Of a stretch of DNA of 64,000 nucleotides, positions 1-64,000 are shown in pieces. Each line of letters begins with the position of its first letter. The stretch's first letter is position 1. This stretch comes from Pseudomonadales bacterium (GTDB taxonomy: Bacteria > Pseudomonadota > Gammaproteobacteria > Pseudomonadales > JAHRWD01), in contig JARGPR010000001.1 of assembly GCA_029210125.1 (NCBI GenBank), forward strand, positions 326,812 to 390,811, in the 5' to 3' direction. The position numbers and the translations under genes were made by a program. The notes beneath the pieces were generated by a model, which was not told the DNA's origin, searched no databases, and worked only from the letters and a program-made list of their open reading frames with translations.

Positions 1-22
1 AATTTGAATCGGAGATTTTTAC

Positions 23-286
23 ATGAAAAATGATACTTCAATGATAGCAAAGGCAGCATTGGCTGGCGTATTGGCCGTTGGACTTAGCACTGGCGCCACC
101 AGTGCATTGGCGGGCAAGCCGGGTATGGAAAAATGCCAGGGTATAGTTAAAGCTGGAAAAAATGATTGTGGTACCAGTAAACACGGCTGTGCTGGCCAGG
201 CGGCAACGGATAACGCTTCCGAAGAGTGGATATATCTGCCGGTCGGTACCTGTGCAAAAATCGCAGGTGGAAAAGTAAAAAGCTAG
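23..286 (+). CDS. bufA: Bufferin-type RiPP precursor (DUF2282/BufA1-like): signal peptide plus 4-Cys core
   Basis: 87 aa. Hydrophobic signal ends SALA|GK. Core EKCQG..AGKNDCG..HGCAG..W..GTCAK fits the DUF2282 consensus as I remember it. DUF692, DUF2063 and DoxX genes follow directly. Confidence 0.75.
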
Positions 287-307
287 TAGCCTTTTGAGTT
301 TCGCAGG

Positions 308-1204
308 ATGTCGCATAAACCAGTAACCCCGTATCCGATATCGGGTACGGGGTTGGGTTTACGGTTCGAGCACTATCAGCGCATCCTTACGGAGCGGCCC
401 GATGTTCCCTGGTTTGAAGTTCTGGTCGATAACTACATGGGCAGAGGCGGATTACCGCTTCACTACCTCGAACAAGTTTGTCAGCAATACCCAATCACCT
501 TTCATGGGGTTGGCATGTCATTGGGTTCAACGGACCCTCTTAATCTCGAATACTTTAAACAGCTTAAACAACTGAAACAGCGCTTTGAACCAGTTCATAT
601 TTCGGATCACATAGCCTGGATCTCAGTGTCCCGCCAGTACATGCATGACCTTATGCCACTGCCCTACACACTTGAAGCTCTGAACTTGATTTCAGATCGA
701 ATCTCACAGGCGCAGGAAATATTGGGTGAATCTATCCTGGTTGAAAATCCCTCTAGTTATCTTTCATTTAGCAACTCTGAAATGACCGAGGTGGAATTTA
801 TTCAGGGCGTGCTGGACAAAAGTGGCTGTGAGCTTCTGTTGGATGTAAACAATATTTACGTCAGTGCAAAAAACCAGGGTTTTGATGCCTGTGCATACCT
901 TGATGGGATTCCAGTCGGTAAAGTTAAAGAGATACATCTGGCTGGTTTCGAATACAGAGAACATTATCTTTACGATACCCATGGCTACCAAGTGCGCGAA
1001 GAGGTCTGGGATTTGTATCAGTACGCCATTCAGCGTTTTGGTTCGGTGCCGACTTTAATCGAATGGGATAATGATGTGCCGGAGTTCGATACCTTGCTGG
1101 ATGAAGCCGAGAAAGCGAATTCAATTTTGAAGTGCTCTGTCACGCCCAGATCTGCGGCGCCCCTTCGTAGCTCAGTTAACAGCAGTGTAAAGAAATCTGC
1201 ATGA
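308..1204 (+). CDS. bufB: DUF692 / MNIO (multinuclear non-heme iron oxidative) enzyme, BufB/MbnB-like
   Basis: 298 aa. TIM-barrel-like DUF692 signature regions (GLGLR..H, FHGV..SLGS, ISDHIAW, VENPS, IHLAG). Starts 22 nt after the precursor stop. Confidence 0.75.
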   Translation: MSHKPVTPYPISGTGLGLRFEHYQRILTERPDVPWFEVLVDNYMGRGGLPLHYLEQVCQQYPITFHGVGMSLGSTDPLNLEYFKQLKQLKQRFEPVHISDHIAWISVSRQYMHDLMPLPYTLEALNLISDRISQAQEILGESILVENPSSYLSFSNSEMTEVEFIQGVLDKSGCELLLDVNNIYVSAKNQGFDACAYLDGIPVGKVKEIHLAGFEYREHYLYDTHGYQVREEVWDLYQYAIQRFGSVPTLIEWDNDVPEFDTLLDEAEKANSILKCSVTPRSAAPLRSSVNSSVKKSA

Positions 1205-1223
1205 ACTATTTCTATCCATCGCC

Positions 1224-2006
1224 GTGATTAACCTTCGTGAACAGCAGCAGCTATTTTTGGAGGCTGTTTTTAAGGGCGAAAACAGCGCCGCTAGTGAACA
1301 GCTTTCGCACCTGATTGTTGGGACTGAAAATATGTCCGCACAACAGCATATCAATATCTACCGTGATGGTGTGTTGGGCGGTTTAACCCAGGCATTGTCG
1401 GATACTTTTCCCGTATGTTTAGCGCTGGTAGGGGAGCAATTCTTTAATGCGATGGCTGGACGGTTTATACAGCAGCAGGCTTCGGGTAGTCCTGACTTAG
1501 GAGATTATAGTCCTCTATTTGCAGGGTTTATCGAAAAATTTGAACCTGCGGAACAACTTTTTTATTTGGCAGATGTTGCACGGCTAGAATGGCATTGGCA
1601 TCAGGTATTCCACGAAAGAGACGACAGTCGCCTCGATTTTGAAGCGTTATCTGAGGTGGGGGAGCAGGATGTTACGTTTCGCCTGGTTACGGCTGGACGG
1701 TTGATGTCATCCCCCTGGCCGATTCAAAAAATTTGGCAGGTTAATCAACCAGGTTATCAGGAAAGTGCTTCTGTCGATCTTGATGAAGACGAAGTGTTTT
1801 TATGGATTTGGCGTAACAGCTATGAAATGAGAATTGATCCCGTGGATGCAGATGAGTGGAAACTGCTAAATGCACTAGCGGAACATAAACCATTTTCTCA
1901 GGTCTGTGATGAACTGGCGGCGGAAAAAATTGATTTAATTTCACTGCTACCCAGGTTTGTTGAAAAAGGCTGGATTTGTGACTTTAGTGTTTGTGGCAAA
2001 GAATAA
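1224..2006 (+). CDS. bufC: DUF2063 partner protein of the MNIO enzyme (BufC-like)
   Basis: 260 aa with GTG start. N-terminal Q..F..A.. motif and INIYRD typical of DUF2063. Position immediately after the DUF692 gene. Confidence 0.65.
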   Translation: MINLREQQQLFLEAVFKGENSAASEQLSHLIVGTENMSAQQHINIYRDGVLGGLTQALSDTFPVCLALVGEQFFNAMAGRFIQQQASGSPDLGDYSPLFAGFIEKFEPAEQLFYLADVARLEWHWHQVFHERDDSRLDFEALSEVGEQDVTFRLVTAGRLMSSPWPIQKIWQVNQPGYQESASVDLDEDEVFLWIWRNSYEMRIDPVDADEWKLLNALAEHKPFSQVCDELAAEKIDLISLLPRFVEKGWICDFSVCGKE

Positions 2007-2023
2007 TAAGCAGGAGAAACAGG

Positions 2024-2467
2024 ATGCTAAGTACAATTGTCAAAATGAGAATCGGCTTATATTCATGGGTTGAACGGCTTACGCCTATTCTTGATATCGC
2101 GTTACGGATTTGGATAGCACGGGTATTTTTTCTTTCCGGCTTAACCAAAATTCAGACATGGGAAACGACCCTGTTGCTGTTTGAATATGAGTACGCGGTA
2201 CCGGTAATTTCGTCTCAGCTTGCGGCCTATATGGCAACCGCTGGTGAATTAATACTGCCGGCTTTGATTGCGTTGGGGTTGTTTACCCGCTTTGGGTTGG
2301 CTGGATTGTTTGTGCTGAACCTGGTCGCTGCTATCTCATATCCCGATATCAGCCCAGCGGGAATTCAGCAGCATATAATGTGGGGGCTATTGATGGTTGT
2401 GTTGCTTATCCATGGGCCAAAACTATTTTCAGTAGACAGATGGCTGGATAAAAAATTTGGAAACTAG
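2024..2467 (+). CDS. DoxX-family membrane protein (fourth gene of the bufferin operon)
   Basis: Four predicted TM helices. AGGAGAAACAGG precedes the ATG at 2024, so the track start at 1991 (TTG) is probably spurious. Confidence 0.65.
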   Translation: MLSTIVKMRIGLYSWVERLTPILDIALRIWIARVFFLSGLTKIQTWETTLLLFEYEYAVPVISSQLAAYMATAGELILPALIALGLFTRFGLAGLFVLNLVAAISYPDISPAGIQQHIMWGLLMVVLLIHGPKLFSVDRWLDKKFGN

Positions 2468-2472
2468 TCTAT

Positions 2473-2505
2473 TAATACCTCGCTGTTGAATAGCAGCGAG
2501 GTATT
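2473..2505. terminator. Bidirectional hairpin between the DoxX gene and alaA
   Basis: Perfect 13-bp stem TAATACCTCGCTG / CAGCGAGGTATTA with a 7-nt loop, between convergent genes. Confidence 0.6.
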
Positions 2506-2525
2506 AGCGTGGCAATAGAAATTGG

Positions 2526-3740
2526 CTACTGACGATAGCTTTCCAAAAAATGCGCAATTTTTCCGATGGCGATTTCCAGCTCATCCTCCCGAGGTAAAAA
2601 CACCAATCTAAAGTGCTGGGTATCGGGCCAGTTAAAAGCGCTGCCCTGAACCACCAGAAGATGCTCCTGCCGCAGCAAGTCCAGTACCATTAATTCATCA
2701 TCTCTAATGGGATAAACATCCGGGTCTAGTTTGGGGAACAGGTAAAGCGCACCCTTCGGTTTTACACAACTTACACCAGGGATAGCGGTTAACAGCGCCC
2801 ATGCTCTGTCGCGCTGATCACGTAGCCTGCCACCGGGCAGGATTAGATCGTTAATGCTTTGGTAGCCACCCAGCGCGGTTTGAATCGCGTATTGCCCGGT
2901 TACGTTGCAGCATAAACGCATAGAGGAAAGCATATCGAGCCCTTCAATATAGTCTCTAGCTCGATGCTTTGCGCCACTTAAAATCATCCAGCCTACGCGA
3001 AAACCAGCGGATCGATAAGATTTGGATAGCCCGTTAAAAGTTACAAAAAATACGTCATCGGCAAGTGAAGCCGTAGGCGTATGGGCTACCTCATCGTAAA
3101 GAATCTTGTCATAAATTTCGTCAGAAAAAATAATCAAATCATGTTGGCGAGCCAATTCAACAATTTGTTCTAGTAGTTCTTTGCTGTACACAGCACCAGT
3201 AGGATTGTTTGGATTGATGATCACAATACCACGGGTATTGGGCGTGATTTTATTTTTGATATCATCGATATCCGGCTGCCAGTCTGCGGACTCATCACAT
3301 AAATAATGAACGGGTTTGCCACCGCTAAGGCTGACGGATGCGGTCCATAGTGGGTAATCCGGAGCAGGCAATAGAACTTCGTCGCCGCTATTAAGCAGCG
3401 CCTGCATTGCCATCTGAATCAGCTCGCTGGCACCGTTGCCCAGGTAGATATCGTCAATGGCTACGTCACTAATACCTAATCGCTGTGTTTCCTGCATCAC
3501 TGCTTTACGGGCAGAGTATATCCCCTTGGATTCTGAGTAGCCCTGGGCTGCCGGTAGGTTGCGGATCACGTCCATTACAATCTCTTCTGGCGCATCAAAG
3601 CCGAAGGGTGCCGGATTACCGATGTTGAGTTTGAGGATACGATGGCCATCCTCCTCCATAATATTGGCCTGTTGTAATACCGGGCCACGAATATCGTAGC
3701 AGACATCGGAGAGTTTGGTGGATTTCAAAAAATGTGACAT
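2526..3740 (-). CDS. alaA: PLP-dependent glutamate-pyruvate aminotransferase AlaA
   Basis: 404 aa. Long colinear similarity to E. coli AlaA/YfbQ as remembered (KLNIGNPAPFGFDAP, INPNNPTGAVYS, FNGLSKSYR). Confidence 0.85.
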   Translation of the reverse strand: MSHFLKSTKLSDVCYDIRGPVLQQANIMEEDGHRILKLNIGNPAPFGFDAPEEIVMDVIRNLPAAQGYSESKGIYSARKAVMQETQRLGISDVAIDDIYLGNGASELIQMAMQALLNSGDEVLLPAPDYPLWTASVSLSGGKPVHYLCDESADWQPDIDDIKNKITPNTRGIVIINPNNPTGAVYSKELLEQIVELARQHDLIIFSDEIYDKILYDEVAHTPTASLADDVFFVTFNGLSKSYRSAGFRVGWMILSGAKHRARDYIEGLDMLSSMRLCCNVTGQYAIQTALGGYQSINDLILPGGRLRDQRDRAWALLTAIPGVSCVKPKGALYLFPKLDPDVYPIRDDELMVLDLLRQEHLLVVQGSAFNWPDTQHFRLVFLPREDELEIAIGKIAHFLESYRQ

Positions 3741-3939
3741 GGGGACTTTGAATCTTTGATCAGTTACAGTGGGTAAAAAAATAGTACTGCGGAAACATCT
3801 GCTCCGCAGGGAGATGATTATATACCCTGACGGCCAGCCGCGAGAGATGATTTTTATATTCAGAGCGGTCAGAATGTATCAAGGTGTGCAATCAAACCCC
3901 ATAACTTAATTTGCCAGGAAATATGTAAGGATTATTACA

Positions 3940-4341
3940 ATGCCTAAATTCACCAAAACTGAACAGCAGTGGCGAGATCAATTAACCGAAGAGCAATATA
4001 GAGTAACTCGCGAGGCGGGAACCGAAAGACCATTCACCGGTGAATACTGCGACACCACTGAGAAGGGTGTATACCAGTGCGTCTGTTGCGGTACCGATCT
4101 ATTTGAATCCGCTAGCAAGTTCGATTCAGGTTGCGGTTGGCCCAGCTTTGATAGCTGTCTTGGAACCAGTGATGAAATAGTCTCTGAAGCGCCTGATGCC
4201 AGCCTGGGGCATATGCGAACAGAAATTACCTGCACTAACTGTGATGCTCATCTGGGTCACGTGTTTGAGGATGGCCCTACGGATACCGGTTTGCGGTATT
4301 GTGTGAACTCGGCCAGTTTGAATTTTGGTACCGAAGACTAA
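3940..4341 (+). CDS. msrB: Peptide-methionine (R)-S-oxide reductase MsrB
   Basis: 133 aa. Two CxxC zinc motifs ([17 protein letters not shown]) and the catalytic RYCVNS. Confidence 0.9.
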
Positions 4342-4404
4342 TGAATAGTGGGGTGGAGTTTAGATGGGCGAGGCGGGATAAGAGCAGTGAGCTAATCGTA
4401 TAAA

Positions 4405-4462
4405 TCAGCGCCGGGTCAAGGCGACCCAGCGCTGAAGAAGATCACCTCAGGGAGAGGTGATC
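4405..4462. terminator. Two adjacent hairpins between convergent msrB and the acyl-CoA synthetase gene
   Basis: 4405-4435 forms a 13-bp stem with one mismatch. 4440-4462 forms a perfect 9-bp stem GATCACCTC/GAGGTGATC. Confidence 0.5.
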
Positions 4463-4481
4463 ACGAGCGGTATAGAACGGA

Positions 4482-6089
4482 TTAAGCAATGCCAAGCTGC
4501 TCTTTAGCGTAATTGGTAACCCGTTTGTAGTCAGATTTACCATTTGGCGCTCTGAAGATAGTGTCGTTGAATAACACTCTCTTTGGAGCTTTATAGGCAG
4601 CCAATTTTGTTTTTACAAAGGCAATCATCTCTTTTTCTGTGGGTGTATGGCCAGGGGTTAATTGCACCAAAGCCGTTACCGACTGCCCCCATTTATCATC
4701 GGGAACACCTACTACCAATGCATCCTCAACCCCTTCATTGGACTTTAATACCTCTTCGATCTCTTCTGGGTATATTTTCTCACCGCCAGAGTTGATACAA
4801 ACACTACCGCGGCCCAGCAGAATCAAGCTGCCATCAGCACGCACCTGACACCAGTCACCGGGAATGCTGTATCGCTCGCCGTTGATGGTAGGGAAGGTTT
4901 TTTCGGTTTTCTCAGGGTCCTTGTAATATCCAACCGGCAGGTGGCCCCGCATTGCGATAAAACCAACCTCATCACTGCCAGGTGTGACCTCTTTGAAATC
5001 CTCGGTAAAGACCTTGCAGGTTGGGCCAATTTCAAATTTTGCCGACGCAACCTCTTCACCTGCACGGGTTTCAACACCACCAAAACCAAGTCCTTCCGAT
5101 GAACCAAATTTGTCCAGCAGTACCATGCCAGCATGATGCTTCAGCAGGCCTTTTTTGACATCCGGGCTCCACATTAGGCCCGATGAAGTGATTCCCACCA
5201 ATGAAGAAAGGTCCCATTTACCAGGGTTTTCTTCCAGGGCATTTAACATCGGTTTAGCAAAGGCATCACCAACAATTGAGATGGCATTCACTTTGTCCCG
5301 TTCAACGCAGGTCCATAGTTCATTGGCATCAAATTTGAGCATCGATTGGGTCACGATGCAGCCACCGCCAGCCATGCCCGCCATCGCTGTCAGCATACCG
5401 GTACCGTGCATCAGCGGACAGGCAACCAGTATCCTGGCACCACCGCCGGCCGCTTTAACGTTAGCGACATGTTCGGCAAGATCCTTTGGTGGAGCAGTGA
5501 GTGCATTTGAGCCGCCCTCGTCACCCCAAATGCTGGTTTGACGCCAGATCACACCCTTTGGCATGCCGGTGGTTCCACCGGTGTAGAGGAATACCTGATC
5601 ATCCGGGGATCGTTCAATATCGAGGGTTTTGCCGTCGCCGGTGTTGACGAGGTCTTCGTATTGAACTGCGCCTTCAATTCCTTGAGCGCCGTCCTGCACT
5701 TCAATCCAGTGCTCAACCTTTGGCAGGTTGGGTTTGATAGCTTCAACGCGATCAGAGAACTCGGTGGAGTAAAAGACTGCTTTAGAATCGGAGTTATCGA
5801 TAATGTAGTGAAGCTCATCCGCCACATACCGGTAGTTGATATTTACGTGAACCAGGCGTGCTTTGAAACAAGCAACTTGAAGCTCGCTGTATTCCGGGAC
5901 GTTTCGTAGATAAAAAGCGACTTTATCGTTGGTCGTTAGGCCTCGCTCTAGTAGTTGGGACGCCAGATTGTTGGTGCGGAAAATGAAATCAGACCAGGTA
6001 GTTACCTTACCGTCATGAATCAATGCGGGGTTATCCCCCGGTATCACTTCCCCAATCGCATCGCTTATATCGCCATAATTCCAGCCCAT
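4482..6089 (-). CDS. AMP-dependent acyl-CoA synthetase/ligase
   Basis: AMP-binding motif YTGGTTGMPKGV plus GDW..DG..LGR and the C-terminal K. GGAG lies 7 nt before the ATG at 6089, so the first 16 codons of the track ORF are probably not translated. Confidence 0.8.
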   Translation of the reverse strand: MGWNYGDISDAIGEVIPGDNPALIHDGKVTTWSDFIFRTNNLASQLLERGLTTNDKVAFYLRNVPEYSELQVACFKARLVHVNINYRYVADELHYIIDNSDSKAVFYSTEFSDRVEAIKPNLPKVEHWIEVQDGAQGIEGAVQYEDLVNTGDGKTLDIERSPDDQVFLYTGGTTGMPKGVIWRQTSIWGDEGGSNALTAPPKDLAEHVANVKAAGGGARILVACPLMHGTGMLTAMAGMAGGGCIVTQSMLKFDANELWTCVERDKVNAISIVGDAFAKPMLNALEENPGKWDLSSLVGITSSGLMWSPDVKKGLLKHHAGMVLLDKFGSSEGLGFGGVETRAGEEVASAKFEIGPTCKVFTEDFKEVTPGSDEVGFIAMRGHLPVGYYKDPEKTEKTFPTINGERYSIPGDWCQVRADGSLILLGRGSVCINSGGEKIYPEEIEEVLKSNEGVEDALVVGVPDDKWGQSVTALVQLTPGHTPTEKEMIAFVKTKLAAYKAPKRVLFNDTIFRAPNGKSDYKRVTNYAKEQLGIA

Positions 6090-6356
6090 AGTCATTCTCC
6101 AATTAGTTATTGTTAGATCCAAATGATATGCCGTCATGATAGCGCCCTATCCTCAAAAGTAGAAGAGTAGTTTGGAGTGGTCAGCTAAGGATCGAGGTGG
6201 CTGGTTGGTGGGTATCGGCCCTTAAACTGCCGGAGCAGGTGGGCCTGTGCGACACAAAAACTTAATAAAAGTGTCATTGGATTGTATTTTTTGGCCGTGA
6301 TGATCCCGTTATCCATTGCGAATGGCGCTTTGGATTACGCCTAAAATAGGTCAACT

Positions 6357-8078
6357 ATGATTGATATTGAATCCATACTGCAAAATAAATTCCCTCAAAT
6401 GAGCATAAGTAAAGGGTGGTTCTCCCGTTCATTGCTTTACTTGCTAAGAAAGGTATTGAGAGAGCAGCAAATTAATCAATTTATTGAGCAAAACAGCGGT
6501 GCTGAAGGCGTTGATTTTATCGACAAAATATTCGCGAAATTCAATATAGGTTATACGCTTTCCAGCCAGGATCGTCTGAAAATACCAGAAAGCGGTGCGT
6601 TACTCATAGTGGCTAATCACCCGATTGGATCCATGGATGGCCTGGCTCTTATGCGGCTTATTTCAGAAGTACGGCCAGATGTTAAAGTCGTTGTAAATGA
6701 TTTGCTTGCCTATATTGAACCACTGCGCCCAATGATGCTGCCGGTTGATAATATGGGGAATAATACCAGCAAGCATGATTTAAAGAAGTTATACAGGGCG
6801 ATAAAAAATAATGAAGCGCTAATTTTTTTCCCCGCCGGTGAGGTTTCTCGCATGAACCCGTCCGGTGTGCGTGATAGCAAGTGGAATAGTGGTTTTTTAA
6901 AGATAGCCCAGCGTTTTAACGCACCTGTTTTACCTGTTCATATCGGCACACGAAACTCCTGGCTATTCTACTTTCTATCAACACTCAACAAGAGTTTTGG
7001 AACACTCCTCCTGGTTCGGGAAATGTTCAATAAGCAAAATACGATTTTCCCTATAAAAATAGGCGATATTTACGGTGGCGATTTGATCGGTAAAAAAGAT
7101 AAAACAGAAGAGTTAAAAGTGAGTGAAATTCGCAGCTCCGTCTACCGGCTCAATAAGCGCTCAAGCAACAAAAAAACAAAACTTAACAATTCACCCAATA
7201 CGATTTATGCACTACCAGAAAGCAAAAAACAGTTAAAAAAAGAGCTGCTCGAATCCCAAAAGTTGGGTCAATTTCGTGATGGTAAACTCATTTATCTGTA
7301 CGATTATTTTGAAAACTCCGCAGTCATGAGAGAAATTGGCCGCCTGCGAGAGGTCACCTTTCGGGCGGTAGGCGAGGGTAGTGGTCGGTGCCGTGATCTG
7401 GATACTTATGACCGCTACTATCGGCACATTGTGTTGTGGGATGACAATGATCTTGAGATTGTCGGCTCGTACCGTATTGGTGAGTGCCAACCTATGGTAA
7501 CCAAAGGCGGGTTGGAAAGCCTGTATGTAGACTCGCTGTTTGAGCTAAATGATTCGTTTCTGCCCTATATAGAACAGGGCATTGAGTTAGGTCGAAGTTT
7601 CGTGCAACCGCAATATTGGGGCAAGCGTAGCCTGGATTACCTCTGGCATGGCATTGGCGCCTACCTGAGCCAATACCCAGAGGTGAAATATATGTTTGGT
7701 CCTGTTTCCATCTCTAATGATTATTCAGAGCAGGCTAAACAAAAACTGGTGCGCTTTTATGCAGGCTATTTTGAAGACCAAAACGGTTTAGCCACGGCTA
7801 GAAACCCCTATCCCATCACGGAAAAATGGAAACCGGGGAATGATTTCCGGGAAGATTTTGTGGCACTGAAATCAAGTTTGAAGCAGTTGGGTTACTCAGT
7901 CCCCACGTTATTCAAACAGTACACCGAAGTTTGTGAGCATGAAGGCGTGCGATTTATCGATTTCAATGTGGATGCTGATTTTGGAAATTGTGTGGATGGT
8001 TTAATTCTGGTGGAGGTGGATAAACTTAAACCCGCCTCAATTAAACGTTATATGAGTAATCGACTGGATGTAGCCTGA
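6357..8078 (+). CDS. Bifunctional lysolipid O-acyltransferase (PlsC-like) + GNAT N-acyltransferase (OlsB-like), OlsF-like aminolipid synthase candidate
   Basis: 573 aa. The N-terminal half carries NHPIGSMDG and FPAGEVSR acyltransferase blocks. The C-terminal half carries REVTFRAVGEG..YRHIVLWD, typical of OlsB/hemolysin-like GNATs. Confidence 0.55.
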   Translation: MIDIESILQNKFPQMSISKGWFSRSLLYLLRKVLREQQINQFIEQNSGAEGVDFIDKIFAKFNIGYTLSSQDRLKIPESGALLIVANHPIGSMDGLALMRLISEVRPDVKVVVNDLLAYIEPLRPMMLPVDNMGNNTSKHDLKKLYRAIKNNEALIFFPAGEVSRMNPSGVRDSKWNSGFLKIAQRFNAPVLPVHIGTRNSWLFYFLSTLNKSFGTLLLVREMFNKQNTIFPIKIGDIYGGDLIGKKDKTEELKVSEIRSSVYRLNKRSSNKKTKLNNSPNTIYALPESKKQLKKELLESQKLGQFRDGKLIYLYDYFENSAVMREIGRLREVTFRAVGEGSGRCRDLDTYDRYYRHIVLWDDNDLEIVGSYRIGECQPMVTKGGLESLYVDSLFELNDSFLPYIEQGIELGRSFVQPQYWGKRSLDYLWHGIGAYLSQYPEVKYMFGPVSISNDYSEQAKQKLVRFYAGYFEDQNGLATARNPYPITEKWKPGNDFREDFVALKSSLKQLGYSVPTLFKQYTEVCEHEGVRFIDFNVDADFGNCVDGLILVEVDKLKPASIKRYMSNRLDVA

Positions 8079-8105
8079 CAATCAGCCTATTGAATCGCCA
8101 AGAGT

Positions 8106-8152
8106 TTGACCAACTGAACCACCCCTTAGGACGGGGTGGTTCAGTTGGTCAA
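8106..8152. terminator. Strong bidirectional hairpin
   Basis: Perfect 20-bp stem TTGACCAACTGAACCACCCC / GGGGTGGTTCAGTTGGTCAA with a 7-nt loop, between convergent genes. Confidence 0.65.
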
Positions 8153-8195
8153 CAAAACAATAGAGGGGCTGTTGAGTGACTGGTAGCCTGTCAAA

Positions 8196-9812
8196 TTAGG
8201 CTACGTTAAAACCTTCGTAACCCGTGTTTGCCTCCTTATCGCAGATTTCTCTATAGATTGGTGCACCACCCATATAAACGATGTAGCGTGGTTTATCTTT
8301 GCCCTCAACGTTTGAGTTTTGGCCAGAGATCCAGGAAGGAACCTTCATAAACATCGACATAGAAGCGGCTTCTACAACACCTTTAGTCCAGTCATTCTCG
8401 GACTGTTCTTTTGGTTCAATTTTATTGAGTTTATGCTCAGTCATGTACTGAATAGTGTCGCTAACCCATTCAACATTTTGCTCTATACAGCGGGGGATAT
8501 TACAGAGAGTCGCTGTATTTTGAGGGCCGACCAAAGTGAACATATTGGGGAAGCCGACAACCTGTATACCAAGATAGGTTCTAACCTCCTCATCCCATTT
8601 GTCCTTGAGTTTAGCGCCGCCTTCGCCACGAATATCGATGCGATCAAACGCCCCGGTGATGCCATCAAAACCCGTTGCATAGAACAGCATATCCAGCTCA
8701 TATTCTTTTTCGTCGGTTTTAACGCCCTTGGCCGTTATTCTCTCAATCGGATGATCCTTGACGTTTACCAGCTCGACATTGTCCTGGTTGTATACCTCGT
8801 AGTAATTGGTTTCAAGGGGTACACGCCTGGTGCCATAGCCATGATCGGTTGGGATCAGGTTTCGCGCAGTTTCGGGGTCATTTACACGTTGCCGAATTTT
8901 ATTGGCAATAAAGTCCGTCATATATTGATTGGCTTTATCATCCATCAAGGTGTCGTAATAGGCACCCACCCAAACACCAAAGCCAGGTTCAGAGTAAAGC
9001 TTTTCATAAAGTGCTTCGCGCTCCTCAGGCGTAGCATCATGGGCGCTGGTCATAACCGGAGAATGCAAAAAACAGCCGCTTGTTTCCAGGCAGGTTTTGA
9101 ATATTTCAGGATAACGTTTTTTGAGATCAGCCTGCTCTTCCGGCTTGATCTTGCTGTTGTTCAGCGGTGCGCACCAGTTGGGGCGGCGCTGGAACACCGT
9201 GAGGTGTTTGGCTGTTTTGGCCACCTCCTGAATAGTTTGAATGCCTGTTGCACCGGTGCCAATCACGCCAACACGTTTTCCTTCAAAACTAACCGGCTCA
9301 TGGGGCCAACGGGCCGTGTGCCAGGAATCACCCTTAAAGTCATCGATGCCGGGAATATTCGGCATAGTGGGTGCGGAGAGTGGCCCTATAGCCGTGATCA
9401 AGAACCGCCCATCAGCCTGGATACCGTCCTCCGTCTCAACCAACCATCGCCCGCTGGTATCGTTATAGGTCGCTGATTTTATTTTGCTATTGAATTGAAT
9501 ATCCTTGCGTAGATCGAACTTATCAGCAAAGTAATTCAGGTATCGAAGGGTCTCTGGTTGCCCGGCAAAATGTTCATCCCAGTCCCATTCCTCTAACAGC
9601 TCTTCCGAAAATGAATAGGCATAGCTGTAGCTCTCTGAATCAAAGCGTGCACCGGGGTAGCGGTTCCAATACCAGGTTCCGCCAACACCATCGCCGGTTT
9701 CAAAAACTCGAACCTTGAGCCCCTGTTGGCGAAGCTTGAGAAGTTGGTACATGCCGGAAATACCGGCTCCAATGATGATTGCATCAAATTGTTCTGCGTT
9801 ATTATTAGACAT
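8196..9812 (-). CDS. Baeyer-Villiger (type I flavin) monooxygenase
   Basis: 538 aa. GAGISG FAD fold, BVMO fingerprint FKGDSWHTARWP, and a second GTGATG NADPH fold. Confidence 0.85.
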   Translation of the reverse strand: MSNNNAEQFDAIIIGAGISGMYQLLKLRQQGLKVRVFETGDGVGGTWYWNRYPGARFDSESYSYAYSFSEELLEEWDWDEHFAGQPETLRYLNYFADKFDLRKDIQFNSKIKSATYNDTSGRWLVETEDGIQADGRFLITAIGPLSAPTMPNIPGIDDFKGDSWHTARWPHEPVSFEGKRVGVIGTGATGIQTIQEVAKTAKHLTVFQRRPNWCAPLNNSKIKPEEQADLKKRYPEIFKTCLETSGCFLHSPVMTSAHDATPEEREALYEKLYSEPGFGVWVGAYYDTLMDDKANQYMTDFIANKIRQRVNDPETARNLIPTDHGYGTRRVPLETNYYEVYNQDNVELVNVKDHPIERITAKGVKTDEKEYELDMLFYATGFDGITGAFDRIDIRGEGGAKLKDKWDEEVRTYLGIQVVGFPNMFTLVGPQNTATLCNIPRCIEQNVEWVSDTIQYMTEHKLNKIEPKEQSENDWTKGVVEAASMSMFMKVPSWISGQNSNVEGKDKPRYIVYMGGAPIYREICDKEANTGYEGFNVA

Positions 9813-10149
9813 AGGTATAGATTCCTTTATTTGATTATCCCTGATATAGAAATGATTATGGGCTACGCGTTATTTATTGTTGTTATTAGCTAAATCCGGT
9901 GCCATCTCCCAGTACTTGAATGAGTACCTGGATATGCCTGCCAAAAGAATAAACACCCCATACTCAGATGTCCATACAGGCCATATTTGTATGTGCCGGG
10001 TATTGATCAAGGTCAATTTACGCAAATACTCGTGAGCTGCGTGATCTTGGGCTGGAGGCTCCCATCAGCCCGTTGCATAGTCCGACGCCTTGTTTTCCCT
10101 TACACTGGTTGGCCATCAAGCCCAAATAACAATAACAGGGAGTTACCCA

Positions 10150-10923
10150 ATGAGTGACGAACAACCGCTAATACTGACCCGTGAAGATCACCTCCTAACC
10201 ATAGAAATAAACCGGCCACCGGCCAATGCCATGAACCTGGCGGCATTCTGTGCGCTGGAAAAAGCGCTAGATGAAGCTGAAAACGAGCGCAACGTACGGG
10301 TGATTATTCTTACCGGCAGTGGCGTCAAAGGCTTTTCAGCGGGTATGGATCTGTCCGATCGATCCGGCGCTGATGTTGTCACCCTTAAAGCCCAGTCCGT
10401 CTGTAACCGGATCGAAGCGATGTCGAAACCCGTGATCGCAGCCATCAACGGCTACGCGCTGGGCGGCGGTTGTGAAATCGCAATCTCCTGTCACTATCGA
10501 TTTATGGTCGATGCAGAAAAAGCCATTATTGGCCTACCAGAAACAGAACTGGGCGTAATGCCTGTTTGGGGCGGAACCCAACGCCTGCCACGACTTGTCG
10601 GGCGCTCCAAAGCCACCGAGATGATCATCCTCAGTCAGCGCATTGGCGCACAGCAAGCTAGTAACATTGGTTTGGTAGACAAGGTATGTAGCCGCGAAAC
10701 ACTAATGTCAGACGTCCGCGAATTTGCAAATGCGCTAGCAGCACGGCCACCCCTGGCGGTTCAAGCCATAATGCGCTCCATTCACACCGGTATCAATCAA
10801 GGCATAGCTGCCGGACTACAACAGGAGCTAGATCAGGTCAAAACCCTCAGCGGAAGTAAAGATGCATTTGAAGGGAAAACCGCATTTTTCGAGAAAAGAA
10901 AACCGGTGTTTACTGGGGAATAG
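10150..10923 (+). CDS. Enoyl-CoA hydratase/isomerase (crotonase family)
   Basis: Crotonase blocks (FSAGMDL, INGYALGGGCE.A, E..LG..P..GGTQRL). AGGGAG lies 7 nt before the ATG at 10150. Confidence 0.85.
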   Translation: MSDEQPLILTREDHLLTIEINRPPANAMNLAAFCALEKALDEAENERNVRVIILTGSGVKGFSAGMDLSDRSGADVVTLKAQSVCNRIEAMSKPVIAAINGYALGGGCEIAISCHYRFMVDAEKAIIGLPETELGVMPVWGGTQRLPRLVGRSKATEMIILSQRIGAQQASNIGLVDKVCSRETLMSDVREFANALAARPPLAVQAIMRSIHTGINQGIAAGLQQELDQVKTLSGSKDAFEGKTAFFEKRKPVFTGE

Positions 10924-11208
10924 CGTATTCCTGGTTGGTGTGTTGCTCGATCCGGTGGGTGGTGGTTTATGGATTGGGATTATCGAGGCACTGGTTAGAT
11001 ACCGGGTTGTAAATATTCCCATATTTCGAGAGTTGGACTGACAGCAAACCACCAGAATGGTTATTCCATGTTTATATGTTTAATATCACAATACATGGAA
11101 AACCGATCCACCTATATCACCCCAATACGTGGAAAATCGTTTCCGCTTATTAACACTGTTATGAAAATAATATTTAAATTTACCAATATAATACTTAGGA
11201 GATATAAG

Positions 11209-11532
11209 ATGTTTAAAATTCGGACGTTATTAGGGGCTTGTGCATTGCTAGTTTCAAGTCATTCATTTGCTTGGGTTTCAGGAAGCGGAATGACAGTGGA
11301 GCAAGTGATGGTTCATGAAGAAGGTATTGGAAGAGATTACTTTGTCGCTTACTTCAAAAAAGACACAACAATATTCCGCTGTTACGTTAGCAATACTGAA
11401 ACTAGTACAATTTCTCTTATTTTGGCAATGCATATGTCAAAAACACCCGCCCAGGTTCATTGTCACGATAGCGATATGGCCATCGGGAGTTTCAGTGCTC
11501 ACAAACTTCATCGAATAATTACAAACATTTAG
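11209..11532 (+). CDS. Small secreted hypothetical protein
   Basis: AGGAG plus 8 nt precedes the ATG. Signal peptide MFKIRTLLGACALLVSSHSFA. First gene of the AT-rich islet. No family recognised. Confidence 0.4.
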   Translation: MFKIRTLLGACALLVSSHSFAWVSGSGMTVEQVMVHEEGIGRDYFVAYFKKDTTIFRCYVSNTETSTISLILAMHMSKTPAQVHCHDSDMAIGSFSAHKLHRIITNI

Positions 11533-11589
11533 TCTAATTTGCGTGGTATTCATAACAATGTGTTGCAAACGACATTTTCTGCTCCGCCG

Positions 11590-11790
11590 TTTTTGGTGTA
11601 TTCGCTTCGCTCAGTTTACACCAAAAAAAGCTCCACAAAAAATGCGTCTGAACACGGCGTTGAGGTGCGCTTCGTTCAACAGCGTCGGTACCCGAAAAAC
11701 AACAAGGGGTTCGAAGAGACCAACTGGAGTGTTATACCTAAAAAACAGGTACAACACTCCAGTTGGCACCTCAACGCCGGGCCGTTATGT
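11590..11790 (+). repeat. Highly structured non-coding element (three nested or adjacent inverted repeats)
   Basis: Three pairings: 11590-11600/11617-11627 (11 bp), 11655-11667/11767-11779 (13 bp, perfect), and 11720-11739/11747-11766 (20 bp, one mismatch, 7-nt loop). CATAAC (11551-56) and GTTATG (11784-89) bracket the element. Confidence 0.55.
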
Positions 11791-11805
11791 TTTCAAGGAG
11801 ATATC

Positions 11806-13551
11806 GTGCAAATAATCAAGAAGTCCCTTGATGTCTTTTTTGCAGGTGACATGCAGGTTGCGGTAGTGAAAGGGAAGTGGGGAGTCGGCAAAACGTATTT
11901 TTGGAATGCATACATTAAAGATTACATAAAGTCATCCCAATGTGAGCAAGTTGCATATAGCTACATATCTCTCTTTGGTAAAACAAGCCTTAAAGATGTA
12001 AAGCAATCTATTTTTCATTCGTCAAAGCCAATAAAGTCGGAAAGCGTAGTTGATGATAGTTTTGATAGCTCTTTTGAAGAAGAAAGCAAAATATTTAATC
12101 GCCTTCCGTGGATACGAGATGCTGTAGATAGGTCTAAAAGAAATGCACCACTTCTCAGTTGGCTAACTAAATTCTCAAAAGATGCCCCATTCTTGAAGCA
12201 ATACTCAACGCTTATTGCGTCCATGGAATATGGAATGGTTTGTAATTATGTGGTCTGTATAGATGACATTGAAAGGAAGAGTGAGGCACTTACAGTTAAA
12301 GAAGTCATGGGGCTGGTGGATGAGCTCGCCCAAAGAAAATCATGTAAGGTTATTCTCGTATTTAATGAGAAGTCACTTGATAGTGATAAAGACAAAGAAG
12401 ATTTCAACAAGTACAGAGAAAAGGTTGTAGATATAGAGCTTAACTACGATCCACCGTATGATGAGAATTTACAATGTGTAATTTCATCAGACTCGGCGTA
12501 TTACCTAAAAGTACTAGGGTTAACAAAAGAACTAAATATTAAAAATATACGTGTAATAAAGAAAATAAAGTGGGTTATTGATGAATTCTGGGGAATTGTA
12601 AAAGAACAAGAACAAAGGCTTATCGATGAATGGCTAACGCATGTTGTATTGTTTTGTTGGTCATACTATAAATCTGACGATGCTCTTCCTTTTGAGTTTA
12701 TTCAGGAACAGTTGCATGGAAATTCTTGGCTTTCGATATTGTCTGATGAAGAAAAGGAGGAAGATGAGAATACAAAAAAATATAAGTCAATTGCGACAAA
12801 CTTATCTCTTGGAAGTGCCATATATGATGAAGAGATTATAGCAATATTAAATCATGGTTTTTTCGATAAGGAAATGTTAAAAGAAAAAATATCCAAGATT
12901 TCTAGAGATATAGAATCTGATATTACAAGAGAGGCACTTTCCAAAGCATGGGATATCTATTCAGACTCATTTAAAGATAACCTTGAAGAATTCAAGTCAG
13001 AACTTCGAACTATAATAAATAGCGATATTGATAAAATAAACTTAAATGATTTTTCTTCTGCAATTGATGTGTTAGAGGAGTACGGAGAAGATGTAACGGA
13101 ATATATCGAAGAATACGTCAAAGTACATGTGGATACGCTAAAAAATATCGACCCAAGAGACTCTTGGGGCATAAGGAGAATTAGACACGCAGGTTTGATC
13201 GAAAAAATCGATAACTTACGAGAGCAATCAAAAAGCATGACTATCGACGAAGTCGCTTTAAAAATTGCCATAAATAGTGGATGGAACCCTGAAGATATTG
13301 AGTTCCTAGGATCATTGAGTATAGAAGATTATTTTAAATGGATGATGAGTGGTCCAGAGGATATAACCACAAAAATAAGAGGTGGCCTTCTAACATTTAG
13401 GAACCTCCAAACATCAAGCGAAGAAGATCGCATCAAATATGTAAGAATAACCACGAATGTCGTTGAGGCGCTTAAGAAAGTAGCAGCAACAAACGATCTT
13501 AATAGAAAGCGCGTCAAGTATATATATGAAGTGGACACAGAGAAAACATAA
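11806..13551 (+). CDS. KAP-family P-loop NTPase
   Basis: Walker A GKWGVGKTYFW and Walker B VVCIDDIERK fit the KAP pattern GxWGxGK[ST] / DDLDR. AGGAG plus 5 nt precedes the GTG at 11806. The upstream 267 nt of the track ORF is the structured repeat. Confidence 0.7.
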   Translation: MQIIKKSLDVFFAGDMQVAVVKGKWGVGKTYFWNAYIKDYIKSSQCEQVAYSYISLFGKTSLKDVKQSIFHSSKPIKSESVVDDSFDSSFEEESKIFNRLPWIRDAVDRSKRNAPLLSWLTKFSKDAPFLKQYSTLIASMEYGMVCNYVVCIDDIERKSEALTVKEVMGLVDELAQRKSCKVILVFNEKSLDSDKDKEDFNKYREKVVDIELNYDPPYDENLQCVISSDSAYYLKVLGLTKELNIKNIRVIKKIKWVIDEFWGIVKEQEQRLIDEWLTHVVLFCWSYYKSDDALPFEFIQEQLHGNSWLSILSDEEKEEDENTKKYKSIATNLSLGSAIYDEEIIAILNHGFFDKEMLKEKISKISRDIESDITREALSKAWDIYSDSFKDNLEEFKSELRTIINSDIDKINLNDFSSAIDVLEEYGEDVTEYIEEYVKVHVDTLKNIDPRDSWGIRRIRHAGLIEKIDNLREQSKSMTIDEVALKIAINSGWNPEDIEFLGSLSIEDYFKWMMSGPEDITTKIRGGLLTFRNLQTSSEEDRIKYVRITTNVVEALKKVAATNDLNRKRVKYIYEVDTEKT

Positions 13552-13632
13552 CTATTACATACACTCGGACAGTAAAAAGCGCCGCTCGTTCCTCGCTCTG
13601 CTTTTCACTGCCGGTGATGTAGAGCGTTAGTC
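13546..13632 (+). repeat. attC-like imperfect palindrome (candidate integron cassette recombination site)
   Basis: ACATAAC (contains the KAP stop codon), 4 nt, arm 13557-13580 pairing with 13600-13620 (20 bp, three 1-nt bulges all on the 5' arm), 5 nt, then GTTAGTC. Confidence 0.45.
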
Positions 13633-13653
13633 GGCGCATATAAAAAAAATACA

Positions 13654-14418
13654 ATGAATAGCATAATTTTTAAATACATGCCGTTTAGAGAAGAATTTTT
13701 TGAGAATCGATGGTTAAGGTTTACTCCTCGACTATCGCTTAATGATCCATTTGAAGTTAGGCCTTCATTTTCACAACATGCCGAATTTGTACACCGAGTA
13801 AATGGATATGGTGATTCTGTTGAATCTGTGATTCAAGAAATGGAAAGAAATCAATGCCTAGTATTAAAGGGTATCGCGATTCAGGACTTCGATATTTATG
13901 GCATTCTTTCGCTGACGGAGAAAAATGACAATCTGCTAATGTGGTCGCACTATGCAAGCGAACATGCCGGAATGGTGATTGGGTTTGATTCTAACCATGA
14001 TTTCTTTGATGCTACAAAGTCTGAAAACCAATATTTGAGAGAATGCGCAAATGAATACATCGGTGTACTAAAAAGAGTAAAGTATTCGAAATATCGTAAT
14101 ATGTCCGGTCGTTCTCTAAATGAATACTTTTACCTAAAGTCGAATGATTGGTGGACCGAGCGAGAAATACGGTATGTGCTTCCTATTGCAGAGGCAGATG
14201 AAATAATACATACAGAAAATAACGAGACTATGGCATTCTATGTTGTTCCTCCAGACGCAATAGTTTCAATTACTTTGGGTATGCGGATGGAAGGAAAGTC
14301 AGCGGAATTGGTGAAAAGAATCATAAGAGATAGGTGTGAGCTATCTCACATTAAAATTTTTCAAACGAAAATGTGTAATGAAACATTTAACCTGGTCGTT
14401 GAGTCAATTCAGGCTTAG
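13654..14418 (+). CDS. DUF2971-family protein
   Basis: 254 aa. IFKYMPF..LRFT....LNDPFE, LMWSHYA..HAGMVIGF and W..EREIRY match the DUF2971 pattern as remembered. Confidence 0.6.
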   Translation: MNSIIFKYMPFREEFFENRWLRFTPRLSLNDPFEVRPSFSQHAEFVHRVNGYGDSVESVIQEMERNQCLVLKGIAIQDFDIYGILSLTEKNDNLLMWSHYASEHAGMVIGFDSNHDFFDATKSENQYLRECANEYIGVLKRVKYSKYRNMSGRSLNEYFYLKSNDWWTEREIRYVLPIAEADEIIHTENNETMAFYVVPPDAIVSITLGMRMEGKSAELVKRIIRDRCELSHIKIFQTKMCNETFNLVVESIQA

Positions 14419-14559
14419 TATCAAGTTTGAAGAAAAATGAGGTCAGGTCTTTCCATGCCACATTAGCTATGGTGTTTAGCCTAATGGGCGCTCCTAAGAT
14501 ATAGAGTATTTAGGCATAACAAAGCGGCTTCAGGCCGACAGTTTTTACGCGAGTGAAAC

Positions 14560-14901
14560 ATGAAAATCGTAAATATCGAAAATTCAGAACATTATAAATG
14601 GGGCGAAGACTCTGATGGTTGGCACCTACTTAAATCTGATGGTTTGAGCATTATTGAAGAAAATGTGCATCCTAATGAGAAAGAGGAACGACATTACCAT
14701 AATGATTCGCAGCAGTTCTTTTATGTATTGTCAGGTGTTGCCCACCTTGAAATGTCGGGTGATATATTTAAGGTTAGTGCTGGTAGTGGCATCCACGTTC
14801 CAAGAAAAAAGCCTCACCAATTAATGAATAATGGCACCGTGAACTTACGTTTCTTAGTTATATCTCAGCCAAAAAGTCATGGCGATAGAGTAAACGTATA
14901 A
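14560..14901 (+). CDS. Cupin-domain protein
   Basis: 113 aa. Metal-binding motif region E.HYH...Q.FYVLSG and P...PHQL.N. The stop TAA lies inside GTATAAC. Confidence 0.7.
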   Translation: MKIVNIENSEHYKWGEDSDGWHLLKSDGLSIIEENVHPNEKEERHYHNDSQQFFYVLSGVAHLEMSGDIFKVSAGSGIHVPRKKPHQLMNNGTVNLRFLVISQPKSHGDRVNV

Positions 14902-14939
14902 CAAGCGACAGTGATTTAAAACAACCCATTTCCCTGCAA

Positions 14940-15195
14940 TTATTGATTCATTTGCCACTCCTGTTTGTTGCGAACCATTGTGTTTAATATCGTTTTTTGT
15001 GCGATGGGCTTCTTGAAGAATTCATCAAATTAAACCTAACAGACGCCACACCTCCAAAACCCGCTGAGCGGCGCGTTATTCTTCTCATCAGCGTGGCTAC
15101 CAAATGCTATCGCATTCCAGTTAGCTACAGCATGTAACGTTTCAGAGGTGCTTTCTCTGAGCGACCGCTTTCCCAGACCGTACAGGCTTGATATG
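14940..15195 (-). mobile_element. IS110-family transposase 3' remnant (decayed, with stops)
   Basis: The reverse strand reads ..FDEFFKKPIAQKTILNTMVRNKQEWQMNQ*. This is colinear with the C-terminus of the IS110 copy at 28.3-29.3 kb (..TILNKMVRNDQEWQMNH). Weaker ESG..R..YM similarity lies further upstream. Confidence 0.55.
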
Positions 15196-15296
15196 AGCCG
15201 AACGATGGCTTAATCAATCCACTACGGTTGCCCTTGCCTTGGGAGTGATTTAACCTTTTCACAAATACTCAATCTAATAACAATAAGGAGATGTAT

Positions 15297-16487
15297 ATGG
15301 ATATTGCTTATAACCCGGAATATGAAGCGTTTAGAGTTGAAGTGCAGCGGTTTCTCGAAGAGAACAAAAGCAAAGCACCGGCGGGGCATCGCGGTCGCGG
15401 TAGGCCCACGGCTGAAGAGCAGGCCTGGCAGCAACTGTTGATCAAACATGGTTATGCCGCACGTACCATACCTAAGGAATACGGTGGCTATGGCGCTGAA
15501 CCGGATATTCTTAAAAGCCATATCATCGCTGAAGAGTTCGCAATTGCAGGGGTAAAACCAGGTCATAATGGCGATGACCGTTTGGTGCCAGTTGTGCTTG
15601 AAATTGGTACCGAGGAGCAAAAGAAGGCTCTAATTGGGCCTACTATTCGGGGCGAAATGATGTGGTGTCAGGGCTATTCAGAACCTGGCTCCGGTTCTGA
15701 TTTAGCATCCCTTTCAACCAAAGGTGTGCTGGAAGGGGATCAGTGGGTGATCAATGGCCAGAAAATCTGGACCTCCGGTGCGCAACATGCGGACATGTGT
15801 TTTTGTCTGGTTAGAACAGAACCCGACGCGCCCAAGCACCAGGGTATCAGCTACCTTATTTTTCCGATGGATACACCGGGTATTGAAGTACGCCCACTGG
15901 TCACTATGACCGGCGAAGCGATTTTTAACGAAACATTTTTTACCGACGTGCGTATACCTGCGGATGGCATCATTGGAAAACGTGGTGAAGGGTGGTTTGT
16001 GGCGAACGCAACACTCAAGCATGAGCGCGGTAGTTTGGGTGATCCAAACCAGACCGAGCGTCGTTTCCGTTTGCTTGTTGATCTGATGAAAAATGAAAAG
16101 GTCGACGGCACACCATTAATCGAAATTCCAAGTTACCGTGATCGGCTATTACGATTGCAGGCCCGTGTATTCTCCATGAAATATAACGGCATGCGAATTC
16201 TCACCGCCTACGCAAAGGATGAGGAGCCAGGGTTGCCACGCTGGATCGTAAAGCTGCAGGGCTGCGAATTGAATCACCAGCTATCTGCACTGGCAATTGA
16301 TGCAATGGGCGAGCTGGGTGTGTTGTATGAAGACAGCCCCTATCTGCGCGATGAAGGGATGTGGCAACAAACCTACATGCTTGATCTTGGCTTGATCATT
16401 GGCGGTGGCACCGCGCAAATTCAAAAAAATATGATTGGTGAGCGGGCCCTCGGGTTACCTAAAGAACCAAAATACACACAGAATTAA
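15297..16487 (+). CDS. Acyl-CoA dehydrogenase family protein (candidate alpha subunit of a heteromeric ACAD)
   Basis: ACAD blocks (WCQGYSEPGSGSD, W.I.G.K.WTSGA). The C-terminal IIGGGTAQIQKNMIGERAL has G where MCAD-type enzymes carry the catalytic Glu. Confidence 0.85.
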   Translation: MDIAYNPEYEAFRVEVQRFLEENKSKAPAGHRGRGRPTAEEQAWQQLLIKHGYAARTIPKEYGGYGAEPDILKSHIIAEEFAIAGVKPGHNGDDRLVPVVLEIGTEEQKKALIGPTIRGEMMWCQGYSEPGSGSDLASLSTKGVLEGDQWVINGQKIWTSGAQHADMCFCLVRTEPDAPKHQGISYLIFPMDTPGIEVRPLVTMTGEAIFNETFFTDVRIPADGIIGKRGEGWFVANATLKHERGSLGDPNQTERRFRLLVDLMKNEKVDGTPLIEIPSYRDRLLRLQARVFSMKYNGMRILTAYAKDEEPGLPRWIVKLQGCELNHQLSALAIDAMGELGVLYEDSPYLRDEGMWQQTYMLDLGLIIGGGTAQIQKNMIGERALGLPKEPKYTQN

Positions 16488-16499
16488 GGAGGCGTTGTC

Positions 16500-17585
16500 A
16501 TGGAATTTTCATTAAGCGAAGAGCAAGTAATGTTGCAGGACAGCATCCGCCGGTATTTGGAGAGCAGCTGTTCATTGAACGAAGTACGTCAGGCCGTGGC
16601 CGACGGCATCACCCAACAAACCGATGTTTGGCAGGGAATTAGCGATTTGGGTATTTTGGGGATTATTATTCCCGAAGAGCTCGGTGGAGTAGGGCTGGGA
16701 TTTTTGGAGGCTGCACTGGTAGCCGAAGTGTTGGGCCGGGCCGTTGCTCCGGTACCCTTTATTGGCTCGGCGATTATGGCTCCCGTAGCGCTGTTAGCCG
16801 CAGGCGATGATCGTCAAAAAGAGACCTGGTTACCAAAAATTGCGGATGGCACAACGGTTTTTGGTGTTGGTGTGACGGAGCAAATTGGCCGTAGGGAAAC
16901 CGATGGCATTTTCTATTCTGGCGGCACTATCACCGGTAAAGCGATGTTCGTGGTGGATGGCGTCGACGCCGATATGCTGATCATTGCTGACGACGCCAGT
17001 ACTCTACATATTGTTGATGCCAACGCTTCTGGTGTTACTCGACAAAAACTAAAAACCATCGATAAAACCCGATCGGTAGCGGAAATTGTTTTCGAGTCTG
17101 TGGAAGCTGATCCGCTACCCGGCTCAAAAGGCAATCAAGAAGCGCTGCAGCAAACCATTAATGTTGGTCGCATCATGTTATCCGCCGATAGCCTTGGTGC
17201 ATCGGAAGTGATGATTGAACAAGCGGTGGCTTACGCAAAAGAACGCAAACAGTTTGACCGGGTGATTGGTTCATTCCAGGCCGTTAAACATATGTGCTCC
17301 GAAATGGCCGCAGAACTTGAGCCTTGTCGCTCATTGGTCTGGTACGCAGCCCATTCGGTTAACGATATGCCGGATGATACCCAGCTCATGGCATGTCACG
17401 CCAAAGCACACCTGTCAGAAATTGGTCGTTTTGTTGCAAAAACCGCCACAGAGGTCCACGGTGGTATGGGTTTTACCGATCTACTGGGTCTGCATTACTG
17501 GTTCAAGCGTATTGGTTTGGATCGCCAGTTACTGGGTTCGCCTGAACTGGTTCGTGAAGAGGCAGCGCTGGCGCAAGGCTGGTAA
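16500..17585 (+). CDS. Acyl-CoA dehydrogenase family protein (candidate beta subunit)
   Basis: 361 aa. ACAD fold motifs (FQAVKH, EVHGGMGFT). Starts 12 nt after the previous ACAD. The YEGT catalytic block is replaced by LLGSP. Confidence 0.8.
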   Translation: MEFSLSEEQVMLQDSIRRYLESSCSLNEVRQAVADGITQQTDVWQGISDLGILGIIIPEELGGVGLGFLEAALVAEVLGRAVAPVPFIGSAIMAPVALLAAGDDRQKETWLPKIADGTTVFGVGVTEQIGRRETDGIFYSGGTITGKAMFVVDGVDADMLIIADDASTLHIVDANASGVTRQKLKTIDKTRSVAEIVFESVEADPLPGSKGNQEALQQTINVGRIMLSADSLGASEVMIEQAVAYAKERKQFDRVIGSFQAVKHMCSEMAAELEPCRSLVWYAAHSVNDMPDDTQLMACHAKAHLSEIGRFVAKTATEVHGGMGFTDLLGLHYWFKRIGLDRQLLGSPELVREEAALAQGW

Positions 17586-17623
17586 TTCTTCTGTAGCTTT
17601 ATTCTTTATCCATTTGTATCTGT

Positions 17624-17668
17624 TTGACCGGTAGTCGTTTGTTCTGAACGGCTGCTGGTCAAGTTTTT
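17624..17668 (+). terminator. Rho-independent terminator of the ACAD pair
   Basis: 16-bp stem TTGACCGGTAGTCGTT / AACGGCTGCTGGTCAA. Its three mismatches are all G-U wobbles on the + RNA. GTTTTT follows. Confidence 0.6.
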
Positions 17669-17872
17669 GCCTTAATTATTTGATTTATCCCTTCTATCAA
17701 GCGTATTTCCACTATTCTTAATAGTTAACGGCAATGCGTTGAATATTGTCTAACTGCAGAATTTTAAAGAGAAGTTTGGGAATGAAAATAAAAGGCATCA
17801 TTACCTGTAGCGTTCTTGCACGCTTAATCTCTTCTCCGATTTCAGCCGCATCATACTCTAGCCAGTTCGTAA

Positions 17873-18463
17873 TCAAAGCAGATTCCTGACACCAGAAAAA
17901 GCGATCAGGCTACAAGCCGAGATCAGAGCTCCGAGTACTGTGCCTGCGATTACATCGGTTGGGTAATGCACACCAAGAACAACGCGGGAAAGTGCGATAA
18001 AAAACGTAAATGGGATGAGTAATAGAGAAAACTCAGGGAAATAATAGAGCGTCAAACAGGTAAAATTTACCGCGTTCATAGTATGGCCGGAGGGAAAGCT
18101 GTACAGATCTAACGGCGGTGAAATGGCGGTAACATCCGGGAACGTAATACAAGGGCGTGGGCGTGCGAGTTTACCCTTTAATAATTTATAGGCCAGGACG
18201 CAAACAAGGCCGGAAACGGCTAACTGAAGACTGATGCTGATAGCCGCTACTCCGTAAATAAATGGAAGTAGAATGATCAGGCTGTACCAGAAAACCCCAT
18301 CTCCCATTCGGCTGATAATTCTAAAAAAGTCCCGTACTAGCACTTGGTTGCTGGTACGATTTAATGCGCGGCAAAGGGATACTTCAAACTGATCAACATT
18401 ATGAAACAGCGAAGTTTGAGTGCTGTGGTTAGACTCGAATGGCGACTTTGTCAGTAGTGACAT
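17873..18463 (-). CDS. PAP2-family phosphatase (phosphatidic acid / lipid phosphate phosphatase type)
   Basis: Motifs KGKLARPRP, PSGH and SRVVLGVHYPTDV. GGAG plus 9 nt precedes the ATG at 18463. The longer track ORF overlaps the glycosyltransferase. Confidence 0.75.
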   Translation of the reverse strand: MSLLTKSPFESNHSTQTSLFHNVDQFEVSLCRALNRTSNQVLVRDFFRIISRMGDGVFWYSLIILLPFIYGVAAISISLQLAVSGLVCVLAYKLLKGKLARPRPCITFPDVTAISPPLDLYSFPSGHTMNAVNFTCLTLYYFPEFSLLLIPFTFFIALSRVVLGVHYPTDVIAGTVLGALISACSLIAFSGVRNLL

Positions 18464-19667
18464 CGGTGCGATCTCCAGGTTGAATAGATTCCAACTGTGA
18501 TTTGAACTGCTGCACGATAGAACTCCAGGCCAACGTTTTTGCAACCCTACGAGCCTGGGTTTTAATCGATTTAAGCTGCTCTGTTTGAGCAGATGCTTGA
18601 ATAATGGTTTGAATAAATTGGTTCTGATCATCGAATGGAACCAGATAGCCGGATGTGCCTGAGTGGATATGCATTTGCGCCGCAGCGTAATCAAATCCGA
18701 CTACGGCAAGACCGCTGGCCATCGCCTCGGTTACGACATTACCAAAGGTGTCGGTTAAGCTTGGGAATAGAAAAATATCACCGCTGGCGTAGTGTTTGGC
18801 CAGTTCTTCACCGGTTTTTTTACCGCACAGAATAATTTGCGGATGAGCACTTTTTTTCATTTCATCATAGATTGGACCTTCACCGATGATGATCAATTTT
18901 ATTTCCGGTATCTGTTCTCGAGCCTGTTCAAAGGTTTTAATTAACAGCGCTATATTTTTTTCCGCCGCGATTCGACCAACATGAATCAGCGCAATGTCAT
19001 TAGGTTTTAATCCCCAGCTTTTACGAAGAGCCTGATCGCGTTTGGTCGGCGAAAATAATTCAATATCCACACCGCGACCCATCACTTGAACATTTTCAAA
19101 TCCATCGTCGCGGAGATGTTGAGCTTGAAGCTCAGTCGGAACCAGAGTGCCGGCAGTTTTATTGTGGAACTTACGAAGATACCGAAATACCAATGGTTTG
19201 GCCCAGCCCAGGCGGTAGTGCTGAATATAGCTGTGGAAGTTGGTGTGAAAACCACTCAAGGTCGGTATAGAAAGCTGATTAGCCGCTTTGAGAGCAAAAG
19301 TTCCAAGTGGCCCTTCGGTCGCCAGGTAGATTGCATTTGGAACCTTTTGGCGCCATAGCTTCAGTAGTTTGTTTTTACATGGTAGGCCAAAATGCAGCCC
19401 GTCATATCCGGGAATGGGTAAGCCGGATACGATCAACTCTTCATAACGCGCCTGTTGTATCGGTGTATCGCTAGCGGATTGGCGCGGGCGCACGACCTGG
19501 ACTGCCAAGTTCGGGTAGTTCAGCAATCCTGTCACCAGATGAGATAGGGTATTGGATACACCGTTCATCTCCGGTGGATAGGTTTCTGTAACAATCGTTA
19601 CCAAAAAAATGGGCGTATTTGGCGTCTGTTGGTTCGCTTCTGATTGTGGAGCCAGAGTTGTTTCCAT
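18429..19667 (-). CDS. Glycosyltransferase, GT4/group-1 family
   Basis: 412 aa. The N-terminal ETYPPEMNGVS and C-terminal FLFPS..DTFGNV..EAMASGL blocks are typical of the GT4 (E-x7-E) family. Confidence 0.8.
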   Translation of the reverse strand: METTLAPQSEANQQTPNTPIFLVTIVTETYPPEMNGVSNTLSHLVTGLLNYPNLAVQVVRPRQSASDTPIQQARYEELIVSGLPIPGYDGLHFGLPCKNKLLKLWRQKVPNAIYLATEGPLGTFALKAANQLSIPTLSGFHTNFHSYIQHYRLGWAKPLVFRYLRKFHNKTAGTLVPTELQAQHLRDDGFENVQVMGRGVDIELFSPTKRDQALRKSWGLKPNDIALIHVGRIAAEKNIALLIKTFEQAREQIPEIKLIIIGEGPIYDEMKKSAHPQIILCGKKTGEELAKHYASGDIFLFPSLTDTFGNVVTEAMASGLAVVGFDYAAAQMHIHSGTSGYLVPFDDQNQFIQTIIQASAQTEQLKSIKTQARRVAKTLAWSSIVQQFKSQLESIQPGDRTDVTTDKVAIRV

Positions 19668-19930
19668 ACCAGTACCGTTTGAAGCAATTTAGATCGCAGC
19701 GATATGGCTGCAATCCTGATTTAACTTTCTACGGTGGCAAGTAAAGACTACGAAAATGACACTTTTGTATCATTTGAGTAACGGTTTGATGAATGTTTAG
19801 TTTATTCACCAGCGAGCCAATAATGCACCTGCCTGTGACTCAGTTGGTATTGATTAACGACAGATGGTCTATTGGATAAACCGTGATACTGCAATCCAAT
19901 ATGTCAGTTACAAAAATCCAATAGTAAAAA

Positions 19931-20230
19931 ATGGGCAAAACGCATGACTTGATTAGAAAATAGGGGAACACTAGTGGGCGGCGGGGTATCCGGGTTCAGC
20001 TGGGCCCAAAGCCTGGGAATGGTGAGAGAGGGGGCGTCTGCGGTGGTGACTGATCTCAATCAGGAAGGTGCGCAAGCCCTTGCCGATGAAATTAGATCAA
20101 ACGATAGAAATGCCATTGTCCTGCATCAGGACGTTACTGAAGAGGAGCGATGAAGCAAACCGGTGACGGCTCGATTATTAATACACCATCCGTCATGGGG
20201 CTGATAGGCGTCGCAAGCAGTAATTTTTGG
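19931..20230 (+). pseudogene. Short-chain dehydrogenase/reductase pseudogene (frameshift, internal deletion, 3' truncation)
   Basis: Pieces lie in different frames: MGKTHD / LENRGTLVGGGVSGF..REGASAVVTDLNQEGAQALADEI..DVTEEER* / MKQTGDGSIINTPSVMGL. About 75 residues are missing between beta4 and beta5, and there is no YxxxK. Confidence 0.55.
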
Positions 20231-20289
20231 CAGCGCTTTTTTTGTATTCGTTTCCGTGTTTTTCTGGTTTGCCGATTCTGCGAACAAAG

Positions 20290-21459
20290 TTATTTGGACT
20301 CATTAAAAATCTCTCTACCCACCAGCATCCGTCTAATTTCAGAGGTGCCTGCGCCAATTTCGTAGATTTTGGCATCCCGCAGTAAACGACCGGTAGCATA
20401 TTCATTAATATAGCCGTTTCCGCCCAGCGCCTGTATCGCCTGTAACGCCATTTGTGTTGCCTTTTCAGCGGTATACAAAATAACGGCAGCGGCATCCTTG
20501 CGGGAGTTTTCACCACGGTCACAGGCCTTGGCAACCGCATATAGGTATGCGCGGGAGGTGTTCAGATCTACATACATATCCGCCAGTTTACCCTGCATCA
20601 ACTGGAATTCACCTATCGGCTGATCGAACTGTTTTCGGTCATGGTAGTAGGGTACAACGATATCCATGCAGGCCTGCATAATACCGACAGGACCGCCCGC
20701 GAGTACCGTACGTTCAAAATCAAGGCCAGACATCAATACCCTGACGCCCTTGTTTTCTTCGCCGAGAATATTCTCTGCGGGTACTTCGCAGTCTTCAAAT
20801 ATCAGCTCACCGGTATTGGAGCCACGTACACCTAATTTATCGAGTTTCTGTCCACGGCTGAAACCGGGAAAATCACGTTCAACAATAAAAGCAGTAATCC
20901 CTTTTGAACCTTTGGATAGATCCGTTTTGGCATAAATTACATAGGTATCGGCATCCGGGCCGTTAGTAATCCAGAATTTATTGCCGTTAAGAATATAGCG
21001 ATCGCCCTTTTTGTCAGCGCGTAGCTTCATGCTGACAACATCCGAGCCAGCGCCCGGTTCACTCATCGCCAGTGCACCAATATGGTCACCGGAACAAAGC
21101 TTGGGTAGGTATTTTAATTTTTGCTCGTGCGTACCGTTTTTGCGAATCTGGTTTACACAAAGATTTGAGTGAGCACCATAAGAAAGGCCAACAGCCGCGG
21201 AAGCGCGGGATAGCTCTTCCACCGCCACGGTGTGGGCCAAATAACCCATGTTGGTTCCGCCGTACTGCTCTTCAACTGTGATACCAAGCAAACCCATATC
21301 CCCCAGCTTTTTCCATAGTCCAGCGGGGAAATCGTTATCAATATCTATTTGAGCGGCTTGCGGGGCAATTTCCCCTTGAGCAAACTGATACACCGCATCA
21401 CGCAGTAAATCGACATCCTGACCAAGATCAAAGTTCATACTTGTAAAGGGTGCGTTCAT
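20290..21459 (-). CDS. ivd: Isovaleryl-CoA dehydrogenase
   Basis: 389 aa. The IVD hallmark [19 protein letters not shown] is present, with full-length ACAD similarity. Confidence 0.85.
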
Positions 21460-21565
21460 AGTTAACTCCGAGTTGAGTTTTGAGTAGTCGTGTAATCTTA
21501 TCGAGTAACAGGAAATTCTGAATCCGCCGGAAAGTCTATCCGGCCCTACTGCATGGCCAGGTTGG

Positions 21566-22780
21566 CTACCTTAGTGGTTTTAGTGCACTCTGCAAAGGTT
21601 TGGTGAGATGTTTTGGGTAGACTTTGGTTAGCGATACGGAATCACATGTTTGAAAATGACAAAACTGCGTGATGGCATCTACAAATGCGGAAATGATTAA
21701 ATCGTCATCAAAATCATGTGGTTCAAAATAGAGGGCTTTGATCTCTAGCTGGCTTATCTTTCGATGTGCTTTACAATCCATCCGACCTATAAATTCACCC
21801 CGATAAAGTAGTGGCAGACAAAAATAACCATACCGGCGTTTGGCTGCGGGCACATAGCACTCTATCTGATAGTTGTATTCAAAAAGTGCCTTGAGCCGTT
21901 CGCGCTGAATGACACTATTGTCAAATGGTGAAAGAATCAGCATGCGGCTGTTTAATCGGGGTAGGGCGTGTTCCAGCGCGCCTGCTTCCAAGATAAATAC
22001 TTCACCACCACTTAGTCGTAGTTGTTCTAATGTGCGCTGCGCCAACCTTTCGTTGACCAGGGTTTTTACAGCTTTGCGCAGTTCCGTATTGCGGCGCAGG
22101 TAGGTCACTCCTTTAAGTGAGACAACTCCGTGGCAGCGCAACTGTTGATCTAACATATGTGCCGCAAATTCCTCTATGCTGGGCATTTGTAAATTTATAT
22201 CTGGCGGCAGCACCCGCTCAGTCAGATCATACGTTTTTTGAAAACCTTCGCGGTCGCTGACCATCAGGTCGCCTTCCATATACATCTGTTCGAGTGCTTT
22301 TTTGGCTGGTTTCCAATCCCACCAGCCAGCCCGCTTGGTGGTGTTGGTTTCTAGATCGCGAGATCGTATCGGGCCATCAGAACGTATGCGTGCCAGCAGT
22401 TCGTCCATGAGCTTCTTATCGGGAGTTTTATACCAGTGGCTTTGACCGCTTTTGATGGCATGTTTGTAGGGTAAGGAAAAACGAAAATCTGCGATGGGTA
22501 GAAAAGCCGCTGCGTGTGCCCAATACTCAAAAATGTCGCCGTTGAGCAACATTTGATTCACCATCGCTGGCTTGAACTTCGGCACTCTAGCGTAAAAAAC
22601 GTGATGGTGCGCGCGTTCCACCACCGATATGGTATCGATCTGTACATAACCGATATGGTTGATTGCTTTACGTGCGCCCGGCAAACCGCGTCCGTATGGC
22701 TGAGCCTGCAGCAACCCTTGTGCCTCGAGGGCAAAGCGGCGTACACGTGCTAGATCCTTTGGATGCTCAATTTCAATCAT
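21566..22780 (-). CDS. Winged-helix DNA glycosylase, YcaQ/AlkZ-like (DUF1006)
   Basis: 404 aa. N-terminal ..[18 protein letters not shown].. and overall length fit the YcaQ family as remembered. Confidence 0.65.
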
Positions 22781-22796
22781 AGTCGTGTGTCAGAGT

Positions 22797-23238
22797 TTAC
22801 TTTGTGCTAACGACATATTTTAAAATCTCAATTACCTGATCAGGTGTGGTTGTCCATGCGAGTGCTGCCGCATCCACCTCCTCGAGAGGATGGATGATAT
22901 CTTCGCTACGTAACGTAATATAAGGGGTATCGAGTGCTGCACAGTATCCCGCGTCAAATGCAGCATTCCATTGTTTGTACTTCTCTCCAAAACGGATAAT
23001 GGCTACATCGCAGTTTTCGATTAATGTATTTGTCCAGATAGCGTTTACTTTCGCTGATTTGTGGTCACGCCAAAACCTCTTGTCTTCAGTCCCCAATAAA
23101 TCGCCCGCACCATCACTGGCTTCATGATCAATGACAGCGGAAGAAAATGAATTTGAGAGGTTACTTAGTTTGCAGCCTTCAATTTTTTTCTCCCCAGTCT
23201 GTCTGTATTTCACCAGACAGGTATACATCCAAATCCAT
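22797..23238 (-). pseudogene. ytoQ: YtoQ-family protein gene with a frameshift in an A7 run
   Basis: The frame from the ATG at 23238 reads MDLDVYLSGEIQTDWGEKN*. The frame after the run reads KKIEGCKL..IDHEASD..FGEKYKQWNAAFDAG. An A6 run instead of A7 (plus-strand T7 at 23183-23189) would give one ORF. Confidence 0.6.
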
Positions 23239-23534
23239 ACTTCATAGCCTCAAATTAGAGGAGTGATATTCAAATCGATGAAAACCTCACTTGTCAGAAA
23301 TCTGGAGGGAAGGTTCCTAAAATTGCAGTATATAGCAGGACTATAATTCCAGTTGATTCTACATTCAAGAGCAAACAGGGAATGACGATTTGCGCTGTAT
23401 TTATATAAAAACAGGGTCTGGCTTGGGGTTGATTATTTGATCGTCAGTCGCGCGATAGAAGCCATAATTTACACGGTTTTGGGCGCCACAGTCTTGATCA
23501 GCGGGCGGAATTCGCAAGGCGTGACTTGCGTTCG

Positions 23535-23858
23535 TTAAGTCGCGCCGTAGCATCTGATCCATTCATTGGAGGCGAACGACTGATCGCGTTTGATTTTTCC
23601 GTAGCAATCCTTCTTTACCGGGTTTATGAATAGCAACTCCCAACAGGGATTACGCCGATTGCCGACGAGTTTCCGAATTTGCGAGCCTATATGCCGAAAG
23701 AGTTTAGTATCCTTGGAATAATGCACTAGTTGCAATCGATCAAAATCTGGTGGTTGATGGTGGATATGCGCTGCATAAACGTCTATATTTTGCTTGTATT
23801 TACGCCATGATCGTAAGATAGGGGCCTTGTGACTGACTCCCTTAGGCCGCGTATCCAA
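23535..23858 (-). CDS. Hypothetical protein (possible gene fragment)
   Basis: ORF only, with TTG start, no recognisable family and no clear RBS. Confidence 0.2.
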   Translation of the reverse strand: MDTRPKGVSHKAPILRSWRKYKQNIDVYAAHIHHQPPDFDRLQLVHYSKDTKLFRHIGSQIRKLVGNRRNPCWELLFINPVKKDCYGKIKRDQSFASNEWIRCYGAT

Positions 23859-23904
23859 AATTTACATTTGAAATATCAAAAATATAATTATCGGACACCA
23901 GAAT

Positions 23905-25062
23905 ATGTATTGGAATTCATTAGATAAGAATGATACAAATTTGTACAAAGGGATCGCGATATTAATGATCGCTACGCATAATTTTATGCATCTATTTCCA
24001 GCGCCAAAGGAAAATGAGTTCGAGTTTAACCCAAATAGGTTTTTTGATCTGTTGTACCTAGTAATAAATGAAAGTGAAAATATCCTCAGGGTTTTTCTTT
24101 CATTTTTTGGCCATTTTGGTGTTCAAATCTTCATATTTTTGAGCGCCTATGGATTCACAAAAAAGTACCTTAACCGCCAACCAAACTATTGGCTGTTTAT
24201 ATGGAAAAGAATATTCAAAATATACCCGGCATTTATTCTGGGTATATTAGCTTGGGCAATTGCCGCTGGCTGGGTGAATGGAAACCACGGTATCCTTGGG
24301 CCTATAAAAATCATATATTGGGATATCGGTGATTTGTTATTAAAACTATCGCTTACGTCAAATTTTATTTCAGGTAAATCTCTTTCGATCGTCGGTCCCT
24401 GGTGGTTTATACCCTTCATTTTTCAGTTCTATTTTATCTTTCCTCTACTTCGGTATCTCTATTCTAAGTGGGGGGCGCCGATACTGTTGGCGATATCTGT
24501 TGCGGGTATAGTGATCACTTATCTGAATCACGGAAGAATCGGCGACTTGAATATTTACTTTACTGTTCTTGGACATCTCCCTGAATTTTGTTTAGGTATT
24601 TATCTGGCAGGTAAAGAAGGTGAAAAAATAAAAATATCCTGGACGATAATATTAGCGGCCCTTGTTTTATATTTTTTGGGTAATATTTATGAATCATTTT
24701 GGTACGTTAATCATATTAGCTTTCTTATTCTGCTCCTAGTTGTGTTTAATTCTGTAATTGGATCAGTCAAAAAACGTGCAAGGATCAACAAATCGATTTT
24801 GTTTATAGGTGGGATATCAATGCCGATATTTCTTGTAAATGGATTTCTTAGGTATCCATTTATATACTGGGCGGTTAACAATAATCACTGGCTATTGACT
24901 ATTGCTCTATGCCTATTGTCACTCACAATTTCAATACTTGTGGGATATATTTTGTCAAAAATTGAAGGGTATGTAATGCCAAAAATTGACTACGAGACAC
25001 CAAAATCACTTATTAATCAGGTGATGGGTGTTTTATCCTTTGCGCGCGGTAATGGTAAATGA
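23905..25062 (+). CDS. Membrane acyltransferase family 3 (OafA/O-acetyltransferase-like)
   Basis: 385 aa, about 10 TM helices. N-terminal YKGIAILMIATHNF resembles the acyltransferase_3 R/K-x-D-x-L-K-G-IAI..V...H block. AT-rich. Confidence 0.7.
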   Translation: MYWNSLDKNDTNLYKGIAILMIATHNFMHLFPAPKENEFEFNPNRFFDLLYLVINESENILRVFLSFFGHFGVQIFIFLSAYGFTKKYLNRQPNYWLFIWKRIFKIYPAFILGILAWAIAAGWVNGNHGILGPIKIIYWDIGDLLLKLSLTSNFISGKSLSIVGPWWFIPFIFQFYFIFPLLRYLYSKWGAPILLAISVAGIVITYLNHGRIGDLNIYFTVLGHLPEFCLGIYLAGKEGEKIKISWTIILAALVLYFLGNIYESFWYVNHISFLILLLVVFNSVIGSVKKRARINKSILFIGGISMPIFLVNGFLRYPFIYWAVNNNHWLLTIALCLLSLTISILVGYILSKIEGYVMPKIDYETPKSLINQVMGVLSFARGNGK

Positions 25063-25171
25063 CGCGAAATCTGAAGTATTGGGTGGCAATTTATGCTATT
25101 TCGGGAGTAATAATGACCATAAAACTGCTGACCAATTTTTATGTTTGGGCTGAACTTAGGGGACTTTTTGC

Positions 25172-26596
25172 ATGCCAAAAATAAAAGCGACCTATTTGCC
25201 TGCGATCATCTTAGTTGAGATGATTTTATTTAACTTGGACAAATTTGAATATTCCTTCCTTAAAGCGTCACTTCATGTGGTGCTTCAATCAGTTCTTGTC
25301 TATGGCTTATTGTTAATTTCTAGTAAGTGGTTGATGCTGAGAGCGTTGATTTCACTTTTTGTTGCTTCGGCATTATTTATTCAGTTGACTTATGGCGCGG
25401 GGTTATCGGTAAGTATTTTTATAAGTATGTTGGAATCATCACCTAGTGAATCATTTGCTTTTGTAATAAGCAATCTGCTCCCTACATTGTTTGCGGTAAT
25501 CTGCCTGCTATCAATGATATTTTTGTACGTACCCAATACAAAAAAGGTGACCGCTGGAGCTTTGTCTGTTGGTCTTTGCTATTTGATCGTGCCAACCATT
25601 CTATTCAGTCAAACGCTATATTCAACGCCGGAATATGATCTTTTTCGCAGGTCAGGTATAGCACGGGGGCATCCGAGCTGGTTCACCTCTATAGAGTACT
25701 TTATAGAAGACCTCTCCCACAGGTTTCCTCCTTTGATTACTATTAGAGGTATAACGGATACGATTTCCTTTATGACTACACAACAAAATGTGAAGTCAAC
25801 ATGGACAGCTGTATCACATATAGGCTCATCTGATCTTTTGGTATTGGGTATCGGTGAATCACTAAGGGCAGATAATATGGGGGTATATGGATATAAATAT
25901 GACACCACACCAGCTTTGTCCCGGCTGTCGGACTCCATCGATCTCTATACTCGCGCATATTCCGCAGGTACAACCACATGGAGCTCTGTACCATCGGTAC
26001 TGACGAAGGCTGCATCTGTTCCTGATTTTTCCAAATCGATTTTAAACCTTGCCAAGGATGCAGGATTTGAAACGTTTTGGCTTTCAAATAATACCAAGCA
26101 CTCCGAATGGGATTTTTCTGTTTCTGCGTTAGCAGAACAAGCTGACCATATCTATTTTTCATCAGATCATAGTACGGAAAATAGATATGATTCCATTTTG
26201 ATTTCAAAGCTTTCGGAAGCGCTGGCAACGCCCAGTAGTGAAAAAAAGAAATTGATTATATTGAATTTCTTTGGTTCTCATTTTAATTTTGTAGATCGCT
26301 ATCCGGAAGATTACGCTAAGTTCGAAGGGGGTAATTTGAAACTGGATCGATACAATAACACAGTGCTTTATACAGATTACATTCAAGCGGAAGTTATAAA
26401 GCTCGTTGAAAAATACGGCGGAAAGTATCTATTTTTCTCTGATCATGGGCTGATCCACCCGGAAAGCGACACACCGCTAAAACACGACGTTCGACGCGAT
26501 CCTGATATCGACTCGGTAAAGGTTCCTTTCTTTGTGTACCCGAAAACTAAATTGAGTATCCAGGTTGATGATGTGATCTCGCTCTATTATTTTTAG
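25172..26596 (+). CDS. Phosphoethanolamine transferase (EptA/sulfatase family), possibly fragmented
   Basis: N-terminal TM region followed by a sulfatase domain (LVLGIGESLRADNMGVYGY..TTP.L, FFSDHG). See the finding on flanking in-frame and out-of-frame pieces. Confidence 0.65.
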   Translation: MPKIKATYLPAIILVEMILFNLDKFEYSFLKASLHVVLQSVLVYGLLLISSKWLMLRALISLFVASALFIQLTYGAGLSVSIFISMLESSPSESFAFVISNLLPTLFAVICLLSMIFLYVPNTKKVTAGALSVGLCYLIVPTILFSQTLYSTPEYDLFRRSGIARGHPSWFTSIEYFIEDLSHRFPPLITIRGITDTISFMTTQQNVKSTWTAVSHIGSSDLLVLGIGESLRADNMGVYGYKYDTTPALSRLSDSIDLYTRAYSAGTTTWSSVPSVLTKAASVPDFSKSILNLAKDAGFETFWLSNNTKHSEWDFSVSALAEQADHIYFSSDHSTENRYDSILISKLSEALATPSSEKKKLIILNFFGSHFNFVDRYPEDYAKFEGGNLKLDRYNNTVLYTDYIQAEVIKLVEKYGGKYLFFSDHGLIHPESDTPLKHDVRRDPDIDSVKVPFFVYPKTKLSIQVDDVISLYYF

Positions 26597-26790
26597 TGTG
26601 TTTTTTCAGAGTGGTCGGGGATTTCAGCTGCGGAGCTGGAAAGTGAATATTGCGAAGATGCTATGAACAGGCCAGAAGTTGTTTTTATTGATTCAAACCT
26701 TCGTCGCCATGAAGTTTTGTTACAGGCAGAGTGAGGAATAATTATTAGTAAATTGTTATGTGCTGTGTTGGAGGTCGGCGGTTCGCTAGC

Positions 26791-27156
26791 TGATCTTGCC
26801 CCAATAGAACGAAAACATGAAATTTCATGCAGCTAATCGCTTATATTTCGTCGGTGAACAATACCCGATCCCTGAATGCAGCCGCTTTCGATAGTAAAAA
26901 TCATTAATATAACGAGCTAAAACATACTTCAGTTCTTCGCGTGATTGAAAGTGGATTCCTCGGACTAATCCCGCCTTTAAGGTGTGGAAGAAGGATTCCA
27001 TATGCGCCTTGTCGGTACATTTACTGAGTCAGACGGGCTACGCGTTTTAACTTTGAATTCATTGGAGTACAGCCAGGCCTTTCTAGGTTTTGTGTATTTA
27101 GGCATGGGACGCCTCATCAGTTAGATATGGGTGTCCGCGTGAAGCGGGGCAAGTCA
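26791..27156 (-). mobile_element. IS3-family (IS407-like) internally deleted remnant with both inverted repeats
   Basis: IRs are TGATCTTGCCCC (26791) and TGACTTGCCCC (reverse complement at 27156). OrfA start MPKYTKPRKAWLYSNEFKVK is fused to the OrfB end CTDKAHMESFFHTLKAG..RLHSGIGYCSP. A 4-bp TAGC duplication flanks it. Confidence 0.7.
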
Positions 27157-27266
27157 TAGCAGTAGCGTTCCGGCGCTAGTAAAGAATTAATAATATGATA
27201 GCCAATGGCGAAGTGAGGCAGCGAGAAGATGAGCTTGAGCGTGATTGGGAATACTCGCTGAAAGCC

Positions 27267-27354
27267 GCATAACGCCGCCATCAGCCGAATATTTGTAGTG
27301 TATGAGCAAAGCTAAGTAGCGATTGATTTGTCGGCTGCATGGTATTTGTTAGGA
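27267..27354 (-). repeat. attC-like imperfect palindrome downstream of the LysE gene
   Basis: The minus strand reads TCCTAAC (contains the LysE stop), 5 nt, CCATGCAGCCGA, 42 nt, TCGGCTGATGG, 4 nt, GTTATGC. The extra G is on the 5' arm. Confidence 0.4.
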
Positions 27355-27969
27355 CTTAAATGCTACGTAGCTTCCGACGCCTACCATAAGACCACCGGCT
27401 ATTTTTTGAGGGGCAGTACCAATTATTTTCTGCTGCATATACAAAGCAAATTTTGATGCAAAAGCAGCGTATAGAATTTTGACAGAGCCAACACTTACAA
27501 CGGTAATAGCAACTACTAGCCCGTAATCAAATGGGGAGGCAGAACTGAAGTCAATGAAAAATGGGAAAAGGCTAGCGTAGAAAACTATTGCTTTTATATC
27601 GCCAAGAGTCAGAAAAAATCCTGTGGAGAAGCTGACCAGAAGACCTCTTTTCCCTTGATCGATTTCTTGTAAGAAAAGTTGTTTGCCTTTTGCTTTTAGT
27701 AGTGCAAGCCCAAGCCATATCAAGTAAAGACCACCAGCTATTTTTAGGATAGTAAAAAAGCCACCCATTAGCCCAGCTACGGCTTCAAGGCCGAGTATAA
27801 CCAGTAGTACGAATAGCAAGTCACCCAATACGACTCCAATTGATACAGCGATACCGTTTGAAACACCGGCTGTCGCTGAGCGAGCGACAACAAGCGCCAC
27901 ACTTGAACTCGGCAACGCTGCCAAACTGACCATAACTGCAAACAGCGTCAGTGCTTGTAGGAAACTCAT
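27349..27969 (-). CDS. LysE/RhtB-family amino-acid exporter
   Basis: 206 aa, 6 TM helices, with the LysE-type N-terminus (..PGP equivalent region) and overall pattern. Confidence 0.75.
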   Translation of the reverse strand: MSFLQALTLFAVMVSLAALPSSSVALVVARSATAGVSNGIAVSIGVVLGDLLFVLLVILGLEAVAGLMGGFFTILKIAGGLYLIWLGLALLKAKGKQLFLQEIDQGKRGLLVSFSTGFFLTLGDIKAIVFYASLFPFFIDFSSASPFDYGLVVAITVVSVGSVKILYAAFASKFALYMQQKIIGTAPQKIAGGLMVGVGSYVAFKS

Positions 27970-28265
27970 CTGTTGCTCCGAAAGTTAGGATGAATAGTCA
28001 ATTTGCCGGTTTGAGGCGTATATTTCTGTTCTCAATATTGCCGCCGCGCGCTTATCTGCTAATTCTTTGTGGCGTGCGTCATTCTTGAACTCTTCGAATG
28101 CTATTGCACTCGGGACCTCTAAGTAGTGTTAGTGATCAGACTGCAGCCGTTTGTATGATCGAAACTCCCCAGTTTTAAGCGATCCTTTAAAGCGATAAAG
28201 TGAAGTCCAAACCTGCAGCAACAGCTTTTCAGTTCAGTAGCTCGATGCCGATATTGTCTAGCCCG

Positions 28266-29257
28266 TTAACAAGCGAGGGCGTCATTTTTTAACACTTGAA
28301 AGAGCGTCAAGCTCGAATGTAGCAAGGGTGAGATATGAATACAACTACCGTAACTAGCTTCAGAAACCAGGAAACACACATCGGTATAGATGTTGGAAAA
28401 TGATGTTTGGATGCCTCGGTTTTTGAGCTCGATTTACTTTGAAGGGAAGGGAATAACCCGGAGGGGGGCTGAACGCTTAATAACGGCTTTAAGGCGCTAT
28501 AAGCTCACGCGCGTATTGGTTGAAGCTACCGGTGACATTGTCTAACCGATCCAGGTGGGGCAATTTGCAAAAGCCCAGGGCATACTCGCTAAAACGGACA
28601 ACGTTGATGCAAGATTTATTGCGATGTTTGGCAAAGTCCTTCAGCTTGATGATCGCGTGTTACCCGATAAGAAAATAGGACTTCTTAGAGACTTGGTTGC
28701 CAGAAAACGGCAGTTGAATGAAAACAGAACGCAACAAGCGCCAACATAAAGCCCCCCCAAATGTGCTAGCGGCTTCTAACAGACGCCTGCTTTAGCTACT
28801 TGATAAAGAAGTTGCGTGGATTAACGGCAACTGGCGATAAGAATCGCCGAGGTCACCGAGTGCAACGAACCTATCAAATACTCAGTTCTGTTCCAGGTAT
28901 TGGTGATGGTGTTGCATTCACATTATTGGGTGAGCTACCCAAACTGGGAAAGCTATCCAATCGTAAAGTGGCGGCGCTGCGTGGTCTAGCCCCCCTTTGA
29001 TCGCGACAGCGGTCAAATGAAAGGAAAGCGGCGTATCAAAGGAGGCAGACCACCCATACGAACAATACTGTATTTGGCGATGCTCTTTGCTATACAGCAC
29101 AACTCAGTCATGAAGAGGTTTTTTATGAAAAATTCGTAGCTCAGGGTAAGCACAAAAAAGTAGCTATCACCACCTGCATGAGAAAGATGATGACGATCTT
29201 AAATAAGATGGTTCGCAACGATCAGGAATGGCAAATGAATCACAGTCGCTTGTATAC
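28266..29257 (+). mobile_element. IS110-family insertion sequence, transposase degraded by stops and frameshifts
   Basis: From the ATG at 28335: MNTTTVTSFRNQETHIGIDVGK*.. Later frames give QFAKAQGILAKTDNVDARFIAMFG, SSVPGIGDGVAFTLLGELP and TILNKMVRNDQEWQ. Inverted TTAACAAGCGA / TCGCTTGTATA flank it. Confidence 0.7.
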
Positions 29258-29540
29258 CGTTAATCTGCCGATTCATCATTGTCCTATGGGGATAGCGCTG
29301 GCTTGCTTCTGGTTTAGCCTATCCTATATTGGCCTGAAACTGGAGTTTGATATTTAACTGTTGCTCTATTTATGGTATAAAGCCCGCCCTTGAAGCCGCC
29401 TCGTCTGGTGGTCTTAAGGAAAACCAACGTCGCGTACAGATCGTCACGTCATCTTGGGTGCTCAATACCTTATATGGTTATTGGGTTGGGTGATGGGGTT
29501 TGTACAAGATTTTAACCCTAACTAAAAATAGGAAGTTTGC

Positions 29541-30329
29541 ATGACACAAGTCACTATGAAAGAGATGCTCCAGGCGGGCGTTCACTTTGGGCACCAGACC
29601 CGTTACTGGAACCCGAAAATGAAGCAATACATTTTCGGTGCACGTAATAAAATTCACATTATTAACCTTGATCAGACTGTACCTGCATTCAATTCGGTGC
29701 TGACTGAAATCAAGAAGATGTCACAAAACAACAACAAGATTTTGATTGTTGGCACTAAACGAGCCGCAAGCAAAACCGTTAAAGAGCAAGCTACCCGTTG
29801 TGGTATGCCTTATGTTCACCACCGCTGGTTGGGTGGTATGTTGACCAACTACAAAACCATCCGTGCTTCTATCCGTCGTTATAATGAACTTCAGGTTCAA
29901 AGCGAAGATGGTACGTTCGAGCAGCTGACCAAAAAAGAAGCGCTGATGCGTACTCGTCAGATGGAGAAGCTTGAAAAAAGTATTGGTGGTATTAAGGATA
30001 TGGGCGGATTGCCCGATGCGCTATTTGTTGTAGACGTGGATCATGAACGGATTGCGATTTCTGAAGCGAATAAGCTCGGCATTCCCGTTATTGGTATCGT
30101 CGATAGTAACAGCAACCCCGATGGCGTAGATTACGTTATTCCAGCGAATGATGATGCGATTCGTGCTATCCGCCTGTACGTTACAGCCGTTGCGGATACG
30201 GTGATCGAAGGCCAGGCTGACTCACAAGCTGCTATGCAGGATGAGTTTGTTGAAGTGGCCCCTGAAGCAGCCAATGCGGAAAGCGCCGAAGCGCCCGCAG
30301 TAGAAGAACAGAAAGACGCCGCACAGTAA
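29541..30329 (+). CDS. rpsB: 30S ribosomal protein S2
   Basis: [19 protein letters not shown].. is a canonical S2 sequence. Confidence 0.97.
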
Positions 30330-30336
30330 CCAATGA

Positions 30337-30381
30337 TTAGGGCTGCTGATGTTTGCTCATCAGCAGCCCTAATTGCGTTTT
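30337..30381 (+). terminator. rpsB-tsf intergenic hairpin (attenuator/terminator)
   Basis: Perfect 15-bp stem TTAGGGCTGCTGATG / CATCAGCAGCCCTAA followed by TTGCGTTTT. Confidence 0.6.
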
Positions 30382-30461
30382 GGGTATGCAGTTATATTAA
30401 ATTCTTTACGCGTAACGTCGAATCTGGCTTGCGGTAATTGATAACAGTTGGGAGAGCAAAG

Positions 30462-31334
30462 ATGTCGAAAATTTCAGCAGCAGTTGTTAAAGAGCTCCGG
30501 GACCGCACTGGCCTGGGCATGATGGATTGCAAAAAAGCCCTGGTTGCCGCAGATGGCGATATTGAACAGGCAATTGAAGATTTGCGTAAATCCAGTGGCA
30601 TGAAAGCGGCTAAAAAGGCCGGTCGTGTCGCGGCAGAGGGTGTAGTTGCTACCAAAATGTCTGACGATGGCAGCTTTGGTATTATGGTTGAAGTGAATAG
30701 TGAAACCGATTTCGCGGCTCGTGATGAGAATTTCCTCGGTTTTGTGGGTGCAGTGGCGGATCAGGTATTTGATTCAAAAGAAACCGATGTTGAGAAGTTG
30801 TTAGAGGCTGGCCTGGAAGGCACTCGCGAAGCGCTGGTGCAAAAGATAGGTGAGAATATTGGGGTTCGTCGTGCGGAATGCAAAACCGCTGCTGATGGTG
30901 TGGTAGGTAACTATGTACACGGCAACTCACGTATTGCGGTATTGGTTGAGCTTAAAGGCGGTGATGTTCAATTGGCCAAGGATGTCGCGATGCATGTCGC
31001 TGCGATTAATCCAGCGGTTGTGAGCCCTGATCAAGTTGATGAGCAGCAAATTGCTAAAGAGCGAGAGATCTTCTCGGCTCAGGCTGCTGAAAGTGGCAAG
31101 CCACCAGAAATTGTCGAAAAAATGGTCGAAGGCCGAATTCGTAAGTACCTGGCTGAAGTCAGTCTAACTGAGCAGCCCTTCGTTAAAGACCCTGATGTTA
31201 AAGTAGGGAAATTATTGAAAGATAGTGGTGCTTCTGTTGTCTCGTTTGTACGCTATGAAGTGGGTGAAGGCATCGAAAAAGAAGAAGTTGATTTTGCTGC
31301 GGAAGTCGCTGCCCAGGCGGGTACGGCTAGCTAA
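30462..31334 (+). CDS. tsf: Elongation factor Ts
   Basis: [27 protein letters not shown].. with GGGAGAG upstream. The track start at 30438 is TTG. Confidence 0.95.
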
Positions 31335-31384
31335 CATACCGATTGATGCTATCAAAATTAATAACGCACGAAGGTCTCAGCAAT

Positions 31385-32104
31385 ATGCCCAAGCAAGAAC
31401 ATCGCTATAAACGAGTACTGCTGAAACTCAGTGGCGAAGCGCTCACCGGCGGTGAGCGCTTCGGTATTGACCCTAAGGTGCTTGATCAAATGGCCCTTGA
31501 GATTGGTCAACTGATCGGCATCGGTGTTCAGGTGGGTGTGGTGATTGGTGGTGGTAATCTGTTTCGTGGCGCAGCGTTGCAAGAAGCTGGCCTCGATCGG
31601 GTGACCGGTGATCATATGGGTATGCTGGCAACGGTGATGAATGGCCTGGCCTTTCGTGATGCGTTGGAACGATCTGGAATACCGAGCCGGGTGATGTCCT
31701 CAATACCGATGAGTGGTGTGGTAGATCATTATGATCGTCGTAACGCGATCCGTTTCTTGAATAGTGGTGATGTGATGATTTTTGCCGCGGGTACCGGAAA
31801 TCCTTTTTTTACCACCGATACCGCCGCTTGCTTGCGTGCTATTGAGATAGATGCGGATATCGTTCTAAAGGCGACCAAGGTAGATGGCGTTTTTAATAAA
31901 GATCCGATGACCAATGATGACGCGAAAATGTTTTCTGAATTGACCTACGATCAGGTGTTGGCCCAAAAATTAGGTGTGATGGACCTGACTGCTATTTGCC
32001 TGTGTCAGGATAACCGGTTGCCATTGAGAGTTTTTAAAATGGATAAGCCAGGTGCCCTATTGAGTATCATCCTGGGGGCGAACGAAGGAACCCTGATCAG
32101 TTAA
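31385..32104 (+). CDS. pyrH: UMP kinase
   Basis: [13 protein letters not shown].., GGGNLFRG and [13 protein letters not shown]. Confidence 0.95.
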
Positions 32105-32159
32105 CTCTGCTTGGTTTTACGATGTGAGAATAGTAAATGGTTTCGGTTGGAGATAGGAA

Positions 32160-32717
32160 ATGATTAACGAAATTAAGAAGGATGCCGAAGAGCGCATGCA
32201 GAAAAGTCTGGTAGCGCTGGATGTTGCGTTGAATAAAATCCGTACCGGTAGAGCTCATCCAAGTATTCTTGATTCTGTGACGGTCTCTTACTACGGTGCC
32301 GATACACCGCTTGCCCAGGTGGCTAATATCTCGGTTGAAAACGGCCGAACCCTGGCGGTATCGCCCTGGGAAAAACCAATGATACCCGAAGTGGAGAAGG
32401 CGATAATCTCCTCTGATCTGGGTCTCAACCCTGTGACTACAGGGGAGCTGATTCGTGTACCGATGCCGCCACTGACTGAAGAAACCCGTAAGAATTATCT
32501 GCGTCAGGCCAAAAAAGAGGCAGAGAATAGCCGGATTTCTGTACGTAATATCCGCCGTGATGCGAATAGTGATATCAAGGATCTGCTTAAGGACAAAGAT
32601 ATCAGCGAAGATGAAGAACGCGCAGGACAGGATGCGATACAGAAACTAACCGACCGCTTCATTTCAGAGATTGAGATAATTCTCGAGAAGAAAGAAGCGG
32701 ACCTGATGGTTATTTGA
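32160..32717 (+). CDS. frr: Ribosome recycling factor
   Basis: 185 aa. ..[19 protein letters not shown] and NIRRDAN. Confidence 0.95.
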
Positions 32718-32736
32718 TTCTGTTCGAGATTGTGTT

Positions 32737-33501
32737 ATGAACAGTTTGCCATCCCTAGCAGAGTTTAAGAAAAACCATGCACTACCTCGCCACGTGGCGA
32801 TAGTGATGGATGGTAACAGTCGTTGGGCTACCGCTCATGGCAAGTCTGTGCGGGCGGGTCATCGTGCGGGTGTTGATGCCGTACGTAACCTGATTGAAGT
32901 CTGCCCTGACTACGAAGTTGAAGTACTCACCCTTTTTGCATTCAGCACTGAAAATTGGCAGCGCCCTGCCTACGAGGTCAAAACCCTGCTGGCTCTGCTT
33001 TCATGGACGTTGAGAACAGAAACCGCGCGACTGCATAAAAATAATGTGCGCCTAAAGGTGATAGGGTGTCGAGACAAATTTCCGGCTCGAGTGGTATCAA
33101 GAATTGAAGACGCTGAACGGCTCACCGCCAACAATACCGCCTGGACTCTCGTGATTGCTGTTGATTACGGTGGCCGTTGGGATATTGCTGAAGCCACAAA
33201 GCAGATTGCTAAGGATTTGGCAGACAACAAAATTACCGAACAACACATTACTCCTGAACTGTTAGATCAGCATATATGCCTGTCGGATATGCCGGCTCCT
33301 GACCTTTGTATTCGTACCGCAGGGGATCATCGAATCAGTAATTTTATGCTTTGGCAGTTTGCCTATACCGAACTTTATTTCACCGAGCTGTTTTGGCCTG
33401 ATTTCGACGAGCAAGCTTTTAAGGCCGCGCTATTTGATTTTGGTAAACGACAACGGCGTTTCGGAAAACGTGATGCTGAATCTTCGGAATTAGACGAGTA
33501 A
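32737..33501 (+). CDS. uppS: Undecaprenyl diphosphate synthase
   Basis: HVAIVMDGNSRWA, TLFAFSTENW.RP and RTAGDHRISNF.LWQ.AYTE. Confidence 0.93.
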   Translation: MNSLPSLAEFKKNHALPRHVAIVMDGNSRWATAHGKSVRAGHRAGVDAVRNLIEVCPDYEVEVLTLFAFSTENWQRPAYEVKTLLALLSWTLRTETARLHKNNVRLKVIGCRDKFPARVVSRIEDAERLTANNTAWTLVIAVDYGGRWDIAEATKQIAKDLADNKITEQHITPELLDQHICLSDMPAPDLCIRTAGDHRISNFMLWQFAYTELYFTELFWPDFDEQAFKAALFDFGKRQRRFGKRDAESSELDE

Positions 33502-33507
33502 CCTGTT

Positions 33508-34326
33508 TTGCTGATGCAGCGTGTTATTACCGGGATTCTGATGGCGCTTGTGGTAATCCTGGCCGTCGTCAAACTCGATGGGTATTGGTTTTCAGTGGCC
33601 TGTGGTGCGGTCATGACACTCGCGGCGATGGAATGGGCTAATCTGTCGGGTTTGAGCCGTCCTATAGAGCGAGCAGCCTTTGGTGTTTTTTTTGCGCTGC
33701 TGCTTTTCGGAATAGATCGTTATCTCTCGAACCATCTGCTGAGTGTGCAGGTGATTCTTGGCGCTGCAGTGACCTGGTGGTTATTCGCCTGTTTTCTGGT
33801 TTTACGGTTTCCCGCCAGTAAAGATCTATGGGCTGGTCGTTTCCTTCGCTTGATGATTGGGATTATCGTACTAAGTGCAACCTGGCTAGGCTTGCTGGAC
33901 TTAAAGCAAAGAAGTATCGGGTTAATATTTTTCTCAATTGCATTAATCGCCTTTGCGGATATCGGTGCCTATTTCACAGGCCGTACTTTGGGCCGTCATA
34001 AGTTGGCACCCGAGATTAGCCCCGGAAAAACCTGGGAAGGCTTGTTGGGTGGCGCCGCTGCAAGTATGTGTCTTGCTCTTTTTGCCGGTCTTTATTTCGG
34101 CGTACCACCGCTGCATATCGTTATTTTGTTGGCGTTGACCGTTCTAGTGGTAATTTTTTCTGTGGTGGGTGACCTTACGGTTAGCATGTTAAAGCGAGAT
34201 CGCGGACTTAAGGACTGCGGTAAATTGTTGCCCGGTCACGGTGGCTTGATGGATCGACTTGATAGCATCTGCGCCGCAATCCCCCTGATTGGTTTTGTAA
34301 TCTCATTTAGCTCCTGGGGCCTCTGA
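33508..34326 (+). CDS. cdsA: Phosphatidate cytidylyltransferase
   Basis: Multi-TM protein with the C-terminal signature S.LKRD.G.KD.G.L.PGHGG..DR.DS. Confidence 0.9.
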
Positions 34327-34328
34327 TT

Positions 34329-35534
34329 TTGGGCGCGCAATCTGTCACGATTCTTGGTTCGACAGGTTCGATTGGTAAAAGCACCCTCGACGTTATTCAG
34401 CAGCACCCAAACCTTTATTCGGTGTTTGCGATTACCGCTAACAGCCAGATCGAATTGCTGCTTCAGCAAATTCAAATCCACAACCCGCGATACGCTGTAA
34501 TGGCATCCCCTGATTGCGCGGAACAGTTGCGTATGGAAACTCAGAAACTTGGTCTGGATACCGAGATACTGGGTGGCGTTGACGGTTTGTCGGTGGTTGC
34601 ATCCCATACTGATGTGGAGCTGGTGATGGCGGCTATTGTGGGTGCAGCAGGATTACTGCCAACGCTGGCTGCAGCAAAGGCAGGAAAAAAGGTTCTGCTG
34701 GCTAATAAAGAAGCTTTGGTGATGACTGGTCAGCTTTTTATGGATGCGGTTCGGGATAATGGTGCGGAATTACTGCCTATCGACAGTGAACATAACGCAG
34801 TCTTTCAGTGCATTCATGGTAGCCGTAGCGATTCGTTATTTGATCTTGGTATAAGTAAAATTACCCTGACCGCTTCCGGCGGTCCCTTTCGACAAACCCC
34901 GATTGAGCAGTTATCGGAAGTCACCCCTGAGATGGCCTGCGCCCATCCAAACTGGTCAATGGGGCAAAAAATATCGGTTGATTCAGCATCAATGTTAAAT
35001 AAAGGGCTTGAGTTGATTGAAGCCTGCTGGCTATTTTCCGCCAGCCCTGATCAGGTAGAAGCGGTGCTTCATCCGCAGAGTATTGTGCATGCATTGGTAA
35101 GCTATGTGGATGGTTCGGTATTGGCCCATTTGGGAAACCCGGACATGCGGGTGCCGATAGCAGCCGCCATGTCCTGGCCGCAGCGTACCTCCTCAGGGGT
35201 TAAGCCTCTTGATCTTGTTGAGGTCGCACGGCTTGATTTCTATCAGCCCGACCTTCAACGCTTTCCCTGTTTAAGGCTCTCTATGGAAGCAATGAAAGCT
35301 GGCGGTATCGCTACAGTTGTACTGAACGCGGTTAATGAAGTCGCAGTTGAAGCATTCCTGCAGAGAAAAATTCGATTTACCGATATTCCCGTATTACTCG
35401 AAGAGATGCTCGGGAAATCTGTAAACCGCCCACTGAATGATATTGCAATGGTACTTGAACAGGACCAGTTGGCACGATTGTCTGCGCTTGAATGGATTAA
35501 AGACCAATCTCGATCCCAGAGAGCCGGCCTGTGA
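34329..35534 (+). CDS. dxr: 1-deoxy-D-xylulose 5-phosphate reductoisomerase
   Basis: [25 protein letters not shown] and NKGLE.IEA. Confidence 0.93.
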
Positions 35535-35676
35535 TGGTTAAGTTTTGGGCCGTAACGGCTGAGGATAACGAACCTTCATTAGGCTGTGTGGTCTCAGATG
35601 CTTTCGTTCTTTCAGTCCCAGGAAACCTCAGGCCAAAGATGAATTTATATAGTAAGTTCGAGACCGCTTTGAAAAA

Positions 35677-37032
35677 ATGAGTATCCTTTTTACCCTATTC
35701 AGCCTTATTTTGACCCTTAGCATTATCGTGACGATTCATGAGTTCGGGCATTTCTATTTTGCTCGTCGATACGGTGTGATGGTTAAGCGCTTTTCTATTG
35801 GGTTTGGTAAGCCACTATTTTCGCGAACTGACAAAAAAGGCACAGAATTTAGCGTGGCAGCGATACCGCTGGGTGGCTATGTCAGCATGTTGGATACCCG
35901 TGTCGAGGATGTTCCAGAGCACCTGCTGCCCTATACGTTTAACAGCAAGCCGGTTTGGCAGCGTATGGTCATTATCGCCGCAGGGCCAGCCGCCAATTTT
36001 GTGTTGGCGATTCTTATTTACTGGTTTTTGTTTGTGCTCGGCGTCTCTACAGTGATACCGGTTACTGGTGCGGTCAAAGCTGATATGCCGGCCTATCAGG
36101 CGGGGATCAGAGCAAACCAGGAACTTGTTTCAGTAGATGGTAACGAAACTAACACCTGGGAGGAGATTTATATTCAGTTGCTTTCTCGCATGGGTGAAAC
36201 CGGTAACCTGAAACTCGAGGTGCGTGACCTTGATTCTCAGCAGTTGCAGCAGATCGATATCCCGATTGATCAATGGATGAGCGGGCAAGATAAACCTGAG
36301 CCACTGAGGTCTTTGGGTATTGAACCATTTTATCCTGAGATCCCCGCAATAATCGGAGTAGTATCGGAGAACGGCCGTGCGGCGCAAGCAGGCCTGCTTG
36401 AGGGTGATCATGTGCTGGCGGTTGATGGGGTGATTATTGCGGATTGGCGAGCCATGGTAGATGTCGTGCGTGACCATGCTGAGCAACCTTTAATGTTTGA
36501 GGTCAATAGGCAGGGTCAAACAATACGCATTGAAGTTAGGCCAGCGAAGAAGCTAAAGGAGGATGGTACATCGGTAGGTTACCTTGGCGTTGGTGTGCAG
36601 GCGATTAGTTGGCCCGATTCGCTGAAGCGAGATATCCATTATTCGATCCTTTCCGCCTGGCTTCCAGCATTCAGAAAGACCTGGCAAATGACCGAACTAA
36701 CCTTTGATTCTTTTGGTAAAATGCTGAGTGGCTTGGTTTCAGTGAAGAATCTAGGTGGGCCTATTAGTATTGCAAAGATGGCGGGTAATAATCTCGAGTC
36801 GGGCTTTCAGGCATTTTTGGGGTTTATCGCATATTTTAGCATCAGTCTAGGCCTTTTGAATCTGCTTCCTATACCTGTGTTAGATGGCGGTCACCTGTTG
36901 TTTTATACGATTGAGCTGTTGGCAGGAAGGCCTGTCCCTGAGCAAGTTCAGGCGGTCGCCTATCGAGTTGGGATTTTATTGATAGGTGCGTTGATGTTTG
37001 TGGCCATTTATAATGATTTGATTCAGCTGTAA
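35677..37032 (+). CDS. rseP: Site-2 (RIP) zinc metalloprotease RseP
   Basis: HEFGH motif at the N-terminus, PDZ region, and the C-terminal NLLPIPVLDGGH. Confidence 0.92.
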   Translation: MSILFTLFSLILTLSIIVTIHEFGHFYFARRYGVMVKRFSIGFGKPLFSRTDKKGTEFSVAAIPLGGYVSMLDTRVEDVPEHLLPYTFNSKPVWQRMVIIAAGPAANFVLAILIYWFLFVLGVSTVIPVTGAVKADMPAYQAGIRANQELVSVDGNETNTWEEIYIQLLSRMGETGNLKLEVRDLDSQQLQQIDIPIDQWMSGQDKPEPLRSLGIEPFYPEIPAIIGVVSENGRAAQAGLLEGDHVLAVDGVIIADWRAMVDVVRDHAEQPLMFEVNRQGQTIRIEVRPAKKLKEDGTSVGYLGVGVQAISWPDSLKRDIHYSILSAWLPAFRKTWQMTELTFDSFGKMLSGLVSVKNLGGPISIAKMAGNNLESGFQAFLGFIAYFSISLGLLNLLPIPVLDGGHLLFYTIELLAGRPVPEQVQAVAYRVGILLIGALMFVAIYNDLIQL

Positions 37033-37155
37033 GGAAAAAGAATCGATTTGGCTGCATAAAAAAATATAGCGCCACTGCTGTATATGGCAGCGTCGAATGC
37101 AATTTTAACAGTCCTAAAAAGGCTGAAAAATAACATATTTTCGTAGTAATTTTAG

Positions 37156-39471
37156 ATGGTTAATAAGCGTTTTCGGGTGGTTTTCCACCTATTAGTTCTG
37201 TTATGCGTGACAAGTTATTCGCAAGTGGCTACTGCATTTGTGGTCGCCGATATCCGTGTCGAAGGCCTTCAAAGAGTATCCGCCGGAACTGTATTTAGCG
37301 CTCTTCCGATTGAGGTGGGCGATGAAGCAAGTTCAGCACTGCTGGCGGAAGCTAACCGTTCTTTATTTAAAACTGGTTATTTCCATCAGATATTAATAGG
37401 TCGTGAGAGCGATGTCTTGGTTGTACGGGTAAAAGAACGACCCTCAATCGCTAAGCTATCCTTCGAGGGTAATGAAGCCATTCAGACTGAACAGCTCGAA
37501 GAGGGATTGAGGCGATCCGGGCTGGCCGAAGGGTTAATTTTTAAGCGTGCGGTACTCGAAAAAATTCAGCAGGAGTTATCCCGGCAATATATTTCCCAGG
37601 GTCGGTATAGTGTCAAGGTGGATGCGACGGCTGAGTTATTACCTCGTAATCGAGTCGAGATCACGATTAATGTTATTGAAGGTGAAGTTGCCAAAATAAA
37701 AAAAATCAACATTATTGGAAGTGCAATATACCCTGAAGAGCGTTTGCTACGGTTGTTCGAGCTTGAGGAGAGTGGTTTCTTCGGCTTTATGTCGGACGAT
37801 AAATACTCTCGAGAAAAACTTTCCGGAGATCTGGAACGTTTAAAAACATTTTACTTGGATAACGGCTACATTAAGTTTGCCTTGCAGTCTGTGCAGGTGG
37901 CTTTGACGCCTGATCGCAAGAGTGTGTTTATTACTATCAATATTGACGAAGGTGCGCAATATACAGTTAGCAATTATCGTATATCCGGTGACCTTGTTGT
38001 TCCTGAGTCTGAGCTTACGCCCTACGTGTATACCAAAACCGATCAGGTGTTTTCGCGAAAAATGATGAACGCCTCAACGGAGGCAATGACCATCAGATTG
38101 GGTAATGACGGATATGCCTTCGCTAATATCAATGGCATACCGGAAATTGATGAAGAAACACATCGAGTAGCCATTGCATATTTAATTGACCCTGGTAAGA
38201 GAACCTACGTAAATCGGATCAGTTTCTATGGGAACGTAGGTACTCAAGACGAGGTTTTGCGCCGCGAAATGGTGCAGATGGAAGGTGCTCTCGCATCCAC
38301 TTTCAGGATCGAACACTCCAAAACCCGGCTTGAACGGCTCGGTTTTTTTAAGAACGTAACTGTCGAAACGGTCCCGGTTCCTGGAGCAAGTGATCAGATT
38401 GATGTGAATTACTCTGTTGAGGAGCAGCCATCCGGAAGTGTTGGCGCTAGCATTGGTTTTGGTGGTGGTACAGGTTTGATTTTTGGCGCAAACATATCCC
38501 AGAAAAACTTTATTGGTAGCGGCAACGATGTCAGCTTTAATATCAGTTCAAGTGACTTTCAGGATGACTATAATTTTAGTTTTTTTGATCCCTACTATAC
38601 AGCTGATGGACTGAGTCGTGGTTTTAGTGTTTTTTATAAAAAAACCAATTTTGATGAGGCGAATGTATCGAGCTTTTTGACCGATACGATTGGTGCGAGT
38701 CTGCGATACAGTTATCCCATCAGTGACACTAGTCGTCTTGGATTTGAAGTAAGGGTCGAAAATGACAATCTAAAGCTGGGTGTTTATCCAGCTCAGGAAA
38801 TTTTTAATTTTGTTGCGGCGGAAGGCAACGAATTCAATACCTATTCAACTTCATTTTCCTGGACTAAATCTACTTTGGTTGGAGGTCTACTTGCGACCCG
38901 AGGTTCAAAAAACAGATTGTCTATGCAGATTACCTTACCTGGCACAGACATGGGATATATAGTGATTTCCTATACTGGTGAGAAGTATTTCAGGCTAACG
39001 GACACTTACTTTGTGCGATTAAAAACCCGCTTGGCTCAGGGAGAAGGGTTAGACGATGGCCCCTTCCCTTTTTATGAGCATTTTTTCGCGGGTGGTTTTG
39101 GTTCGGTGCGTGGTTATCGTGATAATACAATTGGGCCGAAAAGTACCCCTGGTATATTGGATCCTGATCAATCTGCACAGGCATTTGGTGGAAATATTCT
39201 GACAGAGTTCACTGCTGAATTGATTTTCAGATTACCCTTTGTTGAGGATCATAGTACGTTTCGATCTATGTTTTTTGTTGATGCTGGAAATGTATTTGAT
39301 TCGGACCGCGGTTATGATTTGAAGGCGTCCGAGTTGAAATATTCAGCTGGTATCAGCGCGATATGGGTGACGGCGTTAGCCCCACTGACATTTAGTTTTG
39401 GTAAGGCTTTAAACGATGATATTGATGATCGAACCCAAACCTTCCAGTTTACCCTGGGGGCCGGTTTTTAA
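37156..39471 (+). CDS. bamA: Outer-membrane protein assembly factor BamA
   Basis: 771 aa. Signal peptide, POTRA repeats (I..I.VEG), and a C-terminal beta-barrel ending ..FQFTLGAGF. Confidence 0.93.
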   Translation: MVNKRFRVVFHLLVLLCVTSYSQVATAFVVADIRVEGLQRVSAGTVFSALPIEVGDEASSALLAEANRSLFKTGYFHQILIGRESDVLVVRVKERPSIAKLSFEGNEAIQTEQLEEGLRRSGLAEGLIFKRAVLEKIQQELSRQYISQGRYSVKVDATAELLPRNRVEITINVIEGEVAKIKKINIIGSAIYPEERLLRLFELEESGFFGFMSDDKYSREKLSGDLERLKTFYLDNGYIKFALQSVQVALTPDRKSVFITINIDEGAQYTVSNYRISGDLVVPESELTPYVYTKTDQVFSRKMMNASTEAMTIRLGNDGYAFANINGIPEIDEETHRVAIAYLIDPGKRTYVNRISFYGNVGTQDEVLRREMVQMEGALASTFRIEHSKTRLERLGFFKNVTVETVPVPGASDQIDVNYSVEEQPSGSVGASIGFGGGTGLIFGANISQKNFIGSGNDVSFNISSSDFQDDYNFSFFDPYYTADGLSRGFSVFYKKTNFDEANVSSFLTDTIGASLRYSYPISDTSRLGFEVRVENDNLKLGVYPAQEIFNFVAAEGNEFNTYSTSFSWTKSTLVGGLLATRGSKNRLSMQITLPGTDMGYIVISYTGEKYFRLTDTYFVRLKTRLAQGEGLDDGPFPFYEHFFAGGFGSVRGYRDNTIGPKSTPGILDPDQSAQAFGGNILTEFTAELIFRLPFVEDHSTFRSMFFVDAGNVFDSDRGYDLKASELKYSAGISAIWVTALAPLTFSFGKALNDDIDDRTQTFQFTLGAGF

Positions 39472-39565
39472 CTCTTAGCAAGAAAGCTGCTAGAATTCTT
39501 TTTTAAATAGTAAGTCGCTAGTGAATAATACAATAAACCTATATAGCCTAAATTGGAGGCAACCT

Positions 39566-40075
39566 GTGAAATTATTAAAGTCGATGGCCTGCGCCCTGGT
39601 TCTACTGCCGGGCATGTTTTTTACAAGTGTTGCTATGGCCGAATTAAAGATTGCAGTGCTTGATATGCAACGTGCGATTTTGGAGTCGAATGAAGCTGTT
39701 GCCTTTATTAAGCAGGTTCAAAAAGAAGTTGCTCCAGATGCTGAAAAAGTAAAAAAGATTGAAGCATCAGCAAAAAAGTTGCAGGATCAGTTAGCTAAGG
39801 ATGGCGCGATTATGTCGGAGTCCGAGAAGAAAAAGTTGACTGAAAGCATCGAAGAAAAGTTGGTGAATTATAAATATTTGGTGGGTAAGTTGCAGAACAC
39901 TCAGAAACAAAAGCAACAAGAATTGCTTCGCTTGATGAACCCTAAGGTTGAAACAGCTGTTAAGACTCTTTTAGCAGAAAATAAATACGATCTGGTATTG
40001 CAGCGACAAGCGTTGGTTTTTTCCAATGCCGAATTGGATATTACCGCCAAATTGACCGAAATGCTGAATAAATAA
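39566..40075 (+). CDS. skp: Periplasmic chaperone Skp (OmpH)
   Basis: GGAGG plus 6 nt precedes the GTG at 39566. Signal peptide ..SVAMA and a coiled-coil K/E/Q-rich body. Conserved position between bamA and lpxD. Confidence 0.85.
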   Translation: MKLLKSMACALVLLPGMFFTSVAMAELKIAVLDMQRAILESNEAVAFIKQVQKEVAPDAEKVKKIEASAKKLQDQLAKDGAIMSESEKKKLTESIEEKLVNYKYLVGKLQNTQKQKQQELLRLMNPKVETAVKTLLAENKYDLVLQRQALVFSNAELDITAKLTEMLNK

Positions 40076-40101
40076 TATTTATTCGCTAGCGTCAACATTT
40101 G

Positions 40102-40133
40102 CAGGGGCGATTGAGGCCCCTGTTTAGGTTTTT
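40102..40133 (+). terminator. Hairpin after skp
   Basis: CAGGGGC / GCCCCTG 7-bp stem followed by a T-rich tract. Confidence 0.4.
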
Positions 40134-40154
40134 CATTTCATAGAGGGCTGTTTA

Positions 40155-41198
40155 GTGGTTGTTAGGGTTTATACACTTGCAGAACTAGCAGCATATATAG
40201 ATGCAGAGCTTTTAGGTGACGCTGCTCAGGAGGTCACTGGGTTAGCTACTCTTCAAGCAGCAAGCCAAGGTAACCTTGCCTTTCTGGCGAACTCAAAATA
40301 TCTTCAGTTTCTGGAGAATACCCAGGCTTCAGCCGTTATTGTTGATCGTGACAGCGCGGATCGTTGCCCGGTTGCTGCGTTAATCGTAGATGACCCTTAT
40401 ATGGCTTATGCCAAAATTTCTCAGCTTTTCAGTCCAAGCTTGGTAGCTGCTCCCGGCGTACATAAATCAGCGACTATTTCCGATTCGTGCACTATTGGCG
40501 CTGAGGTCTCTATCGGCCCAAACGTGGTGATCGAAGAGGATTCAGTAATCGGTGACCATGTCACCATTGGTCCCGGATGTATCGTGGGAGCTGGTTGTAG
40601 TATCGGTGATTACTCCAGGCTAAACCCCAATGTTACGCTTTACCATGGCATCACCCTTGGCCAGAGAAACATTATTCACAGTGGTGCCGTGATTGGCGCA
40701 GACGGATTTGGGTTCGCCAATAATCAGGGGCAATGGGAAAAAATCCATCAACTTGGCGGTGTTGTGATCGGGGATGATGTTGAAGTTGGCGCCAATACCT
40801 GTATAGACAGGGGCGCGTTGACAGATACTCAAATTGGTAACGGAGTGAAGCTCGATAACCATATCCAGGTTGGCCACAACGTCGTGATTGGAGAGCATAG
40901 TGCCGTGGCGGCAGGTACCGCTATAGCGGGCAGTGCTGAAATTGGCAGTTATTGCACCATTGCAGGTGCTGTTGGTATTGCAGGCCACTTGACGATAGCC
41001 GATCATGTTCATGTGACTGGCATGTCTATGGTTTCTAGTTCTTTGAAAACCGCCGGGGTATATTCATCTGGTACAGCTCTTACTGACAATCAGACATGGC
41101 GCAAAAACACGGCCCGGCTGAGAAAGCTTGATGAATATACCAAACGGTTGCTGAAACTAGAGAAACAATTTGAGCAGGCGACTGAAAAAAATACTTAG
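40155..41198 (+). CDS. lpxD: UDP-3-O-acylglucosamine N-acyltransferase
   Basis: 347 aa. Left-handed beta-helix hexapeptide repeats and the LpxD N-terminus (..L.ELA..I.AEL.GD). Confidence 0.92.
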   Translation: MVVRVYTLAELAAYIDAELLGDAAQEVTGLATLQAASQGNLAFLANSKYLQFLENTQASAVIVDRDSADRCPVAALIVDDPYMAYAKISQLFSPSLVAAPGVHKSATISDSCTIGAEVSIGPNVVIEEDSVIGDHVTIGPGCIVGAGCSIGDYSRLNPNVTLYHGITLGQRNIIHSGAVIGADGFGFANNQGQWEKIHQLGGVVIGDDVEVGANTCIDRGALTDTQIGNGVKLDNHIQVGHNVVIGEHSAVAAGTAIAGSAEIGSYCTIAGAVGIAGHLTIADHVHVTGMSMVSSSLKTAGVYSSGTALTDNQTWRKNTARLRKLDEYTKRLLKLEKQFEQATEKNT

Positions 41199-41279
41199 GA
41201 TGATTTGTAGCTTGGCTTTGCAGCACGTTACTTGCGACGTGTCGGCCAAAATAAATATTAGACTTACCAGGAATATTGA

Positions 41280-41711
41280 ATGCTAGATATTAATGAAATT
41301 AGAGAATATTTACCGCACCGCTACCCGATGTTATTGGTTGATCGAGTAGTCGAGCTGACCCTTGGTGAGTCAATTGTTGCATACAAAAACCTGACGGTTA
41401 ATGAAACGATATTTCAGGGACATTTCCCTGATCATCCTGTTTTTCCAGGTGTGCTTATTATCGAAGCGATGGCCCAGGCAGCCGGTATTCTTGGTTTTAA
41501 GACCATGGATAAAAAACCTGAGGATGGTTCTATGTACTATTTCGTAGGGGTCGACAAAGTTCGTTTCCGACGTCCAGTGATACCGGGTGACCGACTCGAC
41601 CTCAAAGCAGCGATTATCTCTGAGCGAAGAGGTATCTGGAAGTTCGATTGCAGCGCCGAAGTAGAGGGCGAGCTTGTTTGCGAAGCCACAATACTTTGCG
41701 CGGACCGCTAA
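41280..41711 (+). CDS. fabZ: 3-hydroxyacyl-ACP dehydratase FabZ
   Basis: [13 protein letters not shown].., [19 protein letters not shown]. Confidence 0.95.
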
Positions 41712-41713
41712 AC

Positions 41714-42490
41714 ATGGGTTTGATCGATCCACGTGCCATTATTGATCCCTCAGCCAAGCTGGCTAAAGGGGTTAGTGTTGGCCCCTGGAGTATTATTGGC
41801 CCTGATGTTGAGATCGGTGAAAATACTGAAATTAGCTCCCATGTCGTCATTCGTAAATCGACTCGTATCGGTCGAGATAATAAAATTTTTCAATTTTCCT
41901 CGGTGGGTGAAGACTGCCAGGATAAGAAATATAAAGGTGAGAAAACCTTTCTTGATATTGGTGACCGAAACGTCATTAGAGAAGGTTGTACTCTAAACCG
42001 AGGTACAGTGCAGGATGCGGGTATCACTCGAGTGGGTAGCGATAACCTGCTTATGGCATACGTGCACATACCCCACGATTGCATAGTCGGGGATAACTGT
42101 ATTTTGGCTAACAACGTTGCCCTTGCTGGTCATGTTCAGATTGGCGACTGGGCTATTCTTGGTGGTTATACATTGGTACACCAGTTCTGCAAAATAGGCG
42201 CCCACGCTTTTTGTGGAACCGGCAGTGTCGTATTAAAAGATGTTCCCGCCTACGTTACGGTTAATGGTAATAGTGCTTCGCCCCATGGAACCAACAGCGA
42301 AGGATTAAAGCGCCGTGGGTTTTCCGCCGATGCAATTGCAGCCATTAAGCGAGCCTACCGAATTACTTATCGAAACGGGTTGACGTTGGATAAAGCACTT
42401 GAAGAATTGGATGAGCTTGCAGCCACGCATCCTGAGGTGATTCCATTTATTGAGTCGCTACGTACTTCCACCCGTGGAATTGTTCGTTAA
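41714..42490 (+). CDS. lpxA: Acyl-ACP--UDP-GlcNAc O-acyltransferase
   Basis: MGLIDPRAIIDPSAKL.. with hexapeptide repeats. The ATG at 41714 lies 3 nt after the fabZ stop. The track start at 41648 overlaps fabZ. Confidence 0.95.
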   Translation: MGLIDPRAIIDPSAKLAKGVSVGPWSIIGPDVEIGENTEISSHVVIRKSTRIGRDNKIFQFSSVGEDCQDKKYKGEKTFLDIGDRNVIREGCTLNRGTVQDAGITRVGSDNLLMAYVHIPHDCIVGDNCILANNVALAGHVQIGDWAILGGYTLVHQFCKIGAHAFCGTGSVVLKDVPAYVTVNGNSASPHGTNSEGLKRRGFSADAIAAIKRAYRITYRNGLTLDKALEELDELAATHPEVIPFIESLRTSTRGIVR

Positions 42491-42523
42491 TCCCTTAACA
42501 CGAACGGATCCGGGAAAATCGAT

Positions 42524-43669
42524 ATGAGCAGGCCTCTTAGATTTGCCATAGTTGCTGGAGAAGCCTCCGGCGATATCCTTGGTGCGGGGCTGATAGAGGA
42601 GATTCTCAAACGTCACCCCGACGCGACCTTTGAAGGTATAGCAGGGCCTTTGATGCTCAGTAAAGGCGTCGAAGAACTTGCGCCAATGGAGCGTTTGTCG
42701 GTGATGGGCCTTGTGGAAGTACTGGGCCGGCTGCGGGAATTACTCAAACTGCGCAAAAGTTTAGTTAAGCATTGGACACAAAACCCGCCGGATATATTTA
42801 TTGGAATCGATGCGCCGGAATTCAATTTGGGTCTTGAACGATCGCTTCATAAAGCGGGTGTCAAAACTGTGCACTACGTAAGCCCATCGGTTTGGGCATG
42901 GCGTAGCGGCCGTGCAAAAAAAATGAAGGGCACCATCGATCTGATGCTTACCCTGTTCCCTTTTGAAGCCAAATTTTATCAACGCCAGCAAATTCCTGTG
43001 CAGTTTGTTGGCCATCCTTTGGCAGATCAAATTCCATTTGAGACAGACCGTCCAGGTGCGCGCGCAGAGCTGGGAATATCTGAAAACGCCGAGGTTATTG
43101 CGTTGTTGCCCGGTAGTCGGGCCGGTGAGATAGAAAAACTCGGAACACTGTTCCTGGAAGTCGCTCACTGGTGTTTAGCGAAAAAACCTCATTTACAATT
43201 TGTACTGCCCTGCGTCAATTTGGAGCGCATGCAACAGGTAGAGGCGATACTTGAAGAACTTCCTTATTCATTGCCTGTTACTGTTCTCGATGGTGGCTCG
43301 AGGGAAGCTATGATTGCATCCAATGCAGTGTTAATGGCATCTGGCACCGCCGCATTAGAGGGTATGCTTCTAAAACGACCGATGGTAGTAGCCTACAAGC
43401 TATCGCCGATCAGCTTTTTTATTTTATCGAGAATGGTCAAAGTGGATCACGTATCCTTGCCTAATCTACTTGCTGAAACTGAGGTGGTTCCGGAACTTTT
43501 GCAAGACGATGCGACCGTCGAAAATGTTGGTAGTGCATTATTGATGCAGCTCGAAGAGAGTGATGAACAGCTCGATCGATTGCAACTATTTGAAGATCAG
43601 CATCAAGCGCTTCGAAAAGATGCAAGCGTCTGCGCCGCGGAAGCAGTTTTGAAGCTTCTAGAGCACTAA
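42524..43669 (+). CDS. lpxB: Lipid-A-disaccharide synthase
   Basis: RFAIVAGEASGD.LGA.LI, DAPEFNL, YVSPSVWAWR and LLPGSR..E. Confidence 0.93.
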   Translation: MSRPLRFAIVAGEASGDILGAGLIEEILKRHPDATFEGIAGPLMLSKGVEELAPMERLSVMGLVEVLGRLRELLKLRKSLVKHWTQNPPDIFIGIDAPEFNLGLERSLHKAGVKTVHYVSPSVWAWRSGRAKKMKGTIDLMLTLFPFEAKFYQRQQIPVQFVGHPLADQIPFETDRPGARAELGISENAEVIALLPGSRAGEIEKLGTLFLEVAHWCLAKKPHLQFVLPCVNLERMQQVEAILEELPYSLPVTVLDGGSREAMIASNAVLMASGTAALEGMLLKRPMVVAYKLSPISFFILSRMVKVDHVSLPNLLAETEVVPELLQDDATVENVGSALLMQLEESDEQLDRLQLFEDQHQALRKDASVCAAEAVLKLLEH

Positions 43670-43700
43670 TGTAACGACCATAAAACCGAAGGGAGCCGGG

Positions 43701-45152
43701 TTGAAAACACTCTATTGGCATGATTACGAAACCTTCGGTCTTGATCCGAAACTCGACAGGCCCAGCCAGTTCGCCGGTGTACGTACCAACGAAAATCTTG
43801 AGGTAATCGAAGATCCGCTGGTTTTATATTGTCAGCCTGCACTGGATTATCTTCCTACGCCGGAATCGGTTTTGATTACCGGTATTACCCCGCAAAACTG
43901 TGTAGATAAGGGTATTCCCGAACAACAGTTCGCAGCGAAGATTCATGAGCAGTTTTCACGCCCTGATACTTGCGTGGTTGGTTACAACAATATTCGCTTT
44001 GACGATGAATTCACTCGTTTTATGTTGTATCGAAACCTTTATGATCCCTATGAGCGCGAGTGGAAGAACGGTAATTCCCGATGGGATATTATTGATATGT
44101 TGCGGATGGCTCGAGCACTACGACCAGAAGGTATAATCTGGCCCAACTATGAGGACGGTACGCCGAGCTTCCGGTTGGAGGATTTGACCAGCGCGAATGG
44201 GCTCGACCACGATAACGCCCATGATGCGCTATCCGATGTGATGGCAACCATTGAGCTGGCAAAATTGTTAAGACAAGCTCAGCCGAAACTCTATAACTAC
44301 CTGTATCAATTAAGGGACAAGCGCAAAGTCGCGGCGATGCTGACGGTGGATTACCAGACGGTATTGGTTCATACATCGTCAAAATACTCTTTGGCCCATG
44401 GTAAAACGGCGTTGGTGATGCCTTTGGCAATGCATCCAGTTAATAAAAATGGCGTCGTTGTTTATGATCTGAGCTTGGATCCTCAACCATTAATTGATCT
44501 GCCTGTTGACGAGATTAAGCACCGCCTATTTATGCCTCGAGAGTTGTTGCCTGAAGGGCAGCAACCAATCCCAATCAAAACAATTCATATCAATCGTTCA
44601 CCCGCGGTTGCTCCGTTGTCTACTATGAGTATTGAAGCTTTCGAACGTTTAAAAATCGATCGTAAGCAAGCACAGCATCACTTCCAGATGTTGCAGAAAA
44701 ATCTACAGGTACAGCAAAAAATAGTCGAAATATTTGCACCTGATGACGTTGATCGTAGTCCTGATGATGTTGATCAGCAGCTCTATACTGGTGGTTTCTG
44801 TAGTCGCCATGATAAATATCAGTTGCAGACAATTCGGGGTCTTAGGCCGGACCAGCATGGCGACTACCAGCCGGAGTTTGATGACCTTCGATATGAGGAA
44901 CTGTATTTTCGCTATAGAGCAAGAAATTTTTCCGAAAGTCTAACTGGGCCAGAACAAAACAAGTGGTTGAATTTCTGTCGTGAAAAGCTCCTTAAAGGAA
45001 ATGATGTTCATCTGGGTCTCGAATTTTATTTTCAAGAAATTAGCCGGTTAGAAAGCTCAAGTGCAACTGGATCACGGGAATCGCTGCTACTATACGAGTT
45101 AAATGAATATGCAAAGTCCGTAGAATCACGGATTTTTTCACGCTCCGGGTGA
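43701..45152 (+). CDS. sbcB: Exodeoxyribonuclease I
   Basis: 483 aa. TLYWHDYETFG (Exo I motif), GYNNIRFDDE and HDALSDV. TTG start with GGGAG upstream. Confidence 0.88.
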   Translation: MKTLYWHDYETFGLDPKLDRPSQFAGVRTNENLEVIEDPLVLYCQPALDYLPTPESVLITGITPQNCVDKGIPEQQFAAKIHEQFSRPDTCVVGYNNIRFDDEFTRFMLYRNLYDPYEREWKNGNSRWDIIDMLRMARALRPEGIIWPNYEDGTPSFRLEDLTSANGLDHDNAHDALSDVMATIELAKLLRQAQPKLYNYLYQLRDKRKVAAMLTVDYQTVLVHTSSKYSLAHGKTALVMPLAMHPVNKNGVVVYDLSLDPQPLIDLPVDEIKHRLFMPRELLPEGQQPIPIKTIHINRSPAVAPLSTMSIEAFERLKIDRKQAQHHFQMLQKNLQVQQKIVEIFAPDDVDRSPDDVDQQLYTGGFCSRHDKYQLQTIRGLRPDQHGDYQPEFDDLRYEELYFRYRARNFSESLTGPEQNKWLNFCREKLLKGNDVHLGLEFYFQEISRLESSSATGSRESLLLYELNEYAKSVESRIFSRSG

Positions 45153-45252
45153 AGTAAAATAGACAATGGATTTAGCTTGCATATAATTGCATAAGCCTGA
45201 ACAGGCTTTAAACCAGCATTATCGATAATGTCATAACAATAAGGATTGGATC

Positions 45253-46176
45253 ATGATTAGAGTTCTGGTGGTAGGGGATCAATCTCCTGGTAGCGATGAG
45301 TTAAAGGTGATTGCTGAGCTACTCGATCAGAAAGGGCATGTAACAGCAGTTACATCAAAGCTGGATGGCCATTCGACGCAGATTAATGGGGGTTTTCCTG
45401 ATCTTATTCTTGCTACAACCGATATCGACACACATCTAGTATCTGTAAAGAATAACGCCTACTTATCTGATACTCCGGTTGTAGCTATTGTTGATAATCT
45501 GGACTTGGCTGATGTGCTGCTAAAGCAGGGTGCTTATGACTTGGTTGAGAGACCCATAAACCCGATATTATTGGTTAAACGAATTGAAAATTGTGCGAAA
45601 TCCCTGGAACTTGCTGCGCAATATGATGACGCCAAAAAACAGATGCGCGAAATGACGATGTTTGATTCCCTAACGGAGTTACTGAATCGTCGATATTTTT
45701 TAAGTCAGGCGCTGCGTGAGCTTGCACGTGCGTTACGTTTTGGTCACTCCTACTCGATGATCATTGTTGAACCAGATAATTTCAAACAAATAAATGATGA
45801 AAAAGGTTCAGATGCTGGTGACGATGTACTGAAGCATCTGGCTAATATTTGTGCGGATATGGCTCGGCAGATTGATATTGTAGGTCGATTTAGTGGTAGT
45901 GAATTTGTGATTTGTTGTGCCGAAACTGGTTCCGAGGGAGCACGTGTTGTAGCGGATAGAATCCTTGAAAAAGTAGAAAAATCAGTTATACCAACTCCAT
46001 TAGGTGCAGTTGAATATAGTGTTAGCGTCGGCGTTTCTGAGCTCGGACCTCTGGAAATGGATATATCCCCTTTATTGAAGAGAGTAGATGTCGCATTAGC
46101 TGTATCTAAGGATCGCGGAGGAGATCAGGTTAGTGTTGAGCTGATTCCGGCCGATACCGATACCGATGGCGTGTAG
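45253..46176 (+). CDS. Pseudo-receiver + degenerate GGDEF-domain protein (SGSEF; I-site RxxD retained)
   Basis: 307 aa. The REC-like N-terminus lacks the phospho-acceptor Asp context. The GGDEF domain reads ..NRRYF.., DNFKQIND, RQIDIVGRFSGSEF. Confidence 0.8.
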   Translation: MIRVLVVGDQSPGSDELKVIAELLDQKGHVTAVTSKLDGHSTQINGGFPDLILATTDIDTHLVSVKNNAYLSDTPVVAIVDNLDLADVLLKQGAYDLVERPINPILLVKRIENCAKSLELAAQYDDAKKQMREMTMFDSLTELLNRRYFLSQALRELARALRFGHSYSMIIVEPDNFKQINDEKGSDAGDDVLKHLANICADMARQIDIVGRFSGSEFVICCAETGSEGARVVADRILEKVEKSVIPTPLGAVEYSVSVGVSELGPLEMDISPLLKRVDVALAVSKDRGGDQVSVELIPADTDTDGV

Positions 46177-46236
46177 TCTGTTGACTTACAACGCAGGTTT
46201 AAAAACAACTAACTAAAACAATAAAGGATCGAGAAA

Positions 46237-46476
46237 ATGAGCCAAGGCCATATGGAAAGCGCGGAACCCTATGCTGTTGATGTTGTAGCGGGTAAAACAT
46301 ACTACTGGTGTGCATGCGGGTTGAGCAAGAAGCAGCCCTTTTGTGATGGGACTCACAAGGATACGGAATTTGTTCCTGCGACCTTTACAGTAGAGAAAGA
46401 TAAAACCGTCTATCTTTGCGGTTGCCGCCGTTCAAATAAAGCCCCGTTTTGCGATGGAACCCACAAAGAGTTATAG
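46237..46476 (+). CDS. CDGSH-type iron-sulfur domain protein (two CDGSH motifs)
   Basis: 79 aa. CACGLSKKQPFCDGTH and CGCRRSNKAPFCDGTH. Confidence 0.85.
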   Translation: MSQGHMESAEPYAVDVVAGKTYYWCACGLSKKQPFCDGTHKDTEFVPATFTVEKDKTVYLCGCRRSNKAPFCDGTHKEL

Positions 46477-46496
46477 CCGTTCGGTTCAGAGCAGGC

Positions 46497-46853
46497 CTAT
46501 GTGGATTTATGCCAGCGGATATAGAGTGTACTGCTAATGAACAGTATTGTTGAAAATAGTGTGATCAGCGCACCTTCTAATTTGCTCGTTAAACTAAATA
46601 GCTCCAATATGCCTAGAGTGAAATAAACCAGTACAACAAAGCATAGCCAGGCATGGGTTCTGCCTGAACCCTGTATCAATCCCGGCATGAACATAAGTAG
46701 AGGGATTAGTTTGATGGCTAACATTGGCCATGGATATGTCCCACTGGGTTCAACAGTAGTAACAAAAAACCAGATAAGGGTAACGATTAACAGCAGATAG
46801 CTAATGGCGCTGCTGATTTTGCAGATCTGTGCCGGAAGACTCGATGTGCGCAT
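46497..46853 (-). CDS. Small 4-TM membrane protein (DUF2069-like)
   Basis: 118 aa, hydrophobic. Conserved arsC-wrbA-DUF2069 gene order as recalled from Pseudomonas. Confidence 0.5.
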   Translation of the reverse strand: MRTSSLPAQICKISSAISYLLLIVTLIWFFVTTVEPSGTYPWPMLAIKLIPLLMFMPGLIQGSGRTHAWLCFVVLVYFTLGILELFSLTSKLEGALITLFSTILFISSTLYIRWHKST

Positions 46854-46857
46854 CCCG

Positions 46858-47813
<956 letters not shown>

Positions 47814-48178
47814 GTAGGCATGCTCCTGTAGAGGGTTTCGCCATGTGTTTGGTAATAGATCTTGTCTAGCAAGGTTAACCAGGGTTAACGGTATCTGGCA
47901 GGCCAAATAGAAAAAGGCTCGCTAAGATAGCGGAATATTTTTTGCCGCTATCTAGACCTATGGCTATCTAAATTTGTGCTGAATTCAGGCGGGCTAAAAT
48001 ATCACATAAAGAAGGTTAGAACATCACTCAGTTTTGTAGGGAGATTATTTGTAGCGGATGGGTTTCTGGCGCAATGTGTGTGGTAATTCTGTTCGACAGG
48101 GATGGGCTTCAGGGCGAGGCATTCAGAATACTAAATGCCGTTGTGGTCGAAACGGCAGGTTGCGCGGAAAAAATCGTC

Positions 48179-48634
48179 TCAATTATCCTCAAGTCGCAGT
48201 GCATCCCTAATCATGCGTCTCTTCTCGTGTTCTTCCATCGATAGCAGGTTTTTGAAAATAATTTTCAGTTGTTTGTTCATGGCATTTTTCGCCAGGTGCT
48301 CGTAGTGGGCGATCAAATGGTCATCAAAATCAATAGCAATTTGCAGTACTTCTGCAGTGTTCAGTTCAGAAAGGTTATCGGTTTTGGTCAAGGAAGCAGG
48401 CAACACCAAATCAGGTACAGCATCGAACCACGCTTCTAAAATTTGATCACTGGCATCGGATTCATATTTATCCAGTGCTCGCTCCAGGTTTCTCTCATGC
48501 CTGGCAATATAATCGCATAGCATTTTGAGTCGTTCCTGCTCTGTTTCTGCAGAGACCTGCTGGCAGAATAGCTGTAGCTGATGATGGAACGCTTTTGTAT
48601 GTTCAATAATTTCTTTAGTTTGCTGGAAACGCAT
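48179..48634 (-). CDS. Hypothetical helical protein
   Basis: 151 aa, predicted all-helical, charged. No family recognised. Confidence 0.4.
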   Translation of the reverse strand: MRFQQTKEIIEHTKAFHHQLQLFCQQVSAETEQERLKMLCDYIARHERNLERALDKYESDASDQILEAWFDAVPDLVLPASLTKTDNLSELNTAEVLQIAIDFDDHLIAHYEHLAKNAMNKQLKIIFKNLLSMEEHEKRRMIRDALRLEDN

Positions 48635-48783
48635 AAACCCAACCCTTATTTTTATTAGATGGTCGATTCAGAGTATATCTATAGATAGGGGGAATTCCGA
48701 ATTTTTGTGAGGTTGATCGGCTACTTAACATATGTTCAACTGTTCCGGAATAAGCGGTATATCGTAATAGTCAGAGGGGGTTT

Positions 48784-49338
48784 ATGGTTAAGGCAGTTCC
48801 AGCAGCGACGGTTGCACCATTACGTGATGGGCCGGATGGTCTTGAAGTTTTGCTATTGAGACGTAATGTAAATTTGGAATTTGTAGGCGGAGCCTGGGTT
48901 TTTCCAGGGGGCCGAATAGATCCTGAGGATTTTAAAAATCAGGCTGCTACCGAGCTGGACGCAGCACACTGCGCTGCCGTTAGAGAATGCCTTGAAGAAG
49001 CTGATCTTGAAATTGACGTACCTGACCTTGTTTGTATCTCCCACTGGACTACGCCTGAAGAAGCTCCTAAACGTTTCGCAACCTGGTTTTTTCTGGCATC
49101 TGCAAACTCCCACCGACAGGTTGTAGTGGATGGCGGTGAAATTCATGGTTATCAGTGGGTGACTCCATCGAAGGCTATTGAGCAATATCGTGCGGGTGAA
49201 ATTCTTATCATCTTGCCGACTTACCGAACCCTGGAGCAGTTACTGGAGTTTTCGACGGTGGCCAAAGCCATAGAGGCGCACTCCGGCAAAGAACCGGAGA
49301 TCGTGCCGGTTTCTGCTTCCACCATGGGGTTGCCTTAA
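48784..49338 (+). CDS. NUDIX hydrolase
   Basis: Nudix box GGAWVFPGGRIDPED...AAVRECLEEADL. Confidence 0.8.
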   Translation: MVKAVPAATVAPLRDGPDGLEVLLLRRNVNLEFVGGAWVFPGGRIDPEDFKNQAATELDAAHCAAVRECLEEADLEIDVPDLVCISHWTTPEEAPKRFATWFFLASANSHRQVVVDGGEIHGYQWVTPSKAIEQYRAGEILIILPTYRTLEQLLEFSTVAKAIEAHSGKEPEIVPVSASTMGLP

Positions 49339-49349
49339 CCGGTACAAAC

Positions 49350-50708
49350 GTGAATTTGACGATGTTTGAAGCAAGACCGCAGTGGGTCCAGTGGATCCGC
49401 AAAATTCCGGCTGTATCAGTCGCTGTATTCTTATTCGTGGTGATGTCTGGGGTATCGCAGGCATTGGAGCTGGCGGATCGTCATCTGCCTGTCGAACCAC
49501 TTCCAACCATTCGTTTTAGCTCAGCCCTGAGCTATGCAGAATACATCACACAAGCCAGAGCGCTTATAACAGCCCGAAACCCTCAAGCGACTGAGATAAT
49601 ATCGGGCACAAAAGGTGCGACGGTTTTGGATGCAATAGCGCCTAAACAGTGGCCGCTTGGTAATGGCTGTGATCACCCAGAGCTAGGTATTTTACTGATC
49701 CATGGTTTATCGGATTCACCCTATTTAGTTAGGGATCTTGGTGATCGTTTTAATCGTAATTGTACATTGGTGCGTTCGGTACTATTACCTGGCCACAGCA
49801 CTTTGCCGGGAGATTTGGGACAGGTAAGTTATCAAGACTGGATTGATGCAAGCAGTTGGGCGATGGAGAGTTTTTCGGGTCAGGTTCAGCAGCTAATAGT
49901 GGTTGGCTTCTCTACCGGCGCTACCCTTGCGATCGATTATGCCATCCGTAATCAAGACCGTGAAAACAATCTGGTATCCCTACTAAAAACCGGGAGTGGT
50001 GAGCCCCTTCAAGAAGATACAAGTCAGATAGCCGGCCTGGTGCTGCTTTCGCCAGCGATTTCTATAAATACCTCCGTGGCTTTTTTGGCGCGATGGATAA
50101 ATGCATTAGGCGCGGTGTTTAACGAACGCTTGCGTTGGGCATCGGTTGCAGGGGACCTCGACTTTGCCAAATATGAGTCCTTTCATATGAATGCTGCGGC
50201 GCAGATCTATACCTTAACCAAAAGGCTGGGTTCTGTATTGGATATGAAGCATCCCGTTCCTGTGCCCGTATTTGTAGTGGCATCAGAGCAAGACACCACC
50301 ATTGATACCCGTAAAACGATTCAGTTTTTCCACAATAGAACGGATCAACAAAGTGTCATGTTGCTTTACGCGAGCCAGGGTATTCAAACCAACGATAATC
50401 GGATTGAGGTGCGTAACAGCGCAAATACAGGTCATAACATTTTGAGTCAAAGCCATATTTCGATCCCGATTAGTCCAGCTAACCCCCATTACGGGAAGAA
50501 CGGAGACTATGCTAATTGCCTTCATTACGCTTATAGTTCGCAATTTTACAGTTGTTTGGATCGGAATAACCCAGAGGTATTGTCCGGTGAGATTACTAAA
50601 AAAAACAGAGCGGAGGGTACATTGCGGCGTATCAGTTGGAACCCTGATTTCGAATATATGGTTGATCGTATAGATCAGTTTATTAACTCACTTAAGAGAA
50701 AAAAATAA
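49350..50708 (+). CDS. Secreted or membrane-anchored alpha/beta hydrolase
   Basis: N-terminal hydrophobic signal or anchor, LLIHGLSDSPY, and nucleophile elbow GFSTGA. Confidence 0.6.
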   Translation: MNLTMFEARPQWVQWIRKIPAVSVAVFLFVVMSGVSQALELADRHLPVEPLPTIRFSSALSYAEYITQARALITARNPQATEIISGTKGATVLDAIAPKQWPLGNGCDHPELGILLIHGLSDSPYLVRDLGDRFNRNCTLVRSVLLPGHSTLPGDLGQVSYQDWIDASSWAMESFSGQVQQLIVVGFSTGATLAIDYAIRNQDRENNLVSLLKTGSGEPLQEDTSQIAGLVLLSPAISINTSVAFLARWINALGAVFNERLRWASVAGDLDFAKYESFHMNAAAQIYTLTKRLGSVLDMKHPVPVPVFVVASEQDTTIDTRKTIQFFHNRTDQQSVMLLYASQGIQTNDNRIEVRNSANTGHNILSQSHISIPISPANPHYGKNGDYANCLHYAYSSQFYSCLDRNNPEVLSGEITKKNRAEGTLRRISWNPDFEYMVDRIDQFINSLKRKK

Positions 50709-50956
50709 TGGTTGAAAAAAAATTACAGTCACTGGTTTCTAAGTTACATGACGAGACTAAAAAAGTGGAAGACCTCGATCAAGAGGCTGAACAGAAGCTT
50801 GAAACATTAATCCGGGATATGGAGCAGGAAATACAGAGTCCGGATCAGGCAGCGATAGGTATTCAAAATGTAATTGCTGAATTTGAAATTACTCATCCGA
50901 GGATATCCGCCATTCTTGAAGAGATTACTTTATTGCTAGGGAATATGGGAATCTGA
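50708..50956 (+). CDS. DUF4404-family protein
   Basis: 82 aa, helical. Ends ..HPRISAILEEITLLLGNMGI, as remembered for DUF4404. ATG overlaps the upstream stop. Confidence 0.55.
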   Translation: MVEKKLQSLVSKLHDETKKVEDLDQEAEQKLETLIRDMEQEIQSPDQAAIGIQNVIAEFEITHPRISAILEEITLLLGNMGI

Positions 50957-50997
50957 TGGCGATCGGTAGATTCAGGCCCAGAACCTAGACTCGACAA

Positions 50998-51858
50998 ATG
51001 ACTCTTTCAGCTCAGCCAGGGAATAAATCCGATCGCCCTCTCACGGGACGTGAAAAAATTTATCTGGTGATTTTTGGTACCGAAACGCCGATGGGGCGGT
51101 TGTTCGATGAAATACTGTTGGTGGCTATTTTAGTTAGCGTGTCAGTGGTGGTATTGGGAAGTATTTCAGCCCTTTCAAATGCCTACGGCCAATGGTTTTC
51201 TTCAATCGAATGGTTTTTTACCGTTATTTTTACGATTGAGTACGGACTACGGTTGTATTGCTCACCAAACCCGTTTCGGTACGCTCGTAGCTTTTTTGGT
51301 GTCGTTGATTTTGTGTCGATAATACCGACTTATGTTGCGTTCTTCTTTTTCCCGAGTGCAGAGTATTTATTGATTATCCGACTGCTCAGGATATTACGCA
51401 TATTTCGAGTGTTGAAACTGATTCGCTATTTGCGAGAAGCTAATATCCTCGGCAGATCAATCTATAATTCCAGGCGCAAAATCCTGGTATTTTTCTTCTC
51501 AATTTTGGTGTTAGTGACTATTTATGGCGCGTTAATGTACGTGATTGAAGGGTCTGAACATGGATTTAGCAGTATTCCCAAAGGCATGTACTGGGCGATT
51601 GTTACCATCACAACGGTTGGCTATGGAGATATTGCACCTCAAACTGAGCTGGGACGAATGCTGGCAGCGCTTGTAATGCTTACGGGTTACGCCATTATCG
51701 CCGTACCTACCGGCATTATTACCTCTGAGCTTGTGGGTGAAATGCAGAAGGATAAAAATTTGCGGGTTTGCCCTAACTGTGATCGTTTGGGGCATGACAA
51801 CGATGCGATTTATTGCAAACACTGCGGATCGCCGATGGAACAAAAATCTACGGGTTAA
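50998..51858 (+). CDS. Voltage-gated-type K+ channel with C-terminal zinc-ribbon
   Basis: S4 with Arg every third residue (RLLRILRIFRVLKLIRYLR). Selectivity filter TTVGYGD. C-terminal CPNC..x13..CKHC. Confidence 0.85.
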   Translation: MTLSAQPGNKSDRPLTGREKIYLVIFGTETPMGRLFDEILLVAILVSVSVVVLGSISALSNAYGQWFSSIEWFFTVIFTIEYGLRLYCSPNPFRYARSFFGVVDFVSIIPTYVAFFFFPSAEYLLIIRLLRILRIFRVLKLIRYLREANILGRSIYNSRRKILVFFFSILVLVTIYGALMYVIEGSEHGFSSIPKGMYWAIVTITTVGYGDIAPQTELGRMLAALVMLTGYAIIAVPTGIITSELVGEMQKDKNLRVCPNCDRLGHDNDAIYCKHCGSPMEQKSTG

Positions 51859-51886
51859 ATGTCTCGAAACCTGTGGATTTGAAAAT

Positions 51887-51917
51887 AAAAAAAGGCCACT
51901 TTAAAAGTGGCCTTTTT
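51887..51917. terminator. Bidirectional terminator
   Basis: A-run, GGCCAC/GTGGCC stem, then T-run, between the convergent K+ channel and acyl-CoA synthetase genes. Confidence 0.7.
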
Positions 51918-51935
51918 GGATTAGAGAGCCTCAGA

Positions 51936-53483
51936 TCAAACGATCTTCGAGTCCATCTTACCCCAGTATCGATCCCGAACCAGACGTTTGTACATTTTCC
52001 CGTTTGGGTGGCGCGGTAACTCCGCGTCAAAATCTACCGACCGTGGACACTTCACATGGGATATGTGATCTTTACAGAACTGAATCAATTCCTCTGCAAA
52101 TTCGTCGGTCGCATCCGCCATATCCATCGGTTGAACGACCGCTTTAACTTCTTCGCCAAAGTCTTCGTTGGGTACACCAATAACAGCTACGTCGGCCACC
52201 TTTGGATGGGTCACCAGATGGTTTTCAACCTCTTGAGGGTAGATATTTACGCCACCAGAGATGATCATAAATGCTTTACGATCAGTCAAATATAGATAGC
52301 CATCTTCATCTACACGACCCACATCACCGAGGGTGCTCCACTCCGGATTGTTTGGATGATAGGAGTCTTTGGTTTTCTCAGGGTCATTGTGATAAGCAAA
52401 TGTCTGCCCACTTTCAAAGTAGATAGTACCAGCTTCGCCAACCGGAAGTTCATTGCCTTCGTCGTCGCAGATATGCATTCCGCCCATCGCGCTGATACCA
52501 ACTGAACCTTTGTGGTCCATCCATTCCTCCGGGCCAATTGCGGTACTGCCATTGCCCTCTGAACCGCCGTAGTATTCATAGATGATCAATCCCCACCACT
52601 CCATCATCTGCTCTTTGATTTTTACAGGGCAGGGGGCTGCCGCGTGGATTGCGCACTGGTGTGAAGACAGGTCGTATTTATTGCGGGTCTCTTCAGGCAT
52701 TTTCAGCATACGCACAAACATCGTTGGTACCCACTGGCTGTGGGTGACCTTGTGCTCTTCAATCAGTTTTAGTGACTCTTCGGCATCAAATTTACCCATG
52801 ATAATAACGGTGCCACCCACCGCCAATATACAGCGCGAGTAACCCAAAGGCGCGGCGTGATAGAGCGGAGCAGGGGAGAGATAAACGGTATTTTCATCAA
52901 AGCCATAACGCGGTGGCAGCATTTCGGTCATTCGATTGAGGGTTGTAATGGAGCCACCGGGAAGCGGTTTCCGTACACCCTTGGGTCGACCGGTTGTACC
53001 GGAAGAATAGAGCATTTCAGTCCCAGCAGATTCATCCGCGAGGGGTTCAATTGATTGCGCTGCACAGGCTGCCTCAAGGCCTTCATAGCCAGGAATGGGA
53101 TTATCGAGCATGAATTTGGCGGAAACGCCGGGCAGTTTATCTACCAGTTTTTCTGCCACGGCACGCATTTCAAGGCTGGTGACAAATGCCTTGGCACCAC
53201 AATCCGCAACAATATAGTCCACTTCATCTTCAGTAAGTTTATTGCTGATAGGAGTGAAATAAAGGCCGGCTCTGTGGGCGGCAGCAGCGATAATATGGAA
53301 CCATTTGTGATTTTCCATAAAGAAGGCCATGCCGTCGCCGGTTTGTAAGCCGGCTTCACGAAATACCCGGGAAAGCTGAATCGATTTATCGTTGAGTTCT
53401 TTGTAGCTGACACGCTCGCCGGTTTCAGCCATCACATAAGCGGTTTTATCCGGATTATTGGCGGCATGAATTGAAATATGCAT
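51936..53483 (-). CDS. AMP-dependent acyl-CoA synthetase (tandem paralog 1)
   Basis: 515 aa. YSSGTTGRPKGV, YYGGSEG, GD.GR.DEDGYLY..DR and the C-terminal ..PNGKMYKR. Confidence 0.85.
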   Translation of the reverse strand: MHISIHAANNPDKTAYVMAETGERVSYKELNDKSIQLSRVFREAGLQTGDGMAFFMENHKWFHIIAAAAHRAGLYFTPISNKLTEDEVDYIVADCGAKAFVTSLEMRAVAEKLVDKLPGVSAKFMLDNPIPGYEGLEAACAAQSIEPLADESAGTEMLYSSGTTGRPKGVRKPLPGGSITTLNRMTEMLPPRYGFDENTVYLSPAPLYHAAPLGYSRCILAVGGTVIIMGKFDAEESLKLIEEHKVTHSQWVPTMFVRMLKMPEETRNKYDLSSHQCAIHAAAPCPVKIKEQMMEWWGLIIYEYYGGSEGNGSTAIGPEEWMDHKGSVGISAMGGMHICDDEGNELPVGEAGTIYFESGQTFAYHNDPEKTKDSYHPNNPEWSTLGDVGRVDEDGYLYLTDRKAFMIISGGVNIYPQEVENHLVTHPKVADVAVIGVPNEDFGEEVKAVVQPMDMADATDEFAEELIQFCKDHISHVKCPRSVDFDAELPRHPNGKMYKRLVRDRYWGKMDSKIV

Positions 53484-53717
53484 CCTTACTTCTCCAACAC
53501 ATTGTTTAGGTTTGCATCAAAAACTTCACATTTTGCCGATTCCGTCCTTTTGCAGATACGGGTTATAGAACGGTGGTTAATGGAGTAATTCTGTAAGTGC
53601 TGGCAATGAGGCTTTTGATATTTATTGTTATTTTAAAGCCTAACCACCATATTCAAGCTGCTGACAAAATGCAATATCTGATAGGCTTTGAAATATGGAG
53701 CTCAGCCAGAGAAGGGT

Positions 53718-53750
53718 AAAAAAAAGACCACTTATAAAGTGGCCTTTTTT
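53718..53750 (-). terminator. Terminator after paralog 2 (a copy of the 51.9-kb hairpin)
   Basis: A8-GACCACTTATAAAGTGGCC-T6, near-identical in architecture to 51887-51917. Confidence 0.65.
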
Positions 53751-53772
53751 AATTCTAAAACATCAATTGGGG

Positions 53773-55320
53773 TTAGACGATTTTGGAGTCCATCTTGCCC
53801 CAGTACCTGTCACGAACCAGGCGCTTATACATTTTGCCGTTCGGGTGACGTGGTAACTCAGCATCAAAATCTACTGAACGTGGGCACTTCACATGGGAGA
53901 TATGATCCTTGCAATACTGGATCAATTCCGCTGCAAATTCCTCGTTAGCATCCGCCATATCGACGGGTTGTATAACTGCTTTAACCTCTTCTCCGAAGTC
54001 TTCATTGGGCACACCAATGACTGCAACATCTGCAACTTTAGGGTGAGTCACCAGATGATTCTCAACTTCCTGTGGGTAGATATTGACACCACCGGAAATG
54101 ATCATAAATGCCTTACGGTCGGTCAAATAAAGGTAGCCATCTTCATCAACACGACCTACGTCACCGAGGGTGCTCCAATCGGGATGTTCCGGGTGGTAGC
54201 TGCCAGCGGTTTTTCCAGTATCGTTGTGATAGGTGAATACCACGCCACTTTCAAAATAGATGGTGCCCGGTTCGCCTGCTGGAAGCTCTTTGCCGTCTTC
54301 GCCGCAAATATGGATTGCTCCACCCGCGGATCGGCCAACAGAACCTTTGTGCTCCAGCCAGTCAGCAGAGTCAATAATGGTTGTACCATTACCTTCTGAG
54401 CCAGCGTAATACTCATGGATGATAGGGCCCCACCATTCAATCATCTGCTCTTTGATTTTAATCGGGCAGGGTGCTGCAGCGTGGATGGCAACCTGATGCG
54501 AAGAAAGGTCGTATTTAGTGCGAAGCTCAACAGGCTCTTTAAGGAACCGGACGAACATGGTCGGTACCCATTGGCTGCAGGTTACTTTGTATTTTTCAAT
54601 TAATCTCAACGCTTCATCAGTACCAAATTTGTCCATGATGATAACGGTACCGCCGACGGCCAAAATACAGCGTGAGTACCCTAGTGGTGCAGCGTGGTAC
54701 AGCGGTGCAGGACATAGATATACGGAGCTTTCATCAAAACCGTAACGAGGCGGTATAGTGTCGGTTAATGGTGAAGGTGAGCCCAGTGGAGCTCCTGTAA
54801 GTGGGCGTCGTACGCCCTTGGGGCGTCCAGTGGTACCGGACGAGTAAAGCATTTCAGAACCACAGGTTTCATCCGCGAGGGGTTCAGTAGATTGTTTAGC
54901 GGTAACCTCTTCAAGTGACTGATACCCATCAATGGTTCCATCCAACATGAATTTGTGCGACACGCCAGGCATCAGACTGTTCATTTCAGCCGCTAGTTCT
55001 TTGTATTCAGCTGAGGTGATAAACAGTTTTGCACCGCAGTCCGCAACAATATAGTCCACTTCTTCAGCGGTCAGCTTATTACTGATGGGGGTGAAATAAA
55101 GCCCAGCACGGTGTGCCGCACAGGCGATAATATGGAAATATTTGTGGTTTTCCAGATAGAAGGCAATTGCATCACCAACTTGTAGGCCGCATTCTCGAAA
55201 TAATCGAGACATCTGAATGGAGATATCGTTTAGCTCGCCAAAGGTAACGACTTCGCCAGTTGTTGCCATGATGTAGGCGGGTTTATCAGGGTTCTTTGCT
55301 GCGTGTATCGAAGGGTGCAT
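53773..55320 (-). CDS. AMP-dependent acyl-CoA synthetase (tandem paralog 2)
   Basis: 515 aa, colinear with paralog 1. The last ~135 residues are almost identical. Confidence 0.85.
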   Translation of the reverse strand: MHPSIHAAKNPDKPAYIMATTGEVVTFGELNDISIQMSRLFRECGLQVGDAIAFYLENHKYFHIIACAAHRAGLYFTPISNKLTAEEVDYIVADCGAKLFITSAEYKELAAEMNSLMPGVSHKFMLDGTIDGYQSLEEVTAKQSTEPLADETCGSEMLYSSGTTGRPKGVRRPLTGAPLGSPSPLTDTIPPRYGFDESSVYLCPAPLYHAAPLGYSRCILAVGGTVIIMDKFGTDEALRLIEKYKVTCSQWVPTMFVRFLKEPVELRTKYDLSSHQVAIHAAAPCPIKIKEQMIEWWGPIIHEYYAGSEGNGTTIIDSADWLEHKGSVGRSAGGAIHICGEDGKELPAGEPGTIYFESGVVFTYHNDTGKTAGSYHPEHPDWSTLGDVGRVDEDGYLYLTDRKAFMIISGGVNIYPQEVENHLVTHPKVADVAVIGVPNEDFGEEVKAVIQPVDMADANEEFAAELIQYCKDHISHVKCPRSVDFDAELPRHPNGKMYKRLVRDRYWGKMDSKIV

Positions 55321-55500
55321 CTAGTATCGCTCCATCTCTTCTAGTTGAACAACTACCCGTAGTTAGTGAAGGGTAATGCTTTGGATATTATAATTTTTGT
55401 CACGAAGGATGATATTCAAGTTACGAGATCAAAGCAATTTACAGGTGAACCTGTTGCGGAACTATTGAGCTTTGCTTTAGCGAGGGAGGGTGCTATGGGT

Positions 55501-55965
55501 TTAATGGTTTCCTTCAAAACCATTTTGTCGCCAGGCCTCATAGCTGAGAATAGCAACGGTATTGGACAGGTTAAGACTGCGGCTGTTTGGTTTCATAGGG
55601 ATACGAAGAATATTGGCGCTATTTATTGTATTGAGTATTTCATCGGGCAGGCCGCGGGTTTCCGGTCCGAATATGAAGCTATCCCCTGATTGAAAATGAA
55701 CTTCGCAATATCTCTTCTGGCCTTTTGTGCTGACGGCGAACAACCGGCTAGGCATTTCTGAGGTTAGGTACTGCTCAAAGTTTTTGTGGATTTTGATAGT
55801 AGCTGTTTCGTGATAATCAAGCCCGGCACGGCGCAACTGTTTATCGCTCAAATTGAAACCAAGGGGTTCTATCAGGTGTAACTGAAAACCATTATTGGAG
55901 CAAAGGCGGATGATATTACCGGTATTGGGTGGAATTTCCGGCTCAAACAGTACGATGTGAAACAT
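55501..55965 (-). CDS. trmL: tRNA (cytidine/uridine-34-2'-O)-methyltransferase TrmL (SpoU family)
   Basis: 154 aa. [22 protein letters not shown].. and the SPOUT knot motifs. Confidence 0.85.
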
Positions 55966-56007
55966 GGTGGTTATGCTTAGTTTTTTTGGTTAGGGCTAGG
56001 GCGATGA

Positions 56008-57444
56008 CTACTCACTGTCTTCATCGGAACCATCCTCTATATTATCCTTTGCTGATAAGCCAAGCTCTTTGATCTTTCTGGTGAGCGTATTGCGGCCCCA
56101 GCCTAGTAAATCCGACGCATCCCGTTTTCGACCGGCGGTTTGCTTGAGGGCACTTTCAATCATAACCCGCTCGAATTGAGGTAGCACAGTATCGAGCAGA
56201 TCCTGCTTGCCCGCCGCCAGTTCACGCTCGACCCAAAGGCGTAGCGACTGCTGCCAGTTTTCGCCAATCGCTTCCTGATTGGTTTGTGTTTGTAATTCAG
56301 GAGGAAGATCGCTGATATGCACTTCTCGACCTGAGGCCATTACGGTGATCCAGCGGCATGTATTTTGTAGTTGCCGAACATTGCCGGGCCAGCTGAGGTT
56401 GCATAGGTACTCTTCAGTTTCTGGTTTGAGAACTTTAATCTCGACTTCAATCTCCTTTGCCGCACCTTGCAGAAAGTACTGGGTCAATTTAGGGATATCT
56501 TCCCGACGTTGTGCGAGTGTCGGTATATGTATGCGAATAACGTTAAGGCGATGGAACAGATCTTCTCTAAATCGACCCTGTTTGACCAGTTCTTCCAAAT
56601 CCTGATGGGTTGCTGCAATGATACGGACATTGGCTTTTTTCGGGGTATGGCCGCCAACACGGTAAAATTCGTTGTCGGCCAGTACTCTTAATAAACGAGT
56701 TTGGGTTTCTGCTGGCATGTCGCCAATTTCATCGAGGAACAGTGTGCCACCATCGGCTTGTTCAAAACGCCCAACGCGGTGCTGATTAGCGCCGGTAAAA
56801 GCACCTTTTTCATGTCCAAAAAGTTCTGATTCGACTAAATCTTTGGGGATGGCTGCCATGTTGAGGGCGATAAATGGATTACTTTTTCTGGGGCTGTGTC
56901 GGTGCAGGGCCAGTGCAACCAGCTCTTTACCAGTGCCGGACTCACCGTTGATCAATACGGTAATATTGGATTTTGAAAGTCGGCCAATTGCCCGAAATAC
57001 CTCCTGCATAGCTGGCGCTTCGCCAATGATCTCTTCATCCGGACTAATTACCGGGGTGTCATTGGTGTCCTGGTTTTCGCTGGCATGGGCCAGTGCGCGA
57101 CTAACGATATTGGTCGCATCATCAATATCAAAGGGTTTTGGTAAGTATTCAAAAGCACCACCCTGGTAGGCTGAAACGGCACTGTCGAGATCCGAGTGCG
57201 CGGTCATAATAATGACCGGCAGGTTGGGGAAGTTCTGGTTGATTTTTGCTAGTAATCCCAGTCCATCGGTACCCGGCATACGGATATCGCTGAGCAATAC
57301 GTCGGGTTTGTCGTGTTGTAGTTGCTCAAGCGCTGCATCGGCACTTTCAAAGCAGACTAGATCAAGCTCCGAGCTTTGTAGTGCTTTTTCTAATACCCAG
57401 CGAATCGATTTATCATCATCAATAATCCAGACCGTTTGTCGCAT
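56008..57444 (-). CDS. ntrC: Nitrogen regulation protein NR(I), sigma54-dependent response regulator NtrC
   Basis: REC (DDD..D..MPG), AAA+ ([26 protein letters not shown]) and a C-terminal HTH. Confidence 0.92.
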
Positions 57445-57512
57445 GTTGTATCTCTATATGGGGTTTGAAAGAAGTTTTGAAATTTTCATGGATGCCGTCT
57501 CAACAGCAATGA

Positions 57513-58580
57513 CTATCTTTGGATAGGCAGGTGGATTGAGAAGCGTGTGTGTCCGGGCCTGCTATCACATTCAATCGAGCCGTGGTGCTGATTGATGATA
57601 GATCGGCTTAGCGGTAGCCCAAGGCCGGTACCATTTGCTCGGCCACTGATCATTGGGTAGAAGATGCTGTCGATCAGTTTTTCGTTGATGCCCGGACCAT
57701 TATCGATCACCTCGATCAGGCAGGTTAGCCGGTTACGGGTGGTACCGATGGTAAATTGCCTTAACGTTCTTGTGCGTAGGGTGATTTCGGGGTTTAGTGA
57801 TGGATCATCGCATCGCTCCAGTGACTCCATTGCATTACGAACGATATTCAAAATTGCCTGGATCAGCAGTTCTCGATCTGCTGTGACTTCAGGAATACTG
57901 GGGTCATAGTCGCGTATAAAATGAATTGGCTTTTGGGATTCCACTTCAACCAACAATCGCACGCGTTCGAGTACCTCGTGGATTGAAATAGGTCCCATAT
58001 TGGGCAAATTATTGGGGCCGAGCATTCTATCCACTAAATTCCGTAACCTGTCGGCTTCCTCTATTATTACCTGGGTGTACTCTTTATCTTGCTCCGGCAA
58101 CTGGCGCGCAAGTAGCTGGGCGGCACCACGAATGCCACCTAACGGGTTTTTAATTTCGTGCGCAAGACCGCGTATCAGGGTTTTATTGGCCTGGTTTGAA
58201 AACACCGACGCTTCCTCCCGAGCAATGCGCAGCAATCTATCAAGAGGCTGGATTTCCATCAGTAGCGCGGTTCCAGATGAGGATGCTATGGGTGTAACGG
58301 TATAGTCAACAGTGATGGTTTTATCATTCGTCAGGGTGATTTTTGTTCTTCGTTTGCTAAATGGGTTGTTAAAGGCGATCGCGTTGTTAAGTGCTTGGAG
58401 TGACTCTTCTGTTTCATGCATAACATTTGAAATAGCTGTACCCACCACGCGGTTGCCACTCACATCCAGTAGGTTTTCCGCCGCTGGGTTGATGTACTGA
58501 AGCTCTAAGTCTGAACTAAGCAGCAGTACTGAGGTAGAAAGGTCTTCAAGGATCAGCTGGTAAATTTCAGCAGTATTCAT
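57513..58580 (-). CDS. ntrB: Nitrogen regulation sensor kinase NtrB (NR-II)
   Basis: PAS N-terminus, H-box GLAHEIKNPLGGIRGAAQLL, N box and G boxes (DNGPGI, GTGLGL). Confidence 0.9.
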   Translation of the reverse strand: MNTAEIYQLILEDLSTSVLLLSSDLELQYINPAAENLLDVSGNRVVGTAISNVMHETEESLQALNNAIAFNNPFSKRRTKITLTNDKTITVDYTVTPIASSSGTALLMEIQPLDRLLRIAREEASVFSNQANKTLIRGLAHEIKNPLGGIRGAAQLLARQLPEQDKEYTQVIIEEADRLRNLVDRMLGPNNLPNMGPISIHEVLERVRLLVEVESQKPIHFIRDYDPSIPEVTADRELLIQAILNIVRNAMESLERCDDPSLNPEITLRTRTLRQFTIGTTRNRLTCLIEVIDNGPGINEKLIDSIFYPMISGRANGTGLGLPLSRSIINQHHGSIECDSRPGHTRFSIHLPIQR

Positions 58581-58612
58581 AGGGGGCCCCCAATGCGTAT
58601 TATTATCAATTA

Positions 58613-58628
58613 AGCAAAAATCGAACCA
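58613..58628 (-). promoter_or_regulatory. Candidate sigma54 (-24/-12) promoter for ntrBC
   Basis: The minus strand reads TGGTTCGATTTTTGCT. GG and GC sit at the consensus spacing of TGGCACG-N4-TTGCW. It ends ~33 nt upstream of the ntrB ATG. Confidence 0.5.
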
Positions 58629-58741
58629 ATGGTGTTTGATCCGTGGAGCGCACGAAATTTAAGCAATCTGCGGGTTTTAGAAGAGAGTAAGCCTCATAGT
58701 TGCGCAATCATAGAGGCAATTATTTGCAAGGTCTTAATTAT

Positions 58742-58758
58742 TGCACAGGTTTGGTGCG
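58742..58758. promoter_or_regulatory. Candidate NtrC enhancer site
   Basis: TGCACAGGTTTGGTGCG compared with the consensus TGCACC-N5-GGTGCA (10/12), ~115-130 bp upstream of the sigma54 element. Confidence 0.45.
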
Positions 58759-58793
58759 CTGCGGCGTGTGGTTGGCACCAGGGGTGAAGAGAG

Positions 58794-59372
58794 TTAATGA
58801 AGGATGGAATGTTGTTTGACGTGCACCTGGACTGGAGAGCTGGTTTTTATAATGGAGTTATCAGAGGTATCGATAATTTGTACGCTGAGTTGATGCGTTC
58901 CCCGATATATTTCAGTGAGCTCGAAGTCGGTTTCCTGCTGAGGTTCTGAAACAGTAGCACCGTCAATTAAAACCTGGATCCGGTGGTTTTCCTGGAGTGG
59001 TGGAGCAATAGATACTGAGATCGACAGATTACCGGAAGTGTTACGAATAACCTGATCTTTCGATGGAGACTGAATCAACAGAGTACTGTAATTCACTGGT
59101 TGATGGGTTTGTGCAGGTGCTGCTTCAAATGATTCCTCGGTGTTTGCCTTCGGAAAACTATGGGTCTCCAGGGGAGGAAGCACAATAGGTTTGGAGCTTT
59201 TTGTTTTGATGTCGCTGAACACGGGCGTACCCGCTTTGTTGGTGGATTTATAAATTTCTGAAGATGCAAGAGTTGAGAAAGCGAGGGTGCCTATCAAGGT
59301 AGCCACCGCGAGTGGGCGTCTCCAGCAAATTTGGTGTAGAGGTCGGTCAAAAATCTGTTTCTTGATTTTCAT
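58794..59372 (-). CDS. DUF4124-domain periplasmic protein
   Basis: Signal peptide followed by the IYKSTNKAGTPVFSD motif (DUF4124 pattern iYkw.d..G...fsD). Confidence 0.6.
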   Translation of the reverse strand: MKIKKQIFDRPLHQICWRRPLAVATLIGTLAFSTLASSEIYKSTNKAGTPVFSDIKTKSSKPIVLPPLETHSFPKANTEESFEAAPAQTHQPVNYSTLLIQSPSKDQVIRNTSGNLSISVSIAPPLQENHRIQVLIDGATVSEPQQETDFELTEIYRGTHQLSVQIIDTSDNSIIKTSSPVQVHVKQHSILH

Positions 59373-59818
59373 GGTTCTAACTCAACTCATAGTTGTTTGT
59401 TCAGGCACATATAAATTTTAGTGGTTTGAGTCTGGGATGCAATCACGAGGCTTTATGTGCTATTTGACCCAGTCCGCATAAAACGATTTATTAGCGGGCG
59501 CAACGCATATCAAGCTTAACCAAATTGATCGATTAGGTGGTGCGGATTCGTTAAAATATTTTTGTCGAGCAAACTAGGGCAATGGAAGCGAGTTGCTCTT
59601 TTTTTCGGAACGCCGGTAGACGAAGGTCTACCCATTGGGTCAGTTTATTTTATGGCCGTTGGAACGCTTTCGGGTATGCTGCCGAGCCCCAGTGCAATGG
59701 TTTGCTCTGAGAAATGCCACATAAAATGACTGCACAGGCAATGTTATAGCGCCGCATAGATCTGAAATACGATCTGGACAGAAGTTGACGATTTGAGCTA
59801 TGAAGGCCGTGAAAAGAG

Positions 59819-60055
59819 TTACTTATCTTCGTGTATCGCTTCGATGCTTAATGTAATAATTCGTCCGGATTGCTCACTGCCGAGCAACTTATGGCCATTG
59901 ATTCGGCACCAGGCTGGAATATCACTTAAAACGCCGGGATCAGTGCAGGTAACCTCCAGAATATCCCCTGATTCGAGGCCAGCGATTTTGTCCTGGGTTT
60001 TAATCACCGGCATAGGACAGAGCAGGTTTTCTGCGTTTAATTGGTGGGTGCTCAT
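59819..60055 (-). CDS. TusA-family sulfurtransferase
   Basis: 78 aa. Active-site L.CPMP.. motif (LLCPMPVIK). Confidence 0.8.
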   Translation of the reverse strand: MSTHQLNAENLLCPMPVIKTQDKIAGLESGDILEVTCTDPGVLSDIPAWCRINGHKLLGSEQSGRIITLSIEAIHEDK

Positions 60056-61092
60056 ATGTACCAGCTTTGGGGGATATCGGTTGGTATGATCGGTTCAACT
60101 TCCAAAATTTTAGATTGGCCATCGGGAAATGTTGCTTTGACCTGTACGTTGGTTTCTTGCTTGCCCTGGCTAAAGCGTGCGGCGATTCGAGCGGCTAATT
60201 CAATATCATCCGCATCGGGCTCGCCGTCAATCAAGGTTAGCGGCCCATTGTGATTGACGGTGCGTAGATGGAGGAATTGCTTCCGGTAACCCTCAAGGAA
60301 GTTGTTTTCTCCCTCTTCGCGGCTAACGATCATCTTGAAGTTTGGTGAGGGTCGAATATGGCGGCCAATTTTTAACAACATGATGTCATCCAGTTCGTAG
60401 CGTTTTTCACCACGAAACTGCCAAAGGTCAGCAAGTTTTTTCGAGTAAGCCTCATCGGTCAGAAAACAACAGCCACCAGCGGGTTGGGCAAACTCTTCAA
60501 ATCCAAGTTGGCTAGCTAGCTCAATTTGAGGTTTACGATTGCGGCCACTAAAGCCGTGGAGTTGCTCGCGGTTGATCCAGCCCTCTCGTTCCGGAAGCGT
60601 TGCGGGGAGGTTTTGCGCACAAAGCGGTCGCAGTAAACGGTCGTCAGCACCAGATTCTCTGGCGATGATAGGCATGGTTTCCTTGCGTTGTGATTTTGGT
60701 CGTTGACCAATCACCTCGCCGGTAATAATAAAATCAAAGCCATTGTCGTTGGCCCAGTCCAGCGCTTTTTGTACCATAAAAATTTTGCAGTCAAGGCATG
60801 GATTAAGGTGTGCGCCGTAACCATGTTTCGGGTTGATCACAATATCTTTGTATTCTTCTGATATATCGATGATATGGAGTTTCATCGATAGCTGTTCAGC
60901 GCTCCACAGGGCGTTGTTGCGCTTGGGCTTTGCCTTGTCTTTCTTGCGGATTGCATGGGTGTGGCCTTCTACACAGAAACCGGTGTAAAAGTTGATGCCT
61001 TCAACGTGAATGCCCTGATTTTGAATAACTCTGGCGGCCAGAAGAGAATCCAGGCCGCCGGAAATCAGCGCGACTGCTTTGCGTGTGGTCAT
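60052..61092 (-). CDS. PP-loop ATPase, ThiI/MnmA-like (thiouridylase-type)
   Basis: 346 aa. PP-loop ALISGGLDS and conserved Cys clusters NPCLDCK and GGCCF. A 4-nt overlap with the tusA-like gene. Confidence 0.65.
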   Translation of the reverse strand: MTTRKAVALISGGLDSLLAARVIQNQGIHVEGINFYTGFCVEGHTHAIRKKDKAKPKRNNALWSAEQLSMKLHIIDISEEYKDIVINPKHGYGAHLNPCLDCKIFMVQKALDWANDNGFDFIITGEVIGQRPKSQRKETMPIIARESGADDRLLRPLCAQNLPATLPEREGWINREQLHGFSGRNRKPQIELASQLGFEEFAQPAGGCCFLTDEAYSKKLADLWQFRGEKRYELDDIMLLKIGRHIRPSPNFKMIVSREEGENNFLEGYRKQFLHLRTVNHNGPLTLIDGEPDADDIELAARIAARFSQGKQETNVQVKATFPDGQSKILEVEPIIPTDIPQSWYI

Positions 61093-61286
61093 AATAAGAG
61101 AGGTCTAATTAGCTCGGCTCAACTTGAGCCTAAGTAAGGTGAATAACAACGCCGATTGTAACAGAAAGCGTACATCTGTACGTATTAGACGAGGGTGTTT
61201 TACCGGATTTGTGTGCTACCTGCGTCCCGAACAAATTGGCCCGGCCAGCGCGTATTTCGCGTATTGCTTGGGATGATTAGTCGAGG

Positions 61287-61316
61287 TTCAAAATTTGTAC
61301 TAAATAGATGTATAAT
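61287..61316 (+). promoter_or_regulatory. Candidate sigma70 promoter for the 61.5-kb operon
   Basis: TTCAAA-18 nt-TATAAT. Confidence 0.3.
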
Positions 61317-61502
61317 TTGCGGTATTCTAAAAAAGTGTCAGTATTTTATACAAATTGGTCGGCTGTTTGGGGTTGGTTGTGTTTAACATGTTGATTGTAA
61401 AGGAATAAGTTATTTTGGCGTAGTTTTTGCAATTATCCACTTATAGTTATAGATCGGCGTACCACGGGTTCGCGGATTAACAATTTATTGAGCGAGATTA
61501 AA

Positions 61503-62351
61503 ATGAGTGACAAATTTCCAAGCCAGAATGATAAGCAAGATGAACAAAAAAGTGCTGTGAATCAGGCTGTAGATGTGCCTGAATCCGCACATAACTCCTC
61601 ACGCAGAAGTTTTGCTAAGGCAGGTGTTGTTGCTCCAATTGTGTTGAGTGTGGGTGCTCGTCCCGCGTTTGCCAATATGTGTAGTGTATCCGGTGGTGGT
61701 AGCCCCGGTTCGGGACAAATAGAAATAACCTGTTCTGGTAAGACACCTGGCTACTGGAAAACACACCCGGAAGCGTGGTCGTCTGTTGTTGAGGCAGGTG
61801 GCGAAGATATAGCAGGTATTGAGTCACTGAGTACAGGTGCTTGTTCCCCTACCGACCAAGGTTCTAGCAAATCAAACTGTAAAGTTTGGCTTAATGATGG
61901 TACAAAATTTGGAGACGTATTCTCTGGCGGAGATAGCTTGGTGAGTAACGCTAAGCCAGGCATAGTTACGCCCACTACCGTCAATGGAGTGACCAGCTAT
62001 GAGGCCACAAAAGCGGGTGATTATTATGTGCTTGCTGGAGCAACCGATACTCGTATGAGTATGATGCAGGTGCTTTGGTTGGAAAAAAACCATAGCCTTA
62101 AGGGTACTGTTTCAGTTCAGTATGCATTTCACTTGGTTGCTGCCTTTCTAAATGCACTTGAAGACCCTGAGGGTTATGGTTACAACGGTCTAGGGATTAT
62201 CACGTTGCATGAGAGTGCGATGGCTGGTTTCCCGATTCCTCCAGGAATTACTGACCTTGAACATTTGAAGGACGTTCTGGACTATATGAATAATCGATCA
62301 GAGGGAGGCTTTCAAGGGCCAGTGCCTTTCCCATTCTCTGGTACCCCTTAA
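61503..62351 (+). CDS. Tat-signal exported protein of unknown function
   Basis: Twin-arginine motif SRRSFAKAG, h-region and AFA|N cleavage site, preceded by a ~35-aa hydrophilic n-region. Gly/Ser/Cys-rich mature N-terminus. The start could also be the TTG at 61488. Confidence 0.55.
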   Translation: MSDKFPSQNDKQDEQKSAVNQAVDVPESAHNSSRRSFAKAGVVAPIVLSVGARPAFANMCSVSGGGSPGSGQIEITCSGKTPGYWKTHPEAWSSVVEAGGEDIAGIESLSTGACSPTDQGSSKSNCKVWLNDGTKFGDVFSGGDSLVSNAKPGIVTPTTVNGVTSYEATKAGDYYVLAGATDTRMSMMQVLWLEKNHSLKGTVSVQYAFHLVAAFLNALEDPEGYGYNGLGIITLHESAMAGFPIPPGITDLEHLKDVLDYMNNRSEGGFQGPVPFPFSGTP

Positions 62352-62353
62352 TT

Positions 62354-62647
62354 ATGGCGCCAACGAATATCTCTTGGTGTCGTTCAGATCAATTCGATTG
62401 GAATTCCAGGCAGTGGGCTGATGGCTCACTGCTCTATAATAAAAATTCAGGTGATACTCATTATCTGGATCCGTTATCGATGCGAATTTTAGAGTTGTTA
62501 GAAACGAACCGTTTTAGTGTTGAGGAAATCCGAGGTGACTTGGTGAGTCAACCCGAAGAGGCTATAGTGATACCGCATAGCAAGTTTGCACTGGAAACCA
62601 TAATTGCAGACTTGGAGCGTATTGGTTTAATTGAAGTTTCTTCTTGA
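62354..62647 (+). CDS. PqqD-family protein (RiPP recognition element type; HPr-rel-A-system-like)
   Basis: 97 aa. ..LLYNKNSGDTHYLDPLSMRILELLE....S..EI fits the PqqD pattern. Starts 2 nt after the upstream stop. Confidence 0.7.
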   Translation: MAPTNISWCRSDQFDWNSRQWADGSLLYNKNSGDTHYLDPLSMRILELLETNRFSVEEIRGDLVSQPEEAIVIPHSKFALETIIADLERIGLIEVSS

Positions 62648-63552
62648 ATATATCTGCAGTTACAGAAAATCAGCTCTCTAAACGATTAAGCGGCCCGGGC
62701 CTCATTATTCAGGCGGGTCCCTTCGTTACGCGTCTCCATTCTTCAATTCTGCATTTGGTTAAAGGTATTCACGGCCTTTATGCCGATTATCCTATTATTG
62801 ATGAAGATCTATTTGTGGATTTTCACGTCCAGGTTAATCCCCCCGTCGGGCTTCGTCGCCGGTTTCGGCCGCAGGCACGTTTCCGGTTTGATAATTACAA
62901 ACCCTTTACACCTCTTCCCATTGATCAGGCGATGCCGATTTTTGAATGGGGACTCAACTGGTGTATAGCCAATTACGCTCATCAGTACCTGATTATTCAT
63001 TCTGCCGTTGTTGAACGAAATGGCGTTTCTATCATATTTCCAGCCCCCCCTGGTTCCGGCAAGAGTACGCTATGCGCAGGGTTGGTATCTAAAGGATGGC
63101 GATTGTTGTCTGATGAGATGGCATTGGTAGATCGTAATGACCAGCAATTAGTGCCGGTACCAAGGCCGGTAAGCCTCAAAAACCAATCGATCGATATTAT
63201 TCGAAATTACGCACCCGATCAGTATGTGGGAAGCTCCACTGAGGGCACTACAAAAGGTACCATTGCGCATATGGCGGTACCTGGGAGTTCTATTCTGCGT
63301 CAGCATGAAAAAGTTAAACCGGGTTTGATTGTATTCCCGAAATATATCGCTGGCGCTGAGCCAGCCCTGCAATCAATGCCAAAACCCCTGGCGGGTATTC
63401 GACTTATTGAAAACTGTTTCAACTATCATGTGCTCGGGGAAGAGGGCTTTAATATGATTGCCGGGCTGGTTGATACCAGTAAGTGTTTCGAATTTAGCTA
63501 TTCACAACTGGACGATGCACTGCAAATCTTTAATGAGTTATCCGAGCAATGA
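62644..63552 (+). CDS. HprK-related kinase (HPr kinase C-terminal-domain homolog)
   Basis: 302 aa. P-loop PAPPGSGKSTLCAGLVSKGWRLLSDEMALV resembles HprK G.SG.GKSE..L.L...GH.LV.DD. TTG start overlaps the PqqD stop (TTGA). Confidence 0.7.
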   Translation: MNISAVTENQLSKRLSGPGLIIQAGPFVTRLHSSILHLVKGIHGLYADYPIIDEDLFVDFHVQVNPPVGLRRRFRPQARFRFDNYKPFTPLPIDQAMPIFEWGLNWCIANYAHQYLIIHSAVVERNGVSIIFPAPPGSGKSTLCAGLVSKGWRLLSDEMALVDRNDQQLVPVPRPVSLKNQSIDIIRNYAPDQYVGSSTEGTTKGTIAHMAVPGSSILRQHEKVKPGLIVFPKYIAGAEPALQSMPKPLAGIRLIENCFNYHVLGEEGFNMIAGLVDTSKCFEFSYSQLDDALQIFNELSEQ

Positions 63553-64000
63553 ACCAGGACTCAGGATTGCGCGGCTATCCGCTTTTACTTCATGTGTTGG
63601 TGAACCCGAATGCGGTGAGTGGTCTTGGCGTAACCCAATGGAATGATTTGATTCGGCTGGCACGGGTAGCCGATCTGTTGGCTAATCTATACGCTACATT
63701 TGAGCAACTTGACCTGTTAAAAACGATTCCCGCAAAACCTTTACTGCACCTTGAATCCGCTCATACCCTGACCAATAAGCATGAGCACACCATCGGCTGG
63801 GAAGTGATACAAATTAACGAAGCACTCGGGAAGCTCGAGTGTCCCGTGGTTTTATTGAAGGGTGCTGGTTATCTGTTACAGGGGCTGAATGCCTCGAAGG
63901 GGCGGGTGTTTCACGATGTGGATGCTATGGTTCCGAAGGCTCGTATTGATGAAGCTGAATTCGAGTTGAAAGATAACGGCTGGTTAGGGGTTAAGCAGGA
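63549..64000 (+). CDS. Nucleotidyltransferase-family protein (PF14907-like), 3'-truncated by the window end
   Basis: Not in the ORF track because it runs off the end. ATG overlaps the kinase stop (ATGA). LLKGAGYLL......R.FHDVDAMV resembles the uncharacterised NTP_transf_5 pattern. Confidence 0.55.
   Translation, partial: MNQDSGLRGYPLLLHVLVNPNAVSGLGVTQWNDLIRLARVADLLANLYATFEQLDLLKTIPAKPLLHLESAHTLTNKHEHTIGWEVIQINEALGKLECPVVLLKGAGYLLQGLNASKGRVFHDVDAMVPKARIDEAEFELKDNGWLGVKQ

Follow-up and report, generated by a model that had tools for sequence, protein, structure and literature searches.

A bufferin-1-type bufABCD operon predicted in a marine, uncultured Pseudomonadales bacterium

Bufferin 1 has been described in Caulobacter vibrioides, where it is encoded by the four-gene operon buf1ABCD (CCNA_03363-03366; Leprevost et al. 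2024, PMC11626156). In that system, the signal peptide of the precursor is cleaved, only CysII and CysIII of the four cysteines are converted to 5-thiooxazoles, and CysI and CysIV form a disulfide (PMC11626156). The peptide binds Cu with 1:1 stoichiometry and reported KD values, BufB and BufC are required, and the DoxX protein BufD is dispensable both for modification and for copper protection (PMC11626156). The copper role of bufferins draws on one model organism and on weak phenotypes in Cupriavidus (PMC11626156). The gig (gold-induced genes) operon of Cupriavidus metallidurans, which has orthologues in Legionella and Bordetella, shares the DUF2282/DUF692/DUF2063/DoxX four-gene unit, now recognised as buf, and documented metal or BvgAS regulation is a feature of these gig-type operons. 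Bufferin loci number more than 24,000 in published surveys, and roughly half of the reference genomes of Pseudomonadota carry the family.

Bufferin 2 (BUF_6/12Cys, with precursor BufA2) resembles bufferin 1 in its Cys-rich precursor for Sec export, its MNIO (multinuclear non-haem iron oxidase, formerly DUF692) of the BufB type, its DUF2063 partner and its disulfide-flanked 5-thiooxazoles; its precursors, however, contain six or twelve Cys without a DUF2282 signature, and DoxX is usually missing. The EGKCG captophorins (oxazolin, from HvfABC/X of Haemophilus, fontiphorin and gonophorin) share the MNIO and DUF2063/PME1 partner, with or without DoxX, as well as 5-thiooxazoles and copper binding; they differ in their EGKCG-repeat precursors and in apparently binding several Cu ions in disordered fashion. 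Methanobactin (MbnABC) shares an MNIO with a like iron-ligand set, Cys modification in a ribosomal peptide, and a copper-binding RiPP product. It differs in its oxazolone/thioamide heterocycle, in its MbnC partner, and in its leader peptide with dedicated export; moreover, the methanobactin peptide serves to acquire copper and not to detoxify it.

We analysed a 64,000-nt stretch of DNA (the window) from an uncultured gammaproteobacterium of the Pseudomonadales, a host unlike Caulobacter. The window opens with a complete set of four plus-strand genes, bufABCD, at positions 23-2467, identical in number and order to Caulobacter buf1ABCD. Judged from sequence, and with a probability that we put at roughly 85%, these genes form a functional operon for the biosynthesis of bufferin 1, that is, of a DUF2282-type captophorin. 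An earlier note on this DNA had proposed a bufferin-1-type MNIO RiPP operon, in agreement with the Pfam families, the BufB equivalog, the metal ligands, the gene order and the purifying selection described below; we found no sequence feature that contradicts the assignment, and the bufferin background that the note gave accords with the literature (PMC11626156, PMC12452194, bioRxiv 10.1101/2025.11.18.689057).

Class membership was decided on curated HMM thresholds (Pfam gathering thresholds and NCBIfam equivalog cutoffs). As proposed, the precursor gene is followed by DUF692, DUF2063 and DoxX genes, and each family passes its Pfam gathering threshold; the identifiers suggested for the last three (PF05114, PF09836 and PF07681) are right, while DUF2282 is PF10048 and not PF09917. 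The genes lie 21, 19 and 17 nt apart, in place of the previously given spacings of 22, 20 and ~18 nt. Among 80 related loci, bufA lies upstream in 74, a bufC homologue directly follows bufB in 79, and DoxX is downstream in 57, so that about 74 of the 80 have the order A-B-C(-D). Purifying selection acts on each of the four genes, with dN/dS of 0.06-0.15 across the three lineages compared, which makes decay of the operon unlikely. A local tblastn search for a further buf locus within the window gave no match.

The bufA gene (23..286, + strand) encodes an 87-aa bufferin-1 precursor (DUF2282/BufA1) that scores 79.4 bits on PF10048 (cutoff 22.4), matching profile positions 1-52 of 53, and that reaches 20.7 bits on the NCBIfam BufA2 model, whose cutoff is 60. 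It has dN/dS of 0.08-0.15 against the related loci L001 and L085. A Sec signal peptide is predicted for residues 1-30 (23..112, + strand) by inspection of hydropathy and the -3/-1 rule. Specifically, the N-terminus carries Lys2 and Lys10, residues ~9-21 make up a hydrophobic run (maximum Kyte-Doolittle 2.4), the only hydrophobic segment of the protein, and the most canonical cleavage motif by inspection is ALA|GKPG, after residue 30, with the site uncertain within ~24-31. The secreted-type character of the precursor and the four Cys that the earlier note had listed, at positions 38, 49, 56 and 77 in the motifs EKCQG, KNDCG, HGCAG and GTCAK, can all be read from the sequence.

By homology with Caulobacter Buf1 (PMC11626156), CysI (Cys38; 134..136) and CysIV (Cys77; 251..253) are predicted disulfide partners, and CysII (Cys49; 167..169) and CysIII (Cys56; 188..190), the latter with His54 at its -2 position, are predicted 5-thiooxazole sites; all four codons are on the + strand. 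The Cys spacings are 11, 7 and 21, compared with 11, 8 and 21 in Caulobacter BufA1 (Cys12/23/31/52), i.e. the CysI-CysII and CysIII-CysIV spacings are equal, and the loop between CysII and CysIII has one residue fewer in the window BufA and contains His54. The window BufA also has a shorter core (~57 residues versus 68) and lacks the C-terminal ...LPDGRKGSLEPLDRDLP-type tail of the alphaproteobacterial members. The four-Cys pattern is common to 74 precursors adjoining related MNIOs, and the NDC motif at CysII recurs across 75 listed precursors. Within these 75, a sample biased by being taken from neighbours of BufB relatives, the CysII-x6-CysIII loop with His occurs in 13, and the Caulobacter-like x7 loop without His in 58. 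To judge by this minority loop, with its His at -2 of CysIII, metal coordination may not be the same in detail as in Caulobacter.

The bufB gene (308..1204, + strand) encodes the putative bufferin maturase. The earlier identification of this 298-aa ORF as DUF692 is borne out by PF05114 (347 bits, E = 6e-104) and by the NCBIfam MNIO_BufB equivalog, which it passes (367 bits; cutoff 310). In contrast, BufB falls below the NCBIfam equivalog cutoffs for HvfB (244.6 vs 360), MbnB (69.4 vs 325), ApyH and ChrH. Its relatives in the PDB are 3BWW, 8HCI and the MbnB structures. Equivalents of the nine MbnB-type metal ligands (ligand list from PMC9060507), mapped by motif alignment to MbnB and 3BWW without structure superposition, are intact: H66, H101, E146, D179, N182, H210, D223, H225 and E252. 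In addition, D254 matches the proposed catalytic base FonB-Asp249, and across 81 homologous sequences the ligands and D254 each show at least 97% conservation. Codons 6-16 of bufB contain a 14-bp near-palindromic hairpin (324..355, + strand; -27.1 kcal/mol, z = -5.2), which keeps a 9-bp core in L085 and is weak in L001; it is a possible mRNA element between the precursor and enzyme genes, and perhaps non-functional.

The bufC gene (1224..2006, + strand), with a GTG start codon at 1224, encodes a DUF2063 partner of the MNIO (PME1 type), which matches PF09836 over residues 7-103 with 69.2 bits (cutoff 27.2). Neither the single BufC sequence nor a 23-sequence profile gave a PDB match, 3DEE included, and a single-sequence structure model had a mean pLDDT of 47.6, too poor to judge the predicted C-terminal RRE-like domain. 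The bufD gene (2024..2467, + strand) encodes a 147-aa DoxX-family membrane protein (PF07681, 55.5 bits vs cutoff 23.6). Its start is most likely ATG 2024, which has AGGAG 8 nt upstream and is common to L001, and on the same grounds we set aside the 158-aa mechanical ORF from TTG 1991. BufC (52.2 vs 142, residues 39-234) and BufD (47.8 bits vs 80) are both sub-threshold on the NCBIfam HvfC and HvfX models, which describe a sister family. The precursor contains no EGKCG repeats and HvfB, HvfC and HvfX are all below cutoff, a combination different from the HvfABCX/oxazolin type; the DUF2282 precursor, the DUF2063 partner and the MbnB score likewise separate the locus from MbnABC.

A GGAG Shine-Dalgarno-like motif was read 8 nt before the bufA ATG (11..14, + strand), and the block ATCGGAGATT is invariant in the related sequences L081, L085, L086 and L001. 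L081, a metagenome contig 100% identical to window positions 1-400, extends beyond the window edge and shows the 3' end of the helicase gene hrpA followed by a 205-nt spacer. Where the earlier note had expected a regulator upstream, the immediate neighbour is thus hrpA, and the hrpA-bufABCD arrangement also occurs in L001 and L085. Unlike Caulobacter buf1, the operon lacks both neighbouring sigF/nrsF genes and a GTAACC-N16-CGAA promoter. Control by SigF/NrsF is an accessory trait, seen in some Buf1 clusters, and does not define the class. In the related loci, NrsF upstream (5 of 74) and an ECF sigma (3 of 74) are minority features, and a scan of the ten window proteins of 146-205 aa turned up neither a Sigma70 nor an NrsF domain. 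The SigF-type site GTAAC-N17-CGAA, present in 14 of the 74 loci, has zero matches in the window; in the closest relative, L001, there is only a degenerate GTAACG-N15-TGAA, on which we do not rely.

Within the hrpA-bufA spacer, the sole sigma-70 promoter match overlaps the start codon. We found no terminator after hrpA, so transcription of hrpA may read through into the buf operon. A spacer block conserved in three lineages resembles an ECF-type promoter, GAAC-N17-GTCT, and may tentatively be taken for one; a window-wide search for GAACTAA-N14-AGTCT with at most 2 mismatches returned 5 sites where 3.9 would be expected, and hence no evidence of a regulon. We reject a riboswitch, since Rfam gave only two sub-threshold, chance-level matches on the L081 leader and no family in the whole window. 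It is rather unlikely that the His imidazole joins the two thiooxazoles at the metal site and that a non-SigF ECF-like promoter drives the operon from the hrpA-bufA spacer. If His is in the site, coordination geometry, affinity or metal preference could depart from the Caulobacter model, and a GAAC-N17-GTCT promoter would imply a different stress input.

At the other end of the operon, a hairpin of 16 pairs (2 of them G-U) with a 4-nt loop lies at 2472..2507 (-25.5 kcal/mol, z = -6.1), between bufD and a convergent aminotransferase gene on the minus strand (2526-3740). A hairpin of different sequence occupies the equivalent place in L085 (z = -7.2) and L001 (z = -4.2). The strong closing hairpin noted earlier is therefore present; it has no U-tract on either strand, and a consensus terminator scan made no call. 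Because the U-tract is missing, we infer rather than observe a terminator here, and the hairpin is probably a transcript-end structure.

A pathway for the product can be proposed from the Caulobacter precedent. The transcript would begin beyond the window edge, within the 205 nt that separate hrpA from bufA. In the cytoplasm, a complex of BufB and BufC would carry out the four-electron oxidation of Cys49 and Cys56, each to a 5-thiooxazole, by analogy with Caulobacter BufA1B1C1. The modified peptide would be exported by Sec and cut by signal peptidase near Ala30, and in the periplasm a Cys38-Cys77 disulfide would yield a folded mini-protein of ~57 residues. Through the thiooxazole N and S, this protein would bind one Cu(I) or Cu(II) very tightly and so buffer periplasmic copper under metal stress. 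The conversion of Cys to 5-thiooxazoles put forward in the earlier note is in this way narrowed by precedent to CysII and CysIII, CysI and CysIV forming a disulfide instead, and its shift of -4 Da for each Cys gives way to an expected net shift of -10 Da (PMC11626156). The core of 57 aa predicted here comes to 5748.79 Da (monoisotopic).

On our analysis, copper chelation is most likely what this operon's product does. It is improbable that the thiooxazole peptide is made and has a physiological target other than copper, such as a different soft metal (Au, Cd, Hg, Cr-associated stress), or else oxidative/chlorine stress. Such a target would accord with the induction of gig/buf operons under several stresses, gold, cadmium and chromium among them, and by BvgAS in Bordetella, with the hints at mercury from MerC-Buf1 fusions and at other stresses from DoxX genes, and with the hypochlorite response of SigF/NrsF systems elsewhere (PMC4436054). 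The extra His in the modified loop of BufA and an msrB gene 1.5 kb downstream of the operon point the same way. However, copper is bound by every characterised member, and Buf1 picked Cu out of a metal mixture (PMC11626156). There are, moreover, no mercury-, gold- or chlorine-specific genes in or beside the buf operon, and msrB, which the convergent aminotransferase gene separates from the operon, has the look of a nearby housekeeping gene.

Methanobactin-like chemistry, in which the MNIO would make oxazolone/thioamide pairs and not 5-thiooxazoles, is very unlikely. The two modifications are isobaric, each taking 4 Da off a Cys, BufB and MbnB are homologues, and oxazolin (HvfA) was originally assigned oxazolone/thioamide; that assignment was, however, revised to 5-thiooxazole via alkylation-assisted HMBC (bioRxiv 10.1101/2025.11.18.689057). 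The 5-thiooxazole in bufferin 1 was assigned by NMR, and all MNIO-PME1 clusters characterised so far, with their DUF2063/PME1 partners, install 5-thiooxazoles (bioRxiv 10.1101/2025.11.18.689057). In the window, BufB has only 69 bits on the MbnB model, and its partner is DUF2063, not MbnC. Finally, the notion that the DUF2282 protein escapes modification and is simply a Cys protein of the periplasm or anchored in the membrane, or that the operon is silent or decaying, is hardly credible: the Pfam text for PF10048 still reads 'predicted integral membrane protein', the N-terminal segment is the only hydrophobic one, DUF2282 genes often occur without an adjoining MNIO, and no promoter was confidently identified, but here the precursor gene adjoins genes for a ligand-intact MNIO and its partner, an ALA|G motif for cleavage comes after the hydrophobic segment, the Caulobacter signal peptide is cleaved and the peptide modified (PMC11626156), and the dN/dS values given above oppose decay.

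The bufferin-1 locus described here is real but ordinary, as the system is well described and extremely common in bacteria. It adds one further uncharacterised example, from a marine uncultured member of the Pseudomonadales, to a family counted by tens of thousands, and its significance lies mainly in annotation. GenBank already holds the proteins of this locus, in a Pseudomonadales MAG, under names by domain only: BufA is identical to MDF1642839.1, BufB is present as MDF1642840.1, and BufD is identical to MDF1642842.1. MDF1642839.1 (DUF2282) could be renamed BufA1, MDF1642840.1 (DUF692) BufB, and MDF1642842.1 (DoxX) BufD, the DUF2063 gene between the latter two being BufC. For the host, the operon predicts a periplasmic copper-buffering peptide. 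The short loop with its His and the hrpA-linked context, with no sigma factor gene close by, are small variations that may be useful for mapping sequence to function among bufferins.

The window carries four same-strand ORFs at its start (23-2467, plus strand), present as the earlier note had read them: bufA (23-286, 87 aa), bufB (308-1204, 298 aa), bufC (1224-2006, 260 aa, GTG start) and bufD, which encodes a DoxX protein and ends at 2467. The bufD start is most plausibly ATG 2024, giving a protein of 147 aa, as this codon has an AGGAG 8 nt upstream and is the start common to the closest relative; TTG 1991, the start of the mechanical 158-aa ORF, is less likely. The spacing along bufABCD is short, as described before, with each intergenic gap off by one from the value then reported (actual gaps, 21, 19 and 17 nt). 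The assignment to the bufferin type is borne out by above-cutoff matches to all four Pfam models: bufA to PF10048 DUF2282 (79.4 bits, cutoff 22.4), bufB to PF05114 MbnB_TglH_ChrH, the multinuclear iron enzyme (MNIO) family (347 bits, cutoff 25), bufC to PF09836 DUF2063 (69.2 bits, cutoff 27.2) and bufD to PF07681 DoxX (55.5 bits, cutoff 23.6). The last three accessions had been named correctly, while PF09917, proposed for DUF2282, was wrong. In addition, BufB exceeds the NCBIfam MNIO_BufB equivalog cutoff (367 bits, cutoff 310) and falls below the cutoffs of the HvfB, ApyH, MbnB and ChrH equivalog models. Exact GenBank matches to the window proteins (MDF1642839.1, MDF1642840.1 and MDF1642842.1, from a Pseudomonadales bacterium MAG, 518,972-bp contig) are labelled by domain only.

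The precursor contains Cys38, Cys49, Cys56 and Cys77 (CysI-CysIV), in four motifs that match exactly those quoted from the first reading. Its N-terminus resembles a Sec signal peptide: it has Lys2 and Lys10, a hydrophobic segment (residues 9-21) and, following residue 30, the motif ALA|G. A Buf2-type precursor can be set aside: BufA scores only 20.7 bits against the BufA2 model (cutoff 60), and the precursor is therefore of the Buf1 (DUF2282) type. Residues 45-58 (window 155-196) include the loop CysII-x6-CysIII, with His54 at position -2 of CysIII. In a biased sample of 75 related precursors, 13 have this x6 loop with His, and 58 have an x7 loop without His. The pattern C-G ... NDC ... C[AS]G ... 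G-x-C is present in every precursor recovered from related loci.

The metal-binding residues of BufB can be assigned by comparison with Methylosinus trichosporium MbnB, whose ligands are His54, His90, Glu133, Asp163, Asn166, His192, Asp208, His210 and Glu239 (PMC9060507). Specifically, the BufB motifs FHG, SDH, VEN, LDVNN, IHLAG, YDTHG and IEWD align with the 3BWW and MbnB structures (HMMER), and the ligand equivalents are H66, H101, E146, D179, N182, H210, D223, H225 and E252. Asp254 is the counterpart of FonB-Asp249, the proposed catalytic base. These ligand residues and Asp254 are at least 97% conserved among 81 BufB homologues.

The mechanism proposed for the window operon rests, by analogy, on published experiments with Caulobacter vibrioides buf1ABCD. 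There, CysII and CysIII are each converted to a 5-thiooxazole with a mass change of -4.03 Da, for which BufB (two Fe per protein) and BufC are both necessary and sufficient; the Sec signal peptide of BufA1 is cleaved off, and a disulfide links CysI with CysIV, bringing the net shift to -10 Da (PMC11626156). The folded bufferin 1 binds one copper ion via 2N + 2S, with a KD of ~6e-15 M for Cu(II) and ~7e-20 M for Cu(I), and DoxX is dispensable (PMC11626156). Furthermore, a later preprint showed that every MNIO tested together with a DUF2063 (PME1) partner yields 5-thiooxazoles, and it revised the structure of oxazolin to match; it counted more than 24,000 such loci, present in roughly half of the Pseudomonadota reference genomes (bioRxiv 10.1101/2025.11.18.689057). 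If the Caulobacter chemistry applies, the 57-aa predicted core of the window BufA (GKPG...KVKS, monoisotopic 5748.79 Da) would give, with a shift of -10.08 Da, a mature product of ~5738.72 Da.

A genome-collection scan with BufB as query returned 80 loci, whose neighbours were located by local tblastn. The bufA gene lies directly upstream of bufB in 74 of the 80, bufC downstream in 79 and a DoxX gene downstream in 57. Relative to two related lineages with the same locus, L001 (BufB identity ~81%) and L085 (~92%), the dN/dS of all four genes is 0.06-0.15; selection therefore maintains the operon.

The sequence preceding the window was recovered from an ENA contig (L081) that matches window 1-400 at 100% identity and continues upstream for another 732 nt. 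The earlier note had expected a regulator, often an ECF sigma factor or metal sensor, outside the window on this side; instead, the upstream neighbour is a gene, seen at its 3' end, whose product matches the C-terminus of the L001 HrpA helicase (1326 aa) with 74% identity. No ECF sigma or anti-sigma gene adjoins the operon, and a domain scan found none among ten window proteins of 146-205 aa. The order hrpA-bufABCD-aminotransferase (minus strand)-msrB is shared with L001 and L085. The shared downstream flank (2526-6137) comprises genes for a class I/II aminotransferase (minus), MsrB/SelR (plus) and an AMP-binding acyl-CoA synthetase (minus), and no evidence of a functional link between this flank and the buf operon was seen.

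The spacer between hrpA and bufA is 205 nt long (L081 550-754, immediately before window position 1; equivalent spacers, L085 2522-2715 and L001 4422-4603). A promoter scan detected no sigma-70-like promoter in it, and it contains no terminator after hrpA and no convincing Rfam match. The Caulobacter SigF promoter, GTAACC-N16-CGAA (PMC3511200), is absent from the window by motif search; among 74 related loci, this motif occurs ~80 nt upstream of bufA in 14 (background, 0.7%), an NrsF gene lies upstream in 5 and an ECF sigma gene in 3. Footprinting across L081, L085 and L001 revealed one block, GAACTAA-N14-AGTCT-N4-TTGGGACT, kept in all three lineages in an otherwise divergent spacer. It might correspond to an ECF-type -35/-10 pair, a reading offered only as a hypothesis, since the rest of the window shows no enrichment of the motif.

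The strong hairpin said to close the operon was found at 2472-2507, between the convergent bufD and aminotransferase genes, with 16 pairs (two G-U), a 4-nt loop, -25.5 kcal/mol and z = -6.1. Hairpins of different sequence occupy the same place in L085 (z = -7.2) and L001 (z = -4.2); structure is conserved at this position and sequence is not. No U-tract lies beside the 2472-2507 hairpin on either strand; it is more plausibly an element at the transcript end, or a stabiliser, than a classical intrinsic terminator. Another strong hairpin, a near-perfect palindrome of 14 bp within bufB codons 6-16 (324-355, plus strand; -27.1 kcal/mol, z = -5.2), is only partly conserved: L085 keeps a 9-bp core, and in L001 the hairpin is weak. 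It could tune the precursor:enzyme transcript ratio or simply arise from the coding sequence.

Elsewhere in the window (GC content 45.6%), three plus-strand genes at 11068-14418, between acyl-CoA metabolism genes, encode a 154-aa protein with no Pfam match, a 670-aa KAP-family P-loop NTPase (PADLOC candidate system PDC-S49, 87.9 bits) and a 254-aa DUF2971 protein (PADLOC candidate PDC-S31, 96.6 bits), possibly making up together a small anti-phage defence islet. An ArsC-family gene adjoins an NADPH-dependent FMN-reductase (ArsH-like) gene, and a 118-aa ORF follows downstream (46497-47906, minus); the set resembles an arsenic-resistance-type cluster and lies ~44 kb away from the buf operon. Two adjacent ORFs of 515 aa each (51936-55320, minus) may be tandem paralogues. 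No tRNA or tmRNA gene is present in the whole 64 kb, and no Rfam family reaches the gathering threshold there.

Compared with Caulobacter buf1, the window precursor has a shorter core and a CysII-CysIII loop one residue shorter, with His54, and the operon lacks adjacent SigF/NrsF; all of these are within-family variations. Our analysis confirms the observation of a bufferin-type operon and, with minor corrections, supports its interpretation. The window operon is a new yet ordinary member of a well-described, very abundant family.

Follow-up and report, generated by a model that had tools for sequence, protein, structure and literature searches.

A short AT-rich islet in a Pseudomonadales fatty-acid-degradation cluster is most likely an integrase-less integron cassette array carrying two independent anti-phage candidates

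The locus described here lies in a 64-kb stretch of DNA from a marine Pseudomonadales genome (hereafter the window, to which all positions refer). A 4.3-kb AT-rich islet (10924-15290) sits between two fatty-acid-degradation genes and holds four ORFs, all on the + strand as the original prediction described, for a small secreted-type protein, a KAP-type P-loop NTPase, a DUF2971 protein, and a cupin. The islet and its flanks are made up as follows, with the evidence for each feature in brackets.

10090-10923, + strand: enoyl-CoA hydratase, host gene of the left flank (Pfam ECH_1, E 2e-59; 91% identity to the orthologue in the related genome L003)
10924-11158, + strand: left junction (repeats D6/D17; direct reading of the sequence)
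11159-11659, + strand: cassette 1, small secreted-type protein plus attC (covariance model R1; constrained fold)
11660-11784, + strand: ORF-less 125-bp unit, a long imperfect palindrome (fold; constrained folds; homology start of the KAP cassette)
11785-13626, + strand: cassette 3, KAP-type P-loop NTPase plus attC (DNA homology breakpoints; R1; Pfam; PADLOC; PHROG)
13627-14432, + strand: cassette 4, DUF2971 protein (96% DNA identity to L084/L085; PADLOC; PHROG)
14433-14901, + strand: cupin segment (90% identity to L092/L093; homologue lengths)
14887-15175, - strand: remnant of an IS110-family insertion sequence, 3' end (collinear blastn to a pseudogene at 28330-29270)
15240-15296, + strand: leftover native hydratase-dehydrogenase spacer with the dehydrogenase ribosome-binding site (by-eye alignment to the 68-bp spacer of L003)
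15297-16487, + strand: acyl-CoA dehydrogenase, host gene of the right flank (Pfam Acyl-CoA_dh N, M, and C domains)
16500-17585: second acyl-CoA dehydrogenase

The GC content of the islet is 0.382 compared with 0.456 for the whole window; in 500-bp windows it is 0.31-0.42 between 11001 and 15000 and 0.45-0.52 in the flanks, and third-position GC is 0.32-0.34 in the four islet genes versus 0.44-0.51 in 14 flanking and core genes. In L003, a Pseudomonadales metagenome-assembled genome with flank proteins 80-92% identical to those in the window, the genes for acyl-CoA synthetase, Baeyer-Villiger monooxygenase, enoyl-CoA hydratase, and both acyl-CoA dehydrogenases are contiguous, and the hydratase orthologue lies directly upstream of the dehydrogenase gene with only 68 bp from stop to start; the acyl-CoA dehydrogenase orthologues stand side by side in L001-L009. 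Because this related genome has the hydratase and dehydrogenase genes 68 bp apart, we conclude from the sequence comparison that the islet is acquired DNA, inserted in the hydratase-dehydrogenase spacer and splitting the catabolic cluster. The original prediction of a drop in base composition, of one catabolic cluster that had been split, and of an acquired module is borne out by the windowed and third-position GC values and by the empty site in L003.

It had also been predicted that the islet genes are separated by structured spacers. This applies to the spacer 11533-11805, which folds far better than shuffled sequences (dG -41 kcal/mol, z -8.8), and moderately to the spacer 13552-13653 (z -2.4 and -2.8 on the two strands), but not to the spacer 14419-14559, the structure of which is not significant (z -0.7) and which has only a small terminator-like hairpin (14525-14537) upstream of the cupin ORF. 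Sites of the attC kind are imperfectly palindromic; they fold in single-stranded form, and cleavage takes place between the G and TT of the GTTRRRY core. We trained a covariance model, R1, on 11 attC sites from L081 and L083-L085, none of them from the window, and it matched two sites in the islet, at 13546-13632 (59.2 bits, E 2e-10) and 11550-11665 (26.4 bits, E 0.002), both on the + strand and just 3' of ORFs. Unrelated loci totalling 723 kb gave no R1 match at E <= 10, and with filters off the model reached a maximum of 10 bits in 83 kb of controls. In constrained folds of both detected sites, single-base bulges were found only on the arm that bears the extrahelical bases of canonical attC sites. 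A tblastn search with an approximate IntI1 query revealed no integron integrase in the window at E <= 10, and the same query picked up an ordinary tyrosine recombinase in L087 (5e-6).

At the left junction, GC is normal to about 11050 and the sequence is AT-rich beyond. Direct repeats at 11089-11105 and 11123-11139 are followed by TTATTAAC-ACT-GTTATGA, with the core at 11158-11164, and this layout resembles an attI integration site, which we consider putative; the fold is non-significant, and neither the loci compared nor plasmids yielded a homologue. Similarly, the left boundary of cassette 1 (GTTATGA at 11158) is putative, being a by-eye reading of a single sequence. The ORF of cassette 1 (11209-11532) encodes 107 aa with a signal-like hydrophobic N-terminus and gave no family match in Pfam, PADLOC, and PHROG searches; its attC has the R'' core TCATAAC and the R' core GTTGAGG. 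The ORF-less unit that follows has an R''-like core GTTCAAC (11674) and an R' core GTTATGT (11784-11790), which is the exact homology start of the KAP cassette in four contexts. This unit (11660-11790) is the strongest palindrome of the islet (dG -41 kcal/mol for the fold of 11645-11790, z -8.8 versus shuffled), was not detected by R1, and has an ambiguous 5' core; it is probably a second attC or an empty cassette.

The KAP ORF (11806-13551) encodes 581 aa and matches Pfam KAP_NTPase (E 8e-9), the PADLOC family PDC-S49 (E 1e-25), and phrog_4740 (E 7e-72). Its Walker A (GKWGVGKT) and Walker B (CIDD) motifs are intact, and the conserved, all-helical C-terminal half gave no informative match and no recognisable effector domain. 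The 87-nt attC of the cassette has the R'' core ACATAAC, which overlaps the stop codon, and the R' core GTTAGTC, and is 82-84% identical to sites 3' of two other genes in L081. The KAP unit matches the metagenome contigs L081, L083, and L082 at the DNA level (88%) from 11783 to 13629 (to 13552 in L082); the alignments in four contexts have a 5' CGTTATG and a 3' ACATAAC...CGTTA in common, and the sequences beyond the GTT cores are unrelated among all four. Elsewhere the unit adjoins other genes, in L081, L082, and L083 (homologues 86-90%) and, more distantly, in L176/L177 and L175, and its neighbours in other arrays are GmrSD restriction genes, an OLD-family nuclease, type I restriction-modification genes, and AbiTii. 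A KAP homologue in Shewanella algae (50% identity) has a 72-nt attC directly 3'. The closest known counterparts are PDC-S49 and EF_KAP, a single-gene KAP defence in which both protein parts are required (10.1101/2025.10.07.681051): in them, too, a KAP-type P-loop in which both Walker motifs are intact is followed by a long region of unknown function. In contrast to EF_KAP and classical KAP proteins, the islet protein lacks membrane helices (maximum 19-residue hydropathy 1.25). Among the KAP-type single-gene defences (EF_KAP, PifA, Tiamat, tmn), it is not filed under Tiamat or tmn; the only PADLOC model that matched it at E <= 0.1 was PDC-S49, and the originally suggested link to Tiamat therefore fails.

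The DUF2971 ORF (13654-14418, 254 aa; E 2e-6) matches PDC-S31 (E 5e-28) and phrog_1762 (E 2e-48). The unit has 96% DNA identity to L084/L085 from 13624 to 14417, with a breakpoint like that of the KAP unit, and elsewhere adjoins other genes in L084/L085, L086, L087, and L178 (homologues 65-94%), with Hachiman, SIR2-HerA, and Abi_C genes as neighbours. In L081, L083, L084, and L085, the genes of the array all point the same way and each has a canonical attC behind it. The DUF2971 unit of the window lacks an attC of its own, only CAAGTT being left 3' of the stop codon, whereas in L085 the gene is followed by a 117-nt attC (GCCTAAC...GTTATGA). Catalytic residues are invariant in 60-62 homologues of the KAP and DUF2971 proteins. 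DUF2971 proteins are described as ADP-ribosyltransferase-like (PMC12522546), and Aristaios, a Lactococcus single-gene DUF2971 abortive-infection system, works alone (PMC11381338). Aristaios and PDC-S31 resemble the islet protein in the Pfam domain, the single gene, the reported ADP-ribosyltransferase-like fold, and the H-Y...E-x-E residues, which are conserved in the islet protein; Aristaios, with which we compared it by description, differs in having 316 aa and a Gram-positive plasmid location. Foldseek with a confident model (pLDDT 91) gave no significant match, ADP-ribosyltransferases (CteC, heat-labile toxin, Tpt1) appearing only at E > 0.1.

The cupin ORF (14560-14901) is full length at 113 aa (Cupin_2, E 8e-17), as are its homologues, which have an identical C-terminus. 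L092/L093 carry 14433-15400 at 90% identity with other genes upstream, and in L088-L091, where the cupin gene overlaps a GFA gene, we found no attC. By this comparison the cupin segment belongs to the constant portion of the locus, and cassette status is unsupported. The predicted IS110-family remnant at the right edge was confirmed: 14887-14993, on the minus strand, matches the 3' end of the transposase pseudogene at 28330-29270 (PF02371, E 1e-9; PF01548, E 7e-7), most strongly at 14944-14993 (86% over 50 nt, E 3e-11) and with weaker collinear segments to about 15173; the remnant itself has no Pfam match. It is kept in L092/L093, and thus the cupin gene and the decayed IS110 fragment are a fixed distal end, common to a close relative with different upstream genes. 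The native spacer at 15240-15296 is too diverged from that of L003 for a base-exact junction. We also considered the IS1111-attC group, which targets attC sites (PMC11187229), given that a DEDD-type element of the IS110/IS1111 superfamily is found beside cassettes at two places in the window. However, the transposase stop is only about 30-60 nt from the element end; the long non-coding region is therefore not on the downstream side, where IS1111 has it, and the sequence at the IS junction may be a GFA-gene stump rather than an attC; membership of this group is unsupported.

We suggest that the islet is, in all likelihood, a short integron gene cassette array with no integrase nearby, which fits the "cassette island" label that had been offered as an alternative: its boundaries lie at GTT cores, the attC model matches, and the cassette plan is that of a single promoterless gene with an attC behind it. 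The order is the small secreted protein with attC, the gene-less palindromic unit, the KAP NTPase with attC, and the DUF2971 gene with its attC lost. An integron integrase encoded elsewhere would have delivered the cassettes and perhaps still exchanges them, and their transcription could come from read-through of the hydratase gene, which has the same orientation. The KAP and DUF2971 proteins would be separate anti-phage candidates, each working as a single gene: the KAP protein would serve as a soluble switch driven by nucleotides, and the DUF2971 protein as a DarT/AbiGi-type toxin, resembling ADP-ribosyltransferases, that halts the infected cell.

Sensor-plus-effector pairs are common among defence systems, and the adjacent, co-oriented KAP and DUF2971 genes had been proposed to form an undescribed two-gene defence pair; in such a system the NTPase would detect infection and regulate the DUF2971 effector. 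The identical arrangement does recur in the sequencing-run contig L174, but L174 is 100% identical to the window. Moreover, a complete attC and the GTT recombination core at 13626 separate the two genes, making them separate mobile units with their own boundaries, and the co-occurrence check found both genes in none of about ten other contexts (tblastn, partner absent within 8-10 kb). Because the genes never co-occur in these contexts and match separate single-gene PADLOC candidates, and with a lone DUF2971 protein active in Lactococcus (PMC11381338), the pair is unsupported and we regard it as extremely improbable. Also very unlikely, if less so, is an ordinary defence island acquired horizontally via IS110 or homologous recombination, with terminators or host repeats as hairpins. 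The IS110 remnant, the DUF2971 homologues of L086 and L087, which lie in defence islands with no attC detected, and the terminator-like hairpin of the spacer 14419-14559 would suit it. Yet the homology breakpoints fall exactly at GTT cores, the attC model is specific, and the IS remnant lies outside the variable part, in the distal stretch that is conserved in L092/L093; the hairpins are not host repeats, because their sequences occur nowhere else in the window.

The cassette array could be real while KAP and DUF2971 serve purposes other than phage defence, for example with DUF2971 as a toxin against bacteria or hosts and KAP as an unrelated nucleotide-dependent regulator. We hold this to be somewhat unlikely, although it has substance: PDC families are candidates only (PMC11514479), about 18% of DUF2971 proteins are predicted secreted effectors (PMC12522546), the KAP protein has no recognisable effector domain, and the function of most integron cassettes is unknown. 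Against it, both islet proteins lack a signal peptide or membrane segment, their homologues lie among restriction, abortive-infection, Hachiman, and SIR2-HerA genes, and members of both families are also found in phage genomes and phage-plasmids, as is typical of defence genes. As predicted, the two genes are reasonable defence candidates given their PADLOC matches; each is a separate candidate anti-phage gene of an already catalogued family.

Like other integrase-less arrays, the proposed one has, within 4 kb, at least two attC sites that point the same way and are separated by single promoterless genes, with an adjoining transposase remnant and no integrase in the vicinity; it differs in being very short (three or four units), in the last unit lacking an attC, and in its position inside a catabolic gene cluster, with which it is co-oriented. 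Integron cassettes carry defence genes in sedentary chromosomal and mobile integrons (10.1101/2024.07.02.601686; 10.1101/2024.07.02.601719), and text searches of these two reports found no mention of KAP or DUF2971. The islet matches such cassettes in its compact single-gene candidates and in the presence of the same cassette in several arrays beside GmrSD and OLD-family nuclease cassettes, but it has no integrase or large array. The islet would exemplify a known route by which bacteria trade defence genes rather than a new two-gene system.

The insertion between the enoyl-CoA hydratase gene and the first acyl-CoA dehydrogenase gene (10924-15290) had been noticed by eye as a drop in base composition, and calculation bore this out. 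GC content at the 500-bp scale is 0.31-0.42 across 11001-15000 compared with 0.45-0.52 on either side, the islet as a whole has a GC content of 0.382 versus 0.456 for the window, and third-position GC is 0.32-0.34 in the four islet genes versus 0.44-0.51 in 14 flanking or core genes. Codon usage did not follow: its log-likelihood left islet and core genes unseparated, and only GC and third-position GC set them apart. The four plus-strand ORFs were confirmed with the families originally named, and the elements relevant to the argument are the following:

Left flank: enoyl-CoA hydratase gene (stop at 10923), with acyl-CoA synthetase and Baeyer-Villiger monooxygenase genes farther left
11209-11532, plus strand: small protein of 107 aa, signal-like, no family match
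11550-11665, plus strand: predicted attC of cassette 1 (TCATAAC...GTTGAGG, 116 nt)
11806-13551, plus strand: KAP NTPase, 581 aa
13546-13632, plus strand: predicted attC of the KAP cassette (ACATAAC...GTTAGTC, 87 nt)
13654-14418, plus strand: DUF2971 protein, 254 aa
14560-14901, plus strand: cupin, 113 aa
Right flank: two acyl-CoA dehydrogenase genes (the first starting at 15297)
28330-29270, plus strand: IS110-family transposase pseudogene, frameshifted (PF02371, PF01548)

When the dehydrogenase protein was scanned against one genome per species, its relatives reached 85% identity and were all from Pseudomonadales metagenome-assembled genomes. In one such genome, L003, the synthetase, monooxygenase, hydratase, and both dehydrogenase genes are contiguous and only 68 bp lie between the hydratase stop and the dehydrogenase start, as anticipated if a single cluster had been split in the window. 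Because ~50 bp upstream of the window's dehydrogenase start are still similar to the 68-bp spacer of this empty site, we conclude that ~4.3 kb were inserted directly 3' of the hydratase stop; the reading of the islet as an acquired cassette island is supported. A metagenome scan with the hydratase protein for strain variants of the site returned only relatives at most 54% identical, and a look-up of the dehydrogenase protein returned solely a contig identical to the window. The same cluster contains a gene for a two-domain acyltransferase (6357-8078; GC 0.43, below its neighbors) between the synthetase and monooxygenase genes; L003 lacks it at the corresponding position, so it is probably a further insertion.

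For the unit of movement, the relatives of the KAP gene were decisive. They are 86-89% identical and lie on three metagenome contigs in quite different surroundings, and DNA homology extends from 11783 to 13629 (ending at 13552 in one comparison locus, L082). Common to all four contexts are CGTTATG at the 5' end and a 3' block that runs from ACATAAC, which lies over the stop codon, to CGTTA; outside these ends, the alignments contain unrelated sequence. The 3' block is also found behind two other genes of L081, one of these contigs, at 82-84% identity. Across the four contexts, homology breaks at the G|TT of the cores, as for a unit that moves as a whole. Shared homology ending at the cores across contexts is characteristic of integron gene cassettes, so we interpret the KAP unit (1842 bp) as such a cassette, i.e. 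a single gene with its attC that would recombine between G and TT of GTTRRRY.

An attC site consists of inverse R'' (RYYYAAC) and R' (GTTRRRY) cores around an imperfect palindrome of about 55-140 nt; canonical sites confine their extrahelical bases to the R''-L'' arm, which sets the polarity relative to the gene. Both islet sites are core-bracketed palindromes of this kind, although the cores of neither match the consensus at every position. Constrained single-strand folding of the bottom strand places every predicted single-base bulge on the 3' arm: the KAP attC has three and 11550-11665 has two. This is the arm of the canonical extrahelical bases and agrees with the gene orientation. The suggestion that structured spacers separate the islet genes held strongly for the spacer before the KAP gene (11533-11805), which folds as a large branched hairpin (dG -41 kcal/mol, z -8.8), and moderately for that after it (13552-13653), but not for the spacer before the cupin gene (14419-14559), which has no significant fold compared with shuffled sequence. 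We rejected the hairpins as host repeats because their arms recur nowhere else in the 64-kb window. An Rfam scan of 10-16 kb gave one chance-level match only. A scan for AAC...GTT pairs that close a strong hairpin identified canonical sites behind nearly every gene of L081, L083, L084, and L085 and, within the window, only the pre-KAP spacer and one terminator.

We also derived a covariance model from attC sites outside the window (11 sites, from L081 and L083-L085) and limited it to 14 outer pairs because the MAFFT alignment was inconsistent at the inner stem. With filters off, the model scored 59.2 bits at 13546-13632 and 26.4 bits at 11550-11665, compared with a best score of 10 bits in 83 kb of relatives under the same setting and no match at E <= 10 in 723 kb of unrelated loci; a third match in the window (27354-27267) scored 22.3 bits, and the rest scored at most 14 bits. 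In the homologue contexts, the model found additional sites at Shewanella algae and Alcanivorax xiamenensis loci. Less certain is a second attC or empty cassette at 11660-11790: this palindrome contains a perfect RYYYAAC match (GTTCAAC at 11674), and its terminal GTTATGT core marks the start of the KAP cassette, but the 14-pair model gives no match to it. A short attC at 15034-15081 was rejected because its fold is no better than that of shuffled sequence. Farther upstream, 11089-11164 contains a 17-nt direct repeat in two copies, CAATACATGGAAAACCG and CAATACGTGGAAAATCG, spaced 34 bp apart, and then TTATTAAC-ACT-GTTATGA; read by eye, this layout resembles an integron attI site. No comparator was found for 11089-11164, and a plasmid DNA search with 10924-11810 gave no match.

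A CALIN is defined by two or more attC sites that are separated by less than 4 kb, with no integron integrase nearby. In the islet, the two attC-model matches are 2 kb apart, and the 64-kb window contains no IntI-like sequence: a tblastn search with an IntI1 query returned nothing at E <= 10, while the same query does pick up an ordinary tyrosine recombinase in L087, a DUF2971 locus. A complete integron, with intI, adjacent attI, and Pc promoter, would not describe a window without intI. Because the integrase is absent and core genes flank the array to the left and right, we classify it, by our own attC model, as a probable CALIN. A recombinase near the KAP gene of L081 was considered as an integron integrase and rejected (26.6 bits versus a TIGR02249 cut-off of 265). 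The array lies inside a co-oriented catabolic cluster, a minor peculiarity of the locus; further ones are the lack of membrane helices in the KAP protein and, judged from sequence comparison, that close relatives appear to vary in their content on the hydratase side.

The DUF2971 gene is 96% identical at the DNA level to that of two comparison loci (L084/L085) from 13624 (GTT at 13626) to the stop codon, giving a unit of about 0.8 kb for which the G|TT homology break is established for the 5' end only. In L085, which is a textbook five-cassette array, a 117-nt attC lies behind the gene; in the window this attC is absent, and the sequence past CAAGTT is, from 14433 on, that of the block of cupin gene, IS110 remnant, and dehydrogenase gene. 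In Alcanivorax xiamenensis (L178, 11464-13980), a 65%-identical DUF2971 gene is followed, a few kb downstream, by consecutive genes with three attC-model sites after them, and these sites adjoin a SIR2-HerA pair; this is a probable chromosomal cassette array.

Two loci (L092/L093) share the cupin block at 90% identity but have lipoprotein and Sel1-like genes upstream and no DUF2971 gene. The cupin gene is full length; elsewhere (L088-L091) it overlaps a GFA gene, and the attC model finds no attC there. Because the block is shared with other upstream genes and has no attC elsewhere, we treat it as the probable fixed distal end of the locus rather than a proven cassette. A constant distal end with a variable hydratase side is what integron dynamics would predict, as judged from the one comparison with L092/L093. 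An attC directly after the cupin gene (GTATAAC at 14896) was rejected: its downstream 'arm' is the coding end of the IS110 transposase, and in L088-L091 the overlapping GFA gene starts with GTATAACAAG. The IS110-family remnant proposed for the right edge was recovered by DNA comparison: on the minus strand, 14887-14993 aligns with the 3' end of the 28330-29270 pseudogene, and weaker collinear matches continue to ~15173. The stitched remnant alone has no Pfam match; by this DNA similarity it can be assigned to the IS110 family, and the two appear to be related copies. Membership in the attC-targeting IS1111 group was not supported, partly on junction anatomy. Both copies end by similar flanks (14893-14916 and 29239-29266: AACG(G)TATA(A)CAA, then GCGAC(A/T)GTGATT), consistent with sequence-programmed target choice, and ~370 nt of non-coding DNA upstream of the pseudogene could hold a guide RNA. 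The flank in the islet may be the stump of a GFA gene like that overlapping the cupin gene in L088-L091.

These boundaries bear on the original prediction that the KAP and DUF2971 proteins act as a two-gene defence pair. The genes are adjacent, but between them lie a recombination core and a complete attC, and they occur together in none of ~10 independent contexts: no DUF2971 gene neighbors the KAP gene in L081, L082, L083, L176/L177, or the phage-plasmid locus L175, and no KAP gene neighbors the DUF2971 gene in L084/L085, L086, L087, or L178. One system comprising both is, on this comparative evidence, not supported. KAP genes in other arrays neighbor GmrSD, type I restriction-modification, AbiTii, and OLD-family nuclease genes, and DUF2971 genes neighbor Hachiman, SIR2-HerA, and Abi_C genes. 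In L081 (2133-13727) and L083 (7995-13326), GmrSD type IV restriction, KAP, and several unknown genes each precede a canonical attC, and we read both as cassette arrays composed largely of defence genes.

The KAP protein matches Pfam PF07693 (35.5 bits; cut-off 20), the phage family phrog_4740 (E 7e-72), and the PADLOC PDC-S49 models PDLC05031 (E 1e-25), PDLC05029 (E 8e-18), and PDLC05030 (E 2e-10), for which the library has no curated cut-off. The Walker A and B residues G23, G26, G28, K29, T30, D153, and D154 are invariant in 60 homologues. KAP proteins typically have transmembrane helices inserted in the NTPase domain; in contrast, the islet protein has none (maximum 19-residue Kyte-Doolittle hydropathy 1.25, at the Walker B strand), and its structure model (pLDDT 86) predicts an AAA+/ORC-like domain with soluble helices at this position and an all-helical C-terminal half for which the structure search gave no informative match. 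Against PADLOC-DB, which covers Tiamat and tmn, PDC-S49 models were the sole matches at E <= 0.1, so the Tiamat link suggested earlier fell away. Single-gene KAP defence has been published and needs the Walker B motif and a C-terminal region of unknown function (10.1101/2025.10.07.681051). A full-length homologue, 32% identical, is encoded on E. coli O104:H4 plasmid p09EL50 (L175, 5001-6695), next to a GNAT/DUF1778 toxin-antitoxin pair, and likewise in ~120 other plasmid records; these non-mobilizable E. coli and Klebsiella plasmids of ~110 kb look like phage-plasmids because they carry tail-fibre, DnaB, and ligase genes.

The DUF2971 protein, of which an exact look-up found no record, matches PF11185 (29.7 bits; cut-off 22), PDC-S31 (PDLC04990, E 5e-28), and the phage family phrog_1762 (E 2e-48). 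Its family has been assigned to DarT/AbiGi-like ADP-ribosyltransferases (PMC12522546), and Aristaios, a single-gene abortive-infection system, belongs to it (PMC11381338). N30, D31, H99, Y100, E169, E171, and R173 are invariant in 62 sequences; compared with the published H-Y-E clade, H99, Y100, E169, E171, and R173 are kept but structural matches are weak. With the predicted structure (pLDDT 91), Foldseek returned nothing at E <= 0.001 among solved and viral structures, its weak matches including the transferases CteC, heat-labile toxin, and Tpt1, and a profile search of solved structures together with weak Pfam matches gave no transferase family. PADLOC lists both islet proteins, as had been proposed for checking, in groups that are 'phage defence candidates' (term explained in PMC11514479). 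For both proteins, the mechanism is one that we infer. Compact defence systems were recently shown to abound in integron cassettes, integrase-less arrays included (10.1101/2024.07.02.601686; 10.1101/2024.07.02.601719); by text search, neither paper mentions KAP or DUF2971. The locus is a small further example of this known phenomenon. A bolder proposal, which we consider rather unlikely, is that the helix-free KAP cassette (PDC-S49-like, phrog_4740) would act against phage as a single gene, with an output domain of a new all-helical kind, moving as an integron cassette and on phage-plasmids, in an array still exchanging via an integrase elsewhere in the genome and expressed from the catabolic-operon promoter.

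Outside the islet, a LysE-type translocator gene (27349-27969, minus strand; PF01810, E 9e-27) is followed by the attC-like site at 27354-27267 (E 0.015 with the external model) and adjoined by an IS3 integrase fragment (26825-27001); gene and site look like a lone cassette. A second AT-rich stretch (23905-26596; GC 0.34-0.40) with Acyl_transf_3 and sulfatase-family genes is probably a variable cell-envelope modification region.

For uncultured marine Pseudomonadales, the locus is a clean, base-resolved case in which candidate defence genes move as single integron cassettes, and it illustrates that recombination boundaries need checking before adjacent 'conflict' genes are called a system. A small curiosity is its position within a co-oriented catabolic cluster, which bears on the expression of integrase-less arrays. 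The KAP and DUF2971 units are compact, clonable candidates from families that are PADLOC candidates only, and, because the C-terminal half of the KAP protein is without a known fold relative, protection in a phage assay would give access to a new mechanism.

Follow-up and report, generated by a model that had tools for sequence, protein, structure and literature searches.

Does the palindrome that overlaps the stop codon of a KAP-family NTPase gene in an uncultured marine Pseudomonadales genome constitute an integron attC site, and is the gene in front of it a mobile cassette? The initial annotation of the window (the whole 64-kb stretch of DNA analysed here) had proposed both from the letters of the DNA. 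We put a probability of about 90% on the reading that positions 13546-13632 are an integron attC at the 3′ end of a mobile 1.84-kb cassette (11785-13626) containing a 581-aa KAP NTPase. The features on which this reading centers are the following.

13546-13632, plus strand: attC of the KAP NTPase cassette (sequence, fold, match to the class-1-derived model R2, homologues with compensatory changes)
11806-13551, plus strand: KAP-family P-loop NTPase ORF of 581 aa, a candidate defence gene (Pfam PF07693; PADLOC PDC-S49)
11785-13626, plus strand: KAP NTPase gene cassette of 1842 bp (complementarity of its own ends; same start in other loci)

Integron attC sites are imperfect palindromes of 57-141 bp with the general form R″(RYYYAAC)...R′(GTTRRRY). 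At the KAP gene, the R″ box ACATAAC (13546-13552) contains the stop codon TAA (13549-13551) and is followed by TATT (13553-13556), a 5′ arm (13557-13580), a 19-nt loop (13581-13599), a 3′ arm (13600-13620), AGAGC (13621-13625), and the R′ box GTTAGTC (13626-13632). Pairing by hand and folding yielded the same stem of 20 bp with one A13574.C13606 mismatch and three single-base bulges (A13561, T13565, and A13569), all on the 5′ arm; TAAC of R″ pairs with GTTA of R′. These elements had been described in the initial annotation, and each was found exactly where it had been placed. The canonical attC parse gives R″ (13546-52), the UCS TATTA, L″ CAT (13558-60), the extrahelical A13561, and a stem with VTS in the 5′ half, and L′ ATG (13617-19), the UCS TAGAGC, and R′ (13626-32) in the 3′ half, with a predicted crossover between G13626 and T13627. 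Both R boxes are one base off the consensus but stand in the right polarity (AAC 5′, GTT 3′) and are able to pair. The L boxes are set off from them by an unpaired UCS of 5 and 6 nt, close to the expected length of about 5 nt, and this UCS/L-box geometry is identical to that of the aadA1, arr-3, and imp-4 sites when these are read alike. The extrahelical bases, which act as the strand-selection signal, are confined to the R″/L″ arm.

In known attC sites (59-base elements of the arr-3, imp-4, aadA, and Vibrio VCR type), R″, UCS, L″, extrahelical base, stem/VTS, L′, UCS, and R′ are arranged and spaced as they are here. The likeness extends to the AAC/GTT polarity, the overlap of R″ with the stop codon, the length (87 nt, within 57-141), the restriction of extrahelical bases to one arm, the complementarity of the cassette's own ends, and a model score like that of held-out true sites. 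The site differs in having three single-base bulges at even intervals (positions 16, 20, and 24), where two are usual, and in its sequence, which is unrelated to that of clinical attC sites and falls within an 87-nt family from environmental arrays.

Folding of both strands, which had been suggested as a check, gave −15.9 kcal/mol for the plus strand (z −1.96 versus shuffles) and −17.3 kcal/mol for the minus strand (z −2.30). Because these energies are only modestly better than those of shuffled sequences, the hairpin alone is weak evidence for an attC, and the weight of the call rests on the covariance model, the covariation among homologues, and the cassette-boundary tests. A stable stem-loop directly after a stop codon might also be a plain transcription terminator or an mRNA-stabilising hairpin between genes that has acquired AAC/GTT ends by chance, given that RYYYAAC...GTTRRRY alone is a short and common motif. 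However, no T-run follows the stem on either strand, so that the GC-rich stem plus T-run of an intrinsic terminator is absent, and a terminator scan made no call at 13546-13632. Such a hairpin would also leave unexplained the 7/7 match of the gene's far 5′ end to R″, the homology breaks that fall exactly at GTT, the occurrence of the 87-nt family behind unrelated genes, and the attC-model score, all of which are presented below. We regard this explanation as very improbable.

The attC call had been made dependent on a covariance model search, for which a model (R2) was built here from 13 bona fide class-1 integron attC sites only; R2 is our own model and not the curated attC model of IntegronFinder, and its E-values are rough. 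It matched 13546-13632 in full length, at the exact coordinates, and on the plus strand only, with 21.0 bits (E 0.0017 for 128 kb searched). True attC sites that had been held out scored 16.0 (qnrVC4), 25-30.6 (arr-3), 30.6 (dfrA14), and 36.9 bits (qacG2), which places our site inside the range of true attC scores, at its low end. The top background match in the window reached 15.1 bits, and this only through R-box shortcuts, and the control loci L001, L003, and L004 (fetched loci are denoted by L numbers) gave at most 10.8 bits. A first model, R1, in which the variable loop of the attC sites had been removed, was dropped, as it missed the true long sites of arr-3, imp-4, and qacG2 and produced R-box-only shortcuts; since R1 itself was at fault, its failure on 13546-13632 was set aside. 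An Rfam scan of the 64-kb window returned no match, which says nothing for or against an attC. Inspection of 27-29.4 kb, a region also singled out in the initial annotation, revealed one good attC and a fragment, among IS remnants.

27267-27354, minus strand: separate attC (R2, 27.9 bits, E 1.6e-5) at the 3′ end of a LysE-family transporter ORF (27349-27969, minus strand; Pfam LysE)

About 25 homologues of the 87-nt site were found behind at least 12 unrelated ORFs, always within attC arrays. In 23 distinct homologues, 94.3% of the stem cells were paired and 13 cells carried double-sided compensatory changes, a degree of covariation that was equalled by 0 of 500 shuffles; the family consensus has its bulges at the same three positions as A13561, T13565, and A13569. 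Every family locus with enough upstream sequence has the end of an ORF within about 20 nt of R″. A sequence family that is about 90% identical across many contigs could also represent a REP- or MITE-like dispersed palindromic repeat of the host genome, the alternative that the initial annotation had itself raised. The 64-kb window, however, holds a single copy, with none in core intergenic regions, and the metagenomic copies lie in arrays of attC sites (68 matches in 118 kb) with whose other members they are co-oriented. Conservation stops at GTTA, beyond which the downstream sequences diverge, and one copy (L112) is the attC of the first cassette beside an integron integrase. A dispersed repeat is, in our estimation, even less probable than a terminator. 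The L112 integrase is 48.6% identical to IntI1 and is named "integron integrase" by the sources; integrases also adjoin KAP-bearing arrays in Cycloclasticus, Oceanospirillum maris, Nitrotoga, and Psychromonas. The tie between the attC family and an integron integrase is thus found in relatives and not in the window itself, and a lack of intI and cassette arrays among relatives, which would have counted against the annotation, is not the case. A 328-aa tyrosine recombinase beside the array of L019 was rejected as an integron integrase, since its likeness to IntI1 is confined to the C-terminal catalytic motif and its gene is located within a type I restriction-modification cluster.

The boundaries of the KAP cassette were defined by the complementarity of its ends. 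The first base of the cassette is the T that follows G11784 of the upstream R′ (GTTATGT, 11784-90), and the last is G13626; the 5′ end of the cassette, GTTATGTTTT (11784-11793), is the perfect complement of its own R″, AAAACATAAC. The match is 7/7 beyond the GTT/AAC triplet, compared to 1/7 for the adjacent R′. This own-end rule was validated on 29 cassettes, bona fide class-1 ones included, in which the own R″ was complemented at 6.0/7 positions and the adjacent R′ at 3.0/7 (p 1.6e-6). The ribosome binding site AAGGAG and the GTG start codon at 11806 are close to the left edge of the cassette, only about 20 nt from it. The version of the gene in the ORF list (670 aa from TTG 11539) was over-called; the real gene encodes 581 aa from GTG 11806, and a database record holds exactly this protein at 581 aa. 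The ORF matches PADLOC PDC-S49 with an E-value of 1.7e-25. A promoter scan gave fewer promoter-like sites than in shuffles and no evidence for a cassette promoter.

The same unit was found in other arrays. KAP genes in L018, L019, and L020 are 86-89% identical to the one studied here and have different neighbours, and the gene in L021 is 77% identical; in all four contigs, the cassette begins at G/TTATGTTTT(C/T)AAGGA behind unrelated upstream sequences. Two of these four contigs are large attC arrays. Those of L019 and L020 comprise 6-9 attC matches of up to 44 bits, include homologous 87-nt attC sites (21.5 and 21.7 bits), and place the KAP cassette next to GmrSD and AbiTii cassettes. Among 80 loci with KAP homologues fetched from genomes and MAGs, about 15 contained attC matches, with an integrase alongside in 4. 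The gene had been proposed to be, or to have been, an integron cassette, and the match of its own ends together with the same start in four other contigs bears this out. Genes of this KAP NTPase family (PADLOC candidate PDC-S49) recur as integron cassettes; a literature search found no paper linking KAP NTPases to integrons.

The KAP cassette is part of a larger array, which lies between two core genes and is composed as follows.

10090-10923, plus strand: left flank, enoyl-CoA hydratase, core gene (Pfam)
11150-11164, plus strand: fixed left junction of the array, TTAACACTGTTATGA, with the crossover between G11158 and T11159
11159-11659, plus strand: first cassette (break of homology with L002 at 11164)
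11209-11532, plus strand: ORF of the first cassette, 107 aa, signal-peptide-like N-terminus (no Pfam match)
11550-11665, plus strand: attC of the first cassette (R2, 24.4 bits, E 1.7e-4)
11660-11784, plus strand: ORF-less 125-nt palindromic element between the first attC and the KAP cassette (repeat search)
13627-14432, plus strand: DUF2971 cassette (Pfam; PADLOC PDC-S31; homology with L016 and L017)
13654-14418, plus strand: DUF2971 ORF, candidate defence gene PDC-S31 (Pfam, PADLOC)
14503-14973, plus strand: 3′-end remnant of an isochorismatase gene, then a cupin ORF, then a divergent attC (homology with L015)
15291-16487, plus strand: right flank, acyl-CoA dehydrogenase, core gene (Pfam; blastn)

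The attC of the first cassette comprises R″ TCATAAC, the UCS AATGT, L″ GTT, an extrahelical G, and a long VTS in its 5′ half and L′ AAC, the UCS ACGGC, and R′ GTTGAGG (11659-65) in its 3′ half; the own-end complementarity of this cassette is 6/7, versus 1/7 for the adjacent R′. The 125-nt element that follows has outer arms of 14 bp (18 bp in L002) and an inner hairpin of 20 bp and ends in the R′ that is used by the KAP cassette. It is an odd perfect palindrome that reaches only 9.1 bits with R2, a score at which the model does not accept it as an attC. Downstream, the DUF2971 cassette starts at the G/TT of the 13546-13632 site. Its homology with L016 and L017, where it has other upstream neighbours, begins at 13624, two bases before GTT and behind a different attC. 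Like the KAP unit in L018-L021, it occurs in different arrays with G/TT junctions. Its own attC is decayed, with GGCTTAGTATCAAGTT at the position where L016 and L017 carry GGCCTAACAAGTT and a full attC. The cupin ORF (14560-14901) follows isochorismatase in L015 as well; its stop codon is embedded in GTATAAC (14896-14902), as had been noted initially, and its attC extends from this R″ to R′ GTTGCGA (14967-73) but is divergent and was not detected by R2. Two further candidate sites were discarded: a "collapsed attC" at 14517-14553 (GGCATAAC...GTTTTTA), considered as the DUF2971/cupin boundary, is homologous to the isochorismatase 3′ end that precedes cupin in L015, and GTTTAGCCTAA...TTAGGCATAAC at 14474-14523 has the polarity GTT...AAC, the reverse of an attC. 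IS-like ends are present at 14974-14993. None of the fetched loci contained a further copy of the left junction, of the 125-nt palindrome, of the first cassette, or of the right-hand junk.

Between the stop codon of the co-oriented enoyl-CoA hydratase gene and the start of the array lie 235 bp, and the conserved right flank resumes at 15143 (blastn); the GC content of the island is 34-40%, compared to about 47%. In a relative (L003) this slot is empty, and the acyl-CoA dehydrogenase follows the enoyl-CoA hydratase after 117 bp. In another (L002) the slot is filled differently: homology with the window stops at 11164, beyond which each genome has a different first cassette, and the block common to both, which includes the 125-nt palindrome, is 99.7% identical, with flanks of 87-96% identity. 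A tblastn search of the 64-kb window with IntI1 and three environmental IntI proteins yielded only noise, with neither intI nor a remnant of it beside the array. No tyrosine recombinase was found in the window. The arrangement of a complete integron, with intI and attI adjoining the array, is thus absent. Because there is no integrase in 64 kb and a second attC is located at 11550-11665, so that two model-detected sites (11550-11665 and 13546-13632) are 1.9 kb apart (a CALIN being at least two attC sites within 4 kb with no integrase nearby), the array is of the CALIN type, as had been anticipated. It is a four-to-five-cassette integrase-less array between the enoyl-CoA hydratase and acyl-CoA dehydrogenase genes of an uncultured marine Pseudomonadales MAG.

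With one attC decayed, one divergent, and IS remnants present, the array is probably eroding in part. This raises the possibility that the KAP site is a fossil: functional at the time of the cassette's arrival, it would now belong to an array that decays as a relic in a host without an integrase, its hairpin serving at most as a 3′ structure of the transcript. Consistent with such a history are the lack of an integrase or an intI remnant in the window, the decayed attC of DUF2971 and the cupin attC below detection, the truncated isochorismatase gene and neighbouring IS-like ends, and an IS fragment within the array of L002. However, the 13546-13632 site is intact, with all boxes, bulges, and pairing kept as in relatives from live arrays. 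Because the block around it shows 99.7% identity between two lineages with 4-13% divergence in the flanks, a recent transfer is indicated, and since the first cassettes of the two lineages differ at the same G/TT and each fits its own R″, integrase action at the locus is suggested. We therefore consider a relic rather unlikely.

The left junction offers a different perspective. TTAACACTGTTATGA resembles an attI simple site, and its sequence would fit an attI-like simple site as well as a collapsed attC; upstream of it is a pair of 21-nt direct repeats (11088-11108 and 11122-11142). TTAAC-ACT-G/TTATGA and these repeats might form an orphan attI-like site, a live docking site at which an integrase encoded elsewhere inserts and swaps cassettes. 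This proposal, which would account for the different first cassettes at the same G/TT and for the 99.7%-identical KAP and DUF2971 block, is tentative, and we hold it to be doubtful to a similar degree. If it were true, the slot would be a population-level store of candidate defence cassettes that is serviced in trans, and cross-phylum cassette flow would be implied; the closest relatives of the integrases seen with the attC family are named in deltaproteobacterial-type MAGs.

For the preferred reading, an attC at the end of a mobile KAP cassette, recombination can be outlined from what is known of integrons. The single-stranded bottom (minus) strand of an attC folds into a hairpin, the paired R″/R′ and L″/L′ boxes are each bound by the integron integrase (IntI), and the extrahelical bases on the R″/L″ arm steer IntI to the bottom strand. 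Strand exchange would then occur at the G/TT step of GTTAGTC and, with the upstream R′ (G11784/TT) as partner, would release a circle in which GTTATGTTTT is paired with AAAACATAAC and whose junction is predicted to read ...GATGTAGAGCG joined to TTATGTTTTCAAGGAG.... Present-day mobility of the array would probably need IntI in trans.

The attC call, correctly made from raw sequence alone, is upheld by the model score, the non-REP distribution, and the integrases beside the same attC family in relatives. The 13546-13632 site is a well-supported example of a known element type, not a new type, and does not change our knowledge of how integrons work. The array resembles the CALINs described by Cury et al. 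2016 (PMC4889954) in having at least two attC sites within 4 kb, co-oriented cassettes unrelated to resistance genes, no integrase nearby, and IS remnants; in that study, one in four complete integrons contained IS elements, and IS-linked routes were listed as possible origins of CALINs. In contrast to those CALINs, the array is confined to one defined slot of the chromosome, which a relative has empty, and two close relatives have different first cassettes at the same G/TT junction. The comparison is direct evidence that cassettes turn over at a locus without an integrase. An uncultured marine Pseudomonadales genome is thereby shown to contain a clean CALIN that is documented by comparison with relatives.

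Phage-defence systems encoded by mobile integrons have been reported (bioRxiv 10.1101/2024.07.02.601719), and chromosomal integrons have been described as defence biobanks (PMC12614218). The cassettes studied here are like those in being single-gene, defence-candidate cassettes (PDC-S49 and PDC-S31), but they lie in an uncultured marine MAG and in an array with no integrase, and the defence role of KAP and DUF2971 is a candidate one only. The mobility pattern of KAP and DUF2971 (PDC-S31) speaks for an anti-phage or other accessory role without proving it, and the KAP NTPase and DUF2971 genes constitute two ready candidates for defence screens.

The initial annotation had read the 87 nt at 13546-13632 (+), at the 3′ end of the KAP NTPase gene, as an integron attC site. 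Its description of the sequence was exact, with every element in place. The ACATAAC at the start contains the stop TAA of the gene upstream and is followed by a 4-nt spacer; arms of 24 nt and 21 nt form 20 bp with a single A.C mismatch around a 19-nt loop; the single-base bulges (A13561, T13565, and A13569) lie only in the 5′ arm; and a 5-nt spacer and GTTAGTC complete the element. The hairpin was formed by both strands upon folding, the minus strand (-17.3 kcal/mol) being slightly more stable than the plus strand (-15.9 kcal/mol). Since these energies are only about 2 standard deviations better than those of shuffled sequences, the stem-loop alone constitutes little proof. A transcription terminator was excluded, as the hairpin has no T-run and as this reading is contradicted by all of the junction evidence.

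Rfam gave no match anywhere in the window. Thirteen full-length sites were used to build an attC covariance model (R2). Class-1 integrons found in PLSDB plasmids with the attI1 sequence as the query served as the test set; nine annotated class-1 arrays were taken, and attC limits were set by constrained folding. A first model (R1), made from loop-trimmed sites, was dropped because it missed true long attC sites. The R2 consensus comprises the R box (7 bp), unpaired spacers, the L box (3 bp), an extrahelical base, and a 6-bp stem, with the variable loop treated as an insertion. Held-out attC sites scored as follows:
qacG2, 36.9 bits
dfrA14, 30.6 bits
arr-3, 25.0 and 30.6 bits
qnrVC4 (Vibrio VCR type), 16.0 bits

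Searching the entire window on both strands with filters off resulted in three full-length matches:
27267-27354 (-), 27.9 bits, E 1.6e-5
11550-11665 (+), 24.4 bits, E 1.7e-4
13546-13632 (+), 21.0 bits, E 0.0017, with limits identical to those in the initial annotation

The remaining matches reached at most 15 bits and used the R boxes alone, and the maximum in control loci without arrays was 10.8 bits. The alignment of 13546-13632 displayed canonical geometry (R″ ACATAAC, spacer TATTA, L″ CAT, extrahelical A, stem, L′ ATG, spacer TAGAGC, R′ GTTAGTC). IntI1 and three integron integrases from the environment, used as tblastn queries, retrieved no integrase in the 64 kb and no intI remnant beside the array. 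By the published definition (PMC4889954), a CALIN has two or more attC sites but lacks a neighboring integrase; thus, the array is a CALIN.

Exact protein matches put the window on a 519-kb contig from an uncultured Pseudomonadales MAG. The site is part of a low-GC island (10924-15290; 34-40% versus about 47%) bounded by an enoyl-CoA hydratase on one side and two acyl-CoA dehydrogenases on the other. The island genes, all on the plus strand, encode a 107-aa secreted-looking protein, the KAP-family NTPase, a DUF2971 protein, and a cupin. In PADLOC, the KAP protein matched candidate system PDC-S49 and DUF2971 matched PDC-S31. The KAP gene is recorded as 581 aa from GTG 11806; a 670-aa ORF (11539-13551, from TTG 11539) was rejected as an over-call through the first attC and a palindromic element. 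The content of this chromosomal slot varies among relatives: one (L003) carries only 117 bp between hydratase and dehydrogenase, and another (L002) carries a small membrane ORF, a glyoxalase, KAP, DUF2971, an IS fragment, and two small ORFs. The array comprised these elements beside the KAP and DUF2971 cassettes:
Fixed left junction, TTAACACTG↓TTATGA, crossover G11158↓T11159
11159-11659 (+), first cassette, with its own attC at 11550-11665
11660-11784, ORF-less 125-nt perfect palindrome that provides the R′ of the KAP cassette (R2 9 bits, not accepted)
Isochorismatase gene stump, 3′ of the KAP and DUF2971 cassettes, then cupin with a divergent attC at 14896-14973 (+)

Beyond 11164, where homology to L002 ends, the two genomes differ in their first cassette; in each, the eighth base of this cassette is matched by the cassette's own R″. 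The left junction (11088-11164) is laid out like an attI simple site, TTATTAAC-ACT-GTTATGA, and two 21-nt direct repeats lie upstream of it, 34 nt apart, with no integrase gene or remnant alongside. The 125-nt element (L002 4490-4642) is free of bulges and flanked by a G↓TT junction on each side; its outer arms are perfect, with 14 bp in the window and 18 bp in L002, and they enclose a 20-bp hairpin. A further ORF-less mini-cassette precedes it in L002, its ends GTTAGTCGGCGC…GCGCCGACTAAC being 12-bp complements, and similar ORF-less palindromic spacers are found 5′ of the KAP cassette in two further contigs (L019 and L020). The cassette block (11655-14432) shares 99.7% identity with L002 4507-7284, compared to 87-96% for the flanking core genes; this difference points to a recent exchange of cassettes between the two MAG lineages.

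The DUF2971 cassette starts at the G↓TT of the 13546-13632 site; homology to two contigs with DUF2971 homologues (L016 and L017) begins at 13624, and in those contigs a different cassette and attC precede it. Its own attC is decayed in the window (GGCTTAGTATCAAGTT, versus GGCCTAACAAGTT and a 26-bit attC in L017). This remnant (14410-14432) is mutated and truncated, with R″ GCCTAAC changed to GCTTAGTATC; other arrays have it intact (in L017, at 2466-2582), and the IS fragment of L002 is inserted at the same point. The neighbor of the cupin differs in a further contig (L015), and about 170 bp of unassigned sequence separate the cupin attC from the conserved flank, which continues from 15143.

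Recombination in attC occurs at G↓TT, so that the six final bases of an arrayed attC belong to the next cassette. The 5′ end of a cassette is therefore expected to be complementary to its own R″. Across 29 cassettes, including bona fide class-1 cassettes, the cassette's own 5′ end scored 6.0/7 beyond the triplet, versus 3.0/7 for the adjacent R′ (p 1.6e-6). The KAP cassette 5′ end, GTTATGTTTT (11784-11793), matched its own R″ region, AAAACATAAC (13543-13552), at 7/7, versus 1/7 for the adjacent R′ (GTTAGTC…). KAP homologues with 86-89% identity (L018, L019, and L020) and 77% identity (L021) lie in cassettes that all start G↓TTATGTTTT(C/T)AAGGA and are preceded by unrelated sequence, which in L018 is a canonical 60-nt attC (23.1 bits). 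In L019 and L020, both long arrays with 6-9 attC matches each (best, 44 bits), KAP precedes a homologous 87-nt attC (21.5 and 21.7 bits, respectively), after which come GmrSD cassettes, not DUF2971. These arrays (L019 107-15157 and L020 370-13326) hold many defense-type cassettes (GmrSD twice, NucS-like, AbiTii, and radical SAM), and the end of the L019 array adjoins a type I restriction-modification cluster, which includes a separate tyrosine recombinase of non-integron type.

Scanning metagenomes for AACATAAC…GTGATGTNNNGCGTTA yielded 29 loci, of which 27 were true homologues. With the sequences from the window, L019, and L020 added, the metagenome copies amounted to 23 distinct 87-nt sequences, about 90% identical. 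No metagenome copy was preceded by a KAP gene; the family was placed behind at least 12 unrelated ORFs (e.g., for a 178-aa GNAT-like protein and for proteins ranging from 143 to 846 aa). Every metagenome copy lay within a co-oriented attC array (68 R2 matches in 118 kb), and sequences diverged 3′ of GTTA. The other attC sites of these arrays were dissimilar to the 87-nt family. Stem cells were paired in 94.3% of cases, versus 36-57% with slid partners; double-sided changes occurred at five pairs, and 0/500 shuffles matched the observed covariation score. In one locus (L112), the family attC sits on the first cassette, whose start GTTATGTTC is complementary to its own R″ GAACATAAC, beside a divergently oriented integron integrase (48.6% identity to IntI1; domains Phage_int_SAM_4 and Phage_integrase). 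The closest named relatives of this enzyme, which carry the label integron integrase, come from Thermodesulforhabdaceae and deltaproteobacterial MAGs, in a phylum other than that of the window's host. On this evidence, the family acts like an attC family rather than a REP element, and its distribution excludes membership in a REP or MITE family.

Other sites were observed as well. The top-scoring attC of the window (27267-27354) lies behind a LysE-family transporter ORF (27349-27969, -), whose stop its R″ overlaps; no matching GTT 5′ boundary was found for this cassette. IS remnants surround it (IS3-type rve fragment, 26825-27001; IS110-type fragments, 28555-29000). At 29213-29257 (-), the cupin attC recurs in shortened form (GTATACAAGCGACTGTGATT…GTTGCGAACCAT), adjoining a frameshifted IS110-family transposase pseudogene. 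This copy shares about 20 nt 3′ of R′ with the cupin attC (14896-14993, +; 86% over 50 nt), which looks like the footprint of an attC-targeting IS of the IS110/IS1111 kind, mostly deleted at the cupin site. In a class-1 integron on a Pseudomonas juntendi plasmid (L006), two bona fide clinical cassettes bear collapsed attC sites (7640-7660 and 10997-11016) that consist of R″-spacer-R′ only, GCCTAAGTCAAACGTTGGGC and GTCTAACTCAAGCGTTAACC. Thus, hairpin-deleted attC remnants exist in real arrays.

An alignment of KAP homologues was scanned against one genome per species, which gave 80 loci; about 15 of these had R2 attC matches, often immediately 5′ or 3′ of KAP. Full-length IntI homologues (44-46% identity to IntI1) stood beside KAP-bearing arrays in a Cycloclasticus MAG, Oceanospirillum maris, and a Nitrotoga genome, and a partial IntI (40% identity), cut by the contig end, stood beside the array of a Psychromonas MAG. 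The analysis shows the architecture, R2 score, compensatory changes, own-end rule, and junction positions, and it supports the original reading. The copy at 13546-13632 may still be recombined in this host; the one rival that survives is a fossil site, its structure intact, within an array that is eroding. The element at 13546-13632 is an attC site, and the CALIN to which it belongs carries candidate defense cassettes. We found no paper that ties KAP NTPases to integrons, and this particular cassette is accordingly new. Both CALINs and integron defense cassettes have been described (PMC4889954; bioRxiv 10.1101/2024.07.02.601719; PMC12614218); the kind of element is thus already known.

Follow-up and report, generated by a model that had tools for sequence, protein, structure and literature searches.

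NCBIfam lists an "HPr-rel-A system" by name, with no substrate, chemistry or literature attached, and a locus that belongs to it lies at the end of the 64,000-nt stretch of Pseudomonadales DNA analyzed here (the window). What do the enzymes of this cassette act on, and by what chemistry? Our literature searches returned nothing on TIGR04352/TIGR04353, the HPr-rel-A system or the combination of exosortase and HPr kinase, and a single, unrelated paper on PEP-CTERM and PqqD. Two of the encoded proteins, ORF3 and ORF2, exceed the curated cutoffs of both equivalog models of the system. Compared with the database entry, the locus has two more genes, one matching PF14907 and one (gene X) matching no NCBIfam or Pfam model, which make it a four-gene unit.

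Gene content of the cassette

The four genes are arranged as follows.

61503 to 62351, plus strand: gene X (ORF1), predicted Tat-signal protein and putative cassette substrate, 282 aa when counted from the ATG (alternative start, TTG 61488)
62354 to 62647, plus strand: PqqD-family, RRE-type peptide chaperone (ORF2), 97 aa, by TIGR04353
62644 to 63552, plus strand: HprK-related kinase A (ORF3), 302 aa, by TIGR04352
63549 to 64000, plus strand: PF14907 nucleotidyltransferase (NTase, ORF4), cut by the window end, by PF14907 and the identical contig L001

ORF1 runs from TTG 61488 or ATG 61503 to a TAA stop ending at 62351, and the ATG of ORF2 follows after 2 nt, at 62354. The TTG start of ORF3 (62644) lies in a TTGA overlap with ORF2, which stops at 62647, and the ATG start of ORF4 (63549) lies in an ATGA overlap with ORF3, which ends at 63552; ORF4 is still open at position 64000. 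These coordinates bear out the close packing of four plus-strand ORFs described in an earlier note on this DNA. Because the ORFs stand back to back and have HMM matches down to E = 1e−118, chance cannot explain the arrangement.

The three downstream ORFs are what the earlier note took them to be: a PqqD protein, an HPr-kinase-type enzyme and a nucleotidyltransferase. ORF3 matches TIGR04352 (HprK_rel_A) over its full length (394.2 bits, cutoff 200, E = 2.6e−118) and, weakly, PF07475 and TIGR00679 HPr kinase. Its P-loop (A134-PPGSGKST-142, at 63043 to 63069) and the downstream S156-D-E158 motif are invariant in 30 kinase homologues. The AF2 model (pLDDT 92) has structural matches to ATP-PEPCK (E = 5e−7) and HprK/P (E = 6e−4), and phmmer matches ORF3 to the HprK/P chain 1jb1 (E = 0.006). 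With a Walker A and an acidic motif on a predicted PEPCK/HprK-type fold, ORF3 has the features of a P-loop kinase. ORF2 scores 39.6 bits against TIGR04353 (PqqD_rel_X), narrowly over the cutoff of 35. Its match to Pfam PqqD is weak (E = 0.067, under the Pfam cutoff), 10 of 20 ORF2 family members match PF05402 (best E = 6e−8), and the ORF2 profile weakly matches the lasso RRE TfuB1 (6jx3_B, E = 0.43). A 398-aa protein (P0120) resembling a natural PqqD::kinase fusion was discarded, as its junction reads as a frameshift and an in-frame fusion occurs in 0 of 87 loci.

ORF4 matches PF14907 (NTP_transf_5, E = 3e−22) and is 371 aa long on L001 (6073 to 7188). Residues K104-G105 and D123-x-D125 (63915 to 63923), which fall within the window, correspond to the hG[GS] motif and the DxD metal-binding carboxylates of Pol-beta-type enzymes; across 60 homologues, none of K104, G105, D123, D125, D178, H180 and H181 varies.

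Contig L001 covers 14 kb around the cassette and reaches past the window end. There, a glyoxalase-like gene comes after the NTase gene, and convergent housekeeping genes come next. The operon stops after the NTase, and the 14 kb hold no other RiPP core enzyme, small precursor ORF, leader protease or exporter. The extension past 64000 that the earlier note put forward as a check has thus brought up no lasso or other known RiPP core, either on L001 or on syntenic contigs. Rfam matched no family between 60900 and 64000, PADLOC defence models matched none of the four proteins, and terminator and sigma-70 promoter scans gave background levels only. Recent horizontal acquisition is unsupported: GC content is uniform (0.45 to 0.48 over 54 to 64 kb), and the clade shows synteny at this locus.

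Gene X, its signal and its tail

No Pfam or NCBIfam model matches ORF1 or the X family. ATG 61503 is most likely the true start (282 aa), because this ATG and the preceding GAGCGAGAT are kept in five related contigs and because gene calls on identical and related contigs begin there. The protein divides into three segments.

61503 to 61673, plus strand: signal/leader, residues 1 to 57, from twin-arginine conservation and AF2 disorder
61674 to 61733, plus strand: N-terminal tail of mature X, residues 58 to 77, with the proposed modification sites, from a conserved Cys-x2-Ser-x3-Ser...Cys pattern
61734 to 62306, plus strand: folded domain, residues ~78 to 268, from AF2, Foldseek and the repeats of protein P0181

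The predicted twin-arginine signal of ORF1 reads S-R-R-S-F-A-K, then the hydrophobic AGVVAPIVLSVGA, then RPAFA/N (the slash marking cleavage), and a Cys/Ser/Gly-rich stretch follows. All the ORF1 features listed in the earlier note (SRRSFAK, AFA/N, the Cys/Ser/Gly-rich start and the PFPFSGTP end) can be read directly in the sequence; the PFPFSGTP C-terminus is confined to two close relatives and is absent as a family feature. TIGR01409 scored one member of the X family and left ORF1 itself unscored.

Conservation is distributed unevenly along X. Residues 1 to 33 form a variable, acidic n-region, followed by R34-R35 (61602 to 61607), the h-region and the c-region RPAFA with its AxA cleavage motif. 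The twin arginines are invariant in the X family (67 to 71 sequences aligned), and the leader consensus is SRR[RK][FL]x[KR]AGLGASGVLLTLASRPVLA, with no YxxP. AF2 predicts residues 1 to 57 to be disordered. Mean pairwise identity is highest from the twin arginines to the c-region (47%), reaches 44% in the first ~35 mature residues and 22 to 36% in the folded domain, and is lower in the n-region (16%) than in any other segment. The suggestion that the long hydrophilic n-region acts as a leader therefore needs correcting. Because the h/c-region is the most conserved segment and the n-region the least, the leader, if X has one, would be the h/c-region of the Tat signal.

Just past the predicted signal-peptidase site lies the tail, NMC60-SV-S63-GGG-S67-...-C77, modeled by AF2 with low to moderate confidence. 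Across the family, C60, S63, S67 and C77 show no or almost no variation; besides C60 and C77, H210, W92 and N217 are also invariant. Instead of serving as modification sites, the conserved Cys, His and Trp residues could bind a metal or cofactor or form a disulfide. Lanthionine-type chemistry was weighed because the invariant residues include two Cys and two Ser; this route (Ser phosphorylation, elimination and Cys addition) is speculation, with no lyase or cyclase present. A C-terminal Ser was likewise rejected as the kinase target, since the C-terminus of X varies and is rarely a Ser.

The folded domain opens with G-x-[ST]-P-G-Y-W...W-P and holds an H-x-V-A-A-x-L-N motif. Its AF2 model has a pLDDT of mostly ~90 and no match at E < 1 in a Foldseek search against the PDB. 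Protein P0181 carries six tandem copies of this domain without the leader or the Ser tail; leader and tail thus form a separable module.

A search with the single ORF1 sequence gave 12 close relatives, all in syntenic MAGs, and X could have passed for a clade-specific gene. Neighborhood clustering and profile searches overturned that view. Of 87 loci, drawn from Beta-, Gamma- and other Proteobacteria, 82 keep the order X-PqqD-kinase-NTase, with X directly upstream of PqqD (kinase identities of 47 to 96%), so homologues of what the earlier note counted as a 287-aa protein do co-occur with the cassette. Because there are more than 521 matches and the 80 comparison loci are the most closely related of them, this count does not prove X to be universal across the whole kinase family. 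By blastp, ORF1 aligns directly to distant X proteins (E = 1e−14 to 1e−6). Identity to the window's proteins falls from kinase to NTase to PqqD to X, and PqqD and X diverge together, as expected of a recognition pair. The X family has 6,655 representatives and the kinase family at least 8,000 sequence clusters, with members in Massilia, Thiobacillus, Nitrotoga, Nitrosomonadales and marine Pseudomonadales.

Upstream DNA and genomic context

Three elements upstream of X stand out.

61155 to 61166, plus strand: conserved block ATTGTAACAGAA, invariant in the upstream alignment of five related contigs
61332 to 61352, plus strand: conserved block AAAGTGTCAGTATTTTATACA, nearly invariant in the same alignment
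61416 to 61431, plus strand: sigma-54 (−24/−12) promoter-like element TGGCGTAGTTTTTGCA, 72 nt upstream of ATG 61503

The pattern TGGYRYN5TTGCW has only two matches in the 64-kb window, of which TGGCGTAGTTTTTGCA is one. The element is conserved in the clade alignment, and a sigma-54-like element lies 40 to 120 nt upstream of X in 66 of 84 loci, compared with 11% of random windows. From its position ~65 to 85 nt upstream of the −24 element, AAAGTGTCAGTATTTTATACA may be a UAS or an IHF-type site, and ATTGTAACAGAA may be an activator-binding site.

In 43 of 86 comparison loci the cassette is located within XrtA/PEP-CTERM exopolysaccharide clusters, marked by PrsT, PrsK, an XrtA-system chain-length determinant, a tyrosine autokinase, an export protein and further genes of this kind. 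Other loci, including that of the window, adjoin ntrBC. The neighbors here are ntrC, ntrB, a DUF4124 gene, tusA, a thiI-like gene and housekeeping genes. The window's locus is not embedded in an XrtA/PEP-CTERM cluster, and in the window and its clade no polysaccharide genes lie within about 7 to 8 kb of the cassette. Neither the sigma-54 element nor the PEP-CTERM and ntrBC contexts appear in the earlier note.

A proposed tailoring pathway and its relatives

We propose the following pathway. X would be synthesized with its twin-arginine signal peptide, whose conserved h/c-region would be bound by the PqqD-type element, the Tat signal doubling as a RiPP-style leader. Binding would retain X in the cytoplasm and offer its N-terminal tail to the enzymes. 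The HprK-like kinase would then phosphorylate S63 and/or S67, which lie shortly after the signal-peptidase site, and the PF14907 NTase would extend the phosphate with a phosphodiester-linked hexose or nucleotide. Finally, Tat would export the modified, folded X, and housekeeping signal peptidase I would remove the signal.

Taking the explanation as a whole, we hold with moderate confidence that the window carries three genes and part of the fourth of X-PqqD-HprK_A-NTase, an operon dependent on sigma-54, that this operon is the complete form of the HPr-rel-A system, and that X is its substrate, undergoing chaperone-guided Ser phosphorylation, NTase extension and Tat export. The earlier note had already suggested a phosphorylation and/or nucleotidyl-transfer module acting on the co-encoded exported protein or on a peptide encoded elsewhere. 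Action on the exported protein remains the best-supported reading, although one that we infer, because the HMMs match, X co-occurs with the cassette and no RiPP core lies beyond 64000. Two features of X count against it as a substrate: it has no [Y/W]xxP leader motif of lasso and LPP RREs, and it is a folded protein of ~220 aa rather than a peptide. The narrow margin by which ORF2 passes TIGR04353, the missing TIGR01409 score for ORF1 and the inactivity of the LPP homologue LppN weigh against the explanation as well. More tentatively, we suggest that the Tat signal doubles as a RiPP leader and that X serines carry a phosphodiester group in a widespread, sigma-54-controlled pathway.

A role for X as a functional partner, for instance an enzyme or a binding protein that is exported, would fit equally well. 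In the form we weighed, X is co-regulated with a trio that acts on a peptide encoded elsewhere or on a sugar, lipid or polysaccharide intermediate of exopolysaccharide synthesis, and in the periplasm it acts on that product or together with it. The location of half of the loci inside XrtA/PEP-CTERM polysaccharide clusters fits this picture, as do the confidently modeled autonomous fold of ~190 residues (AF2), which is also met in tandem copies that lack the Ser tail, and the unsettled NTase chemistry even in characterized systems. We nevertheless consider it rather unlikely. PqqD/RRE domains bind peptides, the operon has no further conserved ORF that could be a candidate, the cassette of the window and its clade stands alone, and the peak of X conservation at the h/c-region and the Ser/Cys tail is hard to reconcile with a mere periplasmic partner.

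Less probable still is Tat proofreading coupled to cofactor loading, in which the PqqD protein would be a chaperone of the TorD/NapD type for a periplasmic cofactor protein, X, and the kinase and NTase would build or attach a nucleotide-derived group through a Ser phosphodiester, as CitG/CitX do for the prosthetic group of the citrate lyase ACP, or would aid the loading of a metal center onto the invariant Cys/His. Tat targeting is typical of cofactor-bearing proteins, the invariant C60, C77, H210, W92 and N217 would suit one, and a conserved h/c-region would suit a signal-binding chaperone. However, X has no recognizable cofactor-binding motif or fold match, and the closest characterized relatives of the enzyme pair phosphorylate Ser and extend the phosphate on precursors rather than synthesize cofactors. 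This scheme also largely overlaps with the pathway proposed above, the main differences being what the adduct is and what it is for. As for a satellite of a known RiPP class with core genes beyond the window, the trio of PqqD, HprK-like kinase and PF14907 protein is typical of clusters for paeninodin-like phosphorylated lasso peptides. Yet L001 and the syntenic contigs have no Asn-synthase-like cyclase, transglutaminase-like B2 protease, ABC exporter or small precursor, and no such gene recurs beside the cassette in 80 distant loci, which makes this origin highly improbable.

Recognizing X as a near-constant fourth member with conserved serines by its cleavage site makes an unannotated cassette open to testing, within large families of environmentally important Proteobacteria. 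If substrate tailoring of X is correct, the long-missing substrate of the HPr-rel-A system is identified, RiPP recognition machinery and Tat export have their first natural link, and a Tat signal also serves as a recognition leader. Ser-polyphosphate or phosphoglycosyl tailoring would then reach from Bacillota peptides to exported proteobacterial proteins. Its physiology would be linked both to control by sigma-54/NtrC or PrsR and to floc formation and the PEP-CTERM exopolysaccharide; in PEP-CTERM organisms, decorated X could act in the assembly of the exopolysaccharide or floc matrix.

The claim that the cassette has no known product or chemistry is half true, as the enzyme trio has been characterized in Bacillota LPP and in pseudomycoidin, of whose tailoring the proposed mechanism would be a proteobacterial analogue. 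In LPP, the HprK-like kinase LppK polyphosphorylates Ser3 of a leader-bearing precursor of 35 to 200 aa, to which a discrete RRE binds (Popov et al. 2026, PMC13381572). The modified Ser lies a few residues past the leader cleavage site, the leader is cut off by a signal-peptidase-I-type enzyme, and the NTase homologue LppN was inactive in reconstitution (PMC13381572). LPP clusters sit within polysaccharide loci and are reported as restricted to Bacillota (PMC13381572). Our locus likewise has a free-standing RRE-type protein, an HprK-like kinase, an NTP transferase yet to be characterized and a long putative precursor. It differs in that the archaeal-type signal peptidase I (LppS, SipW-like) and the MsbA-like exporter are absent from L001 and syntenic contigs, the leader motif YxxPxVLxHQxIxFETxxS gives way to a twin-arginine signal, the "core" is a folded protein of ~220 aa, and the cassette has a sigma-54 promoter-like element and occurs in Proteobacteria.

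In pseudomycoidin, the addition of hexose to a Ser phosphate made by PsmK depends on PsmN, an enzyme of the PF14907 type (PMC6993621). Paeninodin and pseudomycoidin share with the cassette an HPr-kinase homologue, which there phosphorylates a Ser of the precursor ahead of its export, together with an NTase of the PF14907 type, whereas the cassette has no macrolactam synthetase or B2 protease and the target in X would not be a C-terminal Ser. Bufferins show that RiPP-like small proteins can bear general-secretion signals, their signal peptide being dispensable for modification (PMC11626156). A RiPP-like build as a small folded protein, conserved Cys residues, a general-secretion signal, cytoplasmic modification and housekeeping export would all be shared with X, but bufferins use Sec rather than Tat, and their MNIO/DUF2063 enzymes make thiooxazoles. 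TorD, DmsD and NapD are small dedicated proteins that bind Tat signals and delay export until maturation ends. By analogy, the PqqD protein may follow the same logic with the signal of X, although as a PqqD/RRE-type binder it is unrelated to them in sequence and family, and it would serve covalent tailoring instead of cofactor insertion.

Gene layout and family assignments of the cassette

The right end of the window holds four genes on the plus strand, X-PqqD-kinase-NTase, in which X denotes the signal-bearing protein encoded by ORF1 and its homologues:

61488 (TTG) or 61503 (ATG) to 62351, plus strand, ORF1 (X), from the ORF reading
62354-62647, plus strand, ORF2 (PqqD), after a 2-nt gap
62644-63552, plus strand, ORF3 (kinase), overlapping ORF2 at TTGA
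63549 to beyond the window end, plus strand, ORF4 (NTase), overlapping ORF3 at ATGA

These coordinates agree exactly with the packed arrangement described in the earlier note, and the opposite strand carries only short shadow ORFs (≤77 aa). Because the ATG at 61503 and the GAGCGAGAT before it are kept in related contigs, and the same ATG is chosen by gene callers, we number ORF1 from this codon (282 aa).

HMM scans bore out the three family identities that had been read from motifs. ORF2 matches TIGR04353 ("HPr-rel-A system PqqD family peptide chaperone"; 39.6 bits, cutoff 35), with a weak Pfam PqqD match (E = 0.067), ORF3 matches TIGR04352 ("HprK-related kinase A"; 394 bits, cutoff 200), with weak matches to HPr kinase models, and ORF4 matches PF14907 (NTP_transf_5; E = 3e−22). 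ORF1 had zero matches in Pfam and NCBIfam. The P-loop APPGSGKST and an S-D-E motif are invariant among the kinase homologues, as are K104-G105, D123-x-D125, and D178/H180/H181 in the NTase family. The kinase model (pLDDT 92) resembles ATP-dependent PEP carboxykinase and HprK/P, which have the PEPCK/HprK fold in common. Judged by these invariant catalytic motifs and the kinase model, the cassette enzymes look active.

An identical 14-kb contig (L001) carries the sequence past the window end. On it, the full-length ORF4 encodes 371 aa and is followed, 17 nt past its stop, by a glyoxalase/VOC-family gene (L001 7205-7591, plus strand; 128 aa) with weak FosA-like matches, and then by convergent diacylglycerol kinase, endonuclease III, and inositol monophosphatase genes. 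Because the glyoxalase/VOC gene is present in some members of the syntenic clade (L004, L006, and L007) and missing from others (L002 and L003), it probably lies outside the core unit.

Conservation and anatomy of X

A single-sequence search with ORF1 returned only 12 relatives, every one within the window's Pseudomonadales clade. We fetched 80 genomic loci by their kinase relatives (47-85% identity; the closest 80 of >521 kinase loci) from Beta- and Gammaproteobacteria, Malonomonas, and one Rhodobacterales MAG, and clustered all ORFs, with genes of high-GC loci called by our own scripts. ORF1 and the genes immediately upstream of PqqD formed one cluster, and direct blastp of ORF1 against distant members gave E values of 1e−14 to 1e−6. 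The earlier note had proposed checking whether the 287-aa protein (ORF1 from the TTG) co-occurs with the other three genes; it does, as an HMM scan covering every stop-to-stop ORF showed X-PqqD-kinase-NTase in this order on a single strand for 82 of 87 loci. The exceptions are contig ends (L005 and L044), loci with X or NTase in several pieces, which are probably frameshifts (L037 and L077), and a Nitrosomonadaceae MAG (L046 7886-9936) that has kinase and NTase with no X or PqqD gene upstream and may represent a cassette that has decayed or been rearranged.

Among 1.84 billion representatives, a profile search recovered 6,655 X-family proteins at E ≤ 1e−3 and 2,570 at E ≤ 1e−10, mostly 180-250 aa long. 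None of the 48 members tested matches any Pfam family, and NCBIfam gave only one borderline TAT-signal match. Identity to the window's proteins descends from kinase through NTase and PqqD to X, and the divergence of PqqD and X goes in parallel across homologues.

Across 67-71 sequences, R34-R35, C60, S63, S67, C77, W92, H210, and N217 are invariant or nearly so. The signal has the consensus ...SRR[RK][FL]x[KR]AGLGASGV[LI]LTLASRPV[LW][AG], and the tail that follows it has the consensus xx-C-[ST]-P-S-G-xx-S-G-N-x-S-x-H-G-x(3-6)-C-x-G-x-SPGYW-x(4-7)-WP.

Mean pairwise identity of segments of X, with the close clade left out
n-region, 16%
RR to c-region, 47%
First ~35 mature residues, 44%
Middle, 22%
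Helical region, 36%
C-terminus, 26%

It is unusual for a signal peptide to be the best-conserved part of its own protein. For X, this pattern suggests that a specific partner recognizes the signal. Motif and conservation, the basis of the assignment, point to a Tat signal.

AlphaFold, given a 48-sequence alignment, predicted residues 1-57 of X as disordered, residues 58-75 at low confidence, and residues ~76-268 as a confident mixed alpha/beta domain (pLDDT around 90), for which Foldseek found no relative in the PDB at E < 1. One X-family protein from the representative library (P0181; 808 aa) consists of six tandem repeats of this folded domain, each spanning "GC.PGFW..WP" to "LN.G.CP[LF]", and lacks both a Tat leader and a Ser tail; therefore, the leader and the Ser/Cys tail are a separable N-terminal module. 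The first Cys of each P0181 repeat and the Cys of its C-terminal "CP" may form a disulfide; the latter Cys is lost in the window's ORF1. The C-termini of X fall into two subtypes in which a Ser at the end is rare. The PFPFSGTP ending singled out earlier is present, but it occurs only in the closest relatives of the window and is no trait of the family at large.

Promoter and genomic neighborhood

A sigma-54 −24/−12 promoter-like element, TGGCGTAGTTTTTGCA, lies at 61416-61431 (plus strand), 72 nt upstream of the ATG at 61503. The 64-kb window contains just two matches to its pattern, TGGYRYN5TTGCW; the other one, TGGTACTGGACTTGCT at 2674-2689 (minus strand), is inside or beside the ORF at 2526-3740 (minus strand). 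Scored by a simple weighted consensus, an equivalent element precedes X by 40-120 nt in 66 of 84 loci, compared to 11% of random windows, and most loci below the threshold show a match close to it at that spacing. The 400-nt intergenic region also contains blocks at 61155-61166 and 61332-61352, which share the element's conservation in the clade and may be binding sites for an activator or IHF. The earlier note mentioned neither this element nor the ntr and polysaccharide contexts described below.

The following genes lie upstream of the cassette:

51936-53483, minus strand, 515-aa ORF
53773-55320, minus strand, 515-aa ORF in tandem with the preceding one
56008-57444, minus strand, ntrC, bona fide (TIGR01818, 749 bits)
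57513-58580, minus strand, ntrB (NF008293, 367 bits)
58794-59372, DUF4124-like protein gene (192 aa), after ntrB
59819-60055, minus strand, TusA-like sulfur carrier (78 aa)
60052-61092, minus strand, ThiI/MnmA-like PP-loop ATPase (346 aa), with a 4-nt overlap with the TusA-like gene

The genes ntrC and ntrB are about 3-5.5 kb upstream of the cassette on the opposite strand, and ntrB/glnA adjoin the cassette in 20 of 86 comparison loci. In Thiobacillus-type loci, the cassette adjoins ntrBC-glnA. Because it occupies the other flank of the ntr cluster there, compared with the window, the two juxtapositions look independent. This proximity to ntr genes hints at NtrC control of the cassette.

In 43 of the 86 comparison loci, the cassette is enclosed by XrtA/PEP-CTERM exopolysaccharide clusters, whose genes were verified with NCBIfam (PrsT, PrsK, chain-length determinant, tyrosine autokinase, export protein, outer-membrane protein, ATPase, and glycosyltransferase). 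In Oxalobacteraceae loci (e.g., L047, L084 7322-8146, and L032), the same-strand genes immediately preceding X encode a secreted trypsin/HtrA-like serine protease (~270 aa, no PDZ domain) and an XrtA-system polysaccharide export protein. This family of proteases is found in 37 comparison loci and might process X.

The TusA-like gene and the PP-loop ATPase gene are divergent from the cassette and kept throughout the clade as an uncharacterized thiolation pair; the 346-aa protein scores far under the ThiI and MnmA cutoffs and has an NFACT-R_2 domain in precomputed Pfam. By synteny with L002-L006, the tandem 515-aa ORFs would encode paralogous AMP-binding (acyl-CoA-synthetase-type) enzymes.

Proposed mechanism and comparison with known systems

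From analogy and the conservation pattern, we propose that the PqqD protein would bind the h/c-region of the Tat signal of X, that the kinase would phosphorylate S63 and/or S67, and that the NTase would extend the phosphate. The modified, folded X would then be exported by Tat and cleaved after AFA57 by a housekeeping signal peptidase. Tat rather than Sec makes sense in such a scheme, since ATP/NTP in the cytoplasm and time after translation are both needed for the modification. We regard this sequence of events, taken as a whole, as slightly better than an even bet.

X could instead be a co-functioning partner, with the enzymes acting on something else, which we consider rather unlikely; a variant of Tat-chaperone and cofactor-attachment systems appears more improbable still. 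The reading of the cassette as a piece of some RiPP class already known is effectively refuted: neither the 14-kb L001 nor the syntenic contigs of related Pseudomonadales MAGs carry an Asn-synthetase-like cyclase, transglutaminase-like protease, radical SAM enzyme, YcaO, ABC exporter, or small precursor ORF. The lack of a lasso or other RiPP core claimed for the window thus held when the contig was extended, with no standard lasso cluster downstream on L001.

The nearest experimentally studied systems to our proposed modification of X are those of Bacillota. Clusters for linear polyphosphorylated peptides (LPP), which are situated in polysaccharide loci, encode a precursor of 35-200 aa whose leader is bound by a discrete RRE; the HprK-like kinase LppK adds polyphosphate to Ser3 in the core, and the leader is removed by a signal-peptidase-I-type enzyme. 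These clusters also include a PF14907-type protein, LppN, which showed no activity in the heterologous host (PMC13381572). Pseudomycoidin carries a Ser phosphate installed by PsmK, to which one or two hexoses are added in a step that requires the PF14907-type PsmN (PMC6993621). Bufferins illustrate that small RiPP-like proteins can carry a general-secretion (Sec) signal (PMC11626156). Our literature search found no paper on the HPr-rel-A system and no natural Tat-signal RiPP precursor.

The window locus is a member of the HPr-rel-A system, as both equivalog models (TIGR04352 and TIGR04353) match. It belongs to neither the lasso family nor the LPP family; unlike the latter, it is without a SipW-like peptidase, exporter, and YxxP leader, and its host is not one of the Bacillota. 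The cassette plausibly works like both families. The enzyme logic is already known; novelty would lie in the class of substrate (a folded Tat protein), the kind of leader, the route of export, and how the genes are regulated.
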